In this document: positions 1-64,000 of the stretch, in pieces | How the letters are laid out: each line of letters begins with the position of its first letter | How positions within the stretch are numbered: position 1 is the stretch's first letter | IMG/VR virus record: IMGVR_UViG_2616644925_000001 | Location: 28,537 to 92,536 of that record | Strand: one strand, 5' to 3' | From: a virus | Lineage: Duplodnaviria; Caudoviricetes | Length of the DNA: 64,000 nucleotides | Program-made: the position numbers and the translations under genes | The notes under the pieces: model-generated | What the model was told of the DNA's origin: nothing | Database searches by the model: none | The model's input: the letters and a program-made list of their open reading frames with translations, nothing else

Positions 1-189
1 TGCAATCCATTCCGGGGAATTGCGCTTCTCGATCTGCCTGGCAATCATTCTGCTGCTGGTGGCCTTCTGCTTAGCATACTGCTGCTGGCGATACTCCGGA
101 TCTGCCAGTTTTGCTGCCTGTTTCTCGCGGTGGCGCTGCTGCGCTCTGGCCTGCTTTTCCCGTACAGCCTGAAAATCTGCATTTTCCAT
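1..189 (-). CDS. ref: Ref-like recombination enhancement nuclease, N-terminal part (runs off the window)
   Basis: Frame not in the ORF track: MENADFQAVREKQARAQQRHREKQAAKLADPEYRQQQYAKQ... resembles the P1 Ref N-terminus (KLADPVWRESQYQK); operator-like palindrome directly upstream. Confidence 0.7.
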   Translation of the reverse strand, partial: MENADFQAVREKQARAQQRHREKQAAKLADPEYRQQQYAKQKATSSRMIARQIEKRNSPEWIA

Positions 190-199
190 GATTTAATCA

Positions 200-221
200 A
201 ATCTAAATTATTTTTTAGATT
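200..221. promoter_or_regulatory. Putative C1-type repressor operator (AATCTAA-N8-TTAGATT)
   Basis: Palindrome upstream of ref; the same TCTAA-N8-TTAGA core occurs at 33311 and 34700. Confidence 0.5.
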
Positions 222-295
222 GTTGATCAGCTCATGCCTGCTGTAAAGCAATCCGTAATTAACCGTGGGACAATTACACTTTTTCCCGGCTGGAG

Positions 296-391
296 TGTGG
301 ATAATCTGTGGCTTGTGGAGTTATCCACTTATCCACTGGATAGATCATATAAATCGATCATATAGAGATCATAGATAGATCCTAACAGATC
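296..391. other. Plasmid origin, left part: DnaA boxes and GATC cluster
   Basis: TGTGGATAA (296-304), TTATCCACT x2 (321-337), five GATC sites (343-391); same layout as P1 oriR. Confidence 0.8.
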
Positions 392-438
392 ACCATGCTT
401 TCAAGTTCATGTATTTTATAGGGAAAATTGCATTTTAC

Positions 439-540
439 GTTAGTCTATTCATGGTAATGGTTAGTCTATTCATGGTGAATGTTAGTCTGTTCATGGTAAT
501 TGTTAGTTTATTCATGGTAGGGTGTTAGTCTATTCATGGT
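439..540 (+). repeat. Origin iterons (incC-like), 5 x 17 bp GTTAGTCTATTCATGGT
   Basis: Copies at 439, 460, 481, 502 and 524 (21-22 bp period) directly upstream of repA. Confidence 0.9.
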
Positions 541-582
541 GACGGCCATAAATATTCACATCACTACAATCAGGCGATATCA

Positions 583-1467
583 ATGGGAAATGGTAATCAA
601 ATCAAGACAATAAATGATGCCTTGTCATTTGTTGGTGGTGAAGAAGGGAAGACTTATACACTGACACCAACGGCTAATAGAACTGTCCAGCCAATAGCAT
701 TGATGCGCCTGGGAGTTTTTGTCCCATCTGCTAAAAATAAGCCCATAGCCGGACGCGGAAACTCCAATATTGACGCATCGGAAGACCTGCGCGAGCTCGA
801 AATAGCTAAGGCTGAGGGCTACACCAACATCAACATCCGCGGCAGTCGCCTTGATATGAGTACAGACTTCAAGACGTGGATAGGCGCTATACGGGCGTTC
901 TCTAAATATGGCGACCACTCCAATCGAATAGAGTTGCCGTTCACTGAATTTGCCAAACTAACGGGCATCGCTGTTGATGACATCAACCAGCGGGCGCGTG
1001 ACCGTTTTTTTGCATCACTTAGCCGCATTGCATCCATCGTGGTTTCATTTAAAAACAAAGACGGCAGTAAAGGCACTATCACCCACTTACTGCAAAGTGC
1101 GACGTTCGATATCGAGAGAGACGTTATCTCGCTGGAGGGCGACTCCAGGCTATGGGAGCTATATGCGTTTGATCATAAAGTCTTGTTGCAGCTTAAGGCC
1201 ATACAGGCATTACCACGCAAGGAATCTGCTCAAGCTCTCTATGTATACATCGAAAGTATGCCAAATGGGTTCATACAGATATCACTGGAGCGTTTGCGTG
1301 AACGGCTTAATCTGACATCCAGTATCAGTGCGCAAAATTTGGCAGTGAGAAATGCTATGAAGGAGCTACAGAAGATAGGCTATCTGACCTACTCAGAAGT
1401 GAAGAAAGATGGGGTAGTGTACTTCCAAATCCATTCGCGCCGCCCGGAGCTGTTACCAGCTGAATGA
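583..1467 (+). CDS. repA: Plasmid replication initiator RepA (P1/RepFIB-like)
   Basis: TVQPIALMRLGVFVP, G.RLDMSTDFKTW and AQALYVYIESMP motifs; flanked by iterons. Confidence 0.92.
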   Translation: MGNGNQIKTINDALSFVGGEEGKTYTLTPTANRTVQPIALMRLGVFVPSAKNKPIAGRGNSNIDASEDLRELEIAKAEGYTNINIRGSRLDMSTDFKTWIGAIRAFSKYGDHSNRIELPFTEFAKLTGIAVDDINQRARDRFFASLSRIASIVVSFKNKDGSKGTITHLLQSATFDIERDVISLEGDSRLWELYAFDHKVLLQLKAIQALPRKESAQALYVYIESMPNGFIQISLERLRERLNLTSSISAQNLAVRNAMKELQKIGYLTYSEVKKDGVVYFQIHSRRPELLPAE

Positions 1468-1468
1468 C

Positions 1469-1692
1469 GTTAGGTGATTCATGGTGAACGTTAGGTGAAA
1501 ACCGGTAACGCACGCATAACGTTAGGTGATTCATGGACGGCATTAGTCTATTCATGGTAAATGTTAGAAAATAGCTGCAATTTTAGGCGTCATGCGGGCG
1601 AAATGCCCTGCACACCATGAATAGACTAACACTGAGCATTGGCTGGTGGTGAGAACCATGAATAGACTAATGCTTGCCATGAATAGACTAAC
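1469..1692. repeat. Copy-control iterons (incA-like), 7 copies in both orientations
   Basis: Direct copies at 1469, 1490, 1521, 1542; inverted copies (CCATGAATAGACTAA) at 1614, 1655, 1676. Confidence 0.85.
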
Positions 1693-1732
1693 ATTCATGC
1701 CATATCTTGTTTGATGTAACTGCTACTGCCCG

Positions 1733-1805
1733 CCACGAAACCAACGACATTTACCGCACACTGTCATCTCGGCTGCCAGCATAAAAAAAGCCGCCCAAAG
1801 GCGGC
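1733..1805 (+). repeat. 73-bp diverged direct repeat, copy 1 (includes a terminator)
   Basis: Aligns without gaps to 2747-2819 with 14 mismatches by hand count. Confidence 0.75.
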
Positions 1806-1811
1806 TTACAG

Positions 1812-1934
1812 TCAGTTGCTATGGATTACTGTCACCGGCACATTGATGCTGGTATTGATGTTCATACCTTCACCTCCGTTTGGATGCAGTAACGCCACCA
1901 GCAATGACACAACGATGAGTCCGTTGCGCTTCAT
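1812..1934 (-). CDS. 40-aa hydrophobic peptide, TimP-like type I toxin candidate
   Basis: MKRNGLIVVSLLVALLHPNGGEGMNINTSINVPVTVIHSN; structured 5' UTR; GCCGCC-TTTG-GGCGGC terminator; divergent sRNA complementary to the UTR. Confidence 0.55.
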   Translation of the reverse strand: MKRNGLIVVSLLVALLHPNGGEGMNINTSINVPVTVIHSN

Positions 1935-2270
1935 TGTGAATGCCTTGCAGGTTATGACCAGTGGCGTTCGGTACGCCCCGCAAGCAAGAGGAAACTTATG
2001 CTTGTGTTCGGTCGGGATTAACAGGACAACAAGGTACCGAATGGGCTGATAATCCCCCTCGCTGTTTTGTCTGAACTTAGCATGCCACAATCATGTGCCT
2101 GGTTTCATTGCCTTTCCGGCATATGCGTCTAAGATTGCGGTAAAAAAGTACTCTATTGACGAAAAAAAAATCAATTAACTAACCGTTTTGTAAAACCACA
2201 CAGTGCCTTTCCTGAAAGAGATTTTCTATACACAAGTTGCAAAGTAGGTCATGCGACGTATACTGGCTTT

Positions 2271-2407
2271 GGAAACTTATGCTTGTGTTCGCTGTTTTAA
2301 GCGAATTAGCAGCGGTGAAGATTGCCTGATAACAATTTTCACCTTCCAGATAAATGCCTGATAACATTTTCTGGATTCAATGAAGCCGCCTACGGGCGGT
2401 TTTTTTG
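2271..2407 (+). ncRNA. Putative antitoxin sRNA (TimR/IstR-like)
   Basis: TTGCAA-16-TATACT promoter (2237-2264); first 21 nt identical to 1990-2010, so antisense to the peptide mRNA leader; intrinsic terminator at 2383-2407. Confidence 0.6.
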
Positions 2408-2746
2408 TTGATGATTTTGACTTACTCTCTACATACAAAATAAGCATGACATAAATAGGCCGCAATACAATACCTTGACCAAACGCAGTTGTTCGTTTTG
2501 TAATGAGAATTAAAAAAATAGTGATAAATATAAATAAGTTAAGCTGTGGATAACTCTTTTTCAATTTTGATCGGGCGCGTATTTGTTATTCAATTGTAAA
2601 AGGATTAAGTAAGACTATTCCAGGCAATTCGTTATGATCTGCAGTATAACATTGTCAGTTTTTTGAAATGCCGCACAATTGTAAACGCGGATACTCGTCA
2701 ACTCTTGATGCTTTCAGTTAGGTGCTTAGTAGCTAACACACTATAC

Positions 2747-2819
2747 CCATGAAACCAGCAACGTTTGTCGCACGCTGTTATCTGGGCCACCAGCATAAAA
2801 AAAGCCACCCGATGGCGGC
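2747..2819 (+). repeat. 73-bp diverged direct repeat, copy 2
   Basis: See copy 1. Confidence 0.75.
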
Positions 2820-2829
2820 CTTTAGTCAA

Positions 2830-3045
2830 TCATATATTATTTTTTAGTAAAGCATAAAGCATTGCTCTGCTGTCGATTGTGTTCCCGTTCAGGTCTTTGC
2901 ACACCCAGTTTTTACGCTGAAACGTGATGTAGCAGTCGGTGCGGTTAATGCGCAGCGGTTCGCTTCTGCCTGCTTCTACAAACCCTTTTGCCTTCCAAAT
3001 GCCGCGCATCTTATCCAGTTCGATCTGCTTCAAACCTAAGTTCAT
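2830..3045 (-). CDS. Hypothetical protein (71 aa)
   Basis: ORF followed by the terminator inside repeat copy 2. Confidence 0.5.
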   Translation of the reverse strand: MNLGLKQIELDKMRGIWKAKGFVEAGRSEPLRINRTDCYITFQRKNWVCKDLNGNTIDSRAMLYALLKNNI

Positions 3046-3127
3046 AGTGATTAAATTCGTAAAATTTTAGAGTGAGCTTATTCTTATATGAAATCGCCCA
3101 CTGGTCAATTCCATATCCTTAATCTTA

Positions 3128-3147
3128 TACTGTGTTTTTATACAGTT
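3128..3147. promoter_or_regulatory. LexA (SOS) box
   Basis: TACTGTGTTTTTATACAGTT = CTG-N10-CAG just upstream of the umuD RBS. Confidence 0.85.
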
Positions 3148-3157
3148 AAAAGGAGGG

Positions 3158-3604
3158 GTGATTATGCGCTTAGAGATAATAGCAATACCTGATGAAGCCG
3201 CGCCCAGACAGGCTTTCAGGCAGTTTCTTGAAACGGTCGCAGCGGGCTTTCCGTCTCCGGCAATCGGATACGAAGATACTCCGCTGGACCTGAACGAGTA
3301 TTGCGTCAGGGCCAAAACGGCCACCTATTTTGTACGCTGCGAGGGTGAGTCGATGATAGGGGCCGGTATTTTTGACGGCGATCTGCTGGTGGTTGATAAA
3401 TCGAAGGCGGCGGCAGACGGCCAGATCGTAATTGCCTCTGTGGACGGGGAGTTTACGGTAAAAAAGCTGCAGCTGAGGCCAGTGCCGATGCTGCTGGCCA
3501 TGAATCCGCGCTATAAGCCGATCCCTGTCGAGCCTGATGGTCTGGAAATATGGGGGGTGGTGACATACGTCATCCACCGTACTGACAATGTTCCTGCACA
3601 GTGA
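3158..3604 (+). CDS. umuD: Pol V subunit UmuD-like (S24 autopeptidase)
   Basis: AGFPSPA cleavage region, GESM catalytic Ser, FTVKKL catalytic Lys. Confidence 0.92.
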   Translation: MIMRLEIIAIPDEAAPRQAFRQFLETVAAGFPSPAIGYEDTPLDLNEYCVRAKTATYFVRCEGESMIGAGIFDGDLLVVDKSKAAADGQIVIASVDGEFTVKKLQLRPVPMLLAMNPRYKPIPVEPDGLEIWGVVTYVIHRTDNVPAQ

Positions 3605-4853
3605 CGTTAATGCCTTCTACGTGTCGGCCGAGCTGGCATTCAGGCCGGACCTTTACGGGCGTCCTGTCGTGGTAGCGACCAACAATGACGGCTGTATTGC
3701 GGCGCTGAACCGCGAGGCGAAAAACGTAGGCCTGAAGCGGGGCGATCCGCTGTTTAAAATCCGCGATACCATCCGACGTTACGGCGTGGTGGTGTTCAGC
3801 AGCAACTACACGCTGTACGACGCATTCAGTAAGCGTTTCCATACGATAGTGGGCGAGTATGTCCCGAACCTGGAAGCGTACTCGATCGACGAGGTGTTTG
3901 GCTCTCTGGACGGCATGGAGAAGCTGGTGGACTTCCAGACGTTCGGAGAAGATATCCGGCGCACCGTAATCCAGCACACCACGATGAAGTGCGGCATAGG
4001 GATAGCAGAGACGAAGACGCTCTGTAAGGTAGCCACGCACGCAGCAAAGACCTGGCCTAAAACAGGCGGCGTGGTGGTGCTGACCGACCCGAAACGGCGC
4101 GACAAGCTGCTATCGTTGCTCGACGTCTCCGAGACGTGGGGTGTCGGCAGAAAGATAGGGGCCAGACTGCAGCTGATGAACATCAAAACCATGCTCGACC
4201 TTGCCCGCGCTGACACAACTATGATCCGCAAAAACTTCAATGTGATGCTGGAGCGCACCGTGCGGGAGCTGCGCGGCGAACGCTGCTTCGAGCTCGAAGA
4301 GAACCCGCCGACTAAGCAGCAGCTGGTGGTAAGCCGTTCGTTCGGCAAACGGCTCACCAGCCTGGATGAAGTGAGTAACGCGGTTTGCTTCTTTGCCACC
4401 AGCGCCGGTGAAAAACTGCGGCGTGAAAAGCAGTACTGCCGGAATATCACGGTATTCATCCAGACCAGCAAACATGATCCGCGCCGCCCGTATTATTCAC
4501 GCGGTGCCAGCCATTCGTTTACGACGGCCACGCAGGATACCCGCGATCTGATTGATGCCGCCGTGCGCGGCCTCAGAGCTATCTGGCGGGAGGGCTATGA
4601 GTATGCGAAGGCCGGAGTGATGCTGGGGGAGATCTGCGGCTCAGAGCAGCAGCTGAACCTCTTTGATGAGTCACCGCCGCGCCCTGGAAGCGATAAGTTG
4701 ATGGCTGTGATGGATAAGCTGAACAGCTACCAGCGCGGCACGCTGTTTATTGCCGGTCAGGGTGTCAATCCGGCCTACCAGATGAAGCGGGAAATGTTAT
4801 CTCCGCGCTATCTGACGCGCTGGGAAGAGCTACCCATCGTAAAGATGAAGTAA
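3588..4853 (+). CDS. umuC: Y-family DNA polymerase UmuC-like
   Basis: DVNAFYVS, NNDGC, YSIDE, SRSFG and MKREMLSPRY motifs. Confidence 0.95.
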   Translation: MFLHSDVNAFYVSAELAFRPDLYGRPVVVATNNDGCIAALNREAKNVGLKRGDPLFKIRDTIRRYGVVVFSSNYTLYDAFSKRFHTIVGEYVPNLEAYSIDEVFGSLDGMEKLVDFQTFGEDIRRTVIQHTTMKCGIGIAETKTLCKVATHAAKTWPKTGGVVVLTDPKRRDKLLSLLDVSETWGVGRKIGARLQLMNIKTMLDLARADTTMIRKNFNVMLERTVRELRGERCFELEENPPTKQQLVVSRSFGKRLTSLDEVSNAVCFFATSAGEKLRREKQYCRNITVFIQTSKHDPRRPYYSRGASHSFTTATQDTRDLIDAAVRGLRAIWREGYEYAKAGVMLGEICGSEQQLNLFDESPPRPGSDKLMAVMDKLNSYQRGTLFIAGQGVNPAYQMKREMLSPRYLTRWEELPIVKMK

Positions 4854-5043
4854 TTTGAGATAAGTACGTCATTATCAGCAATTTAACTTAAGTGTAATTA
4901 TAGAGTAATCAGTGCCACTACTTTTAGTAGTTGAGCTGATCACTTCTTGATCGCTTCTTAGAGTGTGCCTACAATCAGAAAAAACCGAAAACGCATAAAG
5001 TAATGAAATGCGTTAACTTTTTCTGGCTTGGAGTTGTACGGAT

Positions 5044-5190
5044 ATGACTGACACAGCAAACTTTGCTTTTGTTTTAATGACACTTTTCTTTGCAGTACTG
5101 GCGCTGGCAACTGTCGCTACCTTGTGCGGATTGCCTGCGATGTTGCGTGCATTTGACGCCTACATAGCAAAATCGAACACCTTAAACTGA
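5044..5190 (+). CDS. Small membrane protein (48 aa)
   Basis: MTDTANFAFVLMTLFFAVLALATVATLCGLPAMLRAFDAYIAKSNTLN with an upstream GGAG; below the ORF-track cutoff. Confidence 0.45.
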   Translation: MTDTANFAFVLMTLFFAVLALATVATLCGLPAMLRAFDAYIAKSNTLN

Positions 5191-5358
5191 TCCTCCGATA
5201 CATCCCGCTTTAAATTTATGCTTATCTGATGACCTGCTGGATGCACTTAAAGCCAGCAGGTATCAGTTTTATCTGTCAAATTAAGGTTAACATTAAATTT
5301 AAATAAATTTTAGAATGTAATAAACTCCAGCGTGGAATTAACCACTGGAATATTACAC

Positions 5359-5535
5359 ATGACCGGCACTACTAAATCCCTCAATCTGAGCCAGCCGTTT
5401 CTTGTCAGCGCTTTAATCGCTGAAATCGCAAAACAATCACCTCATGCCAAAGTGAATAAGGCACAGTTCGCTGCCATTGTGGATGCGGCTAACCGTGTAG
5501 TTATTGCCTTCAATCGTGATAGCGGTGATGCCTGA
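5359..5535 (+). CDS. Hypothetical protein
   Basis: First ORF of a coupled operon (stop overlaps next ATG); start moved to MTGTT. Confidence 0.55.
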   Translation: MTGTTKSLNLSQPFLVSALIAEIAKQSPHAKVNKAQFAAIVDAANRVVIAFNRDSGDA

Positions 5536-6179
5536 TGACTGAACGTTTTTACATGATCTGCACCAGGGATACGGTAGGCAGTAATGCCTCTTTCTGGTGC
5601 CAGAATGGTCACGGCTACAACACCAATATCGCAAAAGCACATGTCTATACCCTGGCAGAAGCACAGAGCTGCTGGAATACAGGCCGGATTATCGATCAAC
5701 CCGTTTGCGCTGACAGCGTGGATGCGCTGGCCGTCGTTCACGTTGACCACCAGCACGTACCCGGTGAGTCGGTTATTACTCCTGATTGCAGTAGATACGT
5801 TGCTTTTCAGAAAGGGCGCTGGGATGGCAATGATCTGTACTGGCTCCGAAACGGCGGCCTGCCGACGACCGACTTCACGCAAGCGACCATTTTCGATAGA
5901 CCGGGCGATACGGCCGAGCTGGTTTGGCTACCGTTCGCCACGGCCGACGCAGTAAAGCGCCGCACGTTCCCGATCGCCATGCTGGATCATCGCCGCATGG
6001 TGCAGGGTGCTGGCCTGCGAGTACCGGCGCATATCAGTCGCGCCCGCCGCCGCAAGCCAGGCACTGGAAAGACGCGCCTCAACTGCCCGGACTGTGGGCG
6101 CATTCACTGGCAACTCAATCCGTATGTCTTTGAAGGCTGCGCTGACTGGCAGTGTGCGGGAGCGCGTACGCATGGATAA
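5535..6179 (+). CDS. Hypothetical phage protein with C-terminal Cys cluster
   Basis: 214 aa, CPDCGR...C..WQC; overlaps both neighbours. Confidence 0.65.
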   Translation: MTERFYMICTRDTVGSNASFWCQNGHGYNTNIAKAHVYTLAEAQSCWNTGRIIDQPVCADSVDALAVVHVDHQHVPGESVITPDCSRYVAFQKGRWDGNDLYWLRNGGLPTTDFTQATIFDRPGDTAELVWLPFATADAVKRRTFPIAMLDHRRMVQGAGLRVPAHISRARRRKPGTGKTRLNCPDCGRIHWQLNPYVFEGCADWQCAGARTHG

Positions 6180-6651
6180 GGCCGTATTAGACATGTGCTG
6201 TGGCCCGCGCATGATGTGGTTCGATAAAGCCGATCCCCGCGTGCTGTATTCTGATATCCGGGAAGAGACTCACCAGCTGCCCGACAGGGAGCTGGTTATC
6301 AGCCCGGACGTGATTGCCGACTTCCGATCTTTACCGTTCCCGGATAACTCATTTTATGTGATTGCCTTCGACCCGCCGCACCTGGAGCGGGCAGGCGAAA
6401 AGGGCTGGCAACGCCTTAAATATGGAGTGCTCAATCGCGGAACCTGGCGCAACGATCTGCGCGCCGGATTTGCTGAGGCCTTCCGCGTGCTGCGTCCGAA
6501 CGGCCTGCTGATTTTTAAATGGAATGAAACGCAGATCCGGGCGCGGGACATTCTGGCACTAACTGATCAGAAACCCCTGTTTGGCCACATCAGCGGGAAG
6601 CGTGGTTTAACGCACTGGTTTACCTTCATCAAAGACGGAGAGCAGCAATGA
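6172..6651 (+). CDS. SAM-dependent (putative DNA) methyltransferase
   Basis: LDMCCGPRMMWFDK motif I, FDPPHL motif IV, FRVLRPNG.LIFKWNE; start at MDKAV. Confidence 0.85.
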   Translation: MDKAVLDMCCGPRMMWFDKADPRVLYSDIREETHQLPDRELVISPDVIADFRSLPFPDNSFYVIAFDPPHLERAGEKGWQRLKYGVLNRGTWRNDLRAGFAEAFRVLRPNGLLIFKWNETQIRARDILALTDQKPLFGHISGKRGLTHWFTFIKDGEQQ

Positions 6652-7001
6652 ACCTGCGCAAGTTCTTCCGACTCAAAGCGCCCTGCGCGAACTGCCCGTT
6701 TCTGAAAGCTGGTGGCATCAAGCTGAATCCCGGACGCCTTGAGGGCATCAAAGCGCACCTGTTGCTAGACGACTACTCATCGTTCTATTGCCATAAAACC
6801 ACGCATAGATCTGGCGAGGAAGAGGGCGAAGGCGGCGAGATTTATAGCCCGTCCGGGAAAGAAGCGCATTGCGCCGGCGCCGTGGCATTTTTGCTATCCC
6901 GCGGCCGTCATAACATAGCTATGCGCCTGGCGTTCATTGAGGGTCATACAACGCCTGCTGACTTTGAGCCAGCAATAAAACTGATCGCCACAGAGAACTG
7001 A
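6648..7001 (+). CDS. Cys/His-rich hypothetical phage protein
   Basis: PCANCPF, FYCHKT, HCAGA; GGAG RBS. Confidence 0.7.
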   Translation: MNLRKFFRLKAPCANCPFLKAGGIKLNPGRLEGIKAHLLLDDYSSFYCHKTTHRSGEEEGEGGEIYSPSGKEAHCAGAVAFLLSRGRHNIAMRLAFIEGHTTPADFEPAIKLIATEN

Positions 7002-7011
7002 GGAAGCCGCC

Positions 7012-7281
7012 ATGATCAACGATCGTCTGACTGATAAAGAGCTGGAAATGTTCGCCGCTGAACCGCAGAACAACCTGGCATTTGCGCCAAATCACGCGCT
7101 GACGCAGATGATGGCCAGAGAGCTGCTGGCGCTGCGCCGTACCGGTTCGGAGCTGGTGGAAGTGGCAAAGGCAGGGCTGGAGTATATCGACGCGATCCCG
7201 GCTGATATCGCTGACGCATTTGACACTATGCCGGGTTTTGACCGTGACTGGGCCGAAGAAACCATAAGTGAGGTGAAATAG
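7012..7281 (+). CDS. Hypothetical phage protein (Ead/Ea22-like N-terminus)
   Basis: LTDKEL...MARELLALR; GAGG RBS. Confidence 0.6.
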   Translation: MINDRLTDKELEMFAAEPQNNLAFAPNHALTQMMARELLALRRTGSELVEVAKAGLEYIDAIPADIADAFDTMPGFDRDWAEETISEVK

Positions 7282-7383
7282 CAGGTGCTGATTGGTAAAA
7301 AGCGGGAATAGCTATAATTTTTTAGCAATAGCACGCTATGCGCAAAGCGTGCTACTGGTTTAGGTATTAATGTCAGCTAATAA

Positions 7384-8193
7384 TTAACTTAAATATTCCA
7401 TAAGATTCATTATTACACGTTTTTGGAGAGAAAGATTTGTATATGTCAGCTGAGCAAAGTGTTTAATTGCGCGATCAAAATCCCTATCGATATTTGCTGG
7501 AGTGCAAATAACGTCAGCTCCATTTGAACGAACTACGGGAGAGGCGACAGAATAATCTTCGCTATCTCTATAAAAAAGCGCATTGCCGTCTAAAGATAAT
7601 ACAAAGTTATGTCTAAACTTATGGGGTATAGAATTTTGGTTATAGTAATCATCGATATCTTTGGCGAGGTCTGATGTATCGCCCTCAATTCTATTGCAAA
7701 TCAAGAAAGTATAAGCGTGGTTCCAGTTTTGCTCCCTGTCATATATGTCGCCATTGTGACCAGCAGAGCGTAGACTAACTTCAAAACTAACCATTTTGAC
7801 TTTTGCTAGTTTTACTAAAGCCTCTTTCAACTGCGACTGCTTCAAGTTAGATTTAACCTCTCCTATGCCTTTGATGCAATCAGCTGGAAAGAACTGGTTA
7901 AGGTTATCATCCTGAATTAAGGGGGTAAGCTCTTTATCATAAAGTATGATATCACATTGCGTACTTACGCTATTTTTTTGAGATACGATAAAACCTGTTG
8001 AAACAGCCGTATAACCCGGAATGAATGCTTTCAGAAAATCAGCAGTCAGATTTTCTCTATATCTTCCAAATTCAGCTGCATGAAACGTTTTTCTTTCGCT
8101 GTTAAAATACAGGTCTACTGAGTCATCTGAAAAGATACTCTTGAATCTTTTTGCCTTGTGATTAAGGATTTTATTTATTATATTTGCGCTCAT
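7384..8193 (-). CDS. DUF6602-like predicted nuclease, low GC
   Basis: H..EFG.YRE, TGFIVS...STQCDIILYD...P, GEVKS PD-(D/E)XK-like motifs. Confidence 0.7.
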   Translation of the reverse strand: MSANIINKILNHKAKRFKSIFSDDSVDLYFNSERKTFHAAEFGRYRENLTADFLKAFIPGYTAVSTGFIVSQKNSVSTQCDIILYDKELTPLIQDDNLNQFFPADCIKGIGEVKSNLKQSQLKEALVKLAKVKMVSFEVSLRSAGHNGDIYDREQNWNHAYTFLICNRIEGDTSDLAKDIDDYYNQNSIPHKFRHNFVLSLDGNALFYRDSEDYSVASPVVRSNGADVICTPANIDRDFDRAIKHFAQLTYTNLSLQKRVIMNLMEYLS

Positions 8194-8303
8194 TAGATTT
8201 CCTTTCTTGATAAATAATTCATATAGATGATGACTGTATTAATTTATAGTGCAGATTATGCTGGCTAAAGACTCTAAACGTATAAATTAATGAAGGCAAT
8301 AAT

Positions 8304-8328
8304 AAAAAACCCGCCGAAGCGGGTTTTA
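8304..8328. terminator. Intrinsic terminator
   Basis: AAAAAACCCGC-CGAA-GCGGGTTTT. Confidence 0.75.
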
Positions 8329-8348
8329 AATATTAAGATTAGAGCGTG

Positions 8349-8648
8349 TTACAGGCTCAGTGCAATGCGCTTGCCATCAGGTAGCGTCACGTCGAGCGCC
8401 AGTTCTCCGCCCAGAGCAGCGATGTAGCGTCTTAACGTAGACAGCTTAGGATCGTTATCAACCTTCTCCATTTTTGCCACAGAAGGCTGCTTTACGCCTA
8501 ACACTTCAGCTAAATGAGTCTGCGAAACAGATAATTCTTCGCGCAGCTTGGCAAGTGTAATTTCCTGACGGATTTCAGCAGCACGCGCCTCGATGCGCGC
8601 ACGGCTTTCCGGGGAGCGTTTAGCCATCATTTCTTTAAGCGTTGCCAT
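8349..8648 (-). CDS. higA: HigA-like HTH (XRE) antitoxin
   Basis: MATLKEMM...SQTHLAEVLGVKQPSVAKME...LSTLRRYIAALGG. Confidence 0.85.
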   Translation of the reverse strand: MATLKEMMAKRSPESRARIEARAAEIRQEITLAKLREELSVSQTHLAEVLGVKQPSVAKMEKVDNDPKLSTLRRYIAALGGELALDVTLPDGKRIALSL

Positions 8649-9006
8649 CGTCTTTAGTCTCCGGTGATTCCAGATGCGAAGTGAACTCGGTATCTGCAAT
8701 TTTAATCATACGTTTGTAGAACAATTTTTCGTCTTCACCCTTTTTGTCTCCGGCACACAGAACAATCGCTTTACGTTCCGGGTCAAAGGCAAAGAAGGCG
8801 CGAAATGGGTGCCCGCCTATCTGTACACGCAACTCTTTCATGTTTTTGTACTTAGACGCTTTAATCTGATCTACCTGCGGACGCCCTAATTGAGGGCCGA
8901 TCTCTTCAAGTATCAGGAAGTATGCTGCAATTTCTTCCTGAACCTCTTCAGTCTGCCCTTCGTACCAAACATCAAACAGCTTTCTTGTGATGACTTCCCA
9001 TGCCAT
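8635..9006 (-). CDS. higB: HigB/RelE-like toxin
   Basis: GPQLGRP..D, MKELR, RAFFAFDPERKAIVLCAGDK; toxin-first order. Confidence 0.88.
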   Translation of the reverse strand: MAWEVITRKLFDVWYEGQTEEVQEEIAAYFLILEEIGPQLGRPQVDQIKASKYKNMKELRVQIGGHPFRAFFAFDPERKAIVLCAGDKKGEDEKLFYKRMIKIADTEFTSHLESPETKDDGNA

Positions 9007-9118
9007 TAAGCGATCTCCATGTATAACCTGCGAGCTATGTGAAGGTTATAGCCTGCGGGGTATAATAGCAAGCTATTAATAGTGTTTTATTAAAAGAGAT
9101 TAAATGGTTTTGTTTGTA

Positions 9119-9147
9119 TTGACAATCAAATGTGAGCTCTATAAATT
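9119..9147 (+). promoter_or_regulatory. Sigma70 promoter
   Basis: TTGACA-17-TAAATT upstream of 9211. Confidence 0.65.
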
Positions 9148-9210
9148 GCACGTCATGGCGCTGCTTTAGCGCCACCGCCCTGGCGGATCCAGGCACTAAG
9201 GAAGACTGTT

Positions 9211-9891
9211 ATGAATATCTCTCCAATGACTGCCACCACTGCGCTCCAGCACATGTCTTACACCCTGACCGGCGCAATCAAGCAGAGCCAGCAGCCTGGC
9301 TTTATCGCGGCAGAAGCCTACGCGGATATCAAAAATAATTACGAGCTGGTGGCTACCAACTGCACAGACCTGGCGACCGTTGTCTGGCTGCGTAATCACC
9401 TCTGCTTTGGCTACAGTGGCGATGAGCACACTTTTGAAGAGATCAACCTGGGCTACCGCGATCACATCGACTTCATCCTCAAATCAGGCTGGCGTCCGGG
9501 TACTGCACCGGCGCACAGAATGACGCTCAGCAATATGTTTGAGCTGGACTGGTGGGACCCTCAGCAGATCGTAGTGACTTCACACACTGCGGATACCGTC
9601 ACCGGTACGGCCACCATGACAGACACGGAAGGCGAATATCAGTTCGCGTTTGAGTGGACCATGATCATGTGTGAAAAGGCCGAGGAGTATAACCTGCCGT
9701 TTATGGTGTACATCACGGCAGCACGGTTTAACCTGCCGTATGAGTTCTCTCTGTTTGAATATGACGGAAGCCCGCTTGATGCCCTGACGGCGTTACAGGA
9801 AATGGATTGCGCGCAGGGATTCTGTAATGAGTATTTCACCGACATCTATCAACAATATACCCCTGCAGAGGGAGAAATTAACCGAGGCTAA
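9211..9891 (+). CDS. Hypothetical acidic protein (226 aa)
   Basis: ORF with AGGA RBS after the promoter. Confidence 0.7.
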   Translation: MNISPMTATTALQHMSYTLTGAIKQSQQPGFIAAEAYADIKNNYELVATNCTDLATVVWLRNHLCFGYSGDEHTFEEINLGYRDHIDFILKSGWRPGTAPAHRMTLSNMFELDWWDPQQIVVTSHTADTVTGTATMTDTEGEYQFAFEWTMIMCEKAEEYNLPFMVYITAARFNLPYEFSLFEYDGSPLDALTALQEMDCAQGFCNEYFTDIYQQYTPAEGEINRG

Positions 9892-9893
9892 TC

Positions 9894-10118
9894 ATGACCG
9901 AAAAAGCACGTAATCCACGGGCTTCAAATGCACTTAAAGGAGCCGTTCCCGCGACGGCTCAGATTCAGATGCGCGTCATCCAGGAAGTTAAAAACCGGTA
10001 CGTTGCGCAGGCGCAGCGGGAAGGGATGAAACTCTCAGAGTGGATACAGCATCACCTTAACGACGTGTGCCAGCTGGCGGACGCCGCAAAGCAACAGGAT
10101 AAGAACACCAGTGATTAA
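9894..10118 (+). CDS. Ribbon-helix-helix-like DNA-binding protein
   Basis: QIQMRV...K..YV.QA.REGMKLSEWI...L. Confidence 0.6.
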   Translation: MTEKARNPRASNALKGAVPATAQIQMRVIQEVKNRYVAQAQREGMKLSEWIQHHLNDVCQLADAAKQQDKNTSD

Positions 10119-10419
10119 ACAGGAAATCAGGGCGCTGTTTCTGGCACACGGCTTCATAATGGAGCAGCAGCCTGATGGCAGTACCGATTTAAACCCTGCC
10201 TGCTACAGCGTCGCTCAGGCGCTTGCAGAGCGGTTTAGCGACATCTATGGTCAACCGGCAGGGAATGTTGAGATTGCCGCTGGTGGTGGCGCAGAGGCAC
10301 GCACAATGGCGCTGTTTCACGACAAAGCAGCCAGCATCGAGTTTCCGACGTTCATCATGCGCCAGCCGTCGCAAAAGCCCGCGCTGGCCACTAGAAAACA
10401 TCCGGCGTCCGGGCGTTAA
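10111..10419 (+). CDS. Hypothetical phage protein
   Basis: IRALFLAHGF..QPDG..DL.P; coupled ORF. Confidence 0.6.
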   Translation: MIKQEIRALFLAHGFIMEQQPDGSTDLNPACYSVAQALAERFSDIYGQPAGNVEIAAGGGAEARTMALFHDKAASIEFPTFIMRQPSQKPALATRKHPASGR

Positions 10420-10781
10420 TGGACGACCGGCTAAGTAAGTTCGGCTGGCTCTCTTTTGAGGGCTGGCCGGACAGTGAAGTTCACGACTATCTCACCACGA
10501 AATGCGGCATCATCCACGCCCGCAAGTTACCGGACGGCAGCTGGACCGGGCTTCTGCGCCTTCTGTATACGCTCAGCGTCTGCATGGGGATCACGCCAAC
10601 GGATGTGTACCAGTATCGCTGGTGTTTCGAAGACCCGGAAGAGGCGGTGTATCTGTGCAAAAACGCCGTGGAAGTAGACGAGATACCGGAGCGCCGGGAG
10701 TCGCTGGTGGGCCACCGGCACACAACCGGGATCCCGCTCTATGTTGAGTTCGACCTGCTGGGCCTGCCAAAGTGGCGTTAA
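10419..10781 (+). CDS. Hypothetical phage protein
   Basis: 120-aa coupled ORF. Confidence 0.6.
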   Translation: MDDRLSKFGWLSFEGWPDSEVHDYLTTKCGIIHARKLPDGSWTGLLRLLYTLSVCMGITPTDVYQYRWCFEDPEEAVYLCKNAVEVDEIPERRESLVGHRHTTGIPLYVEFDLLGLPKWR

Positions 10782-10856
10782 CACTTCTTACTGACTGACC
10801 ACCAGCTATCCGGCTGGTGGCCGGTTATCATTTCAAGCAATTCAGAACGGCAGAAA

Positions 10857-11288
10857 ATGGAAATCAGGATTAAATGCCCGCACTGCGGTTCGGGAAGCGT
10901 CAAGAGCAGCAGGGCGGTCTATGAGCAGGGAACATCAAACACGCGCAGCGTCAGCCACACGGGATGGATATCAAATCGGGGATCGGGCGGCAGCAGGCGA
11001 CAGGGCAAATCAACGCGTCAGTCAGTTGCTGCTTCGCGCAATGCGCCAGCAGGCCGAAAACTGGATGTGCTTATTTTTGTCGCCTCGTTCCTCCTGTCTG
11101 CCTGGCTGATACTCGACATACCGGCGACCACAGTACTGGGTTCGGTAATTGCCGGAGCAATCATCGCATCGCTGATAACCGCGCTGGTGGCGTACCTCAA
11201 CCGGCACAACCGGCGCAGGGCGCGTGAGAACTACAATAGACAGTGGTATTGCAGCAAATGCGGTGACACGTTTTTACGTGACGGTTAA
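10857..11288 (+). CDS. Membrane protein with Zn-ribbon termini
   Basis: CPHCGS at N-terminus, two hydrophobic helices, WYCSKCG at C-terminus. Confidence 0.7.
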   Translation: MEIRIKCPHCGSGSVKSSRAVYEQGTSNTRSVSHTGWISNRGSGGSRRQGKSTRQSVAASRNAPAGRKLDVLIFVASFLLSAWLILDIPATTVLGSVIAGAIIASLITALVAYLNRHNRRRARENYNRQWYCSKCGDTFLRDG

Positions 11289-11449
11289 ACACAGTAGCTA
11301 TTCGGATAATCTGGCAAGCTGGCTTATCAAGCCTTGCAAAGTCAGCTTTGCAAAATACAATTAAATCATATAGATATGGTTATTTTTCGTAGTCAATGGC
11401 TCCCAAGCCTTGTAAGGTATCCGTACATGTTTAATACAATGGGTCTGTT

Positions 11450-12109
11450 ATGAATCATCAGCCAAACCACCGCGACCGCCAGCTAATTATTGACCTTGAA
11501 GAGATTCAAAAAGGCTTATCAGGGGAGGGAGTTCAGGTATCCAAAATTATCGATCACCCTCACATTGAGCAGTATGCTTTTCAGGAAAGGGGTACAAACC
11601 TGGCATTCGCAAATGTGATCTGCTCTCTCAACCAAGTTACGGTTGCGCTGCATGATGCAGGTAAAGGCTATATTTTCTTTACACCAACCGAACATCCATT
11701 AGCGGCAATGGTAAAAGGAGCACCGATTGCTCCTGAAGTTTGGGAAGAAAATATGCTTTCGCACTCAAACAATGGGCCAGTCCAGGAAGGCTACTATTGG
11801 GACTGGATAAACTACTCAGTCGCTTTGACTGAACTCAGAGAAAAGTGGCACGCCAACAGAAATAAATTTGCAGATCAGATCACCCGAAACGCCCTGAAGT
11901 CTGCAATTCTTCAGGCAGACAAAATATTGGGCGTAGTAGCCTCACTGCCTGACGTAATCAGCCTCACAAATGCCTGGGAAGATAAATGGCATCCACTGCC
12001 GGAAGATGTGCCTGTAGACGATTACCTGTTATGGGATAAAGATTATCTACGCGCACTGGCAATGATTTATCAACTTGCCAGTACCAGGGCCACCAGCCCG
12101 CAGGAATAA
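11450..12109 (+). CDS. Hypothetical protein (219 aa)
   Basis: Long ORF; no family recognised. Confidence 0.65.
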   Translation: MNHQPNHRDRQLIIDLEEIQKGLSGEGVQVSKIIDHPHIEQYAFQERGTNLAFANVICSLNQVTVALHDAGKGYIFFTPTEHPLAAMVKGAPIAPEVWEENMLSHSNNGPVQEGYYWDWINYSVALTELREKWHANRNKFADQITRNALKSAILQADKILGVVASLPDVISLTNAWEDKWHPLPEDVPVDDYLLWDKDYLRALAMIYQLASTRATSPQE

Positions 12110-12222
12110 CAGATCCGCTTAAAGCAGGCGTTCCCCGCGCTTGCCTGGCGGTTGCCCTCAGCCGCCAGCATCCCTAGAATGCGCCCTTCTTTACGCTAAA
12201 CAGACGATTTCTAAACGGACTT

Positions 12223-13293
12223 ATGACACAACAACTCAAATCTATTCAGGCGCTGCGCGGGCTTGCCTGCCTCGCCGTCGTTACCTTTCATTTCCGCTAC
12301 CAGATACAGGAGCAGTACCCGGCATTAACCAAACTGCTTTCAACCGGCGTTGTTGGTGTGGATCTGTTTTTCATCCTCAGTGGCTTTGTTATTACACTCT
12401 CTGTATCGCGCATGGGTACCGGATTTGCTGCAGCAGGCGACTTCCTGAAGCGCCGTGCGCTGCGCCTGCTGCCCGCCTACTTCATTCTGCTGCTGATCAA
12501 CTTTTTCTTAAGCGGAGGAATGGCGACATTTCACTATGCTGATAAGACGCAGGCGGTGATTAGCGCGGCGACGCTATCTGTTTACCTGCCGCAGCACGCG
12601 CCATTTTACGTGGACGACAGCGGGTTTATGGGCGTGCGCTGGACGCTCAACTATGAGTTTTTGTTTTACCTGATGATGGCTGTCTGCTTGCTGGTGCGCG
12701 CGCGCTGGGTGGCGCTGGCCGCAATGCTGGGCGCGGTGCTGGTGGCCGTACCGATGGCAGCAGGCCACCAGCCGACGCTGCTGGTGGAAGGTTATGACAT
12801 GGGCTACGCCTACCTTAACCTGATGACGAACCCGATTATCTGGCAGTTCGCTGCAGGCGTTCTGATTGGTCTGGTTTACCCGCACATGGCGCGCCTGCCT
12901 GTTGCCATGCGGGTGCCGTTCCTGCTGGCTGCAATTGCCCTGTTTGTACAGCACATTATCAGCTACCAGCATATAGGGCATGGCATGATGGCATCCGGCA
13001 CCGTGCTGGCACTGCTGCTGGCCGCTGTGGCGTTCAACGACAGCTGGTTAGGGCGCATCACGCCGCGCTGGCTAGTGTTCCTGGGGGATATTTCTTTCTC
13101 TGTATACCTGATCCACATTGTGACCAAAGCCCGGTTAGCAAAGGCGTTCACGGATCAGGGTATGACGTTCTTCGTGTGTAACGTCCTGCTGGCGCTGCTG
13201 CTGGGCTGGCTCAGCTACCGTTACATTGAGCCAATCGGGCAGAAGATCGTGCGCCGCCGCAAAGCTGACATACAGCGTCAAGTTAATAATTAA
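12223..13293 (+). CDS. Acyltransferase family 3 (OafA-like membrane O-acyltransferase)
   Basis: IQALRGLA..V..H, GVDLFFILSGF, FLKRRALRLLP, WTL.YE..FY, LGDISFSVYL.H. Confidence 0.9.
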   Translation: MTQQLKSIQALRGLACLAVVTFHFRYQIQEQYPALTKLLSTGVVGVDLFFILSGFVITLSVSRMGTGFAAAGDFLKRRALRLLPAYFILLLINFFLSGGMATFHYADKTQAVISAATLSVYLPQHAPFYVDDSGFMGVRWTLNYEFLFYLMMAVCLLVRARWVALAAMLGAVLVAVPMAAGHQPTLLVEGYDMGYAYLNLMTNPIIWQFAAGVLIGLVYPHMARLPVAMRVPFLLAAIALFVQHIISYQHIGHGMMASGTVLALLLAAVAFNDSWLGRITPRWLVFLGDISFSVYLIHIVTKARLAKAFTDQGMTFFVCNVLLALLLGWLSYRYIEPIGQKIVRRRKADIQRQVNN

Positions 13294-13392
13294 AATTGAA
13301 TCAGCCCGCTACATGCGGGTTTTTTAAACTTGCAATTTTCACATTTAGCATGATTATTAAGGGTTGCTAAAGTTTCGGTATGAGTAAATAAA

Positions 13393-14232
13393 ATGAGAAA
13401 GAAGCATCGTCCGCATGGTAACTCGCTTACTACATTAGAGTCTGATGTATTAAAGCTAAGGGCACTGGAAATGATACTGGTTTTATTTTACATGGAGGAT
13501 TTAAGAAACAGTATTATTGACTCGCTTAGAGCATCAGACACTATTGATGATGAAGTAAAAACAAAAAAGAAGTGCGATAGAAAAATAGATAAATTTAAAG
13601 CGGCAAGGTTAAGGCTTGAGTCAGAAGGGGTTATATCAAAGAAAGAAAGTCAAGAAATTAAAGAATTGATTGACTTTAGGAATACCATTGGGCATAGGAT
13701 TTATGAGATTACAGCTGATATAGGCCCGTACTCCAATCTATCTTTGTATGTTGGAAAACAAACTAGAGAATCGACCATATATAAGTATGATGCAGTATCT
13801 TTCGCACGTAATTTAAGGGAAAAAGTTCTGCACAGCATGGGCTTAAAAGGTTACATTCTGTCACTAGGCCTTGCATCGATAGCATTCTATTCAGCAGAAA
13901 AGGTTTATATAAAAGAAATAAAATCCCTAAGAAAAAAAATATACAAAAAGGGGGCGAATCATGAGAGGAAAATTGCAGATCTTAATGAAGAGCTTAAGCG
14001 ACTGCCGCAGGAAGTTGTTAATTTTGTGGAGCCAGGCCATCCTAATAATTTCTTAGCGAACGGAAATCTAAGCAAGAAAGGAATTGAAGGGATATATAGG
14101 CTTTTTGACAATAAGCTTACGCCTTTAGCCACTGCTCATTTACTTAGAATATCCTATCGTGCAGCCTCAAGATGGTATAAGCGATGGAGTTCAGACGAAG
14201 GTAGAAGTGCTGGAGTTAGCCTTGAAATATAA
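13393..14232 (+). CDS. Low-GC protein with HEPN-like RNxxxH motif and C-terminal HTH
   Basis: IDFRNTIGH; LATAHLLRISYRAASRWY. Confidence 0.6.
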   Translation: MRKKHRPHGNSLTTLESDVLKLRALEMILVLFYMEDLRNSIIDSLRASDTIDDEVKTKKKCDRKIDKFKAARLRLESEGVISKKESQEIKELIDFRNTIGHRIYEITADIGPYSNLSLYVGKQTRESTIYKYDAVSFARNLREKVLHSMGLKGYILSLGLASIAFYSAEKVYIKEIKSLRKKIYKKGANHERKIADLNEELKRLPQEVVNFVEPGHPNNFLANGNLSKKGIEGIYRLFDNKLTPLATAHLLRISYRAASRWYKRWSSDEGRSAGVSLEI

Positions 14233-14329
14233 AAAAGCCAGCGCAAGGCTGGTAAATCGTATTACAGGGAAGTCTATCTAATATGCAGTCAGTTTCATGA
14301 CTACCTGCTGATACCGGCTTACAGGGCTG

Positions 14330-14779
14330 GTGTTAAACGACACCGTTACAGAGGCCACCAGCATGACGATCCCAGCCCACTCACACACCCTTTCTAACGA
14401 TGCGGCCGCATCGCCTGAAACATTCAACGCCGGCGAATTAACCCTGAACGCCGGCGCAGCATTTTCTCTGCCCATCGCCCCGGCGCCGCTAGTGGTAACT
14501 TTCTGCGCAATAGACGGTACCAGAGCGCAGCTTATAGTGAATCAGGGTAGGGTGACGTTTGAGGGTGATCCCGATGCGGCAGCCGAAATGTTTATCGAGG
14601 CGATGAAGCAAAAGCACACGGAGCAATGGGTCGCGCAGCAGGCGCAGCTGGAGGAAGCAGAAGCCCGCCTGGCGACGTACTCACACCATAACGGCCTGAT
14701 GATGCTGTCACAGCGGCTGGTGGACGCAGAGAATGAGAGAGACTCACTGCGAGAAGACATTAACCAGCGCCGGACATAA
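14330..14779 (+). CDS. Hypothetical phage protein
   Basis: G.VTFEGD.D.AA..F plus a coiled-coil tail; start uncertain. Confidence 0.55.
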   Translation: MLNDTVTEATSMTIPAHSHTLSNDAAASPETFNAGELTLNAGAAFSLPIAPAPLVVTFCAIDGTRAQLIVNQGRVTFEGDPDAAAEMFIEAMKQKHTEQWVAQQAQLEEAEARLATYSHHNGLMMLSQRLVDAENERDSLREDINQRRT

Positions 14780-15107
14780 GTTAACCGGCATGCGGACGGG
14801 GCGTAACGTTCACTATAGTTAGTAAGCTCACTTTCCGCATTTGTTTAGGGGCGGACAAAAAAACTAAACTTTGATTTTGTAAGGTGTTGTTATTATTAGA
14901 TAATTTAACAATAAGTTTAATTGCAAATCACAATGTAACTTAAGTGAATGTTTTATATGTATTTTTTATGTTGATGAATAAACAGTATTGAATGGTATTG
15001 ATTAAAGGAAAAAAAAGGCTTACTGTCAGATCTACCAGTTGGTCTTCCGCCAAAGAAGTGAACCAACAGGTAAACGCATCCAATAAACCTTATCGGGAGA
15101 TAGTATC

Positions 15108-15353
15108 ATGGGTTCAAAAATTGATGAACATGATCACCGCATAAAAGAGTTAGAACGTAAAGTAAAGGGAATGCAGCGCCAGATAGAACTGGGAAAAGCG
15201 CAGCATGAACAAGTAACGAAATCTCATGACAGGAAGATACGTGACTTGGAAATCCGCTCAGCAGTCCAGTCTGGTCTTCCTCAGAGAAAAGTTGCTGAAA
15301 TTTACGACCTTTCAACCGGGCGAGTTAGCCAAATCGTTCGCCGGACCGGTTAA
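15108..15353 (+). CDS. Small coiled-coil + HTH protein
   Basis: GLPQRKVAEIYDLSTGRVSQIV; GGAG RBS. Confidence 0.7.
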   Translation: MGSKIDEHDHRIKELERKVKGMQRQIELGKAQHEQVTKSHDRKIRDLEIRSAVQSGLPQRKVAEIYDLSTGRVSQIVRRTG

Positions 15354-15414
15354 AAGCCGCCCAAAAGCCGCCTTCTGAGGCGGCTTTTTTAATATCTATT
15401 TTCCGATTATTTCC

Positions 15415-16677
15415 TTACTTTATTCTTACGATGTCTTCAAGTCGCGTGGTGTATCGAGGTGACAGCATTTCACGCTTCATCTGCCACGCGCTGTCTTGCT
15501 CTCCCTGTCCTGCGAAGAATATCTTCCCCTTCCCGGAGCGATTGATAGCATCCAGCGCGGCCATCAGCGCATCTGCGTTTGCCCGCGGCTGCTGCTCACT
15601 GAACATGTCAAACTGCGCCACACCAGATTGATAAAAATCACCCAGCATTACGCCAGCTTTGGCGTACCGGTAGCCGTCGCGCCAGATGGCACTCAGCCCG
15701 CGTAGCGCAGACTCAATAATGTCCCGTGTGTCGCTGGTGGGGTAGTCGCAAACGCATGAGGCGGTATTCGAATACTGAGGCTCGTTTGCGTGCCTGGCGG
15801 TAGCGATCGACACGCTGATATGTCGGCAACGCGAGTTCTGCTCTCTCAGCTTTTCTCCGGCACGGGTGGCATAGAGTGTGACGGCCTGCTTCATGTCCTC
15901 CAGCTCAGTGATCTTCTCACCAAATGAGCGTGAGTTGAGGATGTTCTGCTTCGGCGGCGGCGCGTCTTCCAGTGCGATACAGGACTCGCCATTGAGCTCG
16001 CGGGTGGTGCGCTCAACGATGACATCAAAGTTTTTCCGAATCATGCTGATGTTGCTGTCCGCCAGCTGCAGAGCCGTGGTGATCCCCAGCTGGTGCATGC
16101 GCTTAGTAATGCGAGGGCCAATACCCCAGATATCGCCGACGTCGGTCAGGTGAAGCAGCTTTCGCTGCCGGGTACGGCTGGACAGGTCTACCACGCCCTG
16201 TGTCTGCGTCCATTTCTTCGCGGCATGGTTTGCCAGCTTGGCCAGCGTCTTCGTTGGGCCGAAGCCTACGCCGATGATCAGGCCGGTTTCTTGCCGGATG
16301 CGCTCACGCATCTGGTGTCCAAACGTCTCAAGTGGGATCAGATTGCTAATGCCGGTGACGTCCAGAAATGACTCGTCGATAGAGTAAACCTCCTGTCCTG
16401 CAGCCATTTCACCCAGTATGGCCATCATGCGCGCCGACATATCGCCGTAAAGCTCATAGTTGGAACTGAACACATGCACACCGTTCTGCCTGAAAAAACG
16501 CTCATTCAGAAACAGCTGCGCCGCCATCTTGATCCCCAGGCGCTTTGCCTCCGCCGAACGTGCGATCACGCAGCCGTCATTGTTCGAAACGACGACAATC
16601 GGTTTACCACGCAGATCGGGCCTGAACACGGTTTCACAGGAGGCATAAAAGTTATTGGCATCGGCCAGCGCAAACAT
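15415..16677 (-). CDS. umuC: Second UmuC-like Y-family polymerase
   Basis: DANNFYASCE, SNNDGC, YSIDE, SRSFG, WQMKREMLSPRYTT. Confidence 0.95.
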   Translation of the reverse strand: MFALADANNFYASCETVFRPDLRGKPIVVVSNNDGCVIARSAEAKRLGIKMAAQLFLNERFFRQNGVHVFSSNYELYGDMSARMMAILGEMAAGQEVYSIDESFLDVTGISNLIPLETFGHQMRERIRQETGLIIGVGFGPTKTLAKLANHAAKKWTQTQGVVDLSSRTRQRKLLHLTDVGDIWGIGPRITKRMHQLGITTALQLADSNISMIRKNFDVIVERTTRELNGESCIALEDAPPPKQNILNSRSFGEKITELEDMKQAVTLYATRAGEKLREQNSRCRHISVSIATARHANEPQYSNTASCVCDYPTSDTRDIIESALRGLSAIWRDGYRYAKAGVMLGDFYQSGVAQFDMFSEQQPRANADALMAALDAINRSGKGKIFFAGQGEQDSAWQMKREMLSPRYTTRLEDIVRIK

Positions 16678-16679
16678 GT

Positions 16680-17057
16680 TTATTCTCCTGCTGGCCCGTT
16701 AAAGCCGATCCCGGCTACATCGGTCAGGGCATAAGCCACTACACCCCACACAGGAAGCGCCTGGCTTACATCGAGCAGCGTTACAGTTTCGTCCGTGTCC
16801 AGCGCCTGAAGGGCGGGAACCGGATTAAGCAGCAACCGCCTTAATGTCAGTTCGCCGTCAAATTCAGCAACGATTAGCTGGCCGTGTACCGGCTTCAGGG
16901 CGCGATCGATGGCCAGCACGGAGCCTTTGACAATTCCGGCGCCGGCGCAGTCAGTTTCGCTTCGCATGAGATAGGTTGAGTAAGGGGAAAGGGATACCAG
17001 ATCGCCCAGATTCAGGCGCGTTTCAGTATAGTTCTGGGCGGGGCTCTGAAAGGCCAT
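16680..17057 (-). CDS. humD: HumD-like (pre-truncated UmuD' homologue)
   Basis: Starts MAFQSPA, the equivalent of the post-cleavage GFPSPA; catalytic Ser/Lys motifs replaced. Confidence 0.75.
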   Translation of the reverse strand: MAFQSPAQNYTETRLNLGDLVSLSPYSTYLMRSETDCAGAGIVKGSVLAIDRALKPVHGQLIVAEFDGELTLRRLLLNPVPALQALDTDETVTLLDVSQALPVWGVVAYALTDVAGIGFNGPAGE

Positions 17058-17250
17058 TGCAATGCTCCATTGTGATCAGCGTGATATAGCTCCTGGTATG
17101 AGTATAAGACGCTACAAGCAGCAATGCTCAGATGTGCAAGTCAATGTTCGCTATGAGAAAGGATGTGCCGGTATTGATCTACTGTCGCTTACTCGTAAAG
17201 CCTCGCCATTCAAATGTAAACTGTACTCCAATCAAATTTTCGGAAAATTT

Positions 17251-17604
17251 ATGAAAACTCCTGCCCTTAAAGAACTACATCACAAGCGCATAGCATTGTT
17301 CTTCGAAAAACTTCGAATCCATCCACCTGTCACAAATCGTCAGGAAGCAGTTTCATTAATAAAACGACTGCTAACAGAGATTGACGACGCTGATGGGCTT
17401 GTTCCGGGTGATTTTACAACACGTCTGAATATTCTTGCCATAAATGCAGATTATGGCTGGAAAAACATCGAGTCTGATCCTTGCTATTGGGATGACAATC
17501 AGACCAAGACGCACCGTATTTATTTATATAACAGCGGTAGAATTGTTATTGAGCGCGTAAAAGAAGGGGAGGAACGTTTGATTCTGGACAAACCAGGAGC
17601 ATAA
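17251..17604 (+). CDS. Hypothetical protein (117 aa)
   Basis: Start moved to MKTPA; followed by a terminator. Confidence 0.6.
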   Translation: MKTPALKELHHKRIALFFEKLRIHPPVTNRQEAVSLIKRLLTEIDDADGLVPGDFTTRLNILAINADYGWKNIESDPCYWDDNQTKTHRIYLYNSGRIVIERVKEGEERLILDKPGA

Positions 17605-17621
17605 ACCCCGATTTGCGTGCA

Positions 17622-17648
17622 TAAAAAAAGCCCCGATTAAGGGGCTTT
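17622..17648. terminator. Intrinsic terminator (U-tract on the minus strand)
   Basis: AAAAAAAGCCCC-GATTAA-GGGGCTTT. Confidence 0.7.
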
Positions 17649-17785
17649 GGAGAGCAAAGGCTAATGGCAACATCAATCAAGCAACATCCGACTGTTAAAT
17701 TACCAAACCCTTAGATTTATACAAGGCTTTTTATTGCCAGTCTGGAGCATCGTTACCTACAAATTCTGGCAGGCACTAACGCCTT

Positions 17786-18580
17786 TTATTCCGCTTTTTG
17801 CGGTTCAGCCGCTGGCGCTGCGGCCACCAGCTCCGGCTCAGGCTGTGGGACGTCGGTTTTCGCCTTTGCCAGCAGGATAGTGCGCTGCAGCTGCGCCTTT
17901 TCGATGGCCTCTTTCACCATATCAGCATCCAGTCCGACAACCGCAAACCTGTCCAAGCCTTCCATGCGGAAAAGGTTCGTTTCAGGGGCCATTTCCTTCA
18001 GGGCTTTCTCATTCTGAACTGTGATGTAGATCAGCTGTGGCTCAGCCTCTGCGCCGTCCGGGATGTACACGTAAGCATGCTGGCCAACGCCCAATGCCTG
18101 GAGGAACAGGACGCACACGGCCAGTGGCAATGAGGTATGTACTACACTGACATGCTGCAGCCTGCCGGTAAGGACGCCGTGCAGCTGCGCATTATGTGGC
18201 ATGTACGGGCTGACCGTCTCCACGCGCCACGCGCCGGTAAGCGAACCTTCCACAAACGCCTCGCCGGTGACGTTCATCGACATCTGACGCATGAGCAGTT
18301 GCGCAAAGCTCTTATCCATCGTCGGAGCCAGAGGCAGCGCGCCGGTCTTCTCATTGATGGCGTCTACCGCTTCCTGTCGTTTAGCGGGATCCTCCGGCAA
18401 TTCCTGGCTGTGCAGCAGCCAGTAGCGCTCATTTTTGTTAGCCCACACAGTGACGCCTTCTACTTCCTGTGGCTCAAAGCCCAGCGCGGCCACCAGCGCA
18501 ATCTCAAGATTTTCCGGGGCGATTTCGTTCTTCTCATTGACCTCAATGGCCGTGGTCTTGCTGATAATGTATTTAGTCAT
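17786..18580 (-). CDS. Hypothetical phage protein (NinX/ABA-sandwich-like motif)
   Basis: LVAALGF...PTMD..FA..LM...W...LPLAVC..FL.A. Confidence 0.6.
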   Translation of the reverse strand: MTKYIISKTTAIEVNEKNEIAPENLEIALVAALGFEPQEVEGVTVWANKNERYWLLHSQELPEDPAKRQEAVDAINEKTGALPLAPTMDKSFAQLLMRQMSMNVTGEAFVEGSLTGAWRVETVSPYMPHNAQLHGVLTGRLQHVSVVHTSLPLAVCVLFLQALGVGQHAYVYIPDGAEAEPQLIYITVQNEKALKEMAPETNLFRMEGLDRFAVVGLDADMVKEAIEKAQLQRTILLAKAKTDVPQPEPELVAAAPAAEPQKAE

Positions 18581-18589
18581 AATCGTGCC

Positions 18590-19186
18590 TTATTTGCTGG
18601 TGGTCTTAGTGCTGGCGCTGGTACTGGTGGCGGTTTCATTCACCGCTGACTCTTCAACCTGTGCGGGCTCCTGCGAGTCGGCCGCGGTCGTGCTGGTATT
18701 GTCTTCGACAGGCGTCGGGTTGGTCTGTACCGGCGTAGTAGACCCAAAGCCGCCATCGCCACGGGCGGTTTCTGACAGCTGATCGACTTCTTTCCAGGTG
18801 ACTGACTCAACTTTCTCGATCGTTGCCTGCGCGATGACCATGCCAGCCTTCGGCTCGATGAACTGACCGCCTTCATCGGCAATCATGCGCAGTTTGATCT
18901 CGCCACGGTAATCGCTGTCGATGATGGCCACGTTGTTCGCCAGGCGCAGGAAGTTGTTCACAGCCAGCCCGGAGCGAGGATAAATCTTCATGCAGTAGCC
19001 AGGTTGGATCTCCACGGCCAGTCCGGTCGTGACCCACCACGCACGCGGCTGACGGGTTGCGCCCTGAGTCAGTACGACGTTATTTTTCACGTCCAGCGCG
19101 GTGATATCCCACGCTGCAGCGCCGTCCGAACCACGGAACGGCAGTTTGGCGTCTGGTGTGAGACGTTTGATCTTAATTTGAGGCAT
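18590..19186 (-). CDS. dut: Trimeric dUTPase
   Basis: AAAWD, PRSGLA, IIDSDYRGEI, AQ and RGDGGFGST motifs; low-complexity tail. Confidence 0.9.
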   Translation of the reverse strand: MPQIKIKRLTPDAKLPFRGSDGAAAWDITALDVKNNVVLTQGATRQPRAWWVTTGLAVEIQPGYCMKIYPRSGLAVNNFLRLANNVAIIDSDYRGEIKLRMIADEGGQFIEPKAGMVIAQATIEKVESVTWKEVDQLSETARGDGGFGSTTPVQTNPTPVEDNTSTTAADSQEPAQVEESAVNETATSTSASTKTTSK

Positions 19187-19664
19187 GGCTTAACTCCGGT
19201 GATTTAAAGGTGTAATGGCGGCGCTTACGGACAGAGTTCTCATAGAGAGGGACATCTGTGTACTCCACCAGCCCGCGTGCAATCAGTTTCTTTACGGACT
19301 GCAGGAATAGGGAATGGCTTACATCAAACTCCTGGCGTACCTGTCTGGCGGTGATGAACCGGTTCCGATCGAGCAGCATCAGAATGTACTCTTCGGTCTT
19401 CCCCATTTTCAGGGGCGTCAGTCTGGCGGCATACGCGGGAGTCACCGCCAGGCTGTACTCGTTATCAATGGATCGCGTAATCAGTCCGTTTTTCAGAAGG
19501 TCCAGCAGCGTTCCCCGGATGACGTGCGTTGACGTGTCCGGCAGGGCGCGGGTAAAGCGGCGGCGCGTGGCGATACACTCATCTTTCAACAGCATCAGCA
19601 CAGCTGAGGCCGTTTCCGGATATCGGGCGCGAAAAACTTTAAGTTTTGGTAAAAGGCGCTTCAA
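19173..19664 (-). CDS. Tandem winged-helix DNA-binding protein
   Basis: Two wHTH-like halves (LLDLLKNGLI; VKKLIARGLV). Confidence 0.6.
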   Translation of the reverse strand: MKRLLPKLKVFRARYPETASAVLMLLKDECIATRRRFTRALPDTSTHVIRGTLLDLLKNGLITRSIDNEYSLAVTPAYAARLTPLKMGKTEEYILMLLDRNRFITARQVRQEFDVSHSLFLQSVKKLIARGLVEYTDVPLYENSVRKRRHYTFKSPELSHASN

Positions 19665-19771
19665 TGTTCTGTTATCCTTGCCATTGGTTTATTTCGGATA
19701 CCTACATCCAGTGGTTAACGTTTGAACCAGAACGAACGGAATAAGGGAGCCAGTAATGGTTCCCTTTTTCT

Positions 19772-20230
19772 TTAGCCCTGCGTCCACTTCTCGCCCGTAT
19801 CAACGCACACCACGCCGTGACACACGCGCCCCTGATCCAGCCTGAAGGCCATGCCGCCCAGCTTGCTGCGCCTGCGGCAGAACTGCGCGCCTGACAGATA
19901 GGCATGCGGCACGACAGACTCGATCGCGCCTTCCTCGGTACACTGACCGTCCTCAACGTCGGCATAGCCACGCGCAAACTCACTGAGCACTTCGCGCCGG
20001 TCTTCAAAGCGAATGATTTCGCCGTGGTCCGGATCGCGGGCGTACTCGATCGCGCCATATTTAACGAGAGATGCGACGGTTTTGGGGTGCCTGAATATTT
20101 CCTCGCCCCAGTACTGACCGGTGCAGGAATCGACGTAGGAGCCGCTGGAATAAGTGCCGATAGGGTTAGAGACATCGTGTGCCATTGCCACAGCCACGAA
20201 GAAGTTAACGACGTTGCCGGTAACAGACAT
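19772..20230 (-). CDS. Hypothetical protein
   Basis: 152 aa, coupled to the upstream ORF. Confidence 0.65.
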   Translation of the reverse strand: MSVTGNVVNFFVAVAMAHDVSNPIGTYSSGSYVDSCTGQYWGEEIFRHPKTVASLVKYGAIEYARDPDHGEIIRFEDRREVLSEFARGYADVEDGQCTEEGAIESVVPHAYLSGAQFCRRRSKLGGMAFRLDQGRVCHGVVCVDTGEKWTQG

Positions 20231-20562
20231 TATTTCCCCGAAAAGAGCCGTTCCCGGCTGCTTAAGGTGTTGGTTTCCTGCCGGGTGAAAGCGCGGTCCA
20301 CCAGCCCGACAACTGCGGCAAATTCACTTCTGAAATACTCCAGTAGTTTATTTGCAGCGCGGTCGGTGATGTTTTCCACGTAGTAGCAGGCGCTATATTG
20401 GTCGATCCTGGGTTTTTCGAGGGTCAGTAGTGGTGCGGCTTCTGACAGCGTAGACACGCCATATTCCACCAGCGCCACTCCGCCGCGCTCGATGGCGGTA
20501 AAGGTCAGCTGGTGGCCGTCAATGGAAAACGTGCGCGTAAGTAAGATTTGTTGTCTGGCCAT
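20230..20562 (-). CDS. Hypothetical protein
   Basis: 110 aa, downstream of cre. Confidence 0.65.
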   Translation of the reverse strand: MARQQILLTRTFSIDGHQLTFTAIERGGVALVEYGVSTLSEAAPLLTLEKPRIDQYSACYYVENITDRAANKLLEYFRSEFAAVVGLVDRAFTRQETNTLSSRERLFSGK

Positions 20563-20655
20563 CGGTATTCGCAGGATGCGGGATGGCCCGAATTGTGGGG
20601 GATAAATGATGACGTTACAATTATTATTTCTTTAGATTTTAATAAATCTAATTCT

Positions 20656-21687
20656 CTATTCTCCGTCAAGTATGCCCGACATTTTTCCTTTCTGACTTTC
20701 AGAGCGGCGAAGGTAGCGCATAACGGTTTTTGGATCCTGCCAGGTGCCTTCCTGCATTATCTGAGTAATCGTCGCGTCTCGTTCGGCCATATCCATCGCG
20801 GCACCCACGCGGGCGCTATGGCCGGACCATTTGGCGTACCGGCCTTTATTGTCCTGGACCGGCTCTTTTCCCAGCAGATCCCATGCGTCTTTGAAAATCT
20901 TCTCGGTCGCCGGTGCTGACATTGGCTTTTCAGAGACGCCAGCCGTGTTGTTGTGGCGGACCGGACCGAAAACCATCGCGTCCGGGTGATGAATCAGCCC
21001 GGACAGCTCCAGCCAGTGCATCAGATGACCGGCAGCGGCGCGGCTTAGGTGCTTTATCACGCCCGCGGCCGTCACCATCGTTTTAGTGTGGGACAGGTTG
21101 ATCACCACATGGCCGCTATCGCTGATATCCAGGTCGCGCACCCGGATACGGCTGAGCTCGGACATACGGCACAGGGTGTTGTATGCCACAAACAGGAACG
21201 CCAGATTGCGCTGATCGGTCAGCCGGTCGGAGCGGCCCATGAGGTGCGACAGCAGCTGCAGGTCCGGCAGGCGGAACGGCACAGCCTGGCCGGTGCGTTC
21301 ACCCTGCAAAACGGCCTCGCGCCGGATGCGCTTCATGGATCGTTTCAGGTCCACGCTTCCCCGGAGGTCCGGCAGGCCGCTTTCCCGGCACAGCATGTTC
21401 ATCATGGCATAGTGCTTGTCGATCGTGCTCGATGCCAGACCGCTTTCTGCCATTTGCAGAAAGTACTCCCGCGCCAGCTCCGGGTCGATCGGCAGATAGC
21501 CCACGTCGCGCTCGTTACACCAGAAGGCCCAGCGCCGGATAACAGATAACAGGTCGCGGAAAGTATTCTCGGAATAAGCGGCCTTATCTGCGATAAATCT
21601 GCGCAGATTATTTGCAATGTCTTCCGGCGTTAATTGCGTTAATTCAGCCGGGAGTGCGCCGGTCTTTATTTGAGCCAGATGTTTCAT
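20656..21687 (-). CDS. cre: Cre-family tyrosine recombinase (Panto/Dre-like)
   Basis: AYNTLCRMSEL (R), HTKT (K), WSGHSARVG (HxxR), GTW, VMRY; P1 synteny with c1/pacB. Confidence 0.93.
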   Translation of the reverse strand: MKHLAQIKTGALPAELTQLTPEDIANNLRRFIADKAAYSENTFRDLLSVIRRWAFWCNERDVGYLPIDPELAREYFLQMAESGLASSTIDKHYAMMNMLCRESGLPDLRGSVDLKRSMKRIRREAVLQGERTGQAVPFRLPDLQLLSHLMGRSDRLTDQRNLAFLFVAYNTLCRMSELSRIRVRDLDISDSGHVVINLSHTKTMVTAAGVIKHLSRAAAGHLMHWLELSGLIHHPDAMVFGPVRHNNTAGVSEKPMSAPATEKIFKDAWDLLGKEPVQDNKGRYAKWSGHSARVGAAMDMAERDATITQIMQEGTWQDPKTVMRYLRRSESQKGKMSGILDGE

Positions 21688-21877
21688 TTTTATATTTCAC
21701 CCTAAATCAGAGAGACAACGCTACGCAAAATCTACGAAAACCGCAGGGGTGTGATGCGTCAGATTTCACGTAGCGACGCCAGGTGCAGGACCGCTCAGAA
21801 AGTAGACACTTTGCCAGCGGCTCCGGCTATCTGATCATTTGATCATCAACCACTGATCAAGCATACATGAAATGAGG

Positions 21878-21911
21878 GAAACTTTATATAACACTTATTA
21901 TTTAAAGTTTC
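21878..21911 (-). other. lox-like recombination site (pox/rox-like, 34 bp)
   Basis: GAAACTTTAAATA-ATAAGTGT-TATATAAAGTTTC: 13-bp arms and 8-bp spacer upstream of cre. Confidence 0.85.
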
Positions 21912-22298
21912 CTATTTTGACACTTTTTGACCAGTGACTACCTGCAAGAGTAGCTAAATCGAAAAATTTGCAAATTCGTTACGTTATTGTAGGTGATCGA
22001 CACCATGCCTTCATATATGATCATTTGGCATGCAATTTAATTGCCTATGGTAACTATTATCGGTTGGGATCATTGTCCCAGGCGCTTTGCAGCTGATACC
22101 TGTTACACAATCCTGAACACACAGTTTCGTTAATTGGCGTGTACAGCAGAAATATCTGACAGATGCACATTGCAGACTATTCTTATTATTGCAATTCTAA
22201 GGAGAGTTGATTTTACATGGCTACTGATTCTGTCTATATTCGCCTGCATTAAGTCCAGAGAGACTTGTACCGCTCATTAATATTTTTGGAATACAATT

Positions 22299-23378
22299 AT
22301 GCCTAACTTCAGCGATGTAGAATTTGAGAAGCGTTATAAACATTTTCTACAGGTACAGACCGAGTGGCTGACTCTCATCACGGACAACCTGATTTTCATT
22401 GATAAAAACGCCCTGGGCGAAGAATGCCGCCCGATCGGCTTTATCACTGACAAGAAGACCTTTCAGCGCGCAGAGCATCTGCTGGCAGACTGGCAGAGCT
22501 TTGCCGACCTGGCTGAAGAGAAGCGCCAGGCGCGCTCTATCGCGATCACGACGAACCTTTACCTTCCGGTGCCGACCCTGATCATAGAGCCGAAGCACGT
22601 TACGATTAACCGCTTCCGTGCAACAGCGACCGCGAACCACACCCGCGAAGATATCCTGAAGCGCTATGAGAAGCAGATCGGCAAGCTGCGCAAGGTTCCG
22701 TTCGCTGCCGGTGCCATCATGTCGCTGGAAGATGAAATGAAGGCGTTTGAAGCCGCCGCTCCTGGCGCAATGTACCGCGCCCGCACCAGCAACTACTCTG
22801 ACATTCAGGTGACTGCGCGCTACACCGACGACAAAAAAGACGAAGGCGAATCGTTCCGTTATGGCGCGCATGGCATGCTCATCTACGGTGAGAACCTGAA
22901 TAAAGAGCGTGATATCAAGCTGAACGTTAACAGCAATGGCGGTTACACGTCCTCTTACGACGTGATCTCACCAGTAGCATGCTCAGTACTGCCGAATGCC
23001 AAGTTGTACACGATGGAAGACGTGGATTACAGCAAGCAGCTGGCCGCGCAGCGTTCCTCTGTGGCCTACACAGTGAACACGCGCCGCGCTCAGTTTGAGA
23101 ACAGGGCAAAGGCTAAGATTGCGAAGGCAAAAGACGCAGGTGAAGCACGTCTGTTTAAGGCTGAAATAGACGAGAACCGCGACCTGTTGGAAAAGCTGGA
23201 AGCATACGACTGGGCGCTGCTGGAGAAGAAGGTAGCAGCAGGCGACACCGAACAGCTGACCATGCCAGAGATCCGCAAGCGCTATGGCGGCGAAGAGCCA
23301 CGCGCTGGTAAGAACATGCGCAATATGTACAGCCTGCTGCGTGAGCTGGAAAGTAACCTGAAAAATCAGGGCAAATAA
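22299..23378 (+). CDS. c1: C1-like primary repressor
   Basis: Colinear similarity to P1 C1 (LPVP.L, S.YD.I.P..C..P.AK.Y...D); lies between cre and pacB. Confidence 0.8.
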   Translation: MPNFSDVEFEKRYKHFLQVQTEWLTLITDNLIFIDKNALGEECRPIGFITDKKTFQRAEHLLADWQSFADLAEEKRQARSIAITTNLYLPVPTLIIEPKHVTINRFRATATANHTREDILKRYEKQIGKLRKVPFAAGAIMSLEDEMKAFEAAAPGAMYRARTSNYSDIQVTARYTDDKKDEGESFRYGAHGMLIYGENLNKERDIKLNVNSNGGYTSSYDVISPVACSVLPNAKLYTMEDVDYSKQLAAQRSSVAYTVNTRRAQFENRAKAKIAKAKDAGEARLFKAEIDENRDLLEKLEAYDWALLEKKVAAGDTEQLTMPEIRKRYGGEEPRAGKNMRNMYSLLRELESNLKNQGK

Positions 23379-23411
23379 CAGTCGGTATTCTGCCACCAGC
23401 AGGTAAAACAG

Positions 23412-23436
23412 AAGGGCGCATAAGCGCCCTTTTTTA
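23412..23436 (+). terminator. Intrinsic terminator after c1
   Basis: AAGGGCGC-ATAA-GCGCCCTTTTTTT. Confidence 0.75.
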
Positions 23437-23504
23437 TGCCCGTAAATCAGCCACTTTGACTAATTCTCATTCGTTTACTGACTACAGTGGTTGCCTGCTG
23501 GTGG

Positions 23505-25016
23505 TCAGGCCAGCAGCGCATCCAGTTCCGATAGTTCATCCAGTTTGCTCTGCGTGAAGTCGGCCATATCTTCACTCAGTTCGGCTTCTGCCGGACGGTA
23601 GCCGATCAGGAAAATGAAGCAGTAAGTATCCCATCGGTCAGGCGACTTGATATTGAGTTTCTGGCGCATCTGCGGCTTCGGCACCATCATGATTCGCCCC
23701 ATTTCATCCATGAAGTACGGAATCTTTGAAGCCTGCTCTGCGGTGTGCTGCGAGATATCAATGCGCATCCGGCCCGAACGGATCGCGTCAGCAGCCATGA
23801 TGTTCGACCAGGCGCGCTGGTTCTTGAATCGCTCTCTCACCTTCTTACTAAAAGGTGGCTGGCCCCAGCGGATGCTGACTGCGTTCACGCCCCGGCGCTC
23901 TAGCTGCTTTAGCGTACCTGAACCCACGCCGTCACCATCCACGGCAATGGTGATGCCCGGATAACGCTCCTGGGTGCATTCGTTGGCGATGTAGTCACCG
24001 AACGATATCGGGTCCATTGTGCCGGGCATTTCCAGCAGCTTGAACGACACGACGCGGCGCGCATCGCCGTACCCGGATACCTTGCAGATATTGAGGATCG
24101 ACTTATCGCGCCCGTTACCGACGTCGGCGGTAGCCACCCACCCCCAGCCCTTCTCCAGATACACTTTCCGGCGCGCTGCGCGATCGCACTCGTCACGCCC
24201 CAGCAGATATCCGCTGACGTTGCGCGGGAAGCGGCCCAGCACCTTCACCATGTATTCCAGAGAGTCACGCCCGCCGTACTCCACCAGCTTTTCGCGGATG
24301 AATTTCAGGGTAACGTGCGGCGCTTCCTCGGAGTTGAGCACAATGGCATTCCAGAAGCCGTTAGGGTTATCCGGGTGTCTGGCTAACGAATGGTGCGAAT
24401 CATAGAAGTAACCACTGGGGCGTGTAGGCTGCGACATCATCAGCATACGGTTATCTTCTTCTGTCAGCGCACCACGCATGATAGCGATCGCTTTATCAGA
24501 GATGCCCGACGCCTCATCGAGAATCAGCAGAATGTGTGCGGCGTGCTCACCAGCCAGCGCTTCCTCGTTACCTAGGCGATAGCCCTTACAGAGCACCTCC
24601 CAGATGCCCTTACGCGACTTCTCATAAAACATGGTGTCGGTCAGGGTGAAGTAGTTCTGAAGCCACGGGTGACGTCTGGCGGCGTTCGCCCAGTAGGTTT
24701 TGACGTACTTGAATACGCCGGTCTTAACCTGCCCGATTTTGTTGGCCACGATGATTACGCGGGCATCCGGGTACATGATCATGTAGATCAGCAGCATCAT
24801 GGCCGTCAGGGATGATTTACCCGTACCATGCCCGGACGTGACGGTTGTCTGGCTCCCCGTCTCCTGCACAGAGTTCATGATCTCTTCCTGCTGCCAAGTG
24901 GGGATCATGCCAAATAGCTCAACGACGGCCAGCGCCCAGTTATAGCGGTAGCGGATAACCATATCGCGCCAGCGCGGGTCCGTGGTGACGCTCTTTATGC
25001 GCTTCTTACCGCTCAT
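23505..25016 (-). CDS. pacB: Terminase large subunit PacB
   Basis: SGHGTGKS Walker A, LILDEASG Walker B, ADVG and SPDRWD nuclease motifs. Confidence 0.92.
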   Translation of the reverse strand: MSGKKRIKSVTTDPRWRDMVIRYRYNWALAVVELFGMIPTWQQEEIMNSVQETGSQTTVTSGHGTGKSSLTAMMLLIYMIMYPDARVIIVANKIGQVKTGVFKYVKTYWANAARRHPWLQNYFTLTDTMFYEKSRKGIWEVLCKGYRLGNEEALAGEHAAHILLILDEASGISDKAIAIMRGALTEEDNRMLMMSQPTRPSGYFYDSHHSLARHPDNPNGFWNAIVLNSEEAPHVTLKFIREKLVEYGGRDSLEYMVKVLGRFPRNVSGYLLGRDECDRAARRKVYLEKGWGWVATADVGNGRDKSILNICKVSGYGDARRVVSFKLLEMPGTMDPISFGDYIANECTQERYPGITIAVDGDGVGSGTLKQLERRGVNAVSIRWGQPPFSKKVRERFKNQRAWSNIMAADAIRSGRMRIDISQHTAEQASKIPYFMDEMGRIMMVPKPQMRQKLNIKSPDRWDTYCFIFLIGYRPAEAELSEDMADFTQSKLDELSELDALLA

Positions 25017-26293
25017 CAGGCTTCATCCTCGCCTGGTATGACGTCTATCTCTGGCGGTACATCATCGTCATCATCACCGTACAGCTCCGCCGTGGCCATA
25101 AAGTCAAAGTTGCCTGTGAGATTGCCCTCGCCCGTTGTTTCGCCGGCGCGGTTCTCTCCGTCCGCCTGGACGTCACCAAATCCTCCGCCATCAACCAGCG
25201 CCGCGACCGCTGCGCGCCGTTCCTCAACAAAGGCCGCGCTGGTGGCCTGCTGTTCACGGAATTTCCGCGCATCCCGGTCCAGCTGATCCTCACTGACCGC
25301 CCCGGATTCATCAACTGGCGGCTCAGCATTCTTGAGCTCGTTCTCAAGGCGTCTGGACAGCGACTCTGGCAGCTTAATGCCGTGCCGCTCGATGTACTCG
25401 GCCGTCTCAAGTAAATCCCAGTCTTTTTCCTCGCGCAGCTGGTACGCACGGCTGATCACCTCACCGGCGTTATGCGTCAGCGCATGCTTCTCATTGTCGC
25501 GCCGGTTCTTATCGGTGCCGCTGGCGATCGCCGCCACCCGCGTAGCGTGGTCATTGACCAGATAACCGACCTCGATCATCAGCTTGGTCATCTTCAGGAT
25601 GGGGTGCGGCCCGCCGCCGCCCTCGTCATCATCCTTTTTGCCGCCGTTCTTCAGGTTGTCGGCTTCAATCTCAAACAGTTCGACCGCCCGCGCCGTGGTG
25701 CGCTTCAGCAGGTCCATGTGTGCCAGCGAGTCAAACAGCACCGTCATGGCGCTGGCTTCCACGCCCTCGCCCAGCACCTCTAACGCTGATTCGTAATCCT
25801 CCGGCCGCGGGTAGCCGCGCCGATTGGCCACCAGCTTAGTTTCATGCCCCTCTTCAAACGGTTTGCCCTCTCCGCGGGGCTTCGGGGTGTGCTTCGGGCG
25901 CCCGGAATACTGATCACCGGCATTTATGATCTTTTTGGCATGTGAAGCATTGGGCTTTTTCTTCGCGCCTGGCTGCGCTGCTGCGTCAGCGCGTGGTTCC
26001 AGCACCCCCTCTAAAGCCGCACTGTGCCTGACTTTGCGCCCGTTTCTGCGGATGATCAGGTCTTCTTTTTTGGTGTGATCATTTTGATGATCAGAAGCGT
26101 GATCACTCGAATGATCATGATTGTGATCACCAGCCTGATCACGCATCGCGGCCAGCGCTTTGCCGTTCAGCTCCCGGCGTGCAGTGTTAAACGGCAGACC
26201 GTAGTGCTCACAGTACTCTTTGACGGTTATCCCGTTCTGCGCCTTCTGCTCGATGAAGGCTTTTCTGTGGTCATCCCAGTTAACTTTGGACAT
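25016..26293 (-). CDS. pacA: Terminase small subunit PacA
   Basis: WDDH...Y.L.FNTARR HTH; AEYIE.HG.K.P; contains pac hexamers; coupled to pacB. Confidence 0.85.
   Translation of the reverse strand: MSKVNWDDHRKAFIEQKAQNGITVKEYCEHYGLPFNTARRELNGKALAAMRDQAGDHNHDHSSDHASDHQNDHTKKEDLIIRRNGRKVRHSAALEGVLEPRADAAAQPGAKKKPNASHAKKIINAGDQYSGRPKHTPKPRGEGKPFEEGHETKLVANRRGYPRPEDYESALEVLGEGVEASAMTVLFDSLAHMDLLKRTTARAVELFEIEADNLKNGGKKDDDEGGGGPHPILKMTKLMIEVGYLVNDHATRVAAIASGTDKNRRDNEKHALTHNAGEVISRAYQLREEKDWDLLETAEYIERHGIKLPESLSRRLENELKNAEPPVDESGAVSEDQLDRDARKFREQQATSAAFVEERRAAVAALVDGGGFGDVQADGENRAGETTGEGNLTGNFDFMATAELYGDDDDDVPPEIDVIPGEDEA
26053..26141. other. pac site hexamer cluster (TGATCA)
   Basis: TGATCA at 26053, 26076, 26088, 26100, 26112, 26124, 26136, inside pacA as in P1. 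Confidence 0.75.
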
Positions 26294-26326
26294 GGTTTAT
26301 CGTTCAAAAGAGGCCAATGAACCGGG

Positions 26327-26347
26327 ATGGTATGGAGTCTGTAATTT
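26327..26347 (-). promoter_or_regulatory. Putative late promoter (pacA)
   Basis: AAATTACAGACTCCATACCAT; one of six copies of this motif. Confidence 0.7.
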
Positions 26348-26478
26348 GCAGTGATCACATTAATGATCATTATCGCAGCTAACGAGCCGTTTTAGTGCCT
26401 TACTAATGGACAAAACCGGAATATGTGGTACTTTGATTGCTCGTTCGCAGTATGAAATTAACCACTGGATAATATTAA

Positions 26479-27606
26479 ATGACTAAGAATAAAGCTGTTT
26501 TAGTGGCAGTAGACGCAGGCTCTGGCAACATTGCGCTGACTTACGCTGATGAAGTCTCAGGACGCTGGATCACCTCTGTGACCCCCTCACTGATACTGGA
26601 GGGCCACCAGCAGTCTTTCGCGGCTGAATCCCAGTCAACATGGCTGACAACGGATGCCAGCGGCAAAGAGCGCGCTTACACCGTCATGAAGAAAGGCTAT
26701 GACCTGTATGACACCTGTGACCCTAACTATCAGGTCTCACCTGCTCACCGCGTCCTGATTGCCGATGCACTGAACCGTGCTGGCCTCGGTGGCCGTGATG
26801 TGATCATTGGTGAAACATTGCCGGTGAACCAGTTTTATAGCGCTATGGGTGTGATTAATGAAGCCCGTATCCGTGAAAAGGTTGCCAGCCTGAAAACGCC
26901 TGTCACCAATTACCGCGACGGCAGCGAACCGGCTAACATCATTCACGTCGAAGTATTCCCTGAAGCCGTTCCTGCCATCGTTTCGGCACAGGCTGATAAT
27001 CCGGAGCTGGCCGACGCTGAGCAGACGCTGGTTGTAGACCTGGGACGCTTCACCTGTGATATCGCTCTCGTTGATAAAGACCTGATGCCTGTGAAGAAGG
27101 CCAGCTATGAGCACGGCGTTCAGAAGATGATTGAGCGCGTCCATGCGCTGCTGCCAGAATTTGAAGAAAAGCTGGGTAAATCGTTCGGCGCATCTGATCT
27201 CAGCGTCGATAGCGTGGATGCCATCATTCGTCAGGGTTATATCGGTTCCCGTCTGGAAAGCGCTAAATCGAAACGTATTGATATCAGCGAAGTCATCGAC
27301 CAGGCCGCATCTGAGCTGGCAGAGAAAATCTGGCAAGACGTGCGTGCGCTGCACCGTAATACCCGTGATGTTGACGTCGTGCTGGTTGTTGGTGGCGGCG
27401 CTAACTACATCGCAGGCAAGCTGCCAGGACTGACCGATCACACCGCTGACTGGCATGATGTTGTTGTTGTGCCGAATAACCCTGAAATGGCTATAGCGCG
27501 TGGCGTCTATCTGGCGCTGCAGGCCTCAGAGGCCGATATTCTGGCGGATATCAATAGTGCGGCGTCTGTCAGCGATATCCGTAGCCGGACCAACGAGAAG
27601 GGCTAA
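26479..27606 (+). CDS. parM: ParM/StbA actin-like partition ATPase
   Basis: AVDAGSGN, VFPEAVPA, VVDLGRFTCD, LVVGGGA. Confidence 0.88.
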   Translation: MTKNKAVLVAVDAGSGNIALTYADEVSGRWITSVTPSLILEGHQQSFAAESQSTWLTTDASGKERAYTVMKKGYDLYDTCDPNYQVSPAHRVLIADALNRAGLGGRDVIIGETLPVNQFYSAMGVINEARIREKVASLKTPVTNYRDGSEPANIIHVEVFPEAVPAIVSAQADNPELADAEQTLVVDLGRFTCDIALVDKDLMPVKKASYEHGVQKMIERVHALLPEFEEKLGKSFGASDLSVDSVDAIIRQGYIGSRLESAKSKRIDISEVIDQAASELAEKIWQDVRALHRNTRDVDVVLVVGGGANYIAGKLPGLTDHTADWHDVVVVPNNPEMAIARGVYLALQASEADILADINSAASVSDIRSRTNEKG

Positions 27607-27608
27607 CT

Positions 27609-28151
27609 ATGGCACAGGTGATTAAATTTACCGGGCTTGAGGAAGGCGGGCTTTTCAGCCGCTCTATGCTCGAAGACTACAACAAGCTGAAGACGAATCC
27701 CGCAAAACGCGCCTTTGTGATCAACGTCATTCGATCAGGCTATGCAGTCGAAATGATGGGCCTTGCACCAATCCTCGCGCTGATGGAAGAGACGTATGCT
27801 GATACGTTCATGACCATGACCAAGCGTGAGCGGCTGCAGCGCCTGCTTTCGCTAATCAGTGTCACGCTGGGTGAAACCACGCCGCCGACGCCTGGTATGC
27901 AGCCGGTACAGGCACCAGTGGCAGAACCAGCAGCCGCTGTCGTTGCAGCGCCACCAGCTGAGAAGGCTCAACCGGCACAGGCCGAGGATAATTCCAGCGA
28001 AGCCGCTCAACCAGCACAGGCCGAGAGTCAGCCGGAGGCGGTTAGAGTTACTCATAATGAGGATGACAATTCATCCATGCGCGTTGAAGAAGCACCCAAA
28101 GGTGTTGCATCGAGCGCCTTAAAGCTGCCACGCCACAGAGTTTCAGGCTAA
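27609..28151 (+). CDS. ParR/StbB-like adaptor
   Basis: Directly after parM; low-complexity C-terminal tail. Confidence 0.6.
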   Translation: MAQVIKFTGLEEGGLFSRSMLEDYNKLKTNPAKRAFVINVIRSGYAVEMMGLAPILALMEETYADTFMTMTKRERLQRLLSLISVTLGETTPPTPGMQPVQAPVAEPAAAVVAAPPAEKAQPAQAEDNSSEAAQPAQAESQPEAVRVTHNEDDNSSMRVEEAPKGVASSALKLPRHRVSG

Positions 28152-28166
28152 GTCGCTCTGCCCCGT

Positions 28167-28574
28167 TCACATGAGCGGGGCATTTTCCATTCTTCCCCGT
28201 CTGCACATATCCATCAATTCCCGCGCCAGCGCGCATATCGACAGCTGTTCCATTTCCTTCTTCTGCAGCACACGCTTTGTAGCGCTTTCCACACACAGCG
28301 AGTCGTAATTCAGATCCTTTCTTCCCCTCACCTTGAAAATGTAGCCGTTCATGGCCTCCAGACGATACTGCCGGGGATAGGCGTCGGGATGTACCCGGCA
28401 TTGTGCGAACGGCGAACGGACAAAGGAGCGCAGGATATTCGAGATAATGCCGGTATTAACCATCAGGTGCGGGTATTCCTCTTCCACCAGCTTAGTGACC
28501 TCGGCCACCGTCATATAGTCCTTCCTGCGAATTAACAGATCGGCCACCTCAATACTGCTCACCTTTTGTTCCAT
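28167..28574 (-). CDS. lpa: Late promoter activator Lpa-like (wHTH)
   Basis: wHTH-like pattern; P1 order pdcB-lpa-pacA; operator-like site at 28606. Confidence 0.6.
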   Translation of the reverse strand: MEQKVSSIEVADLLIRRKDYMTVAEVTKLVEEEYPHLMVNTGIISNILRSFVRSPFAQCRVHPDAYPRQYRLEAMNGYIFKVRGRKDLNYDSLCVESATKRVLQKKEMEQLSICALARELMDMCRRGRMENAPLM

Positions 28575-28926
28575 AGACTGCTCCGCTTTTAATCACTACA
28601 AGCAATTCTAAGGTTTGTATAATCAGCGCAAGGTTGAATGGCGTAAATATCGCCATTATTAGCAGGTATAAATGGGTTTTCAGGACGATTCCACGCATGC
28701 AGGATGCAGATCTTTACTGGCTGGTGGCTTTATCTGGAAATGATGACCGCAGTACGGACGGTATGAAATGACACACTCAGTGGCGCAATGCCGTGCCACA
28801 AAAAATTAAGTGAACAGCGGTATTTTCATGGTAAACCCGGATATTTTGCTTAGATTTTAAAAATTAACTTAAGAAAATATCCGTTTTTCAGCCCAATAAT
28901 GGCCCCCAGAGGGGGGCATGGCTTTT

Positions 28927-29394
28927 CTACTTTTTTCTGGGAGCTGTTTTTGAAAGCTTAGCCAACAGTGCTTCGTTTGCCGCCCTGGCAGAGTTCATCG
29001 CTGTAGGCGTTAAAGCACCCATTGTAGGATTTGTTGGTTGCGGGATGCGAGTTTTGTGTGCAGGAGCGCGAGCAAACCACTCATCTGTATAAAATATTTT
29101 TACTGTGTTAGCCAAATCAAACTTTGTATCATGCTGGAGCCCAGTGATAGCAAAGTCAGGGTCGGTAGTTGGAATAATGAACTCACCAACAAAGCACTTA
29201 CTTGTATTGGAGGTTCCATAAGCAACGATGACAGCATGGTTCGTTGGATCGTTAGCCAGCACTAAGGCAGGTCGTAGTTTGGCCGGAACGCCTGGCAAAT
29301 TATGGTTTTGAAACTTGCACCACACAATTGAGCCAGGCGTGGCCAGTGGGTGATAAGGATTAAAGGTAGTGCTATTTGAACTTTGAGCTGCCAT
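28927..29394 (-). CDS. PemK/MazF-like toxin
   Basis: PGSIVWCKF...K.RPALVL...VAYGTS...GL..DTKFDL; start at MAAQS after GGAG. Confidence 0.75.
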   Translation of the reverse strand: MAAQSSNSTTFNPYHPLATPGSIVWCKFQNHNLPGVPAKLRPALVLANDPTNHAVIVAYGTSNTSKCFVGEFIIPTTDPDFAITGLQHDTKFDLANTVKIFYTDEWFARAPAHKTRIPQPTNPTMGALTPTAMNSARAANEALLAKLSKTAPRKK

Positions 29395-29404
29395 TTTGTC
29401 TCCA

Positions 29405-29689
29405 TCAGAACAGTCTATTGATAAAACTCTCCTCCGGAATGTCACTTGCCGCACTGGCGTCGCGAATTATCTGGATTTGAGCTGGCGTTAGCTGCTCATC
29501 ATCGGGCTGATATGTCGGCAGATAATTATCGGCTAACGTTCTCAGCGCAAGATGCGCAACCTCGGTTTGGCTCAGGCCCAGCCCACTCATCAGCAAGTTC
29601 ATTGTATCTTCGCTGACTCCTGTAGGTGAGTCCTGACGTTTTAATCTGAACAAAAAGCTATGTACTTGTTTTTCAGTTGAATTTTGCAT
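29405..29689 (-). CDS. Putative antitoxin
   Basis: 94 aa with an acidic C-terminus, immediately upstream of the toxin. Confidence 0.6.
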   Translation of the reverse strand: MQNSTEKQVHSFLFRLKRQDSPTGVSEDTMNLLMSGLGLSQTEVAHLALRTLADNYLPTYQPDDEQLTPAQIQIIRDASAASDIPEESFINRLF

Positions 29690-30210
29690 TGTGTTACTCC
29701 GATATCTTTTAGATCAATAAGCGGGCAGCTTGCTCAAAAGGGAAAAGAAATAAAACGCTTTTGAGGCCGTTATCACGCTTAGACAGTCAGACGTTGCGCC
29801 AGACTTATATCTTATTGGCAGGTGTTATTGATGCTATTGCTGCATCAAGTACCCTGATGTGAAGAGGTGCCTGCATTGCCATGCGGACACCTCTTATGTG
29901 CTGGGAACAACTTATGTCCTCACTATCCAATCCACTCATCATCTCAATTTCAAAATTCATACAATTTCTCACAAGTAAGGTTTCACAGTTCCTATAGGGT
30001 TTCTGATTCAGCTTTACAATTATTTAATTCTACGATTTACAGTTCTACGATTTACAGTTCAAAGAATACTAATATTCCACTTGCAATATATCAAAAGTAT
30101 ATCATCTCGTCAATACATTGATATAGATTTGATATACATGCAAAGGATCTAAGACCATCACAATTCATTCACAATTTGTTATCACGTTACAGCGTAACTC
30201 TGTGAATCGC

Positions 30211-30801
30211 TTACACCAGTTTCCAGTCGCTTGCGAGAAGATCCGTTGAGGCTGGCGCCCAGTCGGAGACAGTCAGCTTTTCTGTATCAACGAGCAAAAG
30301 CTGGGGCATCTGAGTTACGGCCACATCCTGGCTGCAATCAAAGTAGCGGGCCGGTACACCGTATATATCAGAACCGTTCAATGCTGCGCGTGTCAGCCCT
30401 CTGGTGAGGTGCAGATAAACACCCTTCCCCCATGCTGCCCGCGCCACTTTACAGCCCTCTGATAGCCACAGCTGGGCGACGGCCAGTGGTGCTTGCTCCT
30501 GCCTGAAATTTAGTTCGCCCTTCTCAATCAGCGCTTCATTGCGCAGAATCAGATCATTCAGCTTAATCAGCGCGGCACAGGCGGCGTGGTTCAACGTTTC
30601 ACCATAACCGGTCATTGTGAGGCCACTTTTGCTGATAACGGCTGCGTATCCGTCAGTTTTGGTCTCAGACGTCTCTGTAATGGTGTATCCCAGGCGGGCA
30701 ATGACAGCCAGCAGCGCCATGTAATCACCTGCATAGTCTGCTTCTGCGTCTGCAATCATGGCGATGGTTGAATTTAACTGTTGAGCGGTCATCATTATCA
30801 A
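30211..30801 (-). CDS. ABA-sandwich-like domain fused to a DUF2829/Tad2-like domain
   Basis: C-terminal GCKVARAAWGKGVYL...WAPASTDLLASDW; N-terminal YAGD...GET..HAACAAL. Confidence 0.7.
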   Translation of the reverse strand: MIMMTAQQLNSTIAMIADAEADYAGDYMALLAVIARLGYTITETSETKTDGYAAVISKSGLTMTGYGETLNHAACAALIKLNDLILRNEALIEKGELNFRQEQAPLAVAQLWLSEGCKVARAAWGKGVYLHLTRGLTRAALNGSDIYGVPARYFDCSQDVAVTQMPQLLLVDTEKLTVSDWAPASTDLLASDWKLV

Positions 30802-31073
30802 TAGCCTCGTTTCTGCGCTGCCTGTCTCTGTTTTTTCACGTCAGGAATGTTTGTGGCCAGACGACATATTCCCTGCTCGATGTCTTCCTGCAGGGGTGGC
30901 CAGTTCTCATTCACCAGCAACGTTCTCACCTGCGGGACCGGAACGGTCGGCGGACGGCGGGCAACCCAGCTGAGACTTCCCATAATTGCGCCCATCAGAG
31001 CGATCTTCTTCATGCGTTTTCTCTTCCTGCAGGCGTGCAGAATCCCCGGCAGGCGCCGGTGATCAAAGTTCAC
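30798..31073 (-). CDS. Hypothetical protein
   Basis: Overlaps the next gene by 4 nt; start uncertain (possibly MKKIAL). Confidence 0.5.
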   Translation of the reverse strand: MNFDHRRLPGILHACRKRKRMKKIALMGAIMGSLSWVARRPPTVPVPQVRTLLVNENWPPLQEDIEQGICRLATNIPDVKKQRQAAQKRGY

Positions 31074-31147
31074 CTGGTTAAATCCGGCGTGGGATACGCA
31101 CGGCGGTAATTTGAAGCCTGCGCCGGCGCGTGGCCGGGTGGCTATAA

Positions 31148-31253
31148 TGGTATTGTGCTGCCCGGATTCGAACCGGCTACCGTCCGTCTGTCCCCATCAG
31201 GCCTTACGGCTATTTAATGGAACGGCGGTTGCTTCCGTTAAGCGGCAACACAA
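31148..31253 (-). ncRNA. tRNA-like module with expanded anticodon arm
   Basis: TTGTGTTG/CAGCACAA acceptor, GCTT-AACGG-AAGC D-arm, CCGG-TTCGAAT-CCGG T-arm, 3' ACCA; ~50-nt hairpin replaces the anticodon arm. Confidence 0.7.
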
Positions 31254-31289
31254 CGGTAAAAGCACATTGCAGGCGCTCTTACCTGTTGT
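31250..31289 (-). ncRNA. Conserved closing stem (CAACAGGTAAGAGC/GCTTTTACCGTTG)
   Basis: Inverted repeat; related stems at 31620 and 32296. Confidence 0.6.
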
Positions 31290-31485
31290 CCTGTCTCAGC
31301 ATGCCACCAGTTGCGCGATCAGCCATTTGTGACCGGCAAACAGTCCTGCATTAAGCAGGCAGTGAAACATGACAAACTGCATGGCTCTCATAGTCTTCGT
31401 GTAGTTGCTGTCACTCATGCGTTCTGCATCCGGATAAACTGACTGTATGACACTGATGATGCCTGATATGTCAGGTAAAGCGTTA

Positions 31486-31625
31486 GTGGTGGCCGGTGCC
31501 ATACCCGGCAAATAACCTCTCAAGTGACTGGTCAACCTGGTTACTGGCGGCTTTAACCCCTGTGTACGCGACTGAGGATGCGGGGGCCAGTCTTGCGATC
31601 GCAGCAGCAACTGCGAATGCACCAC
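31486..31625 (-). ncRNA. tRNA-shaped module with long insert
   Basis: GTGGTG/CACCAC terminal stem, TCGCAG..CTGCGA hairpin, GCCGG-GTATGGCA-CCGGC T-like hairpin. Confidence 0.6.
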
Positions 31626-31763
31626 AACGGAGAGAGCACTGCATTTGACCACCTTACGCCGCGTGTCCCGTAACGTTGCCTTTGCGACCTTACTACTTTG
31701 CCGCCAGGGGAAGTTACACAGGGGCAGGCCATATATCCGGCGCAATGCTCTTTCCTGTTGGTG
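31620..31763 (-). ncRNA. Conserved closing stem with ~100-nt insert
   Basis: CAACAGGAAAGAGCATTGC ... GCAGTGCTCTCTCCGTTG. Confidence 0.6.
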
Positions 31764-31767
31764 TGAC

Positions 31768-31896
31768 TTATTTGCGGCGCTTCTGCTTCCTGCCGCCTCT
31801 TACCGCCTTGATGAATGTCTCGATGGCATAGATGGCCACCAGCGCATAAATCAAAGTGAGAAATGGGTGCTCTGCAGCAAACTCTGATAACGACAT
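31768..31896 (-). CDS. 42-aa membrane peptide with basic tail
   Basis: MSLSEFAAEHPFLTLIYALVAIYAIETFIKAVRGGRKQKRRK; AAGGA RBS. Confidence 0.6.
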   Translation of the reverse strand: MSLSEFAAEHPFLTLIYALVAIYAIETFIKAVRGGRKQKRRK

Positions 31897-32295
31897 ATTG
31901 CGTCCTTCGTGGAGGAATGCTGTCTCTTCCAGCAGTCAGAACTAAACGCCCAGGCGCTCAACCCGTGATGGCAACAACCTATTCGCTGGCTGGTACATTC
32001 TGTGTTGACCGGATAACCAAATAGACGAGAAGGAAATAAAACGCCCAGGCTCCGCACCCACATGTCCCAAATGCCCCACTTTCGGCCACCAGCAGGGATC
32101 GCTGGCATATCGTTACTGGCCGGGCTCAATAGGGTTGCTGTGACCGTTTCCCGTTAGCGCGATTGTTCACTGAGGCGGGACTTAAACCCGCTTTGCTTTC
32201 GCAGCCCATCGCTGACCGCCCGTGTTAATTCACAGGCAAGGCTTTCGCCCCGTGGATTCCGGATCCACAACTCCTACGGTGTGTTAAAGCGATCA

Positions 32296-32373
32296 CCACA
32301 ACGGCCGAGAACACTGAGCAACCACGCGCCGGGTGCTCGTTTAAGTCACCCTACAGTGTCCTCGCCGTTATGG
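32296..32373 (-). ncRNA. Conserved closing stem with insert
   Basis: CCATAACGGCGAGGACACTG ... CAGTGTTCTCGGCCGTTGTGG. Confidence 0.55.
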
Positions 32374-32482
32374 GCTGGACTTTCCCAGCAGTCACGGCGT
32401 GTTGAGGCCTGCCGATACCCTGCCCCGCCACCAGCCAAATTAGCCAGTAAACAGGGCATCGCCTGGTGTTGACGTGTAGTGC

Positions 32483-32600
32483 ATGGGGGGCTGGTGCCTC
32501 CAGCTGTCCGATACGGAACCTACGGACGAGCATAGAACAGGAATTTGCACACCGATAGGTGATTGTTCCGGCCCGCGTGCGCATAGCCGCATTCCCCCAT
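32483..32600 (-). ncRNA. tRNA-shaped module with long insert
   Basis: ATGGGGG/CCCCCAT 7-bp stem, AATGCGGCTATGCGCA D-like arm, GCTGG-AGGCA-CCAGC T-like hairpin. Confidence 0.6.
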
Positions 32601-32678
32601 TTGTGAGCGCGCTGACAGAGGTAATCTTTCGCCAAACGCCAGGTAAAACGACAGAAGCACCAGCGCGCTCACAAATGG
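32597..32678 (-). ncRNA. Perfect 18-bp stem with 46-nt loop
   Basis: CCATTTGTGAGCGCGCTG / CAGCGCGCTCACAAATGG. Confidence 0.65.
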
Positions 32679-32850
32679 TGATCCCTTACGAGGATCAGGC
32701 GGGAGCATGTTTAAGCCTCATGGGGCGTTCTATGCGCGGGATTAGTCCATCAACCGCGTTCACTGCCATGACAGGAGGGGCTACTTGCCGTTCACCCTAC
32801 TCATAACACGCCCGGAAAAAGCTAATAACCGGGGGCGGCCCGTTACGAAC

Positions 32851-32923
32851 TGGTGCATGGGGCCGGATTTGAACCGGCGGCGGACTTAACACCTTCTGCG
32901 TTCGGCCTCTTCGCTACCCATGC
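32851..32923 (-). ncRNA. tRNA-like RNA with collapsed anticodon arm (73 nt)
   Basis: GCATGGG/CCCATGC acceptor + ACCA, TA-GCG..GG..CGC D-arm, GCCGG-TTCAAAT-CCGGC T-arm; no pairable anticodon stem. Confidence 0.75.
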
Positions 32924-32925
32924 TG

Positions 32926-33051
32926 AATACTTGCCGGTGCATACCCGGCGCGGACACTTAGGTATCTGGTCAACCTGTCCGCTTGCGTCACGTATGAGGT
33001 CAGGAAACCTCGCCAGATTTGCAGTGCGTTTGCCTCGCTTGCTAAAGCGTT
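32926..33051 (-). ncRNA. tRNA-shaped module with long insert
   Basis: AACGCTT/AAGTATT stem, TAGC..GG..GCA D-like arm, GCCGG-GTATGCA-CCGGC; paralogous to 31486-31625. Confidence 0.55.
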
Positions 33052-33100
33052 TTCCCCGTTTCAGCCGTCAGCACACCCTGATGCACTCAAGGCTGAACCT

Positions 33101-33127
33101 GAAAAAAAGCCCGGAAACTACCGGGCC
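33101..33127 (-). terminator. Intrinsic terminator in the array leader
   Basis: GCCCGG-TAGTTT-CCGGGC-TTTTTTT. Confidence 0.7.
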
Positions 33128-33304
33128 AAAAACCCTACTACACACAGCAAAGCCTACTCTGGAATAGACTCTGATTTGTGAAAAAAGAGCGGATTAAACA
33201 GACAGTTATGAGTAATCCGCCAAATGCCTATTATGAATATTGCACGGAGCCGTTAAGCCCTTGTCAGCGGGGAGAAATGTACACAATGCAGAGTAATGAA
33301 GCAA

Positions 33305-33334
33305 TGAAAATCTAAGAAATTTCTTAGATTTTCA
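33305..33334. promoter_or_regulatory. Perfect 30-bp palindrome, putative C1 operator/promoter
   Basis: TGAAAATCTAAGAAA|TTTCTTAGATTTTCA. Confidence 0.65.
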
Positions 33335-33351
33335 AAGCATCTCAAAAAGGG

Positions 33352-34641
33352 TTAGCGCCGCTTTATCTTAGGGTTCTTGATGTTCTCGATGTCACCATTC
33401 ACTTGCGCCCATTTAATGCACCAGCTGTTTATTGCTGCGCGGATCTCATTCACTGATACCTCACTTAGCCCCTTCACTTTCGCCAGTTGGTCAGGCAGTT
33501 CGCCACCAGCATCTGCAACAGTCTCATACCCGGCTTTAATCAGTGCGTTAAGGACGCGTGTCGGTATGGCCAGCTCGGAAACAGGCGCAGCTTTGCCGTC
33601 CTGAATGCGCTGGTGAAGACGTGGGAAATCCTGCGCCAGGCGCTTCATGATCAGTGTGTGCAGCTCGTCATTGATAGTCGTGTCCCACATAGGTACGAGC
33701 TCCGGCAGCAGGCGGAATACAGGGTTTCCCCATATTCCCGGCACCACGTCCATAGCCAGCATCATCGCTGTGCGGATTTGAAAATGAAAATCAGCTGTCT
33801 CGATCGAGATATCGCGGATACCGTGGAAAACGCTAAGCCCAAAGTGGAAGTTGTAGATGTAGCAGCCCACGTCGCCGGTGCCGTCCGGCAGCTGAAGCAG
33901 GAACTGCCGCACGTCTTCCCGGCCATCGTGGAAATCGACGCGTTCCTTAAGGTGGTTGTAAAGAGCGGTCGTCTTCATCAGATCATTGGCCGTCGCGGCG
34001 CGCTGGCGGCGCTCTTCTCCGACAACCTTATCCGCAATGTTGAGTTTACTCTGCAGCTCCTGTCGTTTGCTGCTGTCTTTCTTGCGATCGGCGCGCATCT
34101 GCGAAATGGTTTTGTCACGCTCATTCAGATCACGCGCCAGGCGCTCAGGATTTTTACGTCGATACTGGGTGTATTCCTGCGTCATTGTGGCAATGGCCAG
34201 CTGCGCGGTTGTAAGGGCTGATCTCACCCCCTCCAGCTGGTTCTCTGCGTTTATTACGCGGTTGTCCGCCTCCAGCACCTGAAGATTAGCCGCCTCGCGT
34301 GCCTCTTCGATGGCGTTCTCTGCATCGAGACGGATTTGCGCTACTTCACTCTGCAAAGCGGACTGGGCGCTTAGCTGCTGCTGCGCCTGCTCCAGCGTTT
34401 CAAGCATCAGGTTGTACGTGTCAGTTTCATGATTAAGGCGCATGCCAATATCAATCTGGATCTGCTCCAGCGCGTTCGTGCAGTTATCAAGAAGGCGCTG
34501 CTCCAGGTCATCGAGCGTCAGGCGTTTGCGGATGGAATTAAGCTGACCGTAAGCGGTGACAAAGGCCTGGTGAAGAACTTCGTCATCGACTTTGCATAAA
34601 GGGAGATTTTGCAGCTGTTGGAGTGGAGCGAGAGTAGTCAT
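33352..34641 (-). CDS. pdcB: PdcB-like coiled-coil protein with C-terminal alpha-CTD-like HhH domain
   Basis: R.TLDDL..RLLDN resembles P1 PdcB; synteny; VSELAIPTRVLNALIKAGYETV..LAKVKGL. Confidence 0.65.
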   Translation of the reverse strand: MTTLAPLQQLQNLPLCKVDDEVLHQAFVTAYGQLNSIRKRLTLDDLEQRLLDNCTNALEQIQIDIGMRLNHETDTYNLMLETLEQAQQQLSAQSALQSEVAQIRLDAENAIEEAREAANLQVLEADNRVINAENQLEGVRSALTTAQLAIATMTQEYTQYRRKNPERLARDLNERDKTISQMRADRKKDSSKRQELQSKLNIADKVVGEERRQRAATANDLMKTTALYNHLKERVDFHDGREDVRQFLLQLPDGTGDVGCYIYNFHFGLSVFHGIRDISIETADFHFQIRTAMMLAMDVVPGIWGNPVFRLLPELVPMWDTTINDELHTLIMKRLAQDFPRLHQRIQDGKAAPVSELAIPTRVLNALIKAGYETVADAGGELPDQLAKVKGLSEVSVNEIRAAINSWCIKWAQVNGDIENIKNPKIKRR

Positions 34642-34781
34642 ATTGAGAATCAGATCCGCATGTTATTTGCGGAGAATGATAACTCGAAATTAACCACTGT
34701 CTAAGATTTTTCTTAGATTTGATTAAATGATTAGGCTGGGTTGCTGGTAGCGTTGTCTCGGACTCAGCCACCAGCAGAGGA

Positions 34782-35081
34782 TTACAGTAGTTTCAGCGCC
34801 GTTACGGCTATGGCGGCGACAGTGACAATCATCAGTACATTCAGCAGTACTGACGGCACTTTAATCTCGCCGGTCTCATACTCTGCCTGCGTCATCCTGC
34901 CCAGGTAGCTGTGTGAGATCAGCACTGCGTTTTCGTCAAAGCTCAGCGTAGCCCGAACGTTCTCCAGCGCCTGGCGAGATATCTGACGTGTGGCCAGCTG
35001 CACGACTCCGGATCGCATCTTCCCGTTGTCGCCCATGTAGCAGACCGTATGGTAGTGGTATGGCTTACCCTGCCCCATCAA
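34782..35081 (-). CDS. Hypothetical protein with C-terminal TM helix
   Basis: LISHSYLGRMTQAEY; hydrophobic tail. Confidence 0.65.
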   Translation of the reverse strand: MMGQGKPYHYHTVCYMGDNGKMRSGVVQLATRQISRQALENVRATLSFDENAVLISHSYLGRMTQAEYETGEIKVPSVLLNVLMIVTVAAIAVTALKLL

Positions 35082-35596
35082 CTGATAACTACCCAGTCGC
35101 TGACGCGCATATCGTTAATGCTCAGATCGTGAATCTCAACGCCGCCGTCCGGTCGGGTCAGCATCAGCACATCACAGCCTTCATGCTCCTGCTCCAGCGA
35201 CACAAAGTAACCCACCTCCCACGCTTCCCGCCGCATCAGCAATTCTGGATCCTCTTTCATTTTCAGCAAGGCGCGGTCATAGCTGCACGTAATGGCACCG
35301 ATTCCAATTTTGTTCAAACCTTCAATCTGTGCCGTAGTCATGCGTCCGCGTCCCTCTGTTAATGATTTTCTCAAGATGTAACTGATCCCCTTCACGCCGC
35401 CGAAATAGTTCAGCTGGCGGTTACTCATGCCGCTGCGCGACATAAGCTCCTGTTTCGGTACTCTGAAAATGCCGACGTCCATAGCCATGTCGGCAAAAAC
35501 CGAAAGCCCCCGGCCCAAGCCGTCACGCGTTTTTTTACGGCGCGCATACTGCTCAAAGGTCGGGCATCCGGTAAAAAACTGCGCGTCAAAAAGCAC
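35078..35596 (-). CDS. Protein with C-terminal DUF2829/Tad2-like domain
   Basis: YDRAL..MK....MRREAW..GYFV...LSINDMRVSDWVV. Confidence 0.6.
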   Translation of the reverse strand: MLFDAQFFTGCPTFEQYARRKKTRDGLGRGLSVFADMAMDVGIFRVPKQELMSRSGMSNRQLNYFGGVKGISYILRKSLTEGRGRMTTAQIEGLNKIGIGAITCSYDRALLKMKEDPELLMRREAWEVGYFVSLEQEHEGCDVLMLTRPDGGVEIHDLSINDMRVSDWVVIS

Positions 35597-36187
35597 TTAT
35601 TCGCTCCAGAAAACGTCATTCTCATGCGCTGGCATTACTTCGCCTGCTTTGAGAACTGCGTATTGCTCTATCACGCTGATCGTCTCTTCAGGTGAAAATG
35701 ATAAAAGAACGTAATACCCCTGCGCTTTCAGGCGACGCAACCACGTCAGCTGATACTCAGAAGGCATATTCTTACCGTGTTTCTGCTCTACCCGCATTCC
35801 GTGATAGATGCCTGCCGGTATTTCCAGGGACATATCCGGAACGCCCCGCTTTGCGCCTTCAGCCTCGATCGCTGCGGCGGTCGCCTTTAAGCGAAATCCT
35901 CCGTTTGGTACGGCATACAGATGGTCATAAATAACCCTGTTGTGACGGTAAAAATGGTCAAAGATTCGAACCTGATCGTAATGCTCTTGCTTGCCTTTGC
36001 GCAGATCGGGATTTTTGACGAGAGCGGCCAGCGCTTTTGCGTGAACCGATATTTCAATAACTGCCGCTAACCAGGCAGAGGCTTTGCCGGATTTTACCGA
36101 CGCTCCGCCAGCAGATTTAACAGCTGCTTTGGTGCGGGTTTTTTGGTTTTTTTTATAGGAGTGCAACCACTCTTCACTGAAGCGCAT
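35597..36187 (-). CDS. lxr: VRR-NUC nuclease (P1 Lxr-like)
   Basis: HAKALAAL.KNPDLR, VPNGG.R, G...GVPDM, YHGMRVE.K, Q..W.RRL; start at MRFSEE. Confidence 0.7.
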   Translation of the reverse strand: MRFSEEWLHSYKKNQKTRTKAAVKSAGGASVKSGKASAWLAAVIEISVHAKALAALVKNPDLRKGKQEHYDQVRIFDHFYRHNRVIYDHLYAVPNGGFRLKATAAAIEAEGAKRGVPDMSLEIPAGIYHGMRVEQKHGKNMPSEYQLTWLRRLKAQGYYVLLSFSPEETISVIEQYAVLKAGEVMPAHENDVFWSE

Positions 36188-36323
36188 ATCCGAAATTGCC
36201 AACCGATGATTAATTAGTCTAAAAAGTGGATCTGCGTTGGGGGGTATTTTTAACGCTGAGACGGGAAAAAACAAGCCTGTAATCTACATCTTTGAAAGAT
36301 AGTTATTACAGGCAGTTATCATT

Positions 36324-36488
36324 TTACTGATGGGCCATCCACATGAACGCCAGGCTATAAATAATACCGAGCGTACTGAAGCAAAGCACGAAGAACCTGC
36401 CGATCACATTAGAAAAAGACGTGGCTTTTGCAGAAACAGCCTTGTTTGAGGTGGCATTAACAAAATCACGCTGCGCTAAATTATTCAT
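36324..36488 (-). CDS. 54-aa peptide with C-terminal TM helix
   Basis: MNNLAQRDF...GRFFVLCFSTLGIIYSLAFMWMAHQ; promoter TTGACG-17-TAGATT at 36633-36605. Confidence 0.55.
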   Translation of the reverse strand: MNNLAQRDFVNATSNKAVSAKATSFSNVIGRFFVLCFSTLGIIYSLAFMWMAHQ

Positions 36489-36642
36489 GGTATATTCTCT
36501 TTGTTTGGTGCAGGGGTGTACGTCGCCAAACTGAACCCCTGCAAAGTGAAAGCCCGGCCTTATGGTCGGGCTTTTTCTTTGTCGCAGCCTTAGCTGCTTA
36601 ATGCAATCTAAGGGTTTTCTAATTTAACGTCAATTAAAAACA

Positions 36643-36924
36643 CTACTTTTCGTCACTTTTCACCTGCGACAAGGCTTCACCGGCATTTTTGAGCCGATTT
36701 AACGCGTCTTGCAGTGCGGAAATCCAGCTGCTTTTATCCAGTTCCCGTACCCGCTTAACTCTCTCCTGTGTATAAGGATTAATCACCCAAACCCATGCTT
36801 CATGATCCTGGCGATTGCGCATCGTAAATACCCCGGTTGGGGGGTAAAAATTCAGCTCAGCACCATTGGCATAGGCATAGGCTTCCAGTTCCTCCAGCTT
36901 AAGGTACTTGTTCTCTCGCGGCAC
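36643..36924 (-). CDS. lxc: Lxc (Bof)-like C1 corepressor
   Basis: Size and darB-ulx-lxc position; weak similarity. Confidence 0.5.
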   Translation of the reverse strand: MPRENKYLKLEELEAYAYANGAELNFYPPTGVFTMRNRQDHEAWVWVINPYTQERVKRVRELDKSSWISALQDALNRLKNAGEALSQVKSDEK

Positions 36925-36932
36925 GGTGTCTC

Positions 36933-37361
36933 CTAAAATCTTCTTTTCTCTATGGATTCATCATAGCTGACGTACATGTAAGGTTCAGTATCATCCGCCG
37001 AAGGCATCACGGGAAGCAGATGTACCGCGCTGAATACGGCATCGTTTTCGGTACGGTCGTCAGCGTACAGGTGCGCAGCTATGACCGTAAGAGCGGGACG
37101 TGAAAGCGAGTATATTTCAGCTACATCGCTTTCGACTACCTGCCCAAATTTAGTAGTAGCATGTTCCAGCAATAACGTTTTGACGGCTGGCCACCACGGA
37201 CCAAATGCCCGGTAAGCAAACCTCGCACTGCTGACGCGTTTTACTAAATTTTCCAGATAGTTTACTAAAAACGCCTCTTCGGTTCGCCCGTCCAGCGCCA
37301 GCGGTAGCAGGCTCTCGATGTAGGTTTCGGTTGGCTTGATGGTATCAATGAGTGTCGTCAT
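36933..37361 (-). CDS. ulx: Ulx antirestriction accessory protein
   Basis: DTIKP..TY, YR.FGP.WP..K.LLLE, RPALT.IAA.LY match P1 Ulx. Confidence 0.85.
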   Translation of the reverse strand: MTTLIDTIKPTETYIESLLPLALDGRTEEAFLVNYLENLVKRVSSARFAYRAFGPWWPAVKTLLLEHATTKFGQVVESDVAEIYSLSRPALTVIAAHLYADDRTENDAVFSAVHLLPVMPSADDTEPYMYVSYDESIEKRRF

Positions 37362-37391
37362 ATTTGACGGCCCTTGCGGGCCGCTCCTGAA

Positions 37392-40300
37392 TTATGCGTT
37401 TACGATATCGGCGCGCAGCGCATCGAGATCGTGAGAGGAAGGGATTAGCCATGCGGCCTGTGTGAACTCATTACCGGCGACAGGATCCTCTTCGAAGTTC
37501 CAGAATTTTGCGCCGTACTTCTCTTTGATCAGGTCACGCACCTGCTTACGCTTCAGTACCGGCTTATCGCTGGTATCCATCAGGACATAAGCGCCACCTG
37601 CTGGGAAGTCGATTTTAAAGGTACGGTTTCGCCACTTACGCGAAGCAACCAGCTCCAGCTCGTTTTTCATGACCTGGAAGCCATCGGACTGCTTCTGTAC
37701 CTGAATGGTGCGTACTGTCGTTGCCGCGGCCGCTGCGAGTCTGCTGGCCTCTTCACGGCGGGCCTTCACAACGTCTGGCGACAGCTTGCCGGTTATCAGC
37801 GCTTTGTAGTCATCCCACGTCATCGCGTACTCCCGGTATTCGCCCTTCTCCATCCGCTCCAGCCACGCATAAACCATCGTCAGCTGCTGCTTGATAGCGT
37901 TGGATGATGCGAATGTTTCCGCACTAATTCCGGCATCATCGAGCGCGCCCAGTGTTGCGCCGGCGCGTAGATAAATTGCAGCCGGTGACTCTGTAACGGT
38001 CGCAGCCCGGTCAACGTCACTGAAAGCGTCAAACTTCGACTTTACAAGCAGCACAGCAATACCGGCCTGGCTGTCGCTCTCGCTCATCTGGCGGAATTGC
38101 TGCAGCGCGGCGGCGGCATACTGCTCTGTCAGTGATCTGACAGCCTGTACCTTGCCGTCTGCCATCTCGTTACGCAGCTGATCGAACATACCTTCGTACT
38201 CATGACGGTTAGAGAAGCCCTCCATGCCGTTACGGAACTGGCGAAGACTGATAACGTTGCTCCAGTAGTAACGGTCCTGCGCCGAACCCAGGAAGGCGGC
38301 ATGTGCCTCTTCATCATTCGCGCCGGTCACTGTCCGCTTTTTAGAGTCGTTCGCTTCGAAGTCGGCCACCAGCCGTTTGAAGACTTTAACCACGTCCGCC
38401 ATGCCCGCCTGCTTCCCGTAAGCCTGCAATGCGGTATCGTAATTACGGCCAAACATTGCCTTAAAGAAGCCCTGCGCGCTGTAGATGTTGTTATCGACGC
38501 TGTACTGGTAAAGCTCACGCTTCAGCTGTTCGTCGCTATGGTCAGGGTACAGCCACATTTCTGCCGATCGTTCTTCGCTGGAGCTGATCGCGCCGCCGCC
38601 CAGGTAAGCCAGTTTCAGCCTGCCATCATTGTCGCGGTACAGCCACCCGTCTGTGCGCACGTTCAGGACGCCCGCGTGAATGGCAGCGTAAAAGTCAGCG
38701 CGGCTCAGCGTGTCCACCAGCTCTGCCGGTTCAATGCCCCGTGCAGCCTTCTGAAGTGCTTTAGCCTGGTCAGTGGTGATATCCACGCGATCGCCCACCA
38801 GCGCGGACGGCATTTCTGCAAAACCACCGATGTTCGGCCCGGTATAACTGCGCAGCGGCTTATGGATCAGCTCAACCTCAACCGTATTTTTCTCCGGGAA
38901 GAATTTACGGATCTGGAATACGCCCTTTTCCTGACGGTCATCGTTCATCCAGATTTCATAGCACGCGCCAATCCGTACCAGCTGGCCGTCCGGCAGCTTC
39001 ATGTACTGCTCCGGGGCGCGCAGCACGTCCGGATCGACTTCCAGCGCGCCGGACTTAATTGCACGTTCCACTTCCCCGCGGGAGCGTTTGATAGTGCTGG
39101 CCGCGCTTTTGGAGCGCGTCAGCGCCTTACGTGCGCCGCCCATCTCCTGCTCCAGCTTCTTTTGATTCGCCAGGCCTGCACGCAGTGCAGCACGCGCCGT
39201 TCGACGATCCTGACCGCGCCAGGCATCAGCTGATCGCTTGCCGTCTCTTTCCAGCTCACGGTTATAGGCCGCTTCTGCGTTGGTGACGTCTTCGCGCAGA
39301 CCATCAATCTCGCTGTTAATCGCATCAAAGGCAGCAGACAGCTTGGTAATGTTCTCTTCCAGCACTTCAACTGGCGTGGCAGCCGCAACACTTGCCTTCA
39401 GGTAGATATCCAGCGCGGCAACGGCTTCACGTTCGGCCTGCTGGCGGTCCGCTTCACGCTTCGCTTTCAGCTGTGCATCCACGCGTGCGCGGCGCTCTTC
39501 CGGGTTAGCGGCCAGCAGCAGGCTCTGCTCTTCTTTGGACTCCACATCACCGTTTCTGATGCTGGAAACGTCAGATTTCATGACGTCGTTGATCCAGTTT
39601 TTCTTGCGCTGCAGCGTCTCCAGGCGGAATTCGTCAAATGACCCTTTGCCACAGTAGTAATGCACGCGCATGGTGTCGCGCTCGGAGCCCACGCGGGCGC
39701 CGCGGCCGTTGCGCTGATCGATGCTGGCAGGCGTCCAGGGCAGTGTCAGATGGTGCGTATCGGCGGTGCCTTTGTGCAGGTTAATCCCAACTTCGGCCTT
39801 TTTGTTGCAGATGATGATCGGCGTGCGGCCTTCGTTGTAATCAGCGGCAATGCCTTCCATTCCGGCCAGAGAGGCGTCGCTCAGCGCGGCCTGATAATCC
39901 TCATAGCGCGCAAGATCCTGATAGTACTTATCCCACGCGCCATCTTTGAAACTGCCGTCCGCCTTTTCCACCGGCTCAATCGGTTTCTTGACGGGCTTCA
40001 CCTTCACGCCCGACGCTTTGCTGACTGTCGTCGCGTTGATGATGCCGATCTGCTGCTCAGTCAGGCCCAGGGCGCTGGCGATGATGCGGCGCAGCTTGTT
40101 GTGCTGGGACTTTTCATCCATGAAAATGATCTGTTTACCGTCTGGCAGGCCTGCCTTCAGGTTTTCAATCAGCGCGGCATACTTCGGTGGTACCGGATGC
40201 GAGACGTTTTCCATGCTGATACCGGCAGCGGCGATCGCTTCCAATACCTGCTGCTCCAGCGTATCGCTCACCACCAGCTCCACGACGCCCCCGCGATTCT

Positions 40301-43300
40301 TCAGCGTGGTCTTGACTACCTTGCTGGTGCGCGTGTCGGTTAGGCCGGTTTCCGCGTCCTCAGCGGTCTCTTCATCATCACCGGCAAGCAGCTGGCCACC
40401 AGCCTCACCCGGCAGCGCCCGCGCCACCTGTTTCGCCAGCTCTGTGTCCTCTTCACGGAAGCGGAACGTGATAGCAGAGCGGTACAGGTCCGGATCGATA
40501 ACCACCTTATCCATGTCGCGGATAACAGAGAAAATGAAATCGTCGTCGTTCTGCACAATGGACATAGTACCGTCGCCATTGTCCTGCAGGGATTCCTTCT
40601 GCCCGATACGGCTGGCGCGCTGGCGCAGCTCTTCATAAAGTTCCTTCTGGTCGCGGGTCATCGGCACACCCACGGTTTTCTCGTCGAGGCCTGGGATCTT
40701 CACGCTGTCTTTCACATCAGCAGCAGATTTCAGCGTCGTCCAGCGGTGGAAGATGCCGCGCAGACCGTCCAGGTTTTTGAAGCCCACCAGCCCCTGCTTG
40801 TCCTCCAATTCGCCTGAAATCTTCTGCACAGTTACGGATTCGGTTTCACCGAACACTCGCACAAAGTCATCCGGCGTCAGAATCCCCATCGCCTTCCATT
40901 CATCCAGCGACACGACGTGTGACAGCATGTTAAAGGCGTCAATCGGGGAGTTGACCAGCGGTGTGGCGGTCAGCATAACGACGCCGCGGCCGTTGTACTT
41001 CTTCATCATGTACTGGCTTTTCACGGCCATATCGCGGGCAATCTTGGAGACGGACGGATTAGGCAGGTAGGCCAGCTGGCCCGCTTCACGTCCGGCGCTG
41101 TGCGAGTTGCGATAGTTATGCCCTTCGTCTGCGATCACGCTGTCAAAGTGCATATCCTCAAAGTAAGGGATCTGGCTCTTTTTCTTTGTGCCGGTATCGG
41201 CGGCTTTGTCGCGGAGTTTGTTACGGGACGTGGCGGCGCGGTGCGTGGACTTCATCAGGTCCGTGCGGCCATTCTCAATCTGGTTAAAGACCGCCTGGCT
41301 GGAGTTTTCCTCGATTGTCTCTGGGCGCATCGGGATATCGCCAAACTGCTCTTTGGTCATCACCACGGCGCGATAGTTGGAAACCGGGATCATATTCATG
41401 CGCTCAAGCACGGTTGCGGCCGCGGACTCTTTCACGACATTACGCATCACCGGCTGGCCGTCTTTGTCCAGTTTCGGCTCGTTGTTCTCGTCGCGCTCCT
41501 GGGCCTGCATGATCTGGCCATCTTCGCCGCGCACTTCGTCCAGCCCGACAAACAGGATGTTCTGGAAGGCCTCGGCGCTGTAGAAGCCCTGGGCTTCGTG
41601 ATACCAGTTCTGGAGGACCGCTTTTGGAACAACGTAGACAGTTCGCTTACTGCGCCCCACCTCGTAGTTATAGGCTTCCAGCGCCAGCGCCGTGGTAGTT
41701 TTACCCAGACCTGTGCCAAAGCCCATGATGCCGCGGCCGTCTTCCGACAGGCGCCGGACTTCCGCATTCTGATAGCTCAGAGGAATACGTTTGCCGCTGA
41801 TCTGCTGCAGCTGCAGCGAGGCAGACGAGTGCTCAAACGGAACGTAGCCGTTAAAGGCGTCGTTGTAGTCGCTGACGACGGTTTCCACGTCCGGGTGCGT
41901 GCGCAGCCAGTCGTTGAAATGTGACTCCAGATCGCTGATGCGCTTCAGGTACGCATTGGCATTTACCCCGCGTGGCTTCACGCCATTCAGGTAGTTTTCG
42001 AGCTGATTGTAGTAGCCGTCTTTGTAGCTGGCGCGCTTGAACTCGGTCACGCCGCCTTTGCTGGTGACAGAGCGAACCTGGTAGCCAGAGAAAACGCCGT
42101 CTTTGCCTGCGTAATTGTCTTCTGCGGTCAGATAACCGTTGTCGTTTTCCAGGTCCTGCGTGTATTTGAAGTCATCAAAGCCCTGCTCGATCAGAAACTC
42201 TTTGATCAGGCGGCGGTCCAGCCAGCGGGCATTGAGGTTAACCGTAATGTCTTCGATCGGCGTGTGATTGCGCTTCTCGTTAATGGCTTCCAGCTGGCGG
42301 ACATAGTTCGCCTTTACCGGGCCATCCGGCGCGTCGTCAATCAGCCCCGCCAGGCGGGTGACTTTGCCGCGCACGTTCCCGCTGGTGGCGCGGGCCAGCG
42401 GCATGATGTTGCCGTTGCCATCGAGGGCGATCTCCGGGAAGGTCGCCAGGTGCGCCAGCAGCGCGTCGTCATCCTCCGGCAACTGGCCGGTAAACGCGGT
42501 GCGGAAGGCGGCCAGCGCAACCGGAACCATATCAACGTCGCTGAAAAGATGTGATACCACCTGTTCCGGGTTGGTGAAATCAACTGCCACAGCCTCGCTA
42601 CGGTCGATGGTGCCGTTCAGCAGCGCCGACAGATCGCCTTCACGGCTGACGTTGGCCTGAAAACTCAGCCAGCCCTTTGCGCTGGCGTCAGACAGCCCCA
42701 CCAGCTTCAGGCCTTTCGGCGTGCCGTACTGGCCCACCTCTTCGCTCACAAGGCGGGCAGCGTCGGCAATGATGCCGCTGGCGTCGCCGCCCAGCATCTG
42801 TGTATTCAGCGCGTCATTGATGCGCAGACCGATAATCGAGGCACGCATAACGCGCCAGCGGTGGCCGGGCTTTTGCTGCATGGCGAAACGGATCGCGGCG
42901 TGAATGCGATCGTCAAACAGCTGCGGGTATTCCACGCTGGCGGCATACAGGGCGCGGCTGTCCAGCGACAGCATGCCGTTGATGGTGCGCGTTTTTGTCT
43001 GCAGGTCGCCAAACGTCGCCGCGCCGAACCGCTCCGCGTCGATCCCGCTCGATGCGGTGGTGGCGTCTTTGATAAAACGAGTGCCGTCATAGGTGTGCCA
43101 GACGCCAGCCATGAGGCGCTTATCACCTTCAACCGGCGACTGCCAGACGGCGGCAGGCGTACCCAGCCGATCCCAGTCGATACGGCTATCAAAGCGGCGC
43201 GACAGCGCGGCCTTCATTGCCGCATTGGTCAGCTGGCCATCTTTCTTCACCACCAGGATGTTATTGAAGTCAGATCGCTCGGTTTCACCGTGAACAAAGC

Positions 43301-44264
43301 GACGGCCTTCGGTTTCGAACCACTTGCCCCGGATGAACGTTGGCCATAGCACGCTTGCCGCCTCAAGCGACTGTTCATCGCTATCATGCACCAGCTGCGT
43401 CAGCGCTTCGGTATGCTTTCGCAGTACCCACACATCCACCACCGTTGCGGTACCGCTTTCGGCAAACGTGCCGGACGGCATGCGGTGCGCGCCCAGGAAC
43501 TCCGCCACACGGGAAACGCGATCGCGCAGCTTTTTGTTGTTGCCGCCGCCGTCGATCATGCCGTTCGGCACCACCAGCACCACCAGCCCGCCATACTTCA
43601 CCTTGTCGATGGTGCGCATCACAAAGTAGTGGCCGACGTTGGTTTCATCGCGGTAAGCGGGGTCGAGCTCGGCAAAGCCAGTGCGCGAGTCGCCAAACGG
43701 CACATTGCCTACAGCATGGTCATAACTGTTATCCGGCACGGCTGCCGCCAGCATCTCAAACGCACCTAGGCGAACATCGTCCTCCGGGTGCAGCAGCTGG
43801 TTAATGCGTCCGGACGTGTCCGAAATCTCCGCCGACGTCATCATGGCGCCAGCCGGTTTTGTCTCCTGAAAAACGCCAGTACCAGCTGATGGCTCCAGCA
43901 TGTGACCGCTGGTGATGCCGTAATCGGAAAACAGATCCCAGATACCCTCGGCCATAAACGGCGGCGTGTAGTACTCATACTGACTGCCGCCGCTGCCCTC
44001 AAGACCGCCCTCACCACTGTAGCCCGCAAGCACCCGGCGCTGATCGTCGGTCAATTTATTGCCGTCGAAGCCCTGGGGCAGTGAGTTAAGCAGCGCGATC
44101 GCATTGTCGTTTGCACTCCGGCGCTCACGCTGCAGGCTCACGCCCTCCCGCTTGGTCACGCCAAACGCTACTACGGTCCGCTGTTTGTGCAGGCGCATGA
44201 CCAGGCGGATAAGTTCCTCAACCGATCCCGCCTGCTGCACCGCCCTGTTTGCTGGATTTTCCAC
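37392..44264 (-). CDS. darB: DarB antirestriction protein (methyltransferase + SNF2 helicase)
   Basis: 2290 aa; LEPSAGTG, NVPF; GTGLGKT, DEGH, TATP, QRNGRGAR. Confidence 0.93.
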   Translation of the reverse strand: MENPANRAVQQAGSVEELIRLVMRLHKQRTVVAFGVTKREGVSLQRERRSANDNAIALLNSLPQGFDGNKLTDDQRRVLAGYSGEGGLEGSGGSQYEYYTPPFMAEGIWDLFSDYGITSGHMLEPSAGTGVFQETKPAGAMMTSAEISDTSGRINQLLHPEDDVRLGAFEMLAAAVPDNSYDHAVGNVPFGDSRTGFAELDPAYRDETNVGHYFVMRTIDKVKYGGLVVLVVPNGMIDGGGNNKKLRDRVSRVAEFLGAHRMPSGTFAESGTATVVDVWVLRKHTEALTQLVHDSDEQSLEAASVLWPTFIRGKWFETEGRRFVHGETERSDFNNILVVKKDGQLTNAAMKAALSRRFDSRIDWDRLGTPAAVWQSPVEGDKRLMAGVWHTYDGTRFIKDATTASSGIDAERFGAATFGDLQTKTRTINGMLSLDSRALYAASVEYPQLFDDRIHAAIRFAMQQKPGHRWRVMRASIIGLRINDALNTQMLGGDASGIIADAARLVSEEVGQYGTPKGLKLVGLSDASAKGWLSFQANVSREGDLSALLNGTIDRSEAVAVDFTNPEQVVSHLFSDVDMVPVALAAFRTAFTGQLPEDDDALLAHLATFPEIALDGNGNIMPLARATSGNVRGKVTRLAGLIDDAPDGPVKANYVRQLEAINEKRNHTPIEDITVNLNARWLDRRLIKEFLIEQGFDDFKYTQDLENDNGYLTAEDNYAGKDGVFSGYQVRSVTSKGGVTEFKRASYKDGYYNQLENYLNGVKPRGVNANAYLKRISDLESHFNDWLRTHPDVETVVSDYNDAFNGYVPFEHSSASLQLQQISGKRIPLSYQNAEVRRLSEDGRGIMGFGTGLGKTTTALALEAYNYEVGRSKRTVYVVPKAVLQNWYHEAQGFYSAEAFQNILFVGLDEVRGEDGQIMQAQERDENNEPKLDKDGQPVMRNVVKESAAATVLERMNMIPVSNYRAVVMTKEQFGDIPMRPETIEENSSQAVFNQIENGRTDLMKSTHRAATSRNKLRDKAADTGTKKKSQIPYFEDMHFDSVIADEGHNYRNSHSAGREAGQLAYLPNPSVSKIARDMAVKSQYMMKKYNGRGVVMLTATPLVNSPIDAFNMLSHVVSLDEWKAMGILTPDDFVRVFGETESVTVQKISGELEDKQGLVGFKNLDGLRGIFHRWTTLKSAADVKDSVKIPGLDEKTVGVPMTRDQKELYEELRQRASRIGQKESLQDNGDGTMSIVQNDDDFIFSVIRDMDKVVIDPDLYRSAITFRFREEDTELAKQVARALPGEAGGQLLAGDDEETAEDAETGLTDTRTSKVVKTTLKNRGGVVELVVSDTLEQQVLEAIAAAGISMENVSHPVPPKYAALIENLKAGLPDGKQIIFMDEKSQHNKLRRIIASALGLTEQQIGIINATTVSKASGVKVKPVKKPIEPVEKADGSFKDGAWDKYYQDLARYEDYQAALSDASLAGMEGIAADYNEGRTPIIICNKKAEVGINLHKGTADTHHLTLPWTPASIDQRNGRGARVGSERDTMRVHYYCGKGSFDEFRLETLQRKKNWINDVMKSDVSSIRNGDVESKEEQSLLLAANPEERRARVDAQLKAKREADRQQAEREAVAALDIYLKASVAAATPVEVLEENITKLSAAFDAINSEIDGLREDVTNAEAAYNRELERDGKRSADAWRGQDRRTARAALRAGLANQKKLEQEMGGARKALTRSKSAASTIKRSRGEVERAIKSGALEVDPDVLRAPEQYMKLPDGQLVRIGACYEIWMNDDRQEKGVFQIRKFFPEKNTVEVELIHKPLRSYTGPNIGGFAEMPSALVGDRVDITTDQAKALQKAARGIEPAELVDTLSRADFYAAIHAGVLNVRTDGWLYRDNDGRLKLAYLGGGAISSSEERSAEMWLYPDHSDEQLKRELYQYSVDNNIYSAQGFFKAMFGRNYDTALQAYGKQAGMADVVKVFKRLVADFEANDSKKRTVTGANDEEAHAAFLGSAQDRYYWSNVISLRQFRNGMEGFSNRHEYEGMFDQLRNEMADGKVQAVRSLTEQYAAAALQQFRQMSESDSQAGIAVLLVKSKFDAFSDVDRAATVTESPAAIYLRAGATLGALDDAGISAETFASSNAIKQQLTMVYAWLERMEKGEYREYAMTWDDYKALITGKLSPDVVKARREEASRLAAAAATTVRTIQVQKQSDGFQVMKNELELVASRKWRNRTFKIDFPAGGAYVLMDTSDKPVLKRKQVRDLIKEKYGAKFWNFEEDPVAGNEFTQAAWLIPSSHDLDALRADIVNA

Positions 44265-44343
44265 TGTGTAACTTTCCCTCAGATTGCATAAAGCGAATAT
44301 GATTTATTGGATTCTAAAGGTTTATTAAATAAGGCGTATAAAT

Positions 44344-46044
44344 TTGACTAATAAAAATAAGGCTTTGTCCGTTTTAAGCGCATTGAGGCAGGCATTCCGG
44401 GGAGCGACGACACAGGCACCACAGAGCCTTGCCTGGACCAACGGACAGAATGTGGTCGTCTCACGCTCCGGGCTGGCGGCGATGGCCTACAACGAGGGAA
44501 AGGCGGGGGAAATGACTTCCGCTGGTGATAGTCTTTACCTGGGCGCGGAGCTGCCGCTGGACAGGCTGCAGCGCTATGCAATTCTGGAGGAAATGGCGAA
44601 TAGTCCGACGTGCTCAGCCGCGCTGAATATTCACATCGGCCACGCACTCTCGCCGGATAAAAAAACCGGGCTTGCATTCGCTATCGTGCCGGTCGATCCG
44701 TCCGACGAAGAAGGCGCGGCGCGGGCGAAAGAGCTGCAGGACGATCTGGGCGCGATGATTAACCGGCACCTGCCGTCGCTGGCCATGACGATGGCCATTT
44801 TCGGCGTCTCCTACGTGCGCCCTTATGCCCGGACCGGGAAAGGGATCACCAGCCTGGAAAACAGCTATTATTCGTTGCCCTACTTCATTCAGGAGTTTTA
44901 CAAAGGCGATCAGCTGGTGGGATTCGGCGGTGACTACGTGCTGGCACCCGATACCCACACCCGCACACTATCAACCCCGTGGTCTCTGGTTTCGATGAAA
45001 AATCCGTACTGGACCCCGACACGCAACGTTCAGCCCGTGACGTCCGGCAATCGTGGTTACTCTCTGCTATCAGAGGAAGAGGACAAGGAGGTTGCGGAGA
45101 CACAGAACTACGGCACCAGCTTCCTGGCGCATGCCTATGAGCCTTTCCTGAATCTGGTCGGCGCGCTGAATGCGCTGAAGGCAACACGCTACAACGCCGC
45201 CAAAATTGACCGCCTTATTGCCCTGACAACCAACTCACTCGATCCGGTGGTCGGTGCGAACTACACCCGCACTGTGTCGCAGACGCTCAAGCGCCACGGC
45301 GAAGCACTCCAGAAAAAAGCGGTTAACGGCAACACAATGCCAACCGTTATGAACCATGTGATCCCGGTGATGGGAGAAGGTAAAAACGGCATTACGATCG
45401 ATACGCAGTCGATACCCGCGGACATTACCGGCATTGAGGACGTGATGTTTCACCTGCGCCAGCTGTGCGCTGCGCTCGGTATCGACTCGACTATGCTGGG
45501 CTGGGCCGATCAGATGGCGGGCGGGCTGGGTGAAGGCGGCTGGATTCAGACGGCTATACAGGCGGCACTCCGGGCGCAGTGGCTGCGACAGGGCGCGCAG
45601 GAAATGATTTACCGGCTGATCGATATTCACCTGGCATTCAAATACGGCAAAGTTTACCCGGTTAAGGATCGGCCCTATGTAGTTCAGTTCAACTCAATGA
45701 ACACCGCCATTCAGGAAGAAGAAAACCGGGAATTGGACGCCCGCGCCAACTTCATTACCCTGATGGTGCAGGTCATGGACGCGCTGCAGGCTAACAACAA
45801 GCTGGCGGAGAACGACACGTTCATGCGCTACCTGTTCAGCGATCAGCTGAAAATGGACGGCGGCACGCTCGACAAAATGCTGGCGGAGTTTGAGAAGAGC
45901 AGGAAGAAGGCGGACGCGCAGGATGAGGAAGGCGGTAATGGCAGCATGATGAATGAATCAGCGCCTGGCGGTTCGGATCCGGAAAGCTGGACGCATGACG
46001 AGCTGGTGGCATTTGCCCGTTATGTGACAACACCCGACAACTGA
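44344..46044 (+). CDS. prt: Portal protein Prt
   Basis: LP.DRLQRY.ILEEMA, GVSYVRPY, GGLGEGG; divergent from darB as in P1. Confidence 0.85.
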   Translation: MTNKNKALSVLSALRQAFRGATTQAPQSLAWTNGQNVVVSRSGLAAMAYNEGKAGEMTSAGDSLYLGAELPLDRLQRYAILEEMANSPTCSAALNIHIGHALSPDKKTGLAFAIVPVDPSDEEGAARAKELQDDLGAMINRHLPSLAMTMAIFGVSYVRPYARTGKGITSLENSYYSLPYFIQEFYKGDQLVGFGGDYVLAPDTHTRTLSTPWSLVSMKNPYWTPTRNVQPVTSGNRGYSLLSEEEDKEVAETQNYGTSFLAHAYEPFLNLVGALNALKATRYNAAKIDRLIALTTNSLDPVVGANYTRTVSQTLKRHGEALQKKAVNGNTMPTVMNHVIPVMGEGKNGITIDTQSIPADITGIEDVMFHLRQLCAALGIDSTMLGWADQMAGGLGEGGWIQTAIQAALRAQWLRQGAQEMIYRLIDIHLAFKYGKVYPVKDRPYVVQFNSMNTAIQEEENRELDARANFITLMVQVMDALQANNKLAENDTFMRYLFSDQLKMDGGTLDKMLAEFEKSRKKADAQDEEGGNGSMMNESAPGGSDPESWTHDELVAFARYVTTPDN

Positions 46045-46181
46045 CCAGCGTTTAAAAAAACCGCACATCCAGGGGATGTGCGGTTGATAAACGCCTTATC
46101 AATGCGATACAGAAGGATGTGAAATAAGAGTGATATTTAGCCGTCCTGTAAATCAATAACCCAGAGAGACTGACAGGCAGC

Positions 46182-46484
46182 TTATTTTTTCTGCGGCTTT
46201 CGGGCGGTGTTTAATAAAACAGACGCATCAGATTCAGCTGCATTTATCTCAGGAAGTGCCGCGCAGTATGGACACGGCATCACCCCTTTGTAACTTCGTT
46301 TTGCCACGCTCAGTGCCTGTAACAGTGAATAACAGCTGCCAATAAATGTCCTGCCTTCCTTAGCGGGTAGCCGGGGACAGTCAATCCGGTGCAGCAGTAA
46401 CCCGCTGTTACCGTGGTCACTGACGTAGAACTTTATGGCGCTGTACATGCCATATCCTTTTGCTGCGTGTAATGGAAGTACCAT
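46182..46484 (-). CDS. Small Zn-binding protein (HxxxC...CxxC), paralogue A
   Basis: LHRIDCPRLP...FIG...CPYC; likely start at MYSAIK. Confidence 0.65.
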   Translation of the reverse strand: MVLPLHAAKGYGMYSAIKFYVSDHGNSGLLLHRIDCPRLPAKEGRTFIGSCYSLLQALSVAKRSYKGVMPCPYCAALPEINAAESDASVLLNTARKPQKK

Positions 46485-47039
46485 TCGGAATTGTTGCTAT
46501 TCGTAATTATCCATAATCCGTGATAGCCGCAGTCGTGTCTATGTAAAATTTATATATCGAACTTTTTCACATTAGCTCGTCTGCGTTAACAAAATTTAGC
46601 ACTCTAGTTTTAATTTTAAAACATTTTTTAGTGAACTCTATATTTATCCTGTCCTAATCACCATTCGCATTGTTTACAATGTAATCACTTAGTGGCATGT
46701 AAATCCCTGAATTTCAATCTTTACATCGGAAAATCTTAGCCAATTCAGTATATCTAATGAGAATTATGCTAGGCTAAAAAAGCCATGTAAAAATGAATTT
46801 TACTGCATTGCATTTTATCGCCCTACCTAAACTCATTAAATAAAACAAGAGGTAATTTTACCCTGATCATTAAAATTATTGCTTCCTGTTTAGTTAACAC
46901 CAAAAATTATTATTAAGGGTTATTATGTTAATGCTTAATAACATCTTAATTGCAGGCAAAAAAAACCGCACTTGAGTAAGCCTTCGTGCGGTTACAGACA
47001 GCCACTTTTCAGAAAGCTGCTTTGCGATATTGGATGCAG

Positions 47040-47504
47040 CTAATTAGGCCAGTCATAAACAAAATGTTGTACAGCAACAGCCTCAACACCTTTTTTAATT
47101 TTCACAACCTGCTGCGGACCGGCCTGCTCCCGCGCAATTGCCTGTTTCATCAGTGGAGCAGCAGGCTTAACAGGCTGGCATGCCTGCGTCGCTATCGCCT
47201 TCTTTGCTTTGGGCGCAGGCCTCTTTTTAGGTTTCTGACTGAGATTAAGCAGTCGCTCCTTGCGGGAGTCTTTTTCTTCAGGATTCTGGATTTTTAAACA
47301 TTCTGGGCATCGCTCAGAATTACTGTGATGGCCCAGTGCCACAGTCATTGCCTGTTGCGGGGTGTAGAGCGTGCCGATAAATATCCGGCTTTCAGGCGTT
47401 TTTGGGAGAAGTTTACAGCCTTCACGGTGCATCAGAATACCGCTTTCATGGTGAAAGCAGACATAGTATTTCTTAGCCTCTAACATGCTAATTCCTTTAT
47501 GCAA
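47040..47504 (-). CDS. Small Zn-binding protein, paralogue B with basic tail
   Basis: MHREGCKLLP...FIG...CPEC; likely start at MLEAKK after AAGGA. Confidence 0.65.
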   Translation of the reverse strand: MHKGISMLEAKKYYVCFHHESGILMHREGCKLLPKTPESRIFIGTLYTPQQAMTVALGHHSNSERCPECLKIQNPEEKDSRKERLLNLSQKPKKRPAPKAKKAIATQACQPVKPAAPLMKQAIAREQAGPQQVVKIKKGVEAVAVQHFVYDWPN

Positions 47505-47568
47505 TATTGATCCTGTTTAAACAGGAGAAAGATAATGATATTGATTATTATTATTGGTAGTTGGTCTG

Positions 47569-47589
47569 CGGGTATGGAGCCTGTAAATT
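47569..47589 (-). promoter_or_regulatory. Putative late promoter
   Basis: AATTTACAGGCTCCATACCCG. Confidence 0.55.
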
Positions 47590-47714
47590 CAGCCTGGCAC
47601 TAAATTTTACGTACCCGAATGAGAATCCGAGGCGTACAGAGTTAATCAAAGTAAATTAACGGACGCAACCTGAACCGGACCTGATATCTCAGCCATAAGC
47701 AAAATCATGACGCT

Positions 47715-47972
47715 TCAGTGTAGCAGCGAAATAACTCTCCAGTCAGCTGAAATAATGTCGTCAGGAGTAGGATCATAAAAAGACAGTACGCCTGACTCGC
47801 TCATGACAATAAACTGCCTCTGACTGTCAGCGTCTGTTTCAGTGAATACATGAACAGGTGTATCGCCCCATTTGGTACGACGACAGATATTACTGTCCGT
47901 CTGGCTGATAGCTGTCATGGCGTGGTTGAAACCTGTTTCCGCCTGGGGTGGCGTGTCGGGGATATCAGACAT
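47715..47972 (-). CDS. DUF2829/Tad2-like small protein
   Basis: FNHAM.AI...CRRTKW...YDPTPDDIISADWRV; GGAG RBS. Confidence 0.65.
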   Translation of the reverse strand: MSDIPDTPPQAETGFNHAMTAISQTDSNICRRTKWGDTPVHVFTETDADSQRQFIVMSESGVLSFYDPTPDDIISADWRVISLLH

Positions 47973-48023
47973 GAAATGCTCCCTGTGCTTTGAGACGCGT
48001 CACAACGGGAGGTTCCAATCTCC

Positions 48024-48105
48024 GGGTGGTGACGTTGACAGGGTTGGAACTACCGGTGCACAAGAAAACCGGCCTACCCGAAGGTAGCCCCACCAACGCC
48101 ACCAT
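48024..48105 (-). ncRNA. c4: C4-type antisense RNA
   Basis: Cloverleaf TGGTGGCGTTGGTGGGG/CCCTGTCAACGTCACCA, CTACC-TTCG-GGTAG, single-stranded TTCTTGTGC and GTTCCAA; matching targets upstream (48159-48183) and downstream (47980-48018). Confidence 0.85.
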
Positions 48106-48308
48106 TGATACGCCCGGATTCATCCGGACGTGGTAGCGCCGAAGGCACTATGTGCCAGTTCTTATGCTTTGGCAGGGTTCCAATCCTGACCGCTAAACTC
48201 ATGCGGCGCGCACACTATAGCCACCATGCTGATAAATTCAATATGTCTTATGTGAAATTATCCACTGGTCATTAGATCCAGATGCGACTGAATAATCGCT
48301 AACCTCAT

Positions 48309-48329
48309 AAATTACAACCTTTCTACCAT
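48309..48329 (+). promoter_or_regulatory. Putative late promoter (pro)
   Basis: AAATTACAACCTTTCTACCAT. Confidence 0.55.
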
Positions 48330-48399
48330 CCCTTCGCGCTGGTGATCGCCTGCGCTGCCGCCGCTTTGCGGGGTATCCCATTGTGATTATGAGGTTTTT

Positions 48400-49401
48400 A
48401 TGAACACTCTCCGCACTGTTACGGACCGTTTTTCTCTGATTGATAAAATCCGCCGCTTCACGCCACAGAATGACCGCAATTACCTGCTGCGCTCTGTCCG
48501 CGAAACGTTCGCCAGCCCCGAAACCCTGGAGCGAATCCAGCTGGGGGAAATGTTCGGGTATTACGGCCACGGACGCCGTGCCGCCTATTACGCCAAGACC
48601 GGGCGGCTCAATCTGCCGGAATTTGCAGTTGTCATGATCGACGGCAAGCCGGTGACGCTGGAAAACGTGCCGTCTAACCGGACGCTTGAGGCCAGCGTGG
48701 ATGATAACGGTATCGTGACGCACGTTCAGGAGATCCTGGACACCGAGCCTGGCAATATCGTTGACGGCATGAACCGTTCCCGCGCCGGTGGCTGGTCATG
48801 GGCGACAGGCGGCGATGACAACGCCATTTCCAAAGTGACCAGCTTTCACGGCTTCGATTATGTGACCAATCCGAACTATATCAGCCAGGATCACCCTGCT
48901 CTTCTGCTTGAATCGGCCAGCGAACGCGCTGACGCGATGCACGCGGGCCTGATGGAAAAGGGGTATTCAGAGAACCAAGCGGCTGACATTATCCAGCACT
49001 TTGAAACACTGCGCGGCCAAGCGCCAATGATGGAGTCTGCTGATTCTTCGCTGATGGAATCTGCGCTTCACATTGAGCATGGAAAGCGTCTGGAGCTGGA
49101 GGAACGTCTGCGAAATGCGCAGCTGATGATTGAGAACGCAGGCACTGTCGCAAAGGCACGCCGCCGAATTATGAAGGATGCGCTGGCTAACATGCCGCTT
49201 TTTTTAAGTAAAGCCCAACAGGCGGCACTATGCCGGATGGATACGCCAGAAGACGCGCAGATCGTCGCGGCAATGCTGGAATCAATCGGCACAAGTGCAA
49301 CGGCAACGCTGCCGATCGGAACCGCCTACCAGCACACATTACCAGAGACGCGCCCGCCAGCCGTGGCCTCAGCACCGCTGCTGTGGATTAACCTAAGATA
49401 A
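48400..49401 (+). CDS. pro: Head-processing protease Pro
   Basis: TVTDRFSL, GYYGHGRR, GGWSWATGG, GFDYVT.PNY. Confidence 0.85.
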   Translation: MNTLRTVTDRFSLIDKIRRFTPQNDRNYLLRSVRETFASPETLERIQLGEMFGYYGHGRRAAYYAKTGRLNLPEFAVVMIDGKPVTLENVPSNRTLEASVDDNGIVTHVQEILDTEPGNIVDGMNRSRAGGWSWATGGDDNAISKVTSFHGFDYVTNPNYISQDHPALLLESASERADAMHAGLMEKGYSENQAADIIQHFETLRGQAPMMESADSSLMESALHIEHGKRLELEERLRNAQLMIENAGTVAKARRRIMKDALANMPLFLSKAQQAALCRMDTPEDAQIVAAMLESIGTSATATLPIGTAYQHTLPETRPPAVASAPLLWINLR

Positions 49402-49792
49402 GAAGAGGAAAAAGAAATCGTGCCCTGAAAATAGGGGCACGTTTTAGTGATAACTAAAAATTAGGAAAAAACTGAGTGTTGATCCTTTATCGGATCACGT
49501 TTATCATCCGGCCTCAAATTCAGTTTAGCGGCTGAATATGAAGACGAAAAAAAATCGCCTGTTAGCGCAGACGATTTTTAAACAACATTGCGTGGTTTAG
49601 CGGACCACACCGGCGTTGTGCCGTACAACTTCTTTGGTAGGAAGTTGCTTTTAAACCACTGACTCAGGCATTGCACCTGTTGTCTCGTGGAGGACACCAT
49701 CTCTTAATTCCCAGTAGCAGGGAGTTAAAGCGTGCCCGTATCCCAAACAGGAAGGAACAAAAAATAATGTCCAACTTGAAGGAACAAAAAGC

Positions 49793-50683
49793 GTGCCTAT
49801 AGTAGCTAAAAGCGCCGATCCCGGCAACACTTTTCCCGTACTTCGCTCAAATAACGAGCACAGATCTGTCCGAATTACAGGCTTTGATCTCACCCCTATT
49901 ATCGAACTTTCCCCCCTCCCAAAGTCAGTTACCCGTGTCTTAAAATTCGCCTGCAATCTGGCCGGTTCCACGTCCGATTTCATCATCGTCAAATCGCTCA
50001 GGAATTTGGCCGAAGAAGCCGGTTGCAGTATCTCTACCGTTCAGCGTGCTTATCGTGCTGCAGTCAAGTTGGGGATCCTCAGCTATGAAGAGCAGCGTGA
50101 CGAGAAAAATCATAGCGTCAGCAAACCCAGTAAATACACGTTTACCAGTAAAGCGCTGTCCTTTGTCCGGGCCAGCCTGGAAGCCCTGAAAGAGGCAAAT
50201 CTGAAGCCGTCCGGACGCCAGACCATAGTCCGGAGAGTTATCGCTAACGCCTTCTTTAAAAACGATTTTATCCACAACACCCCTAGTCAGAATGAACAGG
50301 CTCCCCCTGGTCAATCTGACCAACAAGAATTAAGAGATTCCTCCAGTAAAAGAGAAATACAAAATGGGGAGCCATTAAATTCTGTGATTGAAAAATCGTC
50401 AGAACCACAACCGGCCGCGGTGAAAAAATTCGGGATCTACCAGAACACGCAAAAGCAGCTGGCAGCAGCATCGTCAGCAGCACAAAATGAGCGAAGCGCA
50501 GAAGAGTATCAGCGTAAAGGTGGCGTACTGCATGAAGCCTACCAAGCGCTTAAGTCCACGTTCAGGGCAAAGCCTGCTGGTGGCAGGATGCCGAAAGGCC
50601 GCCGCTACTCTGACCCATTGAGCGGCAGCTTTTCGGCGGGTTTGGATTACTCAGTCATACCTGAAGGCTTTCGAGGCTGTTAA
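49793..50683 (+). CDS. repL: Lytic replication initiator RepL
   Basis: NLA.STS.FI.KS.R.LAEE.GCS.STV.RA.R.AV..GIL matches the P1 RepL HTH. Confidence 0.85.
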   Translation: MPIVAKSADPGNTFPVLRSNNEHRSVRITGFDLTPIIELSPLPKSVTRVLKFACNLAGSTSDFIIVKSLRNLAEEAGCSISTVQRAYRAAVKLGILSYEEQRDEKNHSVSKPSKYTFTSKALSFVRASLEALKEANLKPSGRQTIVRRVIANAFFKNDFIHNTPSQNEQAPPGQSDQQELRDSSSKREIQNGEPLNSVIEKSSEPQPAAVKKFGIYQNTQKQLAAASSAAQNERSAEEYQRKGGVLHEAYQALKSTFRAKPAGGRMPKGRRYSDPLSGSFSAGLDYSVIPEGFRGC

Positions 50684-51171
50684 TCGGTAACAGTGCCACC
50701 AGCGTTCACATAGGCCGTCAGCAGCGCTTCAATCTTGTGCGTTTTCTGACCATAAGGTGAGCCAGTGAGCGAGGCCCAGATATCATTGGTTTTACCGATC
50801 GCCGTGCGGATCCGCCCTGCCAGTACGTCTGCATAAGCACCCTGCTCTTTCAGCAGCTGATCGAGTAACCGCTCCTGTGAGGCAGGACTAAAGTCAGGCA
50901 GACACAGCTGCTTTTTGTAGGCAGGCCAGTAACGATAAAGCTGCTGATAGCGGCCCGCAGCAGTAGACGCCAGGCTTTTTTGATTGAGCTGTTTTGCAGG
51001 GCGATGTGCAAAGGGGTGATCGCTAAAATCGGTGAAGATTTCGCCCTGTTTTTCGCCCAGCCCGGTCACGATGACGTCATAGCCACGCATACGGGTTAAC
51101 GGATGAGTACTGGTGCCTTCGGAAAAGGCCAACATGTCGCCAAAGGCTTTACGGTTTGGGGATTGGTCCAT
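50680..51171 (-). CDS. Endolysin, lambda R-type lytic transglycosylase
   Basis: RKAF.DMLA.SEGT, GYDVIV, FTDFSDHP, STAAGRYQ, IWASL.G..YGQ; start at MDQSP. Confidence 0.88.
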   Translation of the reverse strand: MDQSPNRKAFGDMLAFSEGTSTHPLTRMRGYDVIVTGLGEKQGEIFTDFSDHPFAHRPAKQLNQKSLASTAAGRYQQLYRYWPAYKKQLCLPDFSPASQERLLDQLLKEQGAYADVLAGRIRTAIGKTNDIWASLTGSPYGQKTHKIEALLTAYVNAGGTVTD

Positions 51172-51205
51172 TATGGTTCCGCTCTCTGTGTTGATGAAGA
51201 GACGG

Positions 51206-51226
51206 ACTGTATGGAGTTTGTATTTT
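51206..51226 (-). promoter_or_regulatory. Putative late promoter (endolysin)
   Basis: AAAATACAAACTCCATACAGT. Confidence 0.6.
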
Positions 51227-51430
51227 GCAGCGGAAAAAAAGCCGCATTTGTTCTCTGGCGGGGTAACTCGCATACGCGCTATCGCAAAAAAATGGATTTG
51301 ACAAATATTAGTAATTGTCTGACTTTAAGTAATCATTCACAGCATAGCCGGGCTGGTCAAAGGGGCTAAATGCGCATGGATGTTATTAAAATACTAGCCA
51401 TCAAGAGTTCTCTATCACGGATGCAGAAAA

Positions 51431-52345
51431 ATGAAGTTCATAAATAAAGCATATGAAGATTTAGTTAAAGATCTAATTAGTGACGCCTTTTACTTAGAAT
51501 CCAGATCAAATATCGGTAAAATCTCTACAATTCGACAATATGCAGAAGTTGTCGTACGAAAATTAGGCGACTTCCCTAAAAACGAAGACGTTACACTCGG
51601 TAATTTTAAAGTTATTAAGAAATTAAAGGATGTGAGTTCTGATGATAAATTTTTAATGGGGGCTGTTAGAAAGCTACAGAAATTAGGGAATAAATGCACC
51701 CATACAAAAAACCCACAACCTGTTCTTGATACTGATGTAGATTCTGCAATTAAAGCATTATTTAAATTGTACGCAAGCTTGTTTATTTTGTATTTTAAAA
51801 AGTATAAATTTGGTTCCAGCAGTGAAGTTGTGTCCGCGTTTTCCATACTCCCTCCAATCATTAGGTTTTTTGTTCTCGACAATCTCTATAACTATAAAAA
51901 GGACAATATTTTAGTTATTGATAAGTTATGTTTAGTTCTGCTCAAAGCGTTTGACAAAAAGGACGCATTAAGTTGGCTAAATAAAAGGAAAAGTGAGTTA
52001 TCTAGCATACTTCCTTACACGGATGAAGCTATTTCCGCTATTGAAGTTGCTTATGGAAAACCGCAAGCGGAGTTAGCTGTTGCTAATGCCCCTGCAAATA
52101 TGTACATTTGTTGCCTAGAGCGTTTGGAGCAAGTCGCCTTAATGCTAGAGAGTCAAGGATTGCTTTACAATAACTTTGAGCAGGCAAAACCACTCTACTT
52201 AGATAAAGGGATTCTTGATAAGAGTAGTACTGAGAATGAAGAATTTAATGACATAATGGAATTTGTTTACTTAGGGCGAAAAGACGAAGTAAATGAAAAG
52301 CTTAATAATAAGCATTTATACAGCATTACGGCTTGGAATAAATAG
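51431..52345 (+). CDS. Low-GC DUF4145/HEPN-like protein
   Basis: IRQYAEVVVR and KLGNKCTH motifs; AT-rich. Confidence 0.6.
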   Translation: MKFINKAYEDLVKDLISDAFYLESRSNIGKISTIRQYAEVVVRKLGDFPKNEDVTLGNFKVIKKLKDVSSDDKFLMGAVRKLQKLGNKCTHTKNPQPVLDTDVDSAIKALFKLYASLFILYFKKYKFGSSSEVVSAFSILPPIIRFFVLDNLYNYKKDNILVIDKLCLVLLKAFDKKDALSWLNKRKSELSSILPYTDEAISAIEVAYGKPQAELAVANAPANMYICCLERLEQVALMLESQGLLYNNFEQAKPLYLDKGILDKSSTENEEFNDIMEFVYLGRKDEVNEKLNNKHLYSITAWNK

Positions 52346-52492
52346 CTCAACTAAAAAGGCGTTCATCGGACAAGCGGTTGAACGCGGCGTTAATGTCTGC
52401 TCCTCGCTCAAACAGACGGTCAAATTTAATGATGTGATGCCAGTAAAACTGTCAGCTCAAGTCTGAGCTGACGCATTATGAGCCATTAAAAG

Positions 52493-53784
52493 TTAGTCCT
52501 TTGCCGGCGTGCTCACAGACTCGAACATGGCAAAGTTTAACCCCTTACCTTCGCCAAATTCTTCTTCGATCTCCCCGGATACGGCAGTCAGAACGTCGGT
52601 AAGCGTCAGCTCGCCGCCGCCGAACATATCTCCCAGCGCCTGCTGCTGGTGTAACAGCTCGTCGTTGATCTTCTGCGCCATTTTTTTAAACGCGGCCCCG
52701 ATACGTTTGGCGCTGCGGTTATTTGCCACGATAAACAGCGCCAGTGCCTCGGCCTCTTTGCTGGATTCCTCAAACAGTCCCTGCTGTGCCAGCACTTCCT
52801 GTATGGCCTGCCCGCTGTCTTTTGCCTGGCGCACCAGCTTAATAGCATCCTGCAGCGCGGCGATTGCCTGCTGATCAAGACCATCCACCGACTGCACCCC
52901 GTCTACCAGCCCGGTGACGGCCTGCCGGTGAACGTCTCCGGACAGCATCTGCATCTGCGCAAACTCGCTGGCCGCCGTATTGAGTGCCGTCAGGATGTTG
53001 CGCATTTCAGGATCCGGCTCTTCAGAAACCAGCTTAACCAGGCGTTCATCCTTGTAGGCGCGGGCAAAGATCGCATTCTGCATGCGGTCAATCAGCTGCT
53101 TCGTCGGGCGCCCGTCTTCGGTCAGCAAGCCTGCGGTCGCTGTGTCGCCAATCTCTTTCATGAATGCCCGGATAAAACCGTCGTTTGAGCGTGCCAGAAG
53201 GTTGCCGTCGTCGGACGGATTGAAGATGGCCATCAGACGCTCATCAAGCATTTCGGCATCTACAAAGGCCTTCTCACTCGCTGCCATTTCCTGTAAATCG
53301 GAGAGGTTGGAGTCTTTCGCAAACTGCGCACGGTCAACATCGGTAATGCGCTCACGCACCAGTACCGGCATGTCCATTTGCGCGATATCCGACGCTTTAA
53401 GGCCGTAATCTTTTGCGTGCTCAATCAGGTACTGCCTGTACTCGTCGGCCTGTCCCTGCTCATAGGCGCGTGTGATCCCCATCGAGCGGCCATTGCCCGA
53501 CTCCACCACGTTATCAGCGCCCACGATTGGCGCGCCGTGGCTGCTCATGCCTGAATCAGTCAGCTTCGCCGGTCGGAGGTTATCAGGAGGGGCGCTGGCT
53601 CCGGGACCGGATCGGGTGCGCTGGTGGCGGGTGCTGGTGCAGCGCCATAACCCAGCTGGAGCATGATTGCCTCCATCTGGTCATTGAGATCCAGCAGGTC
53701 CAGCCCCTTTAAGGTCGGCGCTTTGATAATCAGCTCGTCCAACTGGTCGGCTAAATCCAGCTTTTGCAGTGCGGTTAAGCTCAT
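52493..53784 (-). pseudogene. ddrB: ddrB split by internal deletion/frameshift
   Basis: The 351-aa ORF matches P1 DdrB (SSHGAPI.G.DN.VESGNGR); homology extends upstream of its Met (NLRPAKLTDSG) and joins out of frame to a 74-aa N-terminal ORF. Confidence 0.7.
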
Positions 53785-56264
53785 GCGGCCACCCCATTAC
53801 GCTGCACGGCCACCAGCAGATCGCTCAGGTGCTGCACGGCGTCATTGACCAGGGACTCGTTTTCATCAAACACGCCCGCGGCCGTCAGTGCTGCAATTGC
53901 CTCGCGGACCTGATTACGGCCAGCGCGGATCACGTCCATATCGTCGGTATCGAGCGAGGTCAGCCCCTGGAGATAATCGATCGCTTTCTTCGCTTCGGTA
54001 TCAGCCTCCGGCACTGGCTCCGGTTGTGGCTCCGGTTGTGGCTCCGGTTGTAGCTGTGGCTCTGGCTCAGCGGTACTCAGTTCCTCCACCAGTGGGATAC
54101 GCTTGCCAGTGACCATTGCCGCCTCTACTGCCTTCAGGTACTCAGGACTCTGATTAGCCGCCACATAATCCGCCGCCACCCTCATCTGCTCACTGTCATA
54201 GCCCTGCGCTTCAGCCCAGGCATTTACAAGATCAGACGCCCAGCCGACGAGATCACCCAGGCGCTTCGCTGCCATCCAGAATGGGTCTGTCGTTTCTCGA
54301 TCGTCAGTCACGTCAGTCTTTTCCTGCTTTGGCTCACCTGCGGCCAGGGTCTGCAACCTGGCATCAATGGCCTGATTGAAATAATCCAGGTCTTCACCTT
54401 CCGGGTATGCAACGCCGATCAGAATTTTACGGGCAACCATGCGCACCTGTTTTGCGTAGGTGTCCTGGTCCTCTGCCGACATTTCAAGGTATTGTGCGGC
54501 GTAATCACTCATCTTGGCGGCCACGGCGTCGGCCAGCGCATCAAGGTCCGCATGCGTCGGGATCAGCTTCAGTTCAAAGTCGGCAATCTCTTTATCGGTC
54601 AGCGGACGGTCGTAGGAAATAATGCCGTTGCGCGCAACGCCGCTGTACGGCTGGCCCGCTGCTGGCTGATCTGCAACTGAGGTATATTCAGGCGGTACTG
54701 CGCCGATACCCACTGGACGGTTTACCAGCGCATAGCGCCAGACGGCTGCAGGTGTGACAGGTTCCGGTTGTGGCTGTGGTTCAGGTTGTGACTGTGGCTG
54801 TGGTGCGGGTTCTTTTACAGGTAACTCAGCGCCATTCATCCAGTCGGATTTGAGCTGCTTCCAGGCTGCCATAAAGAGCGATTTATCCCCACGATCCACT
54901 CCATAGAACAGCGCAATATCACCATATTTCTCGCCTGCTTCTTCGGTCTGAGAGTTAGTAAAATCTTTATCCAGCTCCTTCTCTGCATAACGCATGAAGT
55001 CCTCTGGCCCCTCAACAGACATAAGCAGGCGCCCGTCACGCTCCGCGCCTTCGCCTTTGGTCATTTCAGTGGCACGCGCTGACAGCTTACGTTGCCCAGG
55101 CGTTGGCTCTGGCTCTACCGGCGCTGCCGCACCTGCCGCAACGCGATATGACTCCGCCGCGCCGGTGCGGTAGGCTTTCAGCAGTTTGGTAGCCGCTTTA
55201 CCCATCTCTGCGCCCTGGCTGGATTTGGACGGCATTTCAAACGTGGTCCCGTCGGCTTCGGTGATGATCACCTTGCCTTTAAGCTCTCCGTCCTGGTCAT
55301 AACTGTGATAGCGGACCGTCGCGCCGTTGCTCAGCGTTGCCTGTCCGTCCATGTTCAGGCGCGCTTTAACCTGAATAGTGCGATCGCTGAAAGTGTCCGT
55401 GCTCTCAGGCTCACTGGCTTTCGCCTGCTGCAGCGCCGCCAGCTGTCCGGTAAGGTCGTCATTAATCTGGCGCTGTGCCGCGACTTTGCCGCGCAGCGTC
55501 TGCTCATTATCCTGCTGCATCTGCACGCGCGCGGTTTGTGCATCCACCACCTCCAGCAGTGCAGACTGCTGCTCCGCCAGCTTGTCCGTTTCGGCTTGCG
55601 TGGTTTCCACTTCGGCGCGCAGCTTCGTCTGTGCGTCCTTCTGCTTTGTGAATTTGCCGCTGTTCTTCTCGATCAGGTTAGAAAGCGCCTGCGTAACCTG
55701 CTGCAGCGATACATCCCGTCCGCCGATTGGAGCCACAATGTGCGTCACATCGCGCCTGTTGATCAGGAACTGAAACGCCACCAGCGTATCCTGATTGCGG
55801 ATTTTGCCGTTGTCAGCGGTCGGAGAGTGGAACACCAGCGACACGCTTTGCCCGTCTGATAATGGGATCAGCGCACTCATAACCGGTATGCTGGCCACAC
55901 GGCGCACTTTACCAATCACCGCGCCGCCCACGGTTTTCTGCCCGGTTGTATCCGCGCCTGCGTCGTCTGTTCCGGCGCTGATACTGGTCCCATTCAGTCC
56001 ACGGTTTAAGGCCTTCACAAAGGCGCGCATGGTTTGCGCCAGCCGCATACGCTCGGTGCTGATCGCTTCGAACATCGCACCCGGTACCAGGCTTTCATTT
56101 CCCAGATAGGTATGATCGATATCGTCGATCGTGACGCTTTCCAGCATCATATCCGCGCTGCTGCCAGTCATCAGGCCGTCATAAACAGCCTGCGCCAGCA
56201 TTGCGCCCGGTGTGTGGCTCTGGAGGTCCAGCACCATGCGGTTGCTTAAAATCTCATTCATCAT
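53781..56264 (-). CDS. darA: DarA antirestriction/head protein
   Basis: MFEAIST.R.RL..TMRAF, LSDGQS.SLVFHSPT, F.FL.N.RDVTH.VAP. Confidence 0.85.
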   Translation of the reverse strand: MMNEILSNRMVLDLQSHTPGAMLAQAVYDGLMTGSSADMMLESVTIDDIDHTYLGNESLVPGAMFEAISTERMRLAQTMRAFVKALNRGLNGTSISAGTDDAGADTTGQKTVGGAVIGKVRRVASIPVMSALIPLSDGQSVSLVFHSPTADNGKIRNQDTLVAFQFLINRRDVTHIVAPIGGRDVSLQQVTQALSNLIEKNSGKFTKQKDAQTKLRAEVETTQAETDKLAEQQSALLEVVDAQTARVQMQQDNEQTLRGKVAAQRQINDDLTGQLAALQQAKASEPESTDTFSDRTIQVKARLNMDGQATLSNGATVRYHSYDQDGELKGKVIITEADGTTFEMPSKSSQGAEMGKAATKLLKAYRTGAAESYRVAAGAAAPVEPEPTPGQRKLSARATEMTKGEGAERDGRLLMSVEGPEDFMRYAEKELDKDFTNSQTEEAGEKYGDIALFYGVDRGDKSLFMAAWKQLKSDWMNGAELPVKEPAPQPQSQPEPQPQPEPVTPAAVWRYALVNRPVGIGAVPPEYTSVADQPAAGQPYSGVARNGIISYDRPLTDKEIADFELKLIPTHADLDALADAVAAKMSDYAAQYLEMSAEDQDTYAKQVRMVARKILIGVAYPEGEDLDYFNQAIDARLQTLAAGEPKQEKTDVTDDRETTDPFWMAAKRLGDLVGWASDLVNAWAEAQGYDSEQMRVAADYVAANQSPEYLKAVEAAMVTGKRIPLVEELSTAEPEPQLQPEPQPEPQPEPVPEADTEAKKAIDYLQGLTSLDTDDMDVIRAGRNQVREAIAALTAAGVFDENESLVNDAVQHLSDLLVAVQRNGVAA

Positions 56265-56878
56265 GCTGCCTCTTCCAGTTGGGCGATTTGCTCTTTCAGC
56301 TGACGGGTGATCGCCTGCTCCTGATTAAGCTCGGTCTGTAAGCTGTCCGCGTTTTTTTGTGCCGCGTCGGCAGCCCGCGTCAGCTGGTCCGCTTTAGCCT
56401 GGGTTTCCGCGATCCCCGCTTTGTACGCGTCACGCTGCTGTCGCACTTCTGCCAGCATCTGCACTGACGATTTCACGCCGCGCTTTGGCTGCGGTGAGTC
56501 GTCCTTGCTGGCAGCGGCGCGTGCCATCTTGCGCGCCAGCGCCTTCTGAAATGCCGTCGAGCCTTTCTTAAATAGCGCGGCCAGCTGGCGGCCCAGGTCG
56601 GGGATCGTGGTGACGTGGGTAAACGGCACATTTTTGCCGTTCAGCTTCAGGCCGGAAATGTCGCCGCTGTCGTTGACCTGCACGGTCATAACCTGCTCGT
56701 CCATGCCGGTGAGGCTGAAGGTTTTAGTGAGAACGCCATCCTTTTTCCGGGCTGCGCCGGCGGCGGTGATTTTGGCTATTTCAAAGCCGCTGGTGGCGAT
56801 CGCCTTTTTCAGCTTCGCCAGGCCCTTCTCGTTGAGCTCGTCAAAGCTCAGCAGGACGTAGGTTTTAGGATTCGACAC
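56261..56878 (-). CDS. hdf: Hdf (DarA-homologous) protein
   Basis: FDELNEKGL..L.KAI, QVNDSGDI; lydB-hdf-darA order. Confidence 0.8.
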   Translation of the reverse strand: MSNPKTYVLLSFDELNEKGLAKLKKAIATSGFEIAKITAAGAARKKDGVLTKTFSLTGMDEQVMTVQVNDSGDISGLKLNGKNVPFTHVTTIPDLGRQLAALFKKGSTAFQKALARKMARAAASKDDSPQPKRGVKSSVQMLAEVRQQRDAYKAGIAETQAKADQLTRAADAAQKNADSLQTELNQEQAITRQLKEQIAQLEEAA

Positions 56879-57320
56879 GGTATTCCCCCTGCTCTGACTG
56901 GCTCAGCTGGTAGGTTCTGGTGACGGTATCCTGCAGCGGGAAGATGCGATAAAGCGGGTTCAGGCGGCTGTTACCGTGGGTAACGCGTATTGTCAGTGAC
57001 CACTCGCCCGGTTCCAGATAGCGCGTGTCGATCAGCAAAAACTCTTCGCTCACGCCTTTTGGTGAGAGATCCAGCGTGCGCTGTTTGCCAGAAATGACCA
57101 CTGTCGGATCATTACTGTCGCGCAGCCAGTACTCAATTTTGGCTCCCGCGAGTTTACCCACGCAGGCAATGTTCAGGCGGACCGGGAACGCCAGTGCGTT
57201 GCCGCGCACGGTAGCCGTACCACATCCCAGCAAGGACACTTTTTTACGGGCAAAGGCGCAGCGATCGACAACCATCGCCGCCGCCATCGCTGTGATAAAC
57301 AGGTTCTGGTAATCAATCAT
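56865..57320 (-). CDS. lydB: LydB-like antiholin
   Basis: Synteny; LNPLYRIFP. Confidence 0.65.
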   Translation of the reverse strand: MIDYQNLFITAMAAAMVVDRCAFARKKVSLLGCGTATVRGNALAFPVRLNIACVGKLAGAKIEYWLRDSNDPTVVISGKQRTLDLSPKGVSEEFLLIDTRYLEPGEWSLTIRVTHGNSRLNPLYRIFPLQDTVTRTYQLSQSEQGEYRVES

Positions 57321-57634
57321 GGGCCGGAGCCTCCTTTTGACCCAAATACGCCGTTTATTGCCGCAATGAGTCGTTCTTTAAACACGGTTGAGAGTTCACG
57401 CCAGTTGTTGCTTGCAACCAACACGGCGAGGTAAATCACGATTTCGTCCAGTCCCTGCTGGCGGGCAAAGAAATAGGCTGTGAGGCCCGTAATCAGCGCC
57501 AGCACAAGCTCGGTGGTAAAGTTGAATACTGTCGGTCGGATCCGGTATTCGCGCACTCCCAGCAGGAAAACGCCTGTGCCACTCAGCAAAGACAGGAGAA
57601 GCGAAACCGCGAGCATTTTTTCTACATCGGTCAC
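57317..57634 (-). CDS. lydA: LydA-like holin
   Basis: 105 aa, multiple TM segments, first gene of a late operon. Confidence 0.7.
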   Translation of the reverse strand: MTDVEKMLAVSLLLSLLSGTGVFLLGVREYRIRPTVFNFTTELVLALITGLTAYFFARQQGLDEIVIYLAVLVASNNWRELSTVFKERLIAAINGVFGSKGGSGP

Positions 57635-57669
57635 ATACCCCCCTTAGCACCTGGTAATCAGGTGGCGAG

Positions 57670-57690
57670 AGGGTACGGAGTCTGTAATTT
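57670..57690 (-). promoter_or_regulatory. Putative late promoter (lyd/dar operon)
   Basis: AAATTACAGACTCCGTACCCT. Confidence 0.7.
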
Positions 57691-57737
57691 AGAGAGGTAA
57701 AGAAAAACAGCGCCCGGAGGCGCTGTTTTGATGAGGA

Positions 57738-58322
57738 TTAGAAGACTGCCGGTGGTGCAGGCCAGGCAGATTCTGGCACGCTGCCGATATCTGTTTCTTT
57801 CAGCTGCCGGATGTAGTTCATCCACTCCACCAGCTGCTTCTTGTCAGTGTCCGGCAGCATGCCAAGAGCCAGTTCCGCCTGCCAGTCGCTGATGTAGGCC
57901 CGCGCTTTTGCCAGTAGGGAATTTCTGGTGCGCTCCGCCATTTCCTGCAGCTCTGCGGCGGTATGCTCATACGCCTGTATTTTACCGTTATGGTAAATCC
58001 ACCCGCCTGATCTATCCATGCCATCAGGAATATCGGAGGCGTCCACCTCTGCCACCCAGCAGTTGATTGGCCACAGCTTTGAAACATCCATGTCAAAGCT
58101 GACAATCCGGCCTGCTTCGTCATAGACAATCTTCATCGTATCTGGCGAAAACCGTGGTTGAGATTCATACCAGTCCTGGCCGCTTTTGCATCGGACGAAA
58201 ATGATATTCATTTCAGTTAACGACTTTAACTTAGCAGCCAGTTCTAATTCCTCTTCAGATGAGGATTCCGTAACTACCGGAATATCTGGCGTATATACTT
58301 CAAAAGGTCCAAAATTTAACAT
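57738..58322 (-). CDS. Tail fibre assembly chaperone (Tfa/U-like)
   Basis: GQDWYE.Q..F...T.KIVYD, D.S.LWP, W..YI..L...WPAPP; start at MLNFG. Confidence 0.85.
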   Translation of the reverse strand: MLNFGPFEVYTPDIPVVTESSSEEELELAAKLKSLTEMNIIFVRCKSGQDWYESQPRFSPDTMKIVYDEAGRIVSFDMDVSKLWPINCWVAEVDASDIPDGMDRSGGWIYHNGKIQAYEHTAAELQEMAERTRNSLLAKARAYISDWQAELALGMLPDTDKKQLVEWMNYIRQLKETDIGSVPESAWPAPPAVF

Positions 58323-58330
58323 GTTATTCC

Positions 58331-61300
58331 TTACGCAAAGCCTGCCGTATACCAGCCGCCGTTGATACAGTACTGAACGCATCGCGCAGTCACGACATCT
58401 ATATATTGATCCTGGTTGTCGTTTCTGGCAGACGTTAAAACGTAGCCACTCTCTTCAGTAATACCCGGTCCGTTCCAGGACCCAGCTTGTTTAAAACCGG
58501 CAAATCTGACGCCCGTTACAAATCTTCCAATTATAAAATTATAGAGGTATCCACCCCATAGCGGACCCGATAAATTTCCGTCCGGATGTATAACAACCTG
58601 TCCATTACCAGAGCGAAAATAGTTCTGAGCAATAACATCGCCACCTGAACTGATGTTTGCGTTTACAGTTAGGTTGCCACCTATACCCACACTATGGCCC
58701 ATATTAACGTTGCCAGTAGTGCCGCTAAAACTAAACGGTCTGAGATTGTTATAACCGCCATCGGGATCGTTCTGGTTTGTGACCATCAAGTAATAGTTTG
58801 CGCCATCGAACCTGTGGATCATACCGATGCCGCTACCGCCAGGTGGGCGGATACGCAAGCCGTTTGCATCTTCGGTGACAAATCGTCCGTAAGCGTAAAT
58901 CTGATTAGGACTAAAGCGTGCGGTCAGCGCATTATTCGCATAAAAATCAAGAAGACCATCATTAGGGCAAACAAATCCCGTATCATTATCTCCTATATTG
59001 ATTGAAGCACTGGAGCTAGCAAAAACTCCTGTACCTTCGTTGCCAATACTTATACGGGTAGATGTAAATAATTTCCCCCTCGCATAAATGGCGTCATCAA
59101 AGTGTGCATCTTTATCAACGATTAACTGCCCTATAATATGCGATTTCGCATTAACATTCAGAAGACCGGCAAGAATATTCATGGTTGCCTGACCAGATAT
59201 GGTTGCATTAGTCGGATCAACCAGAATGCGTGCATCAAAGTCATTCATCTGTGAAACTGATGAGTTGAAGTCAATATATGGGTTCTGTGAAATAAGACTG
59301 ACCTGTCCTCTAAACTCTGCCGCATTACTAGCTCGTAATATATCGCTAACTTCCAATCCGCCTTTTACCGCTAAGGTTATATAACTGGCCGGAAGAGTTG
59401 TATCCACACCACCAATGATGGTCTGTCCGCGAATATAGTTTGGCGCGGTTCCCTGCATAAACAGGTTCCAGCGGCTTAATCCACTGCGTGCTGCCTGACG
59501 GCCTTCAAAAGCATAGGCTGTTGCAATACTGGTACTCGTTTTGTCATAAGAACGGAATGAGGATAAAAGCGCGACTGCAGCATTGGTGTTTACAATGCTG
59601 CTATTACCCCAAAACTCTACCAGGTCAGCCACAGTCTGCCCGGTGGAACCATCACCTACGGACAGTTCCACTCCGAAGCCAACACCGAGAGTCTTTGCCT
59701 CTGCGCCAATGTTTGCATAAGCCATTGCTGCAATCTGCGTCGAACCCGACATATTGCCTTTGCCGGGTGCGGAGTTTCCGATTGTCAGCATACGGCTTGT
59801 GCTGTCACTGCCGCCGCCAAGTGCAAGGTGGCCTTTGTCGCTGAAAAGCGCGATATTCTGGTTCCACGTTACACCGTTATTCCGGCTATCCACATCGAGA
59901 CGCAGGCTGCTACCCTCGCCTCTCAGGCGGAAGCCCGCTGCTTCTGCGTCGCGATCGATAAAGGTGACTGTAGGCGCAAAGCTGTTAACTGTGATCCCCT
60001 GAGTGCCGTCACTGCTGCTGCCTGTTACCACCAGCGCGGCATTAGTCAGATCGCCTACTGCGGTTGCGCCTTTTGCCAGCACGTTTACCGGGCCGGTAAA
60101 GTCAGCGCCCCTGTTTACCGTAAGGTTGCCGCCGACAACCGCATTGTTCAGGAGATTCATTGTCGAAACATTGGTTTCGCCGGTACCGTCGCCTGACAGG
60201 GTGAGCCATGTACTCGTGATTGAGTTACCCCAGGTCACGGCATCGTTGCTGTCCCTAGACTGGCCGAAATACCAGTGCAGCGTGTCATCTGACTTTTTGC
60301 CGCGCAGATAGTAGGCTTTGTCTTTGGAGGCTGGCCGCAGTTGTAACGTAGCAACGTCTGAGGTAAAGGATCCCGCACCATCAGAAGTCAAGCCACCACC
60401 ACCGATGATAGCCAGTCCGCCAGCCCCCTGCAGTGTGGCTAAGCCGTCTCCGCCGTTCAGAGCGAGACGTGCGGTAATGACGCCGGTTGACGAGCGCGCA
60501 TCTACCACAATTTTTCCGCCACCGTGGGTCATGTTTGTAGTGGTAATGCCACCGAGAATCCTGCCGCTCCAGGCATCACCACTTAATGCCGCAACCCGGC
60601 CAACAATCTGCATCACGTCCGTTTCATACGTCGGCGGCTTATCACCCAACTGATCGGTCCGTAAAAACGTCATCGACGGAACTGAAGGTTCAGAACGAAT
60701 CACTCCAATACGATATCCGGCACTGATTTGAGAGCCAACTTCCAGATTTTTTGAGACTGTCAGTTTTGGCGTATTGATGCTTGATAGCTGGCTGGTGCTG
60801 GTAATGTCGTTGTTATCGCCCGCCTTTGCCGCGCCCGCCCTGACCAGATCGGCCAATGTCATGCTGGCGCTGTCCATCACCTTACGCCAGCCGTTTTTGT
60901 CCGCGCCAGCTGACAGCCCGGACCACACCCAGGCGCCTGAAACTTTGCCCGCCGAGCGCCAGTACAACATGCCACCCTGTGCAACCAGCAGCTGCAGCAG
61001 CGAAGCGTCAGCGTCATACTTTCGGCGCATGTTAAACAGCTGACCGCTCAGCGTCTGCGTGGTTTTACCGAGATCAACCGGGCCATCGTTAAAGGTGCCA
61101 CTCAGCGTCCAGAAAGCATTCTGTTCCGTCACTGATACGTCGGCCAGCGAGGTGATTTTGCTGTCCAGAACAAGAGACGGCGCGCCTACACCAAATGCAC
61201 CCACGGCCATGAGCGCACCCGGCGTCATATCCAGCGGGTTTGTCTGCTGATCCGCCTGTGCAGCGGTACCGAGGCCGAGGTGTTTACGCGCCTCCGGCAC

Positions 61301-62047
61301 GTCTGGCAGATCAGCCAGATTTTCACTGGCGACCAGCTGCTTCTCATTGACCAGCTGATCCAGCTCGATGTTTTCCCGGAACATCGCTTTGTCGTGAATA
61401 TCCGAGCCGTTATTGGCAATGACCATGTTGTTATCGATCATACCTTTGAGGATTTTCAGCCCCTTAAGGTTGGCCGCAATCAGCTCATCATCGCTGGTGT
61501 AGATCGAATCCAGCGTAATACCGACCTGCCGGTTGATGCGGTAGTTAGTGACGATCATCGCCTGAGTAACCTGCGTGGTGCCGGTTGGCACCAGTACGCG
61601 GCAGAGCTCCAGCTGGTTCGGCTTCAGCGCAACAGAGATATCCTGCGCAAATACGCGTGCGGCCTCAACCGTTGAGGTGATATCAACCTGGTCAGTCTTA
61701 ACGCCCAGTTTGTAGTTTGCCTCCAGCACAATGCGGGTAGTTTTGCCCGCCATGACTGGCAGTATCAGATCGGCCAGGTGCTGAACGGTGATCTGATGCG
61801 CGTTCACATCGATCGAGGCCGCACCCTGCCCGCCTTCTGCCCCTTTCGAAGTAACGACAACATTTAGCCCGGAACCGGCGACCGGCGAGAAGCCGAGGTA
61901 AAAGCCGGATCGCACTATGCCTTTCAGTTTTCGGTTCAACGCGGAACTGGTGTAGGTCTCCAGATACTGCATATCGGCCGACAATGGCGCAGTGCCGTAA
62001 GCCTTCCCCGCCATAACGCCGATATCGGTAATTTCATTACTGCTCAT
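58331..62047 (-). CDS. Tail fibre protein (S-like)
   Basis: P1 S-like N-terminus (ADMQY.E.Y.SSALNRK.KG), AR.HLGLG, IGDNDTG, C-terminal QY.ING.W. Confidence 0.88.
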   Translation of the reverse strand: MSSNEITDIGVMAGKAYGTAPLSADMQYLETYTSSALNRKLKGIVRSGFYLGFSPVAGSGLNVVVTSKGAEGGQGAASIDVNAHQITVQHLADLILPVMAGKTTRIVLEANYKLGVKTDQVDITSTVEAARVFAQDISVALKPNQLELCRVLVPTGTTQVTQAMIVTNYRINRQVGITLDSIYTSDDELIAANLKGLKILKGMIDNNMVIANNGSDIHDKAMFRENIELDQLVNEKQLVASENLADLPDVPEARKHLGLGTAAQADQQTNPLDMTPGALMAVGAFGVGAPSLVLDSKITSLADVSVTEQNAFWTLSGTFNDGPVDLGKTTQTLSGQLFNMRRKYDADASLLQLLVAQGGMLYWRSAGKVSGAWVWSGLSAGADKNGWRKVMDSASMTLADLVRAGAAKAGDNNDITSTSQLSSINTPKLTVSKNLEVGSQISAGYRIGVIRSEPSVPSMTFLRTDQLGDKPPTYETDVMQIVGRVAALSGDAWSGRILGGITTTNMTHGGGKIVVDARSSTGVITARLALNGGDGLATLQGAGGLAIIGGGGLTSDGAGSFTSDVATLQLRPASKDKAYYLRGKKSDDTLHWYFGQSRDSNDAVTWGNSITSTWLTLSGDGTGETNVSTMNLLNNAVVGGNLTVNRGADFTGPVNVLAKGATAVGDLTNAALVVTGSSSDGTQGITVNSFAPTVTFIDRDAEAAGFRLRGEGSSLRLDVDSRNNGVTWNQNIALFSDKGHLALGGGSDSTSRMLTIGNSAPGKGNMSGSTQIAAMAYANIGAEAKTLGVGFGVELSVGDGSTGQTVADLVEFWGNSSIVNTNAAVALLSSFRSYDKTSTSIATAYAFEGRQAARSGLSRWNLFMQGTAPNYIRGQTIIGGVDTTLPASYITLAVKGGLEVSDILRASNAAEFRGQVSLISQNPYIDFNSSVSQMNDFDARILVDPTNATISGQATMNILAGLLNVNAKSHIIGQLIVDKDAHFDDAIYARGKLFTSTRISIGNEGTGVFASSSASINIGDNDTGFVCPNDGLLDFYANNALTARFSPNQIYAYGRFVTEDANGLRIRPPGGSGIGMIHRFDGANYYLMVTNQNDPDGGYNNLRPFSFSGTTGNVNMGHSVGIGGNLTVNANISSGGDVIAQNYFRSGNGQVVIHPDGNLSGPLWGGYLYNFIIGRFVTGVRFAGFKQAGSWNGPGITEESGYVLTSARNDNQDQYIDVVTARCVQYCINGGWYTAGFA

Positions 62048-62052
62048 GTGCG

Positions 62053-62496
62053 TTACGCCGTTTTCTGTTCGATGGTGACGATAAGGCGGTAGGCCTTACC
62101 ACGGAATACGGTGTCTTGCTGCAGGCACAGCACGGCAAAGGCGTTGCCGTCAGCGTCTACCAGCGTCAGCGTATTGAGGTCATAGGCTTTGCCTTCCGGA
62201 AGAATGGCTTCATCCAGCTGAATGGTGATCGAGATATCTGCGCCGGTGCTGGTGAGAACCAGAGGCGTTTCAGTGAATTTACCGGTCAGGTTGTCGTTAC
62301 TGAACGTGGAAGGAATATCAGCGATGTTCCAGCCGCCAGCAGCATTACTGCTAACCAGCGTGGACTTGCCCCAGTAGGCTTTCACCATCTGAAATCGGGA
62401 TCCCTTGCCGATGGAGGATTCGGCTCGACGGATGTAGTAATAATCCAGCAGCTTCGCTTTAAACAGCTTGCTGCTGACAGAGATAGTATCAGCCAT
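62053..62496 (-). CDS. Tail fibre-associated gpR-like protein
   Basis: LLDYYY.RRAESSI; gp16-R-S order. Confidence 0.75.
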   Translation of the reverse strand: MADTISVSSKLFKAKLLDYYYIRRAESSIGKGSRFQMVKAYWGKSTLVSSNAAGGWNIADIPSTFSNDNLTGKFTETPLVLTSTGADISITIQLDEAILPEGKAYDLNTLTLVDADGNAFAVLCLQQDTVFRGKAYRLIVTIEQKTA

Positions 62497-62525
62497 AAAA
62501 AAGCCTCTCAGAGATAAGAGGCCAG

Positions 62526-62546
62526 AGGGTATGGAGTTTGTAAAAT
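62526..62546 (-). promoter_or_regulatory. Putative late promoter (R-S operon)
   Basis: ATTTTACAAACTCCATACCCT. Confidence 0.65.
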
Positions 62547-62557
62547 CCGATGGTCAA

Positions 62558-63649
62558 CTACGCGACAAATTGCTCATAAAAAAGCGTAGAGATCGTGCTG
62601 GTGCCATTGCCGTCGTCGGGCAGTGCCAGGACAAACTCCGGCGTCCCATCAAAGGGAAATGCCATTGTCACACTACTGCCGTCCGTACCGGTTGCTGTGA
62701 CGCCCTGGCTATCGCCCTTCAGAATACCAATGTACTGCACACCATCTTCAGTGAATAATCGGGCGCGACTGTCTGTGCCTGCGCTGGCTATATCAATCGG
62801 TGCTGGCGCTGCGTCCGGCCTGGCTCGGTAGTCATTCGTCCAGGCATCAGCGGCAAACATATCATAGCGTTCGCAGCGCCTTACCTGCCGCAGCGGCACT
62901 GAGGGAATATCAAACTGCTGCTGTGTGGCCATGTGCAGATTTTTGATCTCAGACTGGAGATCCGCGTATGACAATTTAGCCTGATAGTCGATACCGGCGC
63001 TCATGAGCGTGATGCTCTCAGCGTCGGCGCTCAGCTCAAACGAGATAAAGAGCGCTAAGCCGTCAAACACGATGTGAAGCGGTAGCAGCGGCGCAATGAT
63101 CCGGTCAAACTGTGTCAGCAGCTTCTGTACGGCTAAATCCTGCTCCATATAGCCATACCGCTCATAAAGCTCATTCAGCGCCACCGAGATTTGCGCCCGT
63201 GACGTCAGGAAGAACTCGCCATACTTCTCTTCTGCAATCGCCAGACCTTCTTTTGTGGTAAAGAAAGTTCCATAGGGTGCCAGATCCTGATCCACCGGCG
63301 CATACAGTTCCTGCCAGCTGACCGGCAGGTTATCGAACTCGCGCCAAAACGTTGAAGTGATCGGCTTATCGGTGCCTTTAAAATGCACTTCGTCCAGGCG
63401 CTGCGCCAGCAGCACAGGCCTGCTGGTGTCCGTGGTTTCCGCCACGATGAAGAAGCGGCCATATTCGCTCATGCGCAGCGTCAGATCGTCCTTGTCCATC
63501 GTGTAGTAGCTTTTGCGGTTGGTAATACGCTCCAGAATCGGCTCTACCGTGTCCTCAAAAATATTCTGCAGCGCGTTAGCAAACCCCGACCACAACTCAG
63601 AGCCTTGCTTTTCCTTTGTGAGACGGTCTTTCACCCAGTTTCTGATCAT
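62558..63649 (-). CDS. Baseplate/tail protein gp16-like
   Basis: LERITNRKS, QRLDE.HFKGT..PI, FFLTSR, PLLPLHIVFDG. Confidence 0.75.
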   Translation of the reverse strand: MIRNWVKDRLTKEKQGSELWSGFANALQNIFEDTVEPILERITNRKSYYTMDKDDLTLRMSEYGRFFIVAETTDTSRPVLLAQRLDEVHFKGTDKPITSTFWREFDNLPVSWQELYAPVDQDLAPYGTFFTTKEGLAIAEEKYGEFFLTSRAQISVALNELYERYGYMEQDLAVQKLLTQFDRIIAPLLPLHIVFDGLALFISFELSADAESITLMSAGIDYQAKLSYADLQSEIKNLHMATQQQFDIPSVPLRQVRRCERYDMFAADAWTNDYRARPDAAPAPIDIASAGTDSRARLFTEDGVQYIGILKGDSQGVTATGTDGSSVTMAFPFDGTPEFVLALPDDGNGTSTISTLFYEQFVA

Positions 63650-63658
63650 CGCCGTGCC

Positions 63659-64000
63659 TTACAGGTAGTTGATATCAAACGTGGAGTTAGCCACATCAAG
63701 ATAGATAAAATCATTCAGCTGCAGAGCCGTTTTCATATCGTGGGGGGTCAGTTCATAGGAGATAAACAGGTTCAACTCTTCAATTACGCGCCACAGGTCT
63801 TTCACCTGCACCTGTGAGAAGTGCTTACCGGCTGCAACGCCGTTCTGATCGCTGTCACCAAACGTTGTGGCATCGCGTCCAAAACGAGCCTCCAGCGCCT
63901 CCTGAACGGCTTTCTTAGCGTCTGACAGAATGACGTTCTTCTTCGCCAGTGCGGTTAGTGAGATCGTAAATGGCTCCTCCTGTGTCGGGACGTAGCGGAA
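63659..64000 (-). CDS. bplA: Baseplate protein BplA-like, C-terminal part (partial)
   Basis: Open frame FRYVPTQEEPF...FIYLDVANSTFDINYL*; P1 order bplA-16-R-S. Confidence 0.6.
   Translation of the reverse strand, partial: FRYVPTQEEPFTISLTALAKKNVILSDAKKAVQEALEARFGRDATTFGDSDQNGVAAGKHFSQVQVKDLWRVIEELNLFISYELTPHDMKTALQLNDFIYLDVANSTFDINYL

Follow-up and report, generated by a model that had tools for sequence, protein, structure and literature searches.

C4 is the textbook antisense repressor that controls the antirepressor of phages P1 and P7. RNase P trims a longer precursor to release it as an RNA of roughly 77 nt. The specificity types of P1/P7 heteroimmunity are set apart by the b' loop of C4, with matching changes in its targets. 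The immI operon of P1 and P7 runs P51-a1b1-c4-a2b2-icd-ant1/2; PMC8198154 gives background on immI. All other C4-type modules that we inspected carry antirepressor-type cargo: the one in a P1-like phage, two in D6 (MF356679), and one in Shae_phiSM, where the match to 'Derepression' was weak. Both D6 modules lead into icd and a Roi/Rha/KilA-type antirepressor, with 46 and 54 nt between C4 and the ATG, and in the P1-like phage b2 overlaps an AAGGAGG sequence.

Tad2-family proteins (Pfam PF11195, formerly DUF2829) are described, in the accessible parts of the reports on them, as inhibitors of Thoeris, Pycsar, and CBASS; earlier speculation concerned inhibition of type II CRISPR-Cas/Cas9, without demonstrated binding. 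Antisense control is not mentioned in the Tad2 literature that was searched. We also found no prior link between C4 and Tad2/DUF2829 in the literature; Tad2 homologue lists in supplements may include the clade described below.

Here we describe a C4 module from a complete 92.5-kb P1-like phage (a phage-plasmid) that departs from the C4-icd-ant arrangement of P1. The window analysed is a 64,000-nt stretch of IMGVR_UViG_2616644925_000001; coordinates are positions in this window, and the module lies on its minus strand.

Anatomy of the C4 module

The module consists of the following parts.

47715-48241, minus strand: the module as a whole, in the order promoter, a1/b1, C4, a2/b2, 85-aa ORF
48236..48241, minus strand: promoter -35 element TTGAAT (promoter scan), identical in 16/16 unique related regulatory regions
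48214..48219, minus strand: promoter -10 element TATAGT (promoter scan), with a 16-nt spacer from the -35
48177..48183, minus strand: a1 target TTGGAAC, complementary to C4 a' (sequence), invariant in 19/19 unique sequences
48158..48167, minus strand: b1 target GCATAAGAA(C), full form GCATAAGAAC, complementary to C4 b' with one G-U pair (sequence)
48022..48109, minus strand: C4 antisense RNA, an Rfam RF01695 match over model positions 1-87 of 87 (83.5 bits, gathering score 45, E 6.4e-15)
48058-48067, minus strand: C4 loop b', UUUCUUGUGC (sequence)
48044-48050, minus strand: C4 segment a', GUUCCAA (sequence)
48012..48018, minus strand: a2 target TTGGAAC (sequence)
47979..47988, minus strand: b2 target GCACAGGGAG, which includes the Shine-Dalgarno (sequence)
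47979-47984, minus strand: Shine-Dalgarno AGGGAG of the 85-aa ORF, inside b2 and 6 nt before the ATG at 47972
47715..47972, minus strand: 85-aa ORF (P0003) with a predicted Tad2 fold (Pfam PF11195, AF2 model, Foldseek, VIA-align), the putative C4-gated gene

The first-pass annotation, made from the letters of the sequence, had proposed a TTGAAT-16-TATAGT promoter, targets upstream and downstream of C4, and a last target covering the ribosome-binding site of the 85-aa ORF. Direct reading of the sequence bore this out: the promoter and all of the targets lie on the minus strand where they had been placed, and AGGGAG falls within b2. The promoter matches 9/12 consensus positions. The scan by itself lends it weak support, because the 2.6-kb region contains 9 promoter-like sites versus 4.1 +/- 2.2 in shuffles. 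Among relatives the -10 reads TATAGT in 18/19 unique sequences, the exception being TTTAGT in locus L015. A conserved stretch upstream of the -35 occurs once in the window and is not repeated. The P1 C1 operator consensus had 0 matches in the window at <=3 mismatches, a possible difference from P1/P7 immI. These searches thus gave no sign that a repressor controls the promoter, but the resident repressor shares just 23% of its residues with P1 C1 and may recognise a different operator.

The annotation had also suggested two covariance-model searches, and these came out differently. The match to C4 is full-length with no non-standard pair flagged, and its 3' CACCACCC tail is conserved among related sequences. 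The c4-a1b1 model (RF03163) aligned at 48169-48220, with a1 inside the match, but scored 26.4 bits, under its gathering score of 46.7; in related loci where it was listed, scores of 31.2-43.3 bits were likewise all below the cut-off. Sub-threshold score aside, the window has both an a1 and a b1 sequence that complement C4. Weak Rfam matches to isrK, trpB, and snoRNA families fell below their cut-offs; we attribute the isrK match to overlap with the C4 leader and the others to chance. There is a single C4 in the 92.5-kb genome, and likewise one each in 5/5 related complete genomes.

The module thus resembles P1/P7 immI in its Rfam family (RF01695), in the order of promoter, a1/b1, C4, and a2/b2, in the way b2 covers the first ORF's Shine-Dalgarno, and in the C4-to-ATG distance, which is 49 nt here versus 54 nt in the P1-like phage. 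It differs in that the first ORF has a predicted Tad2 fold and is unrelated to Icd, and no overlapping ant follows it.

Linkage and covariation of C4 with the ORF

C4 is strictly linked to the ORF. It lies upstream of the ORF in 30/30 related loci (2/2 plasmid loci, 20/20, 3/3, and 5/5), and its 3' end is 45-56 nt from the ATG across the linked loci. The linkage is kept in a distant clade in which identity of the ORF to the window protein drops to 26-37%. A tblastn search of 50,697 phage records with the ORF as query and a megablast search of the locus against phages returned no match, and scans of genome contigs for members of the distant clade confirmed none.

The C4 loop and its targets covary. 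We scored the proposed a'-a2 and b'-b2 pairings in 17 distinct related sequences and, as a control, did so again after sliding the partner by 1-3 columns. Standard pairs filled 98.3% of cells (99.2% for a'-a2 and 97.6% for b'-b2), versus 34-48% after sliding, and the covariation score of the proposed pairs was equalled in 0/500 shuffles. Two pairs of the b'-b2 helix are altered on both sides: in 6 sequences a U-A pair has become C-G, and in 8 a G-C pair has become A-U. As in P1/P7 immI, then, there are b' loop specificity types with matching target changes, four of them among the relatives. In relatives with another b' loop, b1 becomes its exact complement GTACGAGGAG, and in those with the b' type CUCCUCGUAC its exact complement, GUACGAGGAG, stands at both b1 and b2. 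b1 is complementary to b' in every loop type except the L009/L010 hybrid.

Taken together, the linkage, the loop-target covariation, and the geometry make control of the ORF by C4 well supported by comparison. From these patterns in the sequences, C4 very probably represses translation of the 85-aa ORF.

The product of the 85-aa ORF

The annotation had called the ORF DUF2829-like, a view upheld by both profile and fold. PF11195 scored 27.7 bits against a cut-off of 25 (27.3 in a six-frame search); in L002 and L032 the scores were 29.4 and 30.4 bits, and L031 fell under the cut-off at 22.7. The AF2 model (pLDDT 84.1) has a helix, H10-24, and five strands, in keeping with the Tad2 fold, in which an N-terminal helix accompanies an antiparallel sheet of five strands. 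With this model as query, ranks 1-24 in Foldseek were all Tad2-family chains (TMq 0.63-0.69, TMt up to 0.79, E about 1e-4). VIA-align gave Z scores of 9.1-10.5 to ten Tad2-family entries, with an rmsd of 1.7-2.4 over 67-69 residues, versus 4.0 for the next fold. A profile search of the PDB placed four Tad2 sequences at the top (E 0.01-0.07); a single-sequence search of the PDB gave just chance ankyrin-repeat matches with E 0.3 or worse, and NCBIfam, PHROGs, and PADLOC had no match. Judged by its modelled structure, the product is a Tad2-fold protein. Substitutions in the ORF are in excess at the third codon position. A nonsense allele occurs naturally in L009/L010, which favours no reading over another. 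Orthologues in Pantoea are already named 'Thoeris anti-defense Tad2 family protein' at NCBI, and the same genome contains a second, higher-scoring PF11195 protein away from C4.

The possibility that the ORF is an Icd homologue, named in the annotation as a finding that would refute its proposal, did not hold up. BLASTP against Icd of the P1-like phage gave an E value of 2.1, and neither D6 Icd could be aligned.

Compared with the Tad2 / AcrIIA7 sponge family (SPO1 gp34.65, ModTad2, SptTad2, HgmTad2), the protein shares the PF11195 match above cut-off, the modelled fold, and a similar length (85 aa versus 89 aa), but is only 13-20% identical to the solved Tad2 proteins. The model also lacks the helix that in SPO1 Tad2 lies between strands 2 and 3 and, according to the available part of its description, forms the dimer interface. 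Contact residues of SPO1 Tad2, as given in the accessible text of 10.1101/2023.05.01.538930, are W25, N26, W73, D79, T78, S76, and H71. We mapped these onto the ORF with the profile alignment from the PDB search and took conservation from the family alignment. W25 corresponds to W35, which is invariant in the ORF family, and D79 to D72, which is nearly invariant. Two changes are conservative, W73 to Y66 (Y/F in the family, so that an aromatic residue is kept) and S76 to T69 (T/S). The equivalents of N26 (G36), T78 (D71), and H71 (S64) are altered. The ORF clade also has an invariant motif of its own, C30 R31 R32 ... H41, which could indicate a different job for the protein.

Genomic setting

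The genes around the module, and the resident repressor, are as follows.

48400..49401, plus strand: pro-like head-processing gene, the divergent left flank (phrog_1801; 'head processing protein' in Pantoea plasmids)
47040..47504, minus strand: orf154, variable cargo (ORF list), 210 nt (47505-47714) downstream of the 85-aa ORF
46957..46993, minus strand: terminator-like hairpin AACCGCAC-14 nt-GTGCGGTT with a T-run, after orf154 (sequence read directly)
44344..46044, plus strand: portal gene (prt-like), the right edge of the variable cargo region (phrog_1497, E 9.9e-211)
22299-23378: C1-like repressor (23% identity to P1 C1, E 1.8e-11)

A scan found no terminator-like site between the 85-aa ORF and orf154, and the two are possibly co-transcribed. 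The scan missed the hairpin after orf154 because its loop is long; a 13-nt repeat is common to this hairpin and the terminator at 46059-46085. orf154 matched no family in Pfam, PHROG, NCBIfam, or PADLOC, its Atlas lead scored below 0.9, and it is missing from L022. orf100 likewise had no Pfam, NCBIfam, or PADLOC family, its sole match being phrog_4298 (unknown function).

The annotation's statement that no icd, ant, or kilA follows was correct for the next ORFs, which have no Pfam family, and for Icd, Ant, and the ANT domain (PF03374) it extends to the whole 92.5-kb genome. PHROG and Pfam scans of the ORFs of the genome also found no Ant or KilA family; as a positive control, the Ant query matched P1 and ON470615 (2/2). 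The central proposal, a complete C4 module gating a Tad2-family ORF and not icd-ant, agrees with the full-length C4 and with an ORF unrelated to Icd. The word 'rewired' is fair for a single C4 with no Icd/Ant and a predicted Tad2-fold ORF at the 46-54 nt distance that icd keeps behind C4.

The module lies between prt and pro, and not beside kilA-repL, which is a further difference from P1/P7 immI. The flanking clusters are darB/ulx on one side and ddrA/darA/hdf on the other, both concerned with anti-restriction. The prt-pro gap of these phages is a cargo hot spot, with a Septu-like PtuA/PtuB defence pair in some relatives (L031 and L032). D6, a relative of P1, has one of its C4 modules near darB and pro, in the same general neighbourhood, and it has PF11195 genes too; it differs in that neither PF11195 gene, one near 88.1 kb and the other near 5.1 kb, adjoins any C4. 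The Logan contigs of runs X4 and X6, labelled RNA-Seq, include one of 98,191 nt that comes from a relative with about 90% identity and covers the flanks. This contig is probably DNA and has no bearing on transcription. Runs X20 and X24, of raw RNA reads, yielded 0 reads and likewise have no bearing on it.

Proposed mechanism and alternatives

We propose that the conserved sigma-70 promoter would give rise to one RNA containing a1/b1, C4, a2/b2, and the 85-aa ORF. The tRNA-like C4 would be excised from this precursor, presumably by RNase P, and would accumulate as in P1 immI. Its a' and b' segments, predicted to be single-stranded, would pair with a2 and b2, and ribosomes would be kept off the ORF because b2 includes the Shine-Dalgarno. 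In an established plasmid-prophage the pool of C4 would keep the gene silent; upon entry into a C4-free cell the first transcripts would be translated, resulting in a short burst. Most likely, the Tad2-fold protein would form small oligomers that soak up a nucleotide immune signal of the Thoeris/TIR type or a related one. Such a sponge would help at entry but would damage the immunity of its own host if it stayed on. By analogy with P1 immI biology and the Tad2 relatives, a sponge that bursts on entry and is silent in the lysogen is plausible. We assign a probability of about 0.55 to the mechanism as a whole, a C4-silenced, entry-pulsed Tad2-fold sponge; for the protein by itself, we see an even chance of a role as signal sponge or anti-defence factor.

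The alternative that survives best is that the Tad2-fold protein is the immI effector of this lineage in place of Icd/Ant, either counteracting the divergent C1-like repressor as an antirepressor or blocking the cell cycle. C4 would then provide classical secondary immunity with no link to host defence. This would bring the module into line with the antirepressor-type cargo of all the other C4 modules inspected. It would also supply what appears to be a 'missing' antirepressor, since the genome has kept its C1-like repressor without Ant, an ANT domain, or Icd. Both the resemblance of the b' specificity types to P1/P7-style heteroimmunity and the invariant CRR...H motif, private to the clade, fit such a role. 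The fold and the kept W, D, and aromatic positions are nevertheless those of signal sponges. In addition, the module resides in a hot spot for defence and anti-defence cargo and not at immC or beside a lytic replicon, and the Tad2-family literature, in its accessible parts, describes no member that binds a repressor. We consider an antirepressor or cell-cycle effector unlikely.

A toxin held off by its antisense RNA was considered as well, with C4 and the ORF serving the plasmid-prophage as an addiction module that resembles type I toxin-antitoxin systems. RefSeq labels the orthologue on Pantoea plasmids 'MW1434 family type I TA system toxin', but in the available text of PMC6266405 the MW1434 label stems from bioinformatic assignment and not from toxicity data for the gene, and NCBIfam had no match for the 85-aa protein. 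An antisense RNA that blocks translation of a small ORF is indeed the type I layout, and P1 Icd, the usual target of C4, is itself growth-inhibitory according to the accessible part of PMC11897509. Direct reading of the sequence, however, revealed none of the long hydrophobic stretches that mark type I toxins, and the model is of a soluble alpha/beta Tad2 domain. Several Tad2 homologues have moreover been expressed in cells, with the defence system still inhibited, according to the portions of those reports available. An addiction module is therefore very unlikely. That the adjacency is historical only, with C4 a relic or acting elsewhere and the ORF expressed independently, would fit the c4-a1b1 score under the Rfam cut-off but is extremely improbable given linkage in 30/30 loci at 45-56 nt, compensatory changes between the C4 loop and the target that covers the Shine-Dalgarno, and a genome with one C4 and no other candidate target operon.

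Returning to the C4-silenced sponge, the C4 device is conserved throughout one lineage of P1-like phage-plasmids with other cargo, here a member of an anti-Thoeris sponge family. Its position on a Tad2-fold gene suggests an RNA-timed counter-defence gene. If C4 does gate this gene, it would be a solution at the RNA level to a difficulty that temperate phages face in general: counter-defence is needed at entry, yet the immunity of the cell in which the phage then lives must not be crippled. Aca-controlled anti-CRISPR operons produce a strong early burst that is then shut off by an operon-encoded DNA-binding repressor. The likeness, an early anti-defence burst and shut-off by a regulator of the same operon, is one of analogy only, and here the regulator would be a processed antisense RNA that acts on translation and not a DNA-binding repressor. 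The system is small and modular, and its natural loop types with compensating target changes offer ready-made specificity variants.

A more doubtful extension is that the C4 pool of a resident phage-plasmid silences in trans the Tad2-fold gene of an incoming relative, which would amount to superinfection exclusion by disarming anti-defence. The incomer would be left exposed to the signalling immunity of the host, and the C4 module would serve as an inter-phage weapon in addition to a timer. The b' types, the matching b1/b2 changes, and mosaics would then be escape variants. Recombination has joined regulatory types and ORF alleles in mosaic fashion, as is seen when the window is compared with L011, and again in the L009/L010 hybrid.

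A C4 antisense module precedes a Tad2-like gene

The first-pass annotation had described a C4 circuit with a promoter, targets on both sides of the RNA and a last target over the RBS of an ORF. Sequence reading and Rfam located every one of these elements on the minus strand within 47715-48241.

Elements of the C4 module (window positions)
48241-48214, minus strand: promoter-like site TTGAAT-16-TATAGT (promoter scan)
48183-48177, minus strand: upstream target a1, TTGGAAC (sequence)
48167-48158, minus strand: upstream target b1, GCATAAGAAC (sequence)
48109-48022, minus strand: C4 antisense RNA, full length (Rfam RF01695)
48018-48012, minus strand: downstream target a2, TTGGAAC (sequence)
47988-47979, minus strand: downstream target b2, GCACAGGGAG (sequence)
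47972-47715, minus strand: 85-aa ORF (ORF list)

C4 scored 83.5 bits (gathering score 45, E 6.4e-15) over model positions 1-87 of 87 of RF01695, whereas the upstream-target model c4-a1b1 (RF03163) reached only 26.4 bits in the window against a cut-off of 46.7, which makes it the sole sub-threshold item among the earlier observations. The Shine-Dalgarno sequence AGGGAG lies inside b2, 6 nt before the ATG of the 85-aa ORF. With G-U wobbles, pairing of the b' loop of C4 (48067-48058, UUUCUUGUGC) to b1 and b2 is possible, and the a' segment of C4 (48050-48044, GUUCCAA) complements a1 and a2 exactly.

We propose that one precursor RNA would be made from the conserved promoter and that C4 would be released from it and accumulate. 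Pairing of a' and b' with a2 and b2 would then occlude the Shine-Dalgarno sequence of the Tad2-fold gene. Translation of this gene would be shut off in the plasmid-prophage and confined, in a cell that lacks C4, to the earliest transcripts. From the anatomy, strict linkage and covariation, C4 probably represses the Tad2-fold gene (probability about 0.85).

Linkage of C4 to the ORF and covariation of loop and targets

We fetched 28 loci encoding relatives of the ORF, 25 (22 + 1 + 2) from viral contigs and 3 from metagenome contigs, and added two plasmid loci. A C4 scoring at least the gathering score was directly upstream of the ORF in 30 of 30 (2/2, 20/20, 3/3 and 5/5), these loci being partly redundant, with 19 unique regulatory sequences including the window's and with L033 and L036 representing one contig in two collections. 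The linkage also extended to a distant clade, in which protein identity to the window's ORF product is 26-37%. Exactly one C4 was found in each of five related complete genomes (5/5), and an Ant homologue in none of the five.

The C4 sequence is near-invariant across loci except for the b' loop, of which there are four types. Where this loop is CUCCUCGUAC, both b1 and b2 are GUACGAGGAG, its exact complement. Pairing was counted in 17 distinct sequences over the 17 a'-a2 and b'-b2 pairs; standard pairs occupied 98.3% of cells, compared with 34-48% when the partner was slid by 1-3 columns. Two-sided changes occurred at two pairs (U-A to C-G in 6 sequences, G-C to A-U in 8), with 14 cells changed on both sides. 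None of 500 shuffles attained the paired fraction or the covariation score of the real alignment, which is supportive and not a probability because the sequences are related; the number of two-sided pairs (2) is not unusual per se, as 299 of 500 shuffles reached it. Single departures were an A-C mismatch in b2 of L031 and a changed last base of a2 in L015. The regulatory region of L009 and L010 is a hybrid, combining a type-B b1 with the C4 and b2 of type A, the loop type of the window. Locus L011 is a mosaic: its C4 loop and targets are of type B, yet its ORF equals that of the type-A window locus in 83 of its 86 positions (the stop counted along with 85 residues), which points to recombination within the ORF's first codons.

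Both families, that of the RNA and that of the protein, are already known, as is the separate presence of each in P1/D6-type elements. Searches of the available literature found no paper linking C4 with Tad2 or DUF2829, and the conserved C4-Tad2 coupling with natural specificity variants appears to be new.

Comparison with known C4 modules

The P1-like phage ON470615 has its module arranged as a1/b1, C4, a2/b2, icd, ant, with b2 over AAGGAGG; the spacer from C4 to the ATG is 54 nt in that phage, 46 and 54 nt in D6 (MF356679) and 49 nt in the window. P1 has one C4 at 48337-48422, then an Ant match at 48688, and D6 has two C4-icd-antirepressor modules, one of them between darB/lysozyme and repL-pro. 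D6 also contains a third C4-like match (sub-threshold, 40.2 bits; 75792-75871, minus strand) some 470 nt upstream of the C4 at 75233-75320, and ON470615 contains two C4 genes. Neither P1 nor ON470615 has a PF11195 gene or a match to the ORF profile of this clade, whereas D6 has two PF11195 genes, neither adjoining a C4. The shared anatomy and spacing, with other cargo, indicate that the window carries the device and geometry of immI, the P1 C4-icd-ant operon, with a different cargo. In P1, RNase P processes C4, and icd translation is coupled to ant transcription. The available text of PMC8198154 describes Ant of P1 as a secondary antirepressor whose full repression needs C4, and Icd as blocking cell division.

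The virus record (92,536 bp, of which the window is bases 28537-92536) has direct terminal repeats, is rated 100% complete and contains one C4 gene, that of the module. PHROG annotation of 115 genome ORFs and 7 ORFs around the locus identified a P1-type phage with head genes of the PmgB, PmgC, PmgG and PmgS types, Lpa, a Ref-like nuclease, a PacA/PacB-type terminase, a Cre-like recombinase and a Dar anti-restriction set (Ulx, a 2290-aa DarB-sized protein, Hdf, DdrA and a DarA-type protein). Among public records, Pantoea plasmids of ~90 kb come closest, at 83-85% identity. A distant C1-like repressor is encoded (23% identity to P1 C1, E 1.8e-11). The lack of icd, ant and kilA noted earlier after the module extends to the genome, in which no P1-type Icd or Ant homologue and no ANT domain were found and whose ORFs yielded no antirepressor or KilA family in PHROG and Pfam scans; as a positive control, the Ant query recovered its targets in P1 and ON470615 (2/2).

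This lack of an antirepressor, together with the antirepressor-type nature of every other C4 cargo inspected, favors the main alternative, in which the 85-aa protein would have taken over from Icd/Ant as an immunity effector and would act on the C1-like repressor; we consider this alternative unlikely. A Citrobacter P2-like phage carries a C4-like stretch and, after it, a 76-aa ORF that matches 'Derepression' weakly.

The 85-aa protein has a predicted Tad2 fold

As anticipated from its DUF2829-like appearance, the ORF scored 27.7 bits (cut-off 25) for the Pfam Tad2-like family PF11195, previously named DUF2829. An Icd homologue, which would have contradicted the first-pass annotation, was not found: BLASTP gave E 2.1 against Icd of a P1-like phage, and neither of two D6 Icds aligned. 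A word-indexed search returned 8 proteins including the query, thus 7 relatives at 66-91% identity, and two Pantoea relatives bear the NCBI name 'Thoeris anti-defense Tad2 family protein'. When 1.84 billion representatives were searched exhaustively with a profile, only 22 proteins reached E <= 0.001; 13 of them measure 68-90 aa (P0006, P0004 and 11 newly fetched), and the others are long, their partial matches being short and repeated. Residues A18, C30, R31, R32, W35, H41, G61, P68, D77 and W78 are invariant in a 19-sequence alignment. Most substitutions between the ORF and its relatives fall at third codon positions (e.g. 15/11/36 at positions 1/2/3), indicating a real coding gene. A natural nonsense allele, with an in-frame TAG at codon 10, is present at L009:1710-1967 and L010:3001-3258.

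The top four matches in a profile search of PDB sequences were all Tad2 (SPO1 gp34.65 twice, ModTad2 and Myroides phage Tad2), weakly at E 0.01-0.07. With an AlphaFold2 model (mean pLDDT 84.1), Foldseek ranks 1-24 were Tad2-family chains throughout (E from 1e-4), and VIA-align gave ten Tad2-family entries Z 9.1-10.5 (rmsd 1.7-2.4 over 67-69 residues), with the next entry at 4.0. On this modeling, membership in the Tad2 fold is solid. The available text of 10.1101/2023.05.01.538930 reports that SPO1 Tad2 holds gcADPR through W25, N26, W73, D79, T78, S76 and H71. By equivalences taken from the weak PDB profile-search alignment, W25 and D79 persist as W35 and D72, Y66 and T69 are conservative substitutes for W73 and S76, and N26, T78 and H71 differ (G36, D71 and S64). 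The helix between strands 2 and 3, part of the dimer contacts in the available description of SPO1 Tad2, is absent from the model. Fold, partial pocket conservation and context give roughly even odds that the 85-aa protein would act as an immune-signal sponge. A type I toxin-antitoxin module of C4 and ORF, a reading prompted by RefSeq's name 'MW1434 family type I TA system toxin', is very improbable, since that name derives, by the available text of PMC6266405, from a bioinformatic table and the predicted soluble fold suits it poorly.

The cargo region and other genes

Flanks of the module and further PF11195 domains (window positions)
44344-46044, plus strand: portal gene (prt), module flank
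48400-49401, plus strand: pro-like head-processing gene, module flank
30211-30801, minus strand: second PF11195 domain, C-terminus of a 196-aa protein, 42.8 bits (41.5 in another scan), stronger than that of the module ORF
35078-35596, minus strand: third PF11195 domain, C-terminus of a 172-aa protein, 20.4 bits, sub-threshold

The pro-prt gap has a constant core of C4 and ORF and is variable downstream of it, with nothing in locus L022, small ORFs of unknown function in L014, L030 and the window, and a PtuA/PtuB-like ATPase-HNH pair (Septu-type, PDC-M01; PADLOC E 1e-187 and 1e-111; AAA_21 and HNH by Pfam) in L031 and L032. In these two distant relatives the pair (PDC-M01A/B; L031:3375-5774 and L032:3362-5814) follows the C4-linked Tad2-fold gene on the same strand, which would place a counter-defence candidate and a putative Septu-type defence system side by side in the gap. 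Dar anti-restriction clusters flank the module region and, with the variable cargo, are consistent with a defence/counter-defence cargo site. No C4 is near either further PF11195 gene of the genome. According to the available text of 10.1101/2025.09.12.675607, DefenseFinder detects 'Tad2 AcrIIA7' in 93% of phage-plasmids of the D6 type and 56% of those of the P1 type, so Tad2-family genes were already known in such elements; that text makes no mention of their coupling to C4.

Downstream of the Tad2-fold ORF, orf154 (47040-47504, minus strand) and orf100 (46182-46484, minus strand; phrog_4298) have a common N-terminal domain of ~70 aa with conserved Cys/His positions. The terminators after both contain the 13-nt repeat AAAAAAACCGCAC. 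A palindrome (TCCTGTTTAAACAGGA core) at 47504-47533, immediately ahead of where orf154 starts, may serve as an operator or form a hairpin in the RNA.

Elsewhere, the genome has two separate UmuD-like/UmuC-type polymerase gene pairs (window 3158-4853, plus strand; 15415-17057, minus strand). At L008:393-3790 (minus strand; genome 17392-20789) an 874-aa DNA methyltransferase adjoins a queuine tRNA-ribosyltransferase-like gene (phrog_887), possibly forming a DNA-modification module, and a HEPN RiboL-PSP-like ORF at L008:10212-11003 scored 27.7 bits, slightly below the 28.4 cut-off. Two runs labeled transcriptomic RNA-Seq, compared with window 44300-49500, each yield an assembled contig of 98,191 nt from a ~90%-identical phage-plasmid, which suggests DNA carry-over or a mislabeled library.
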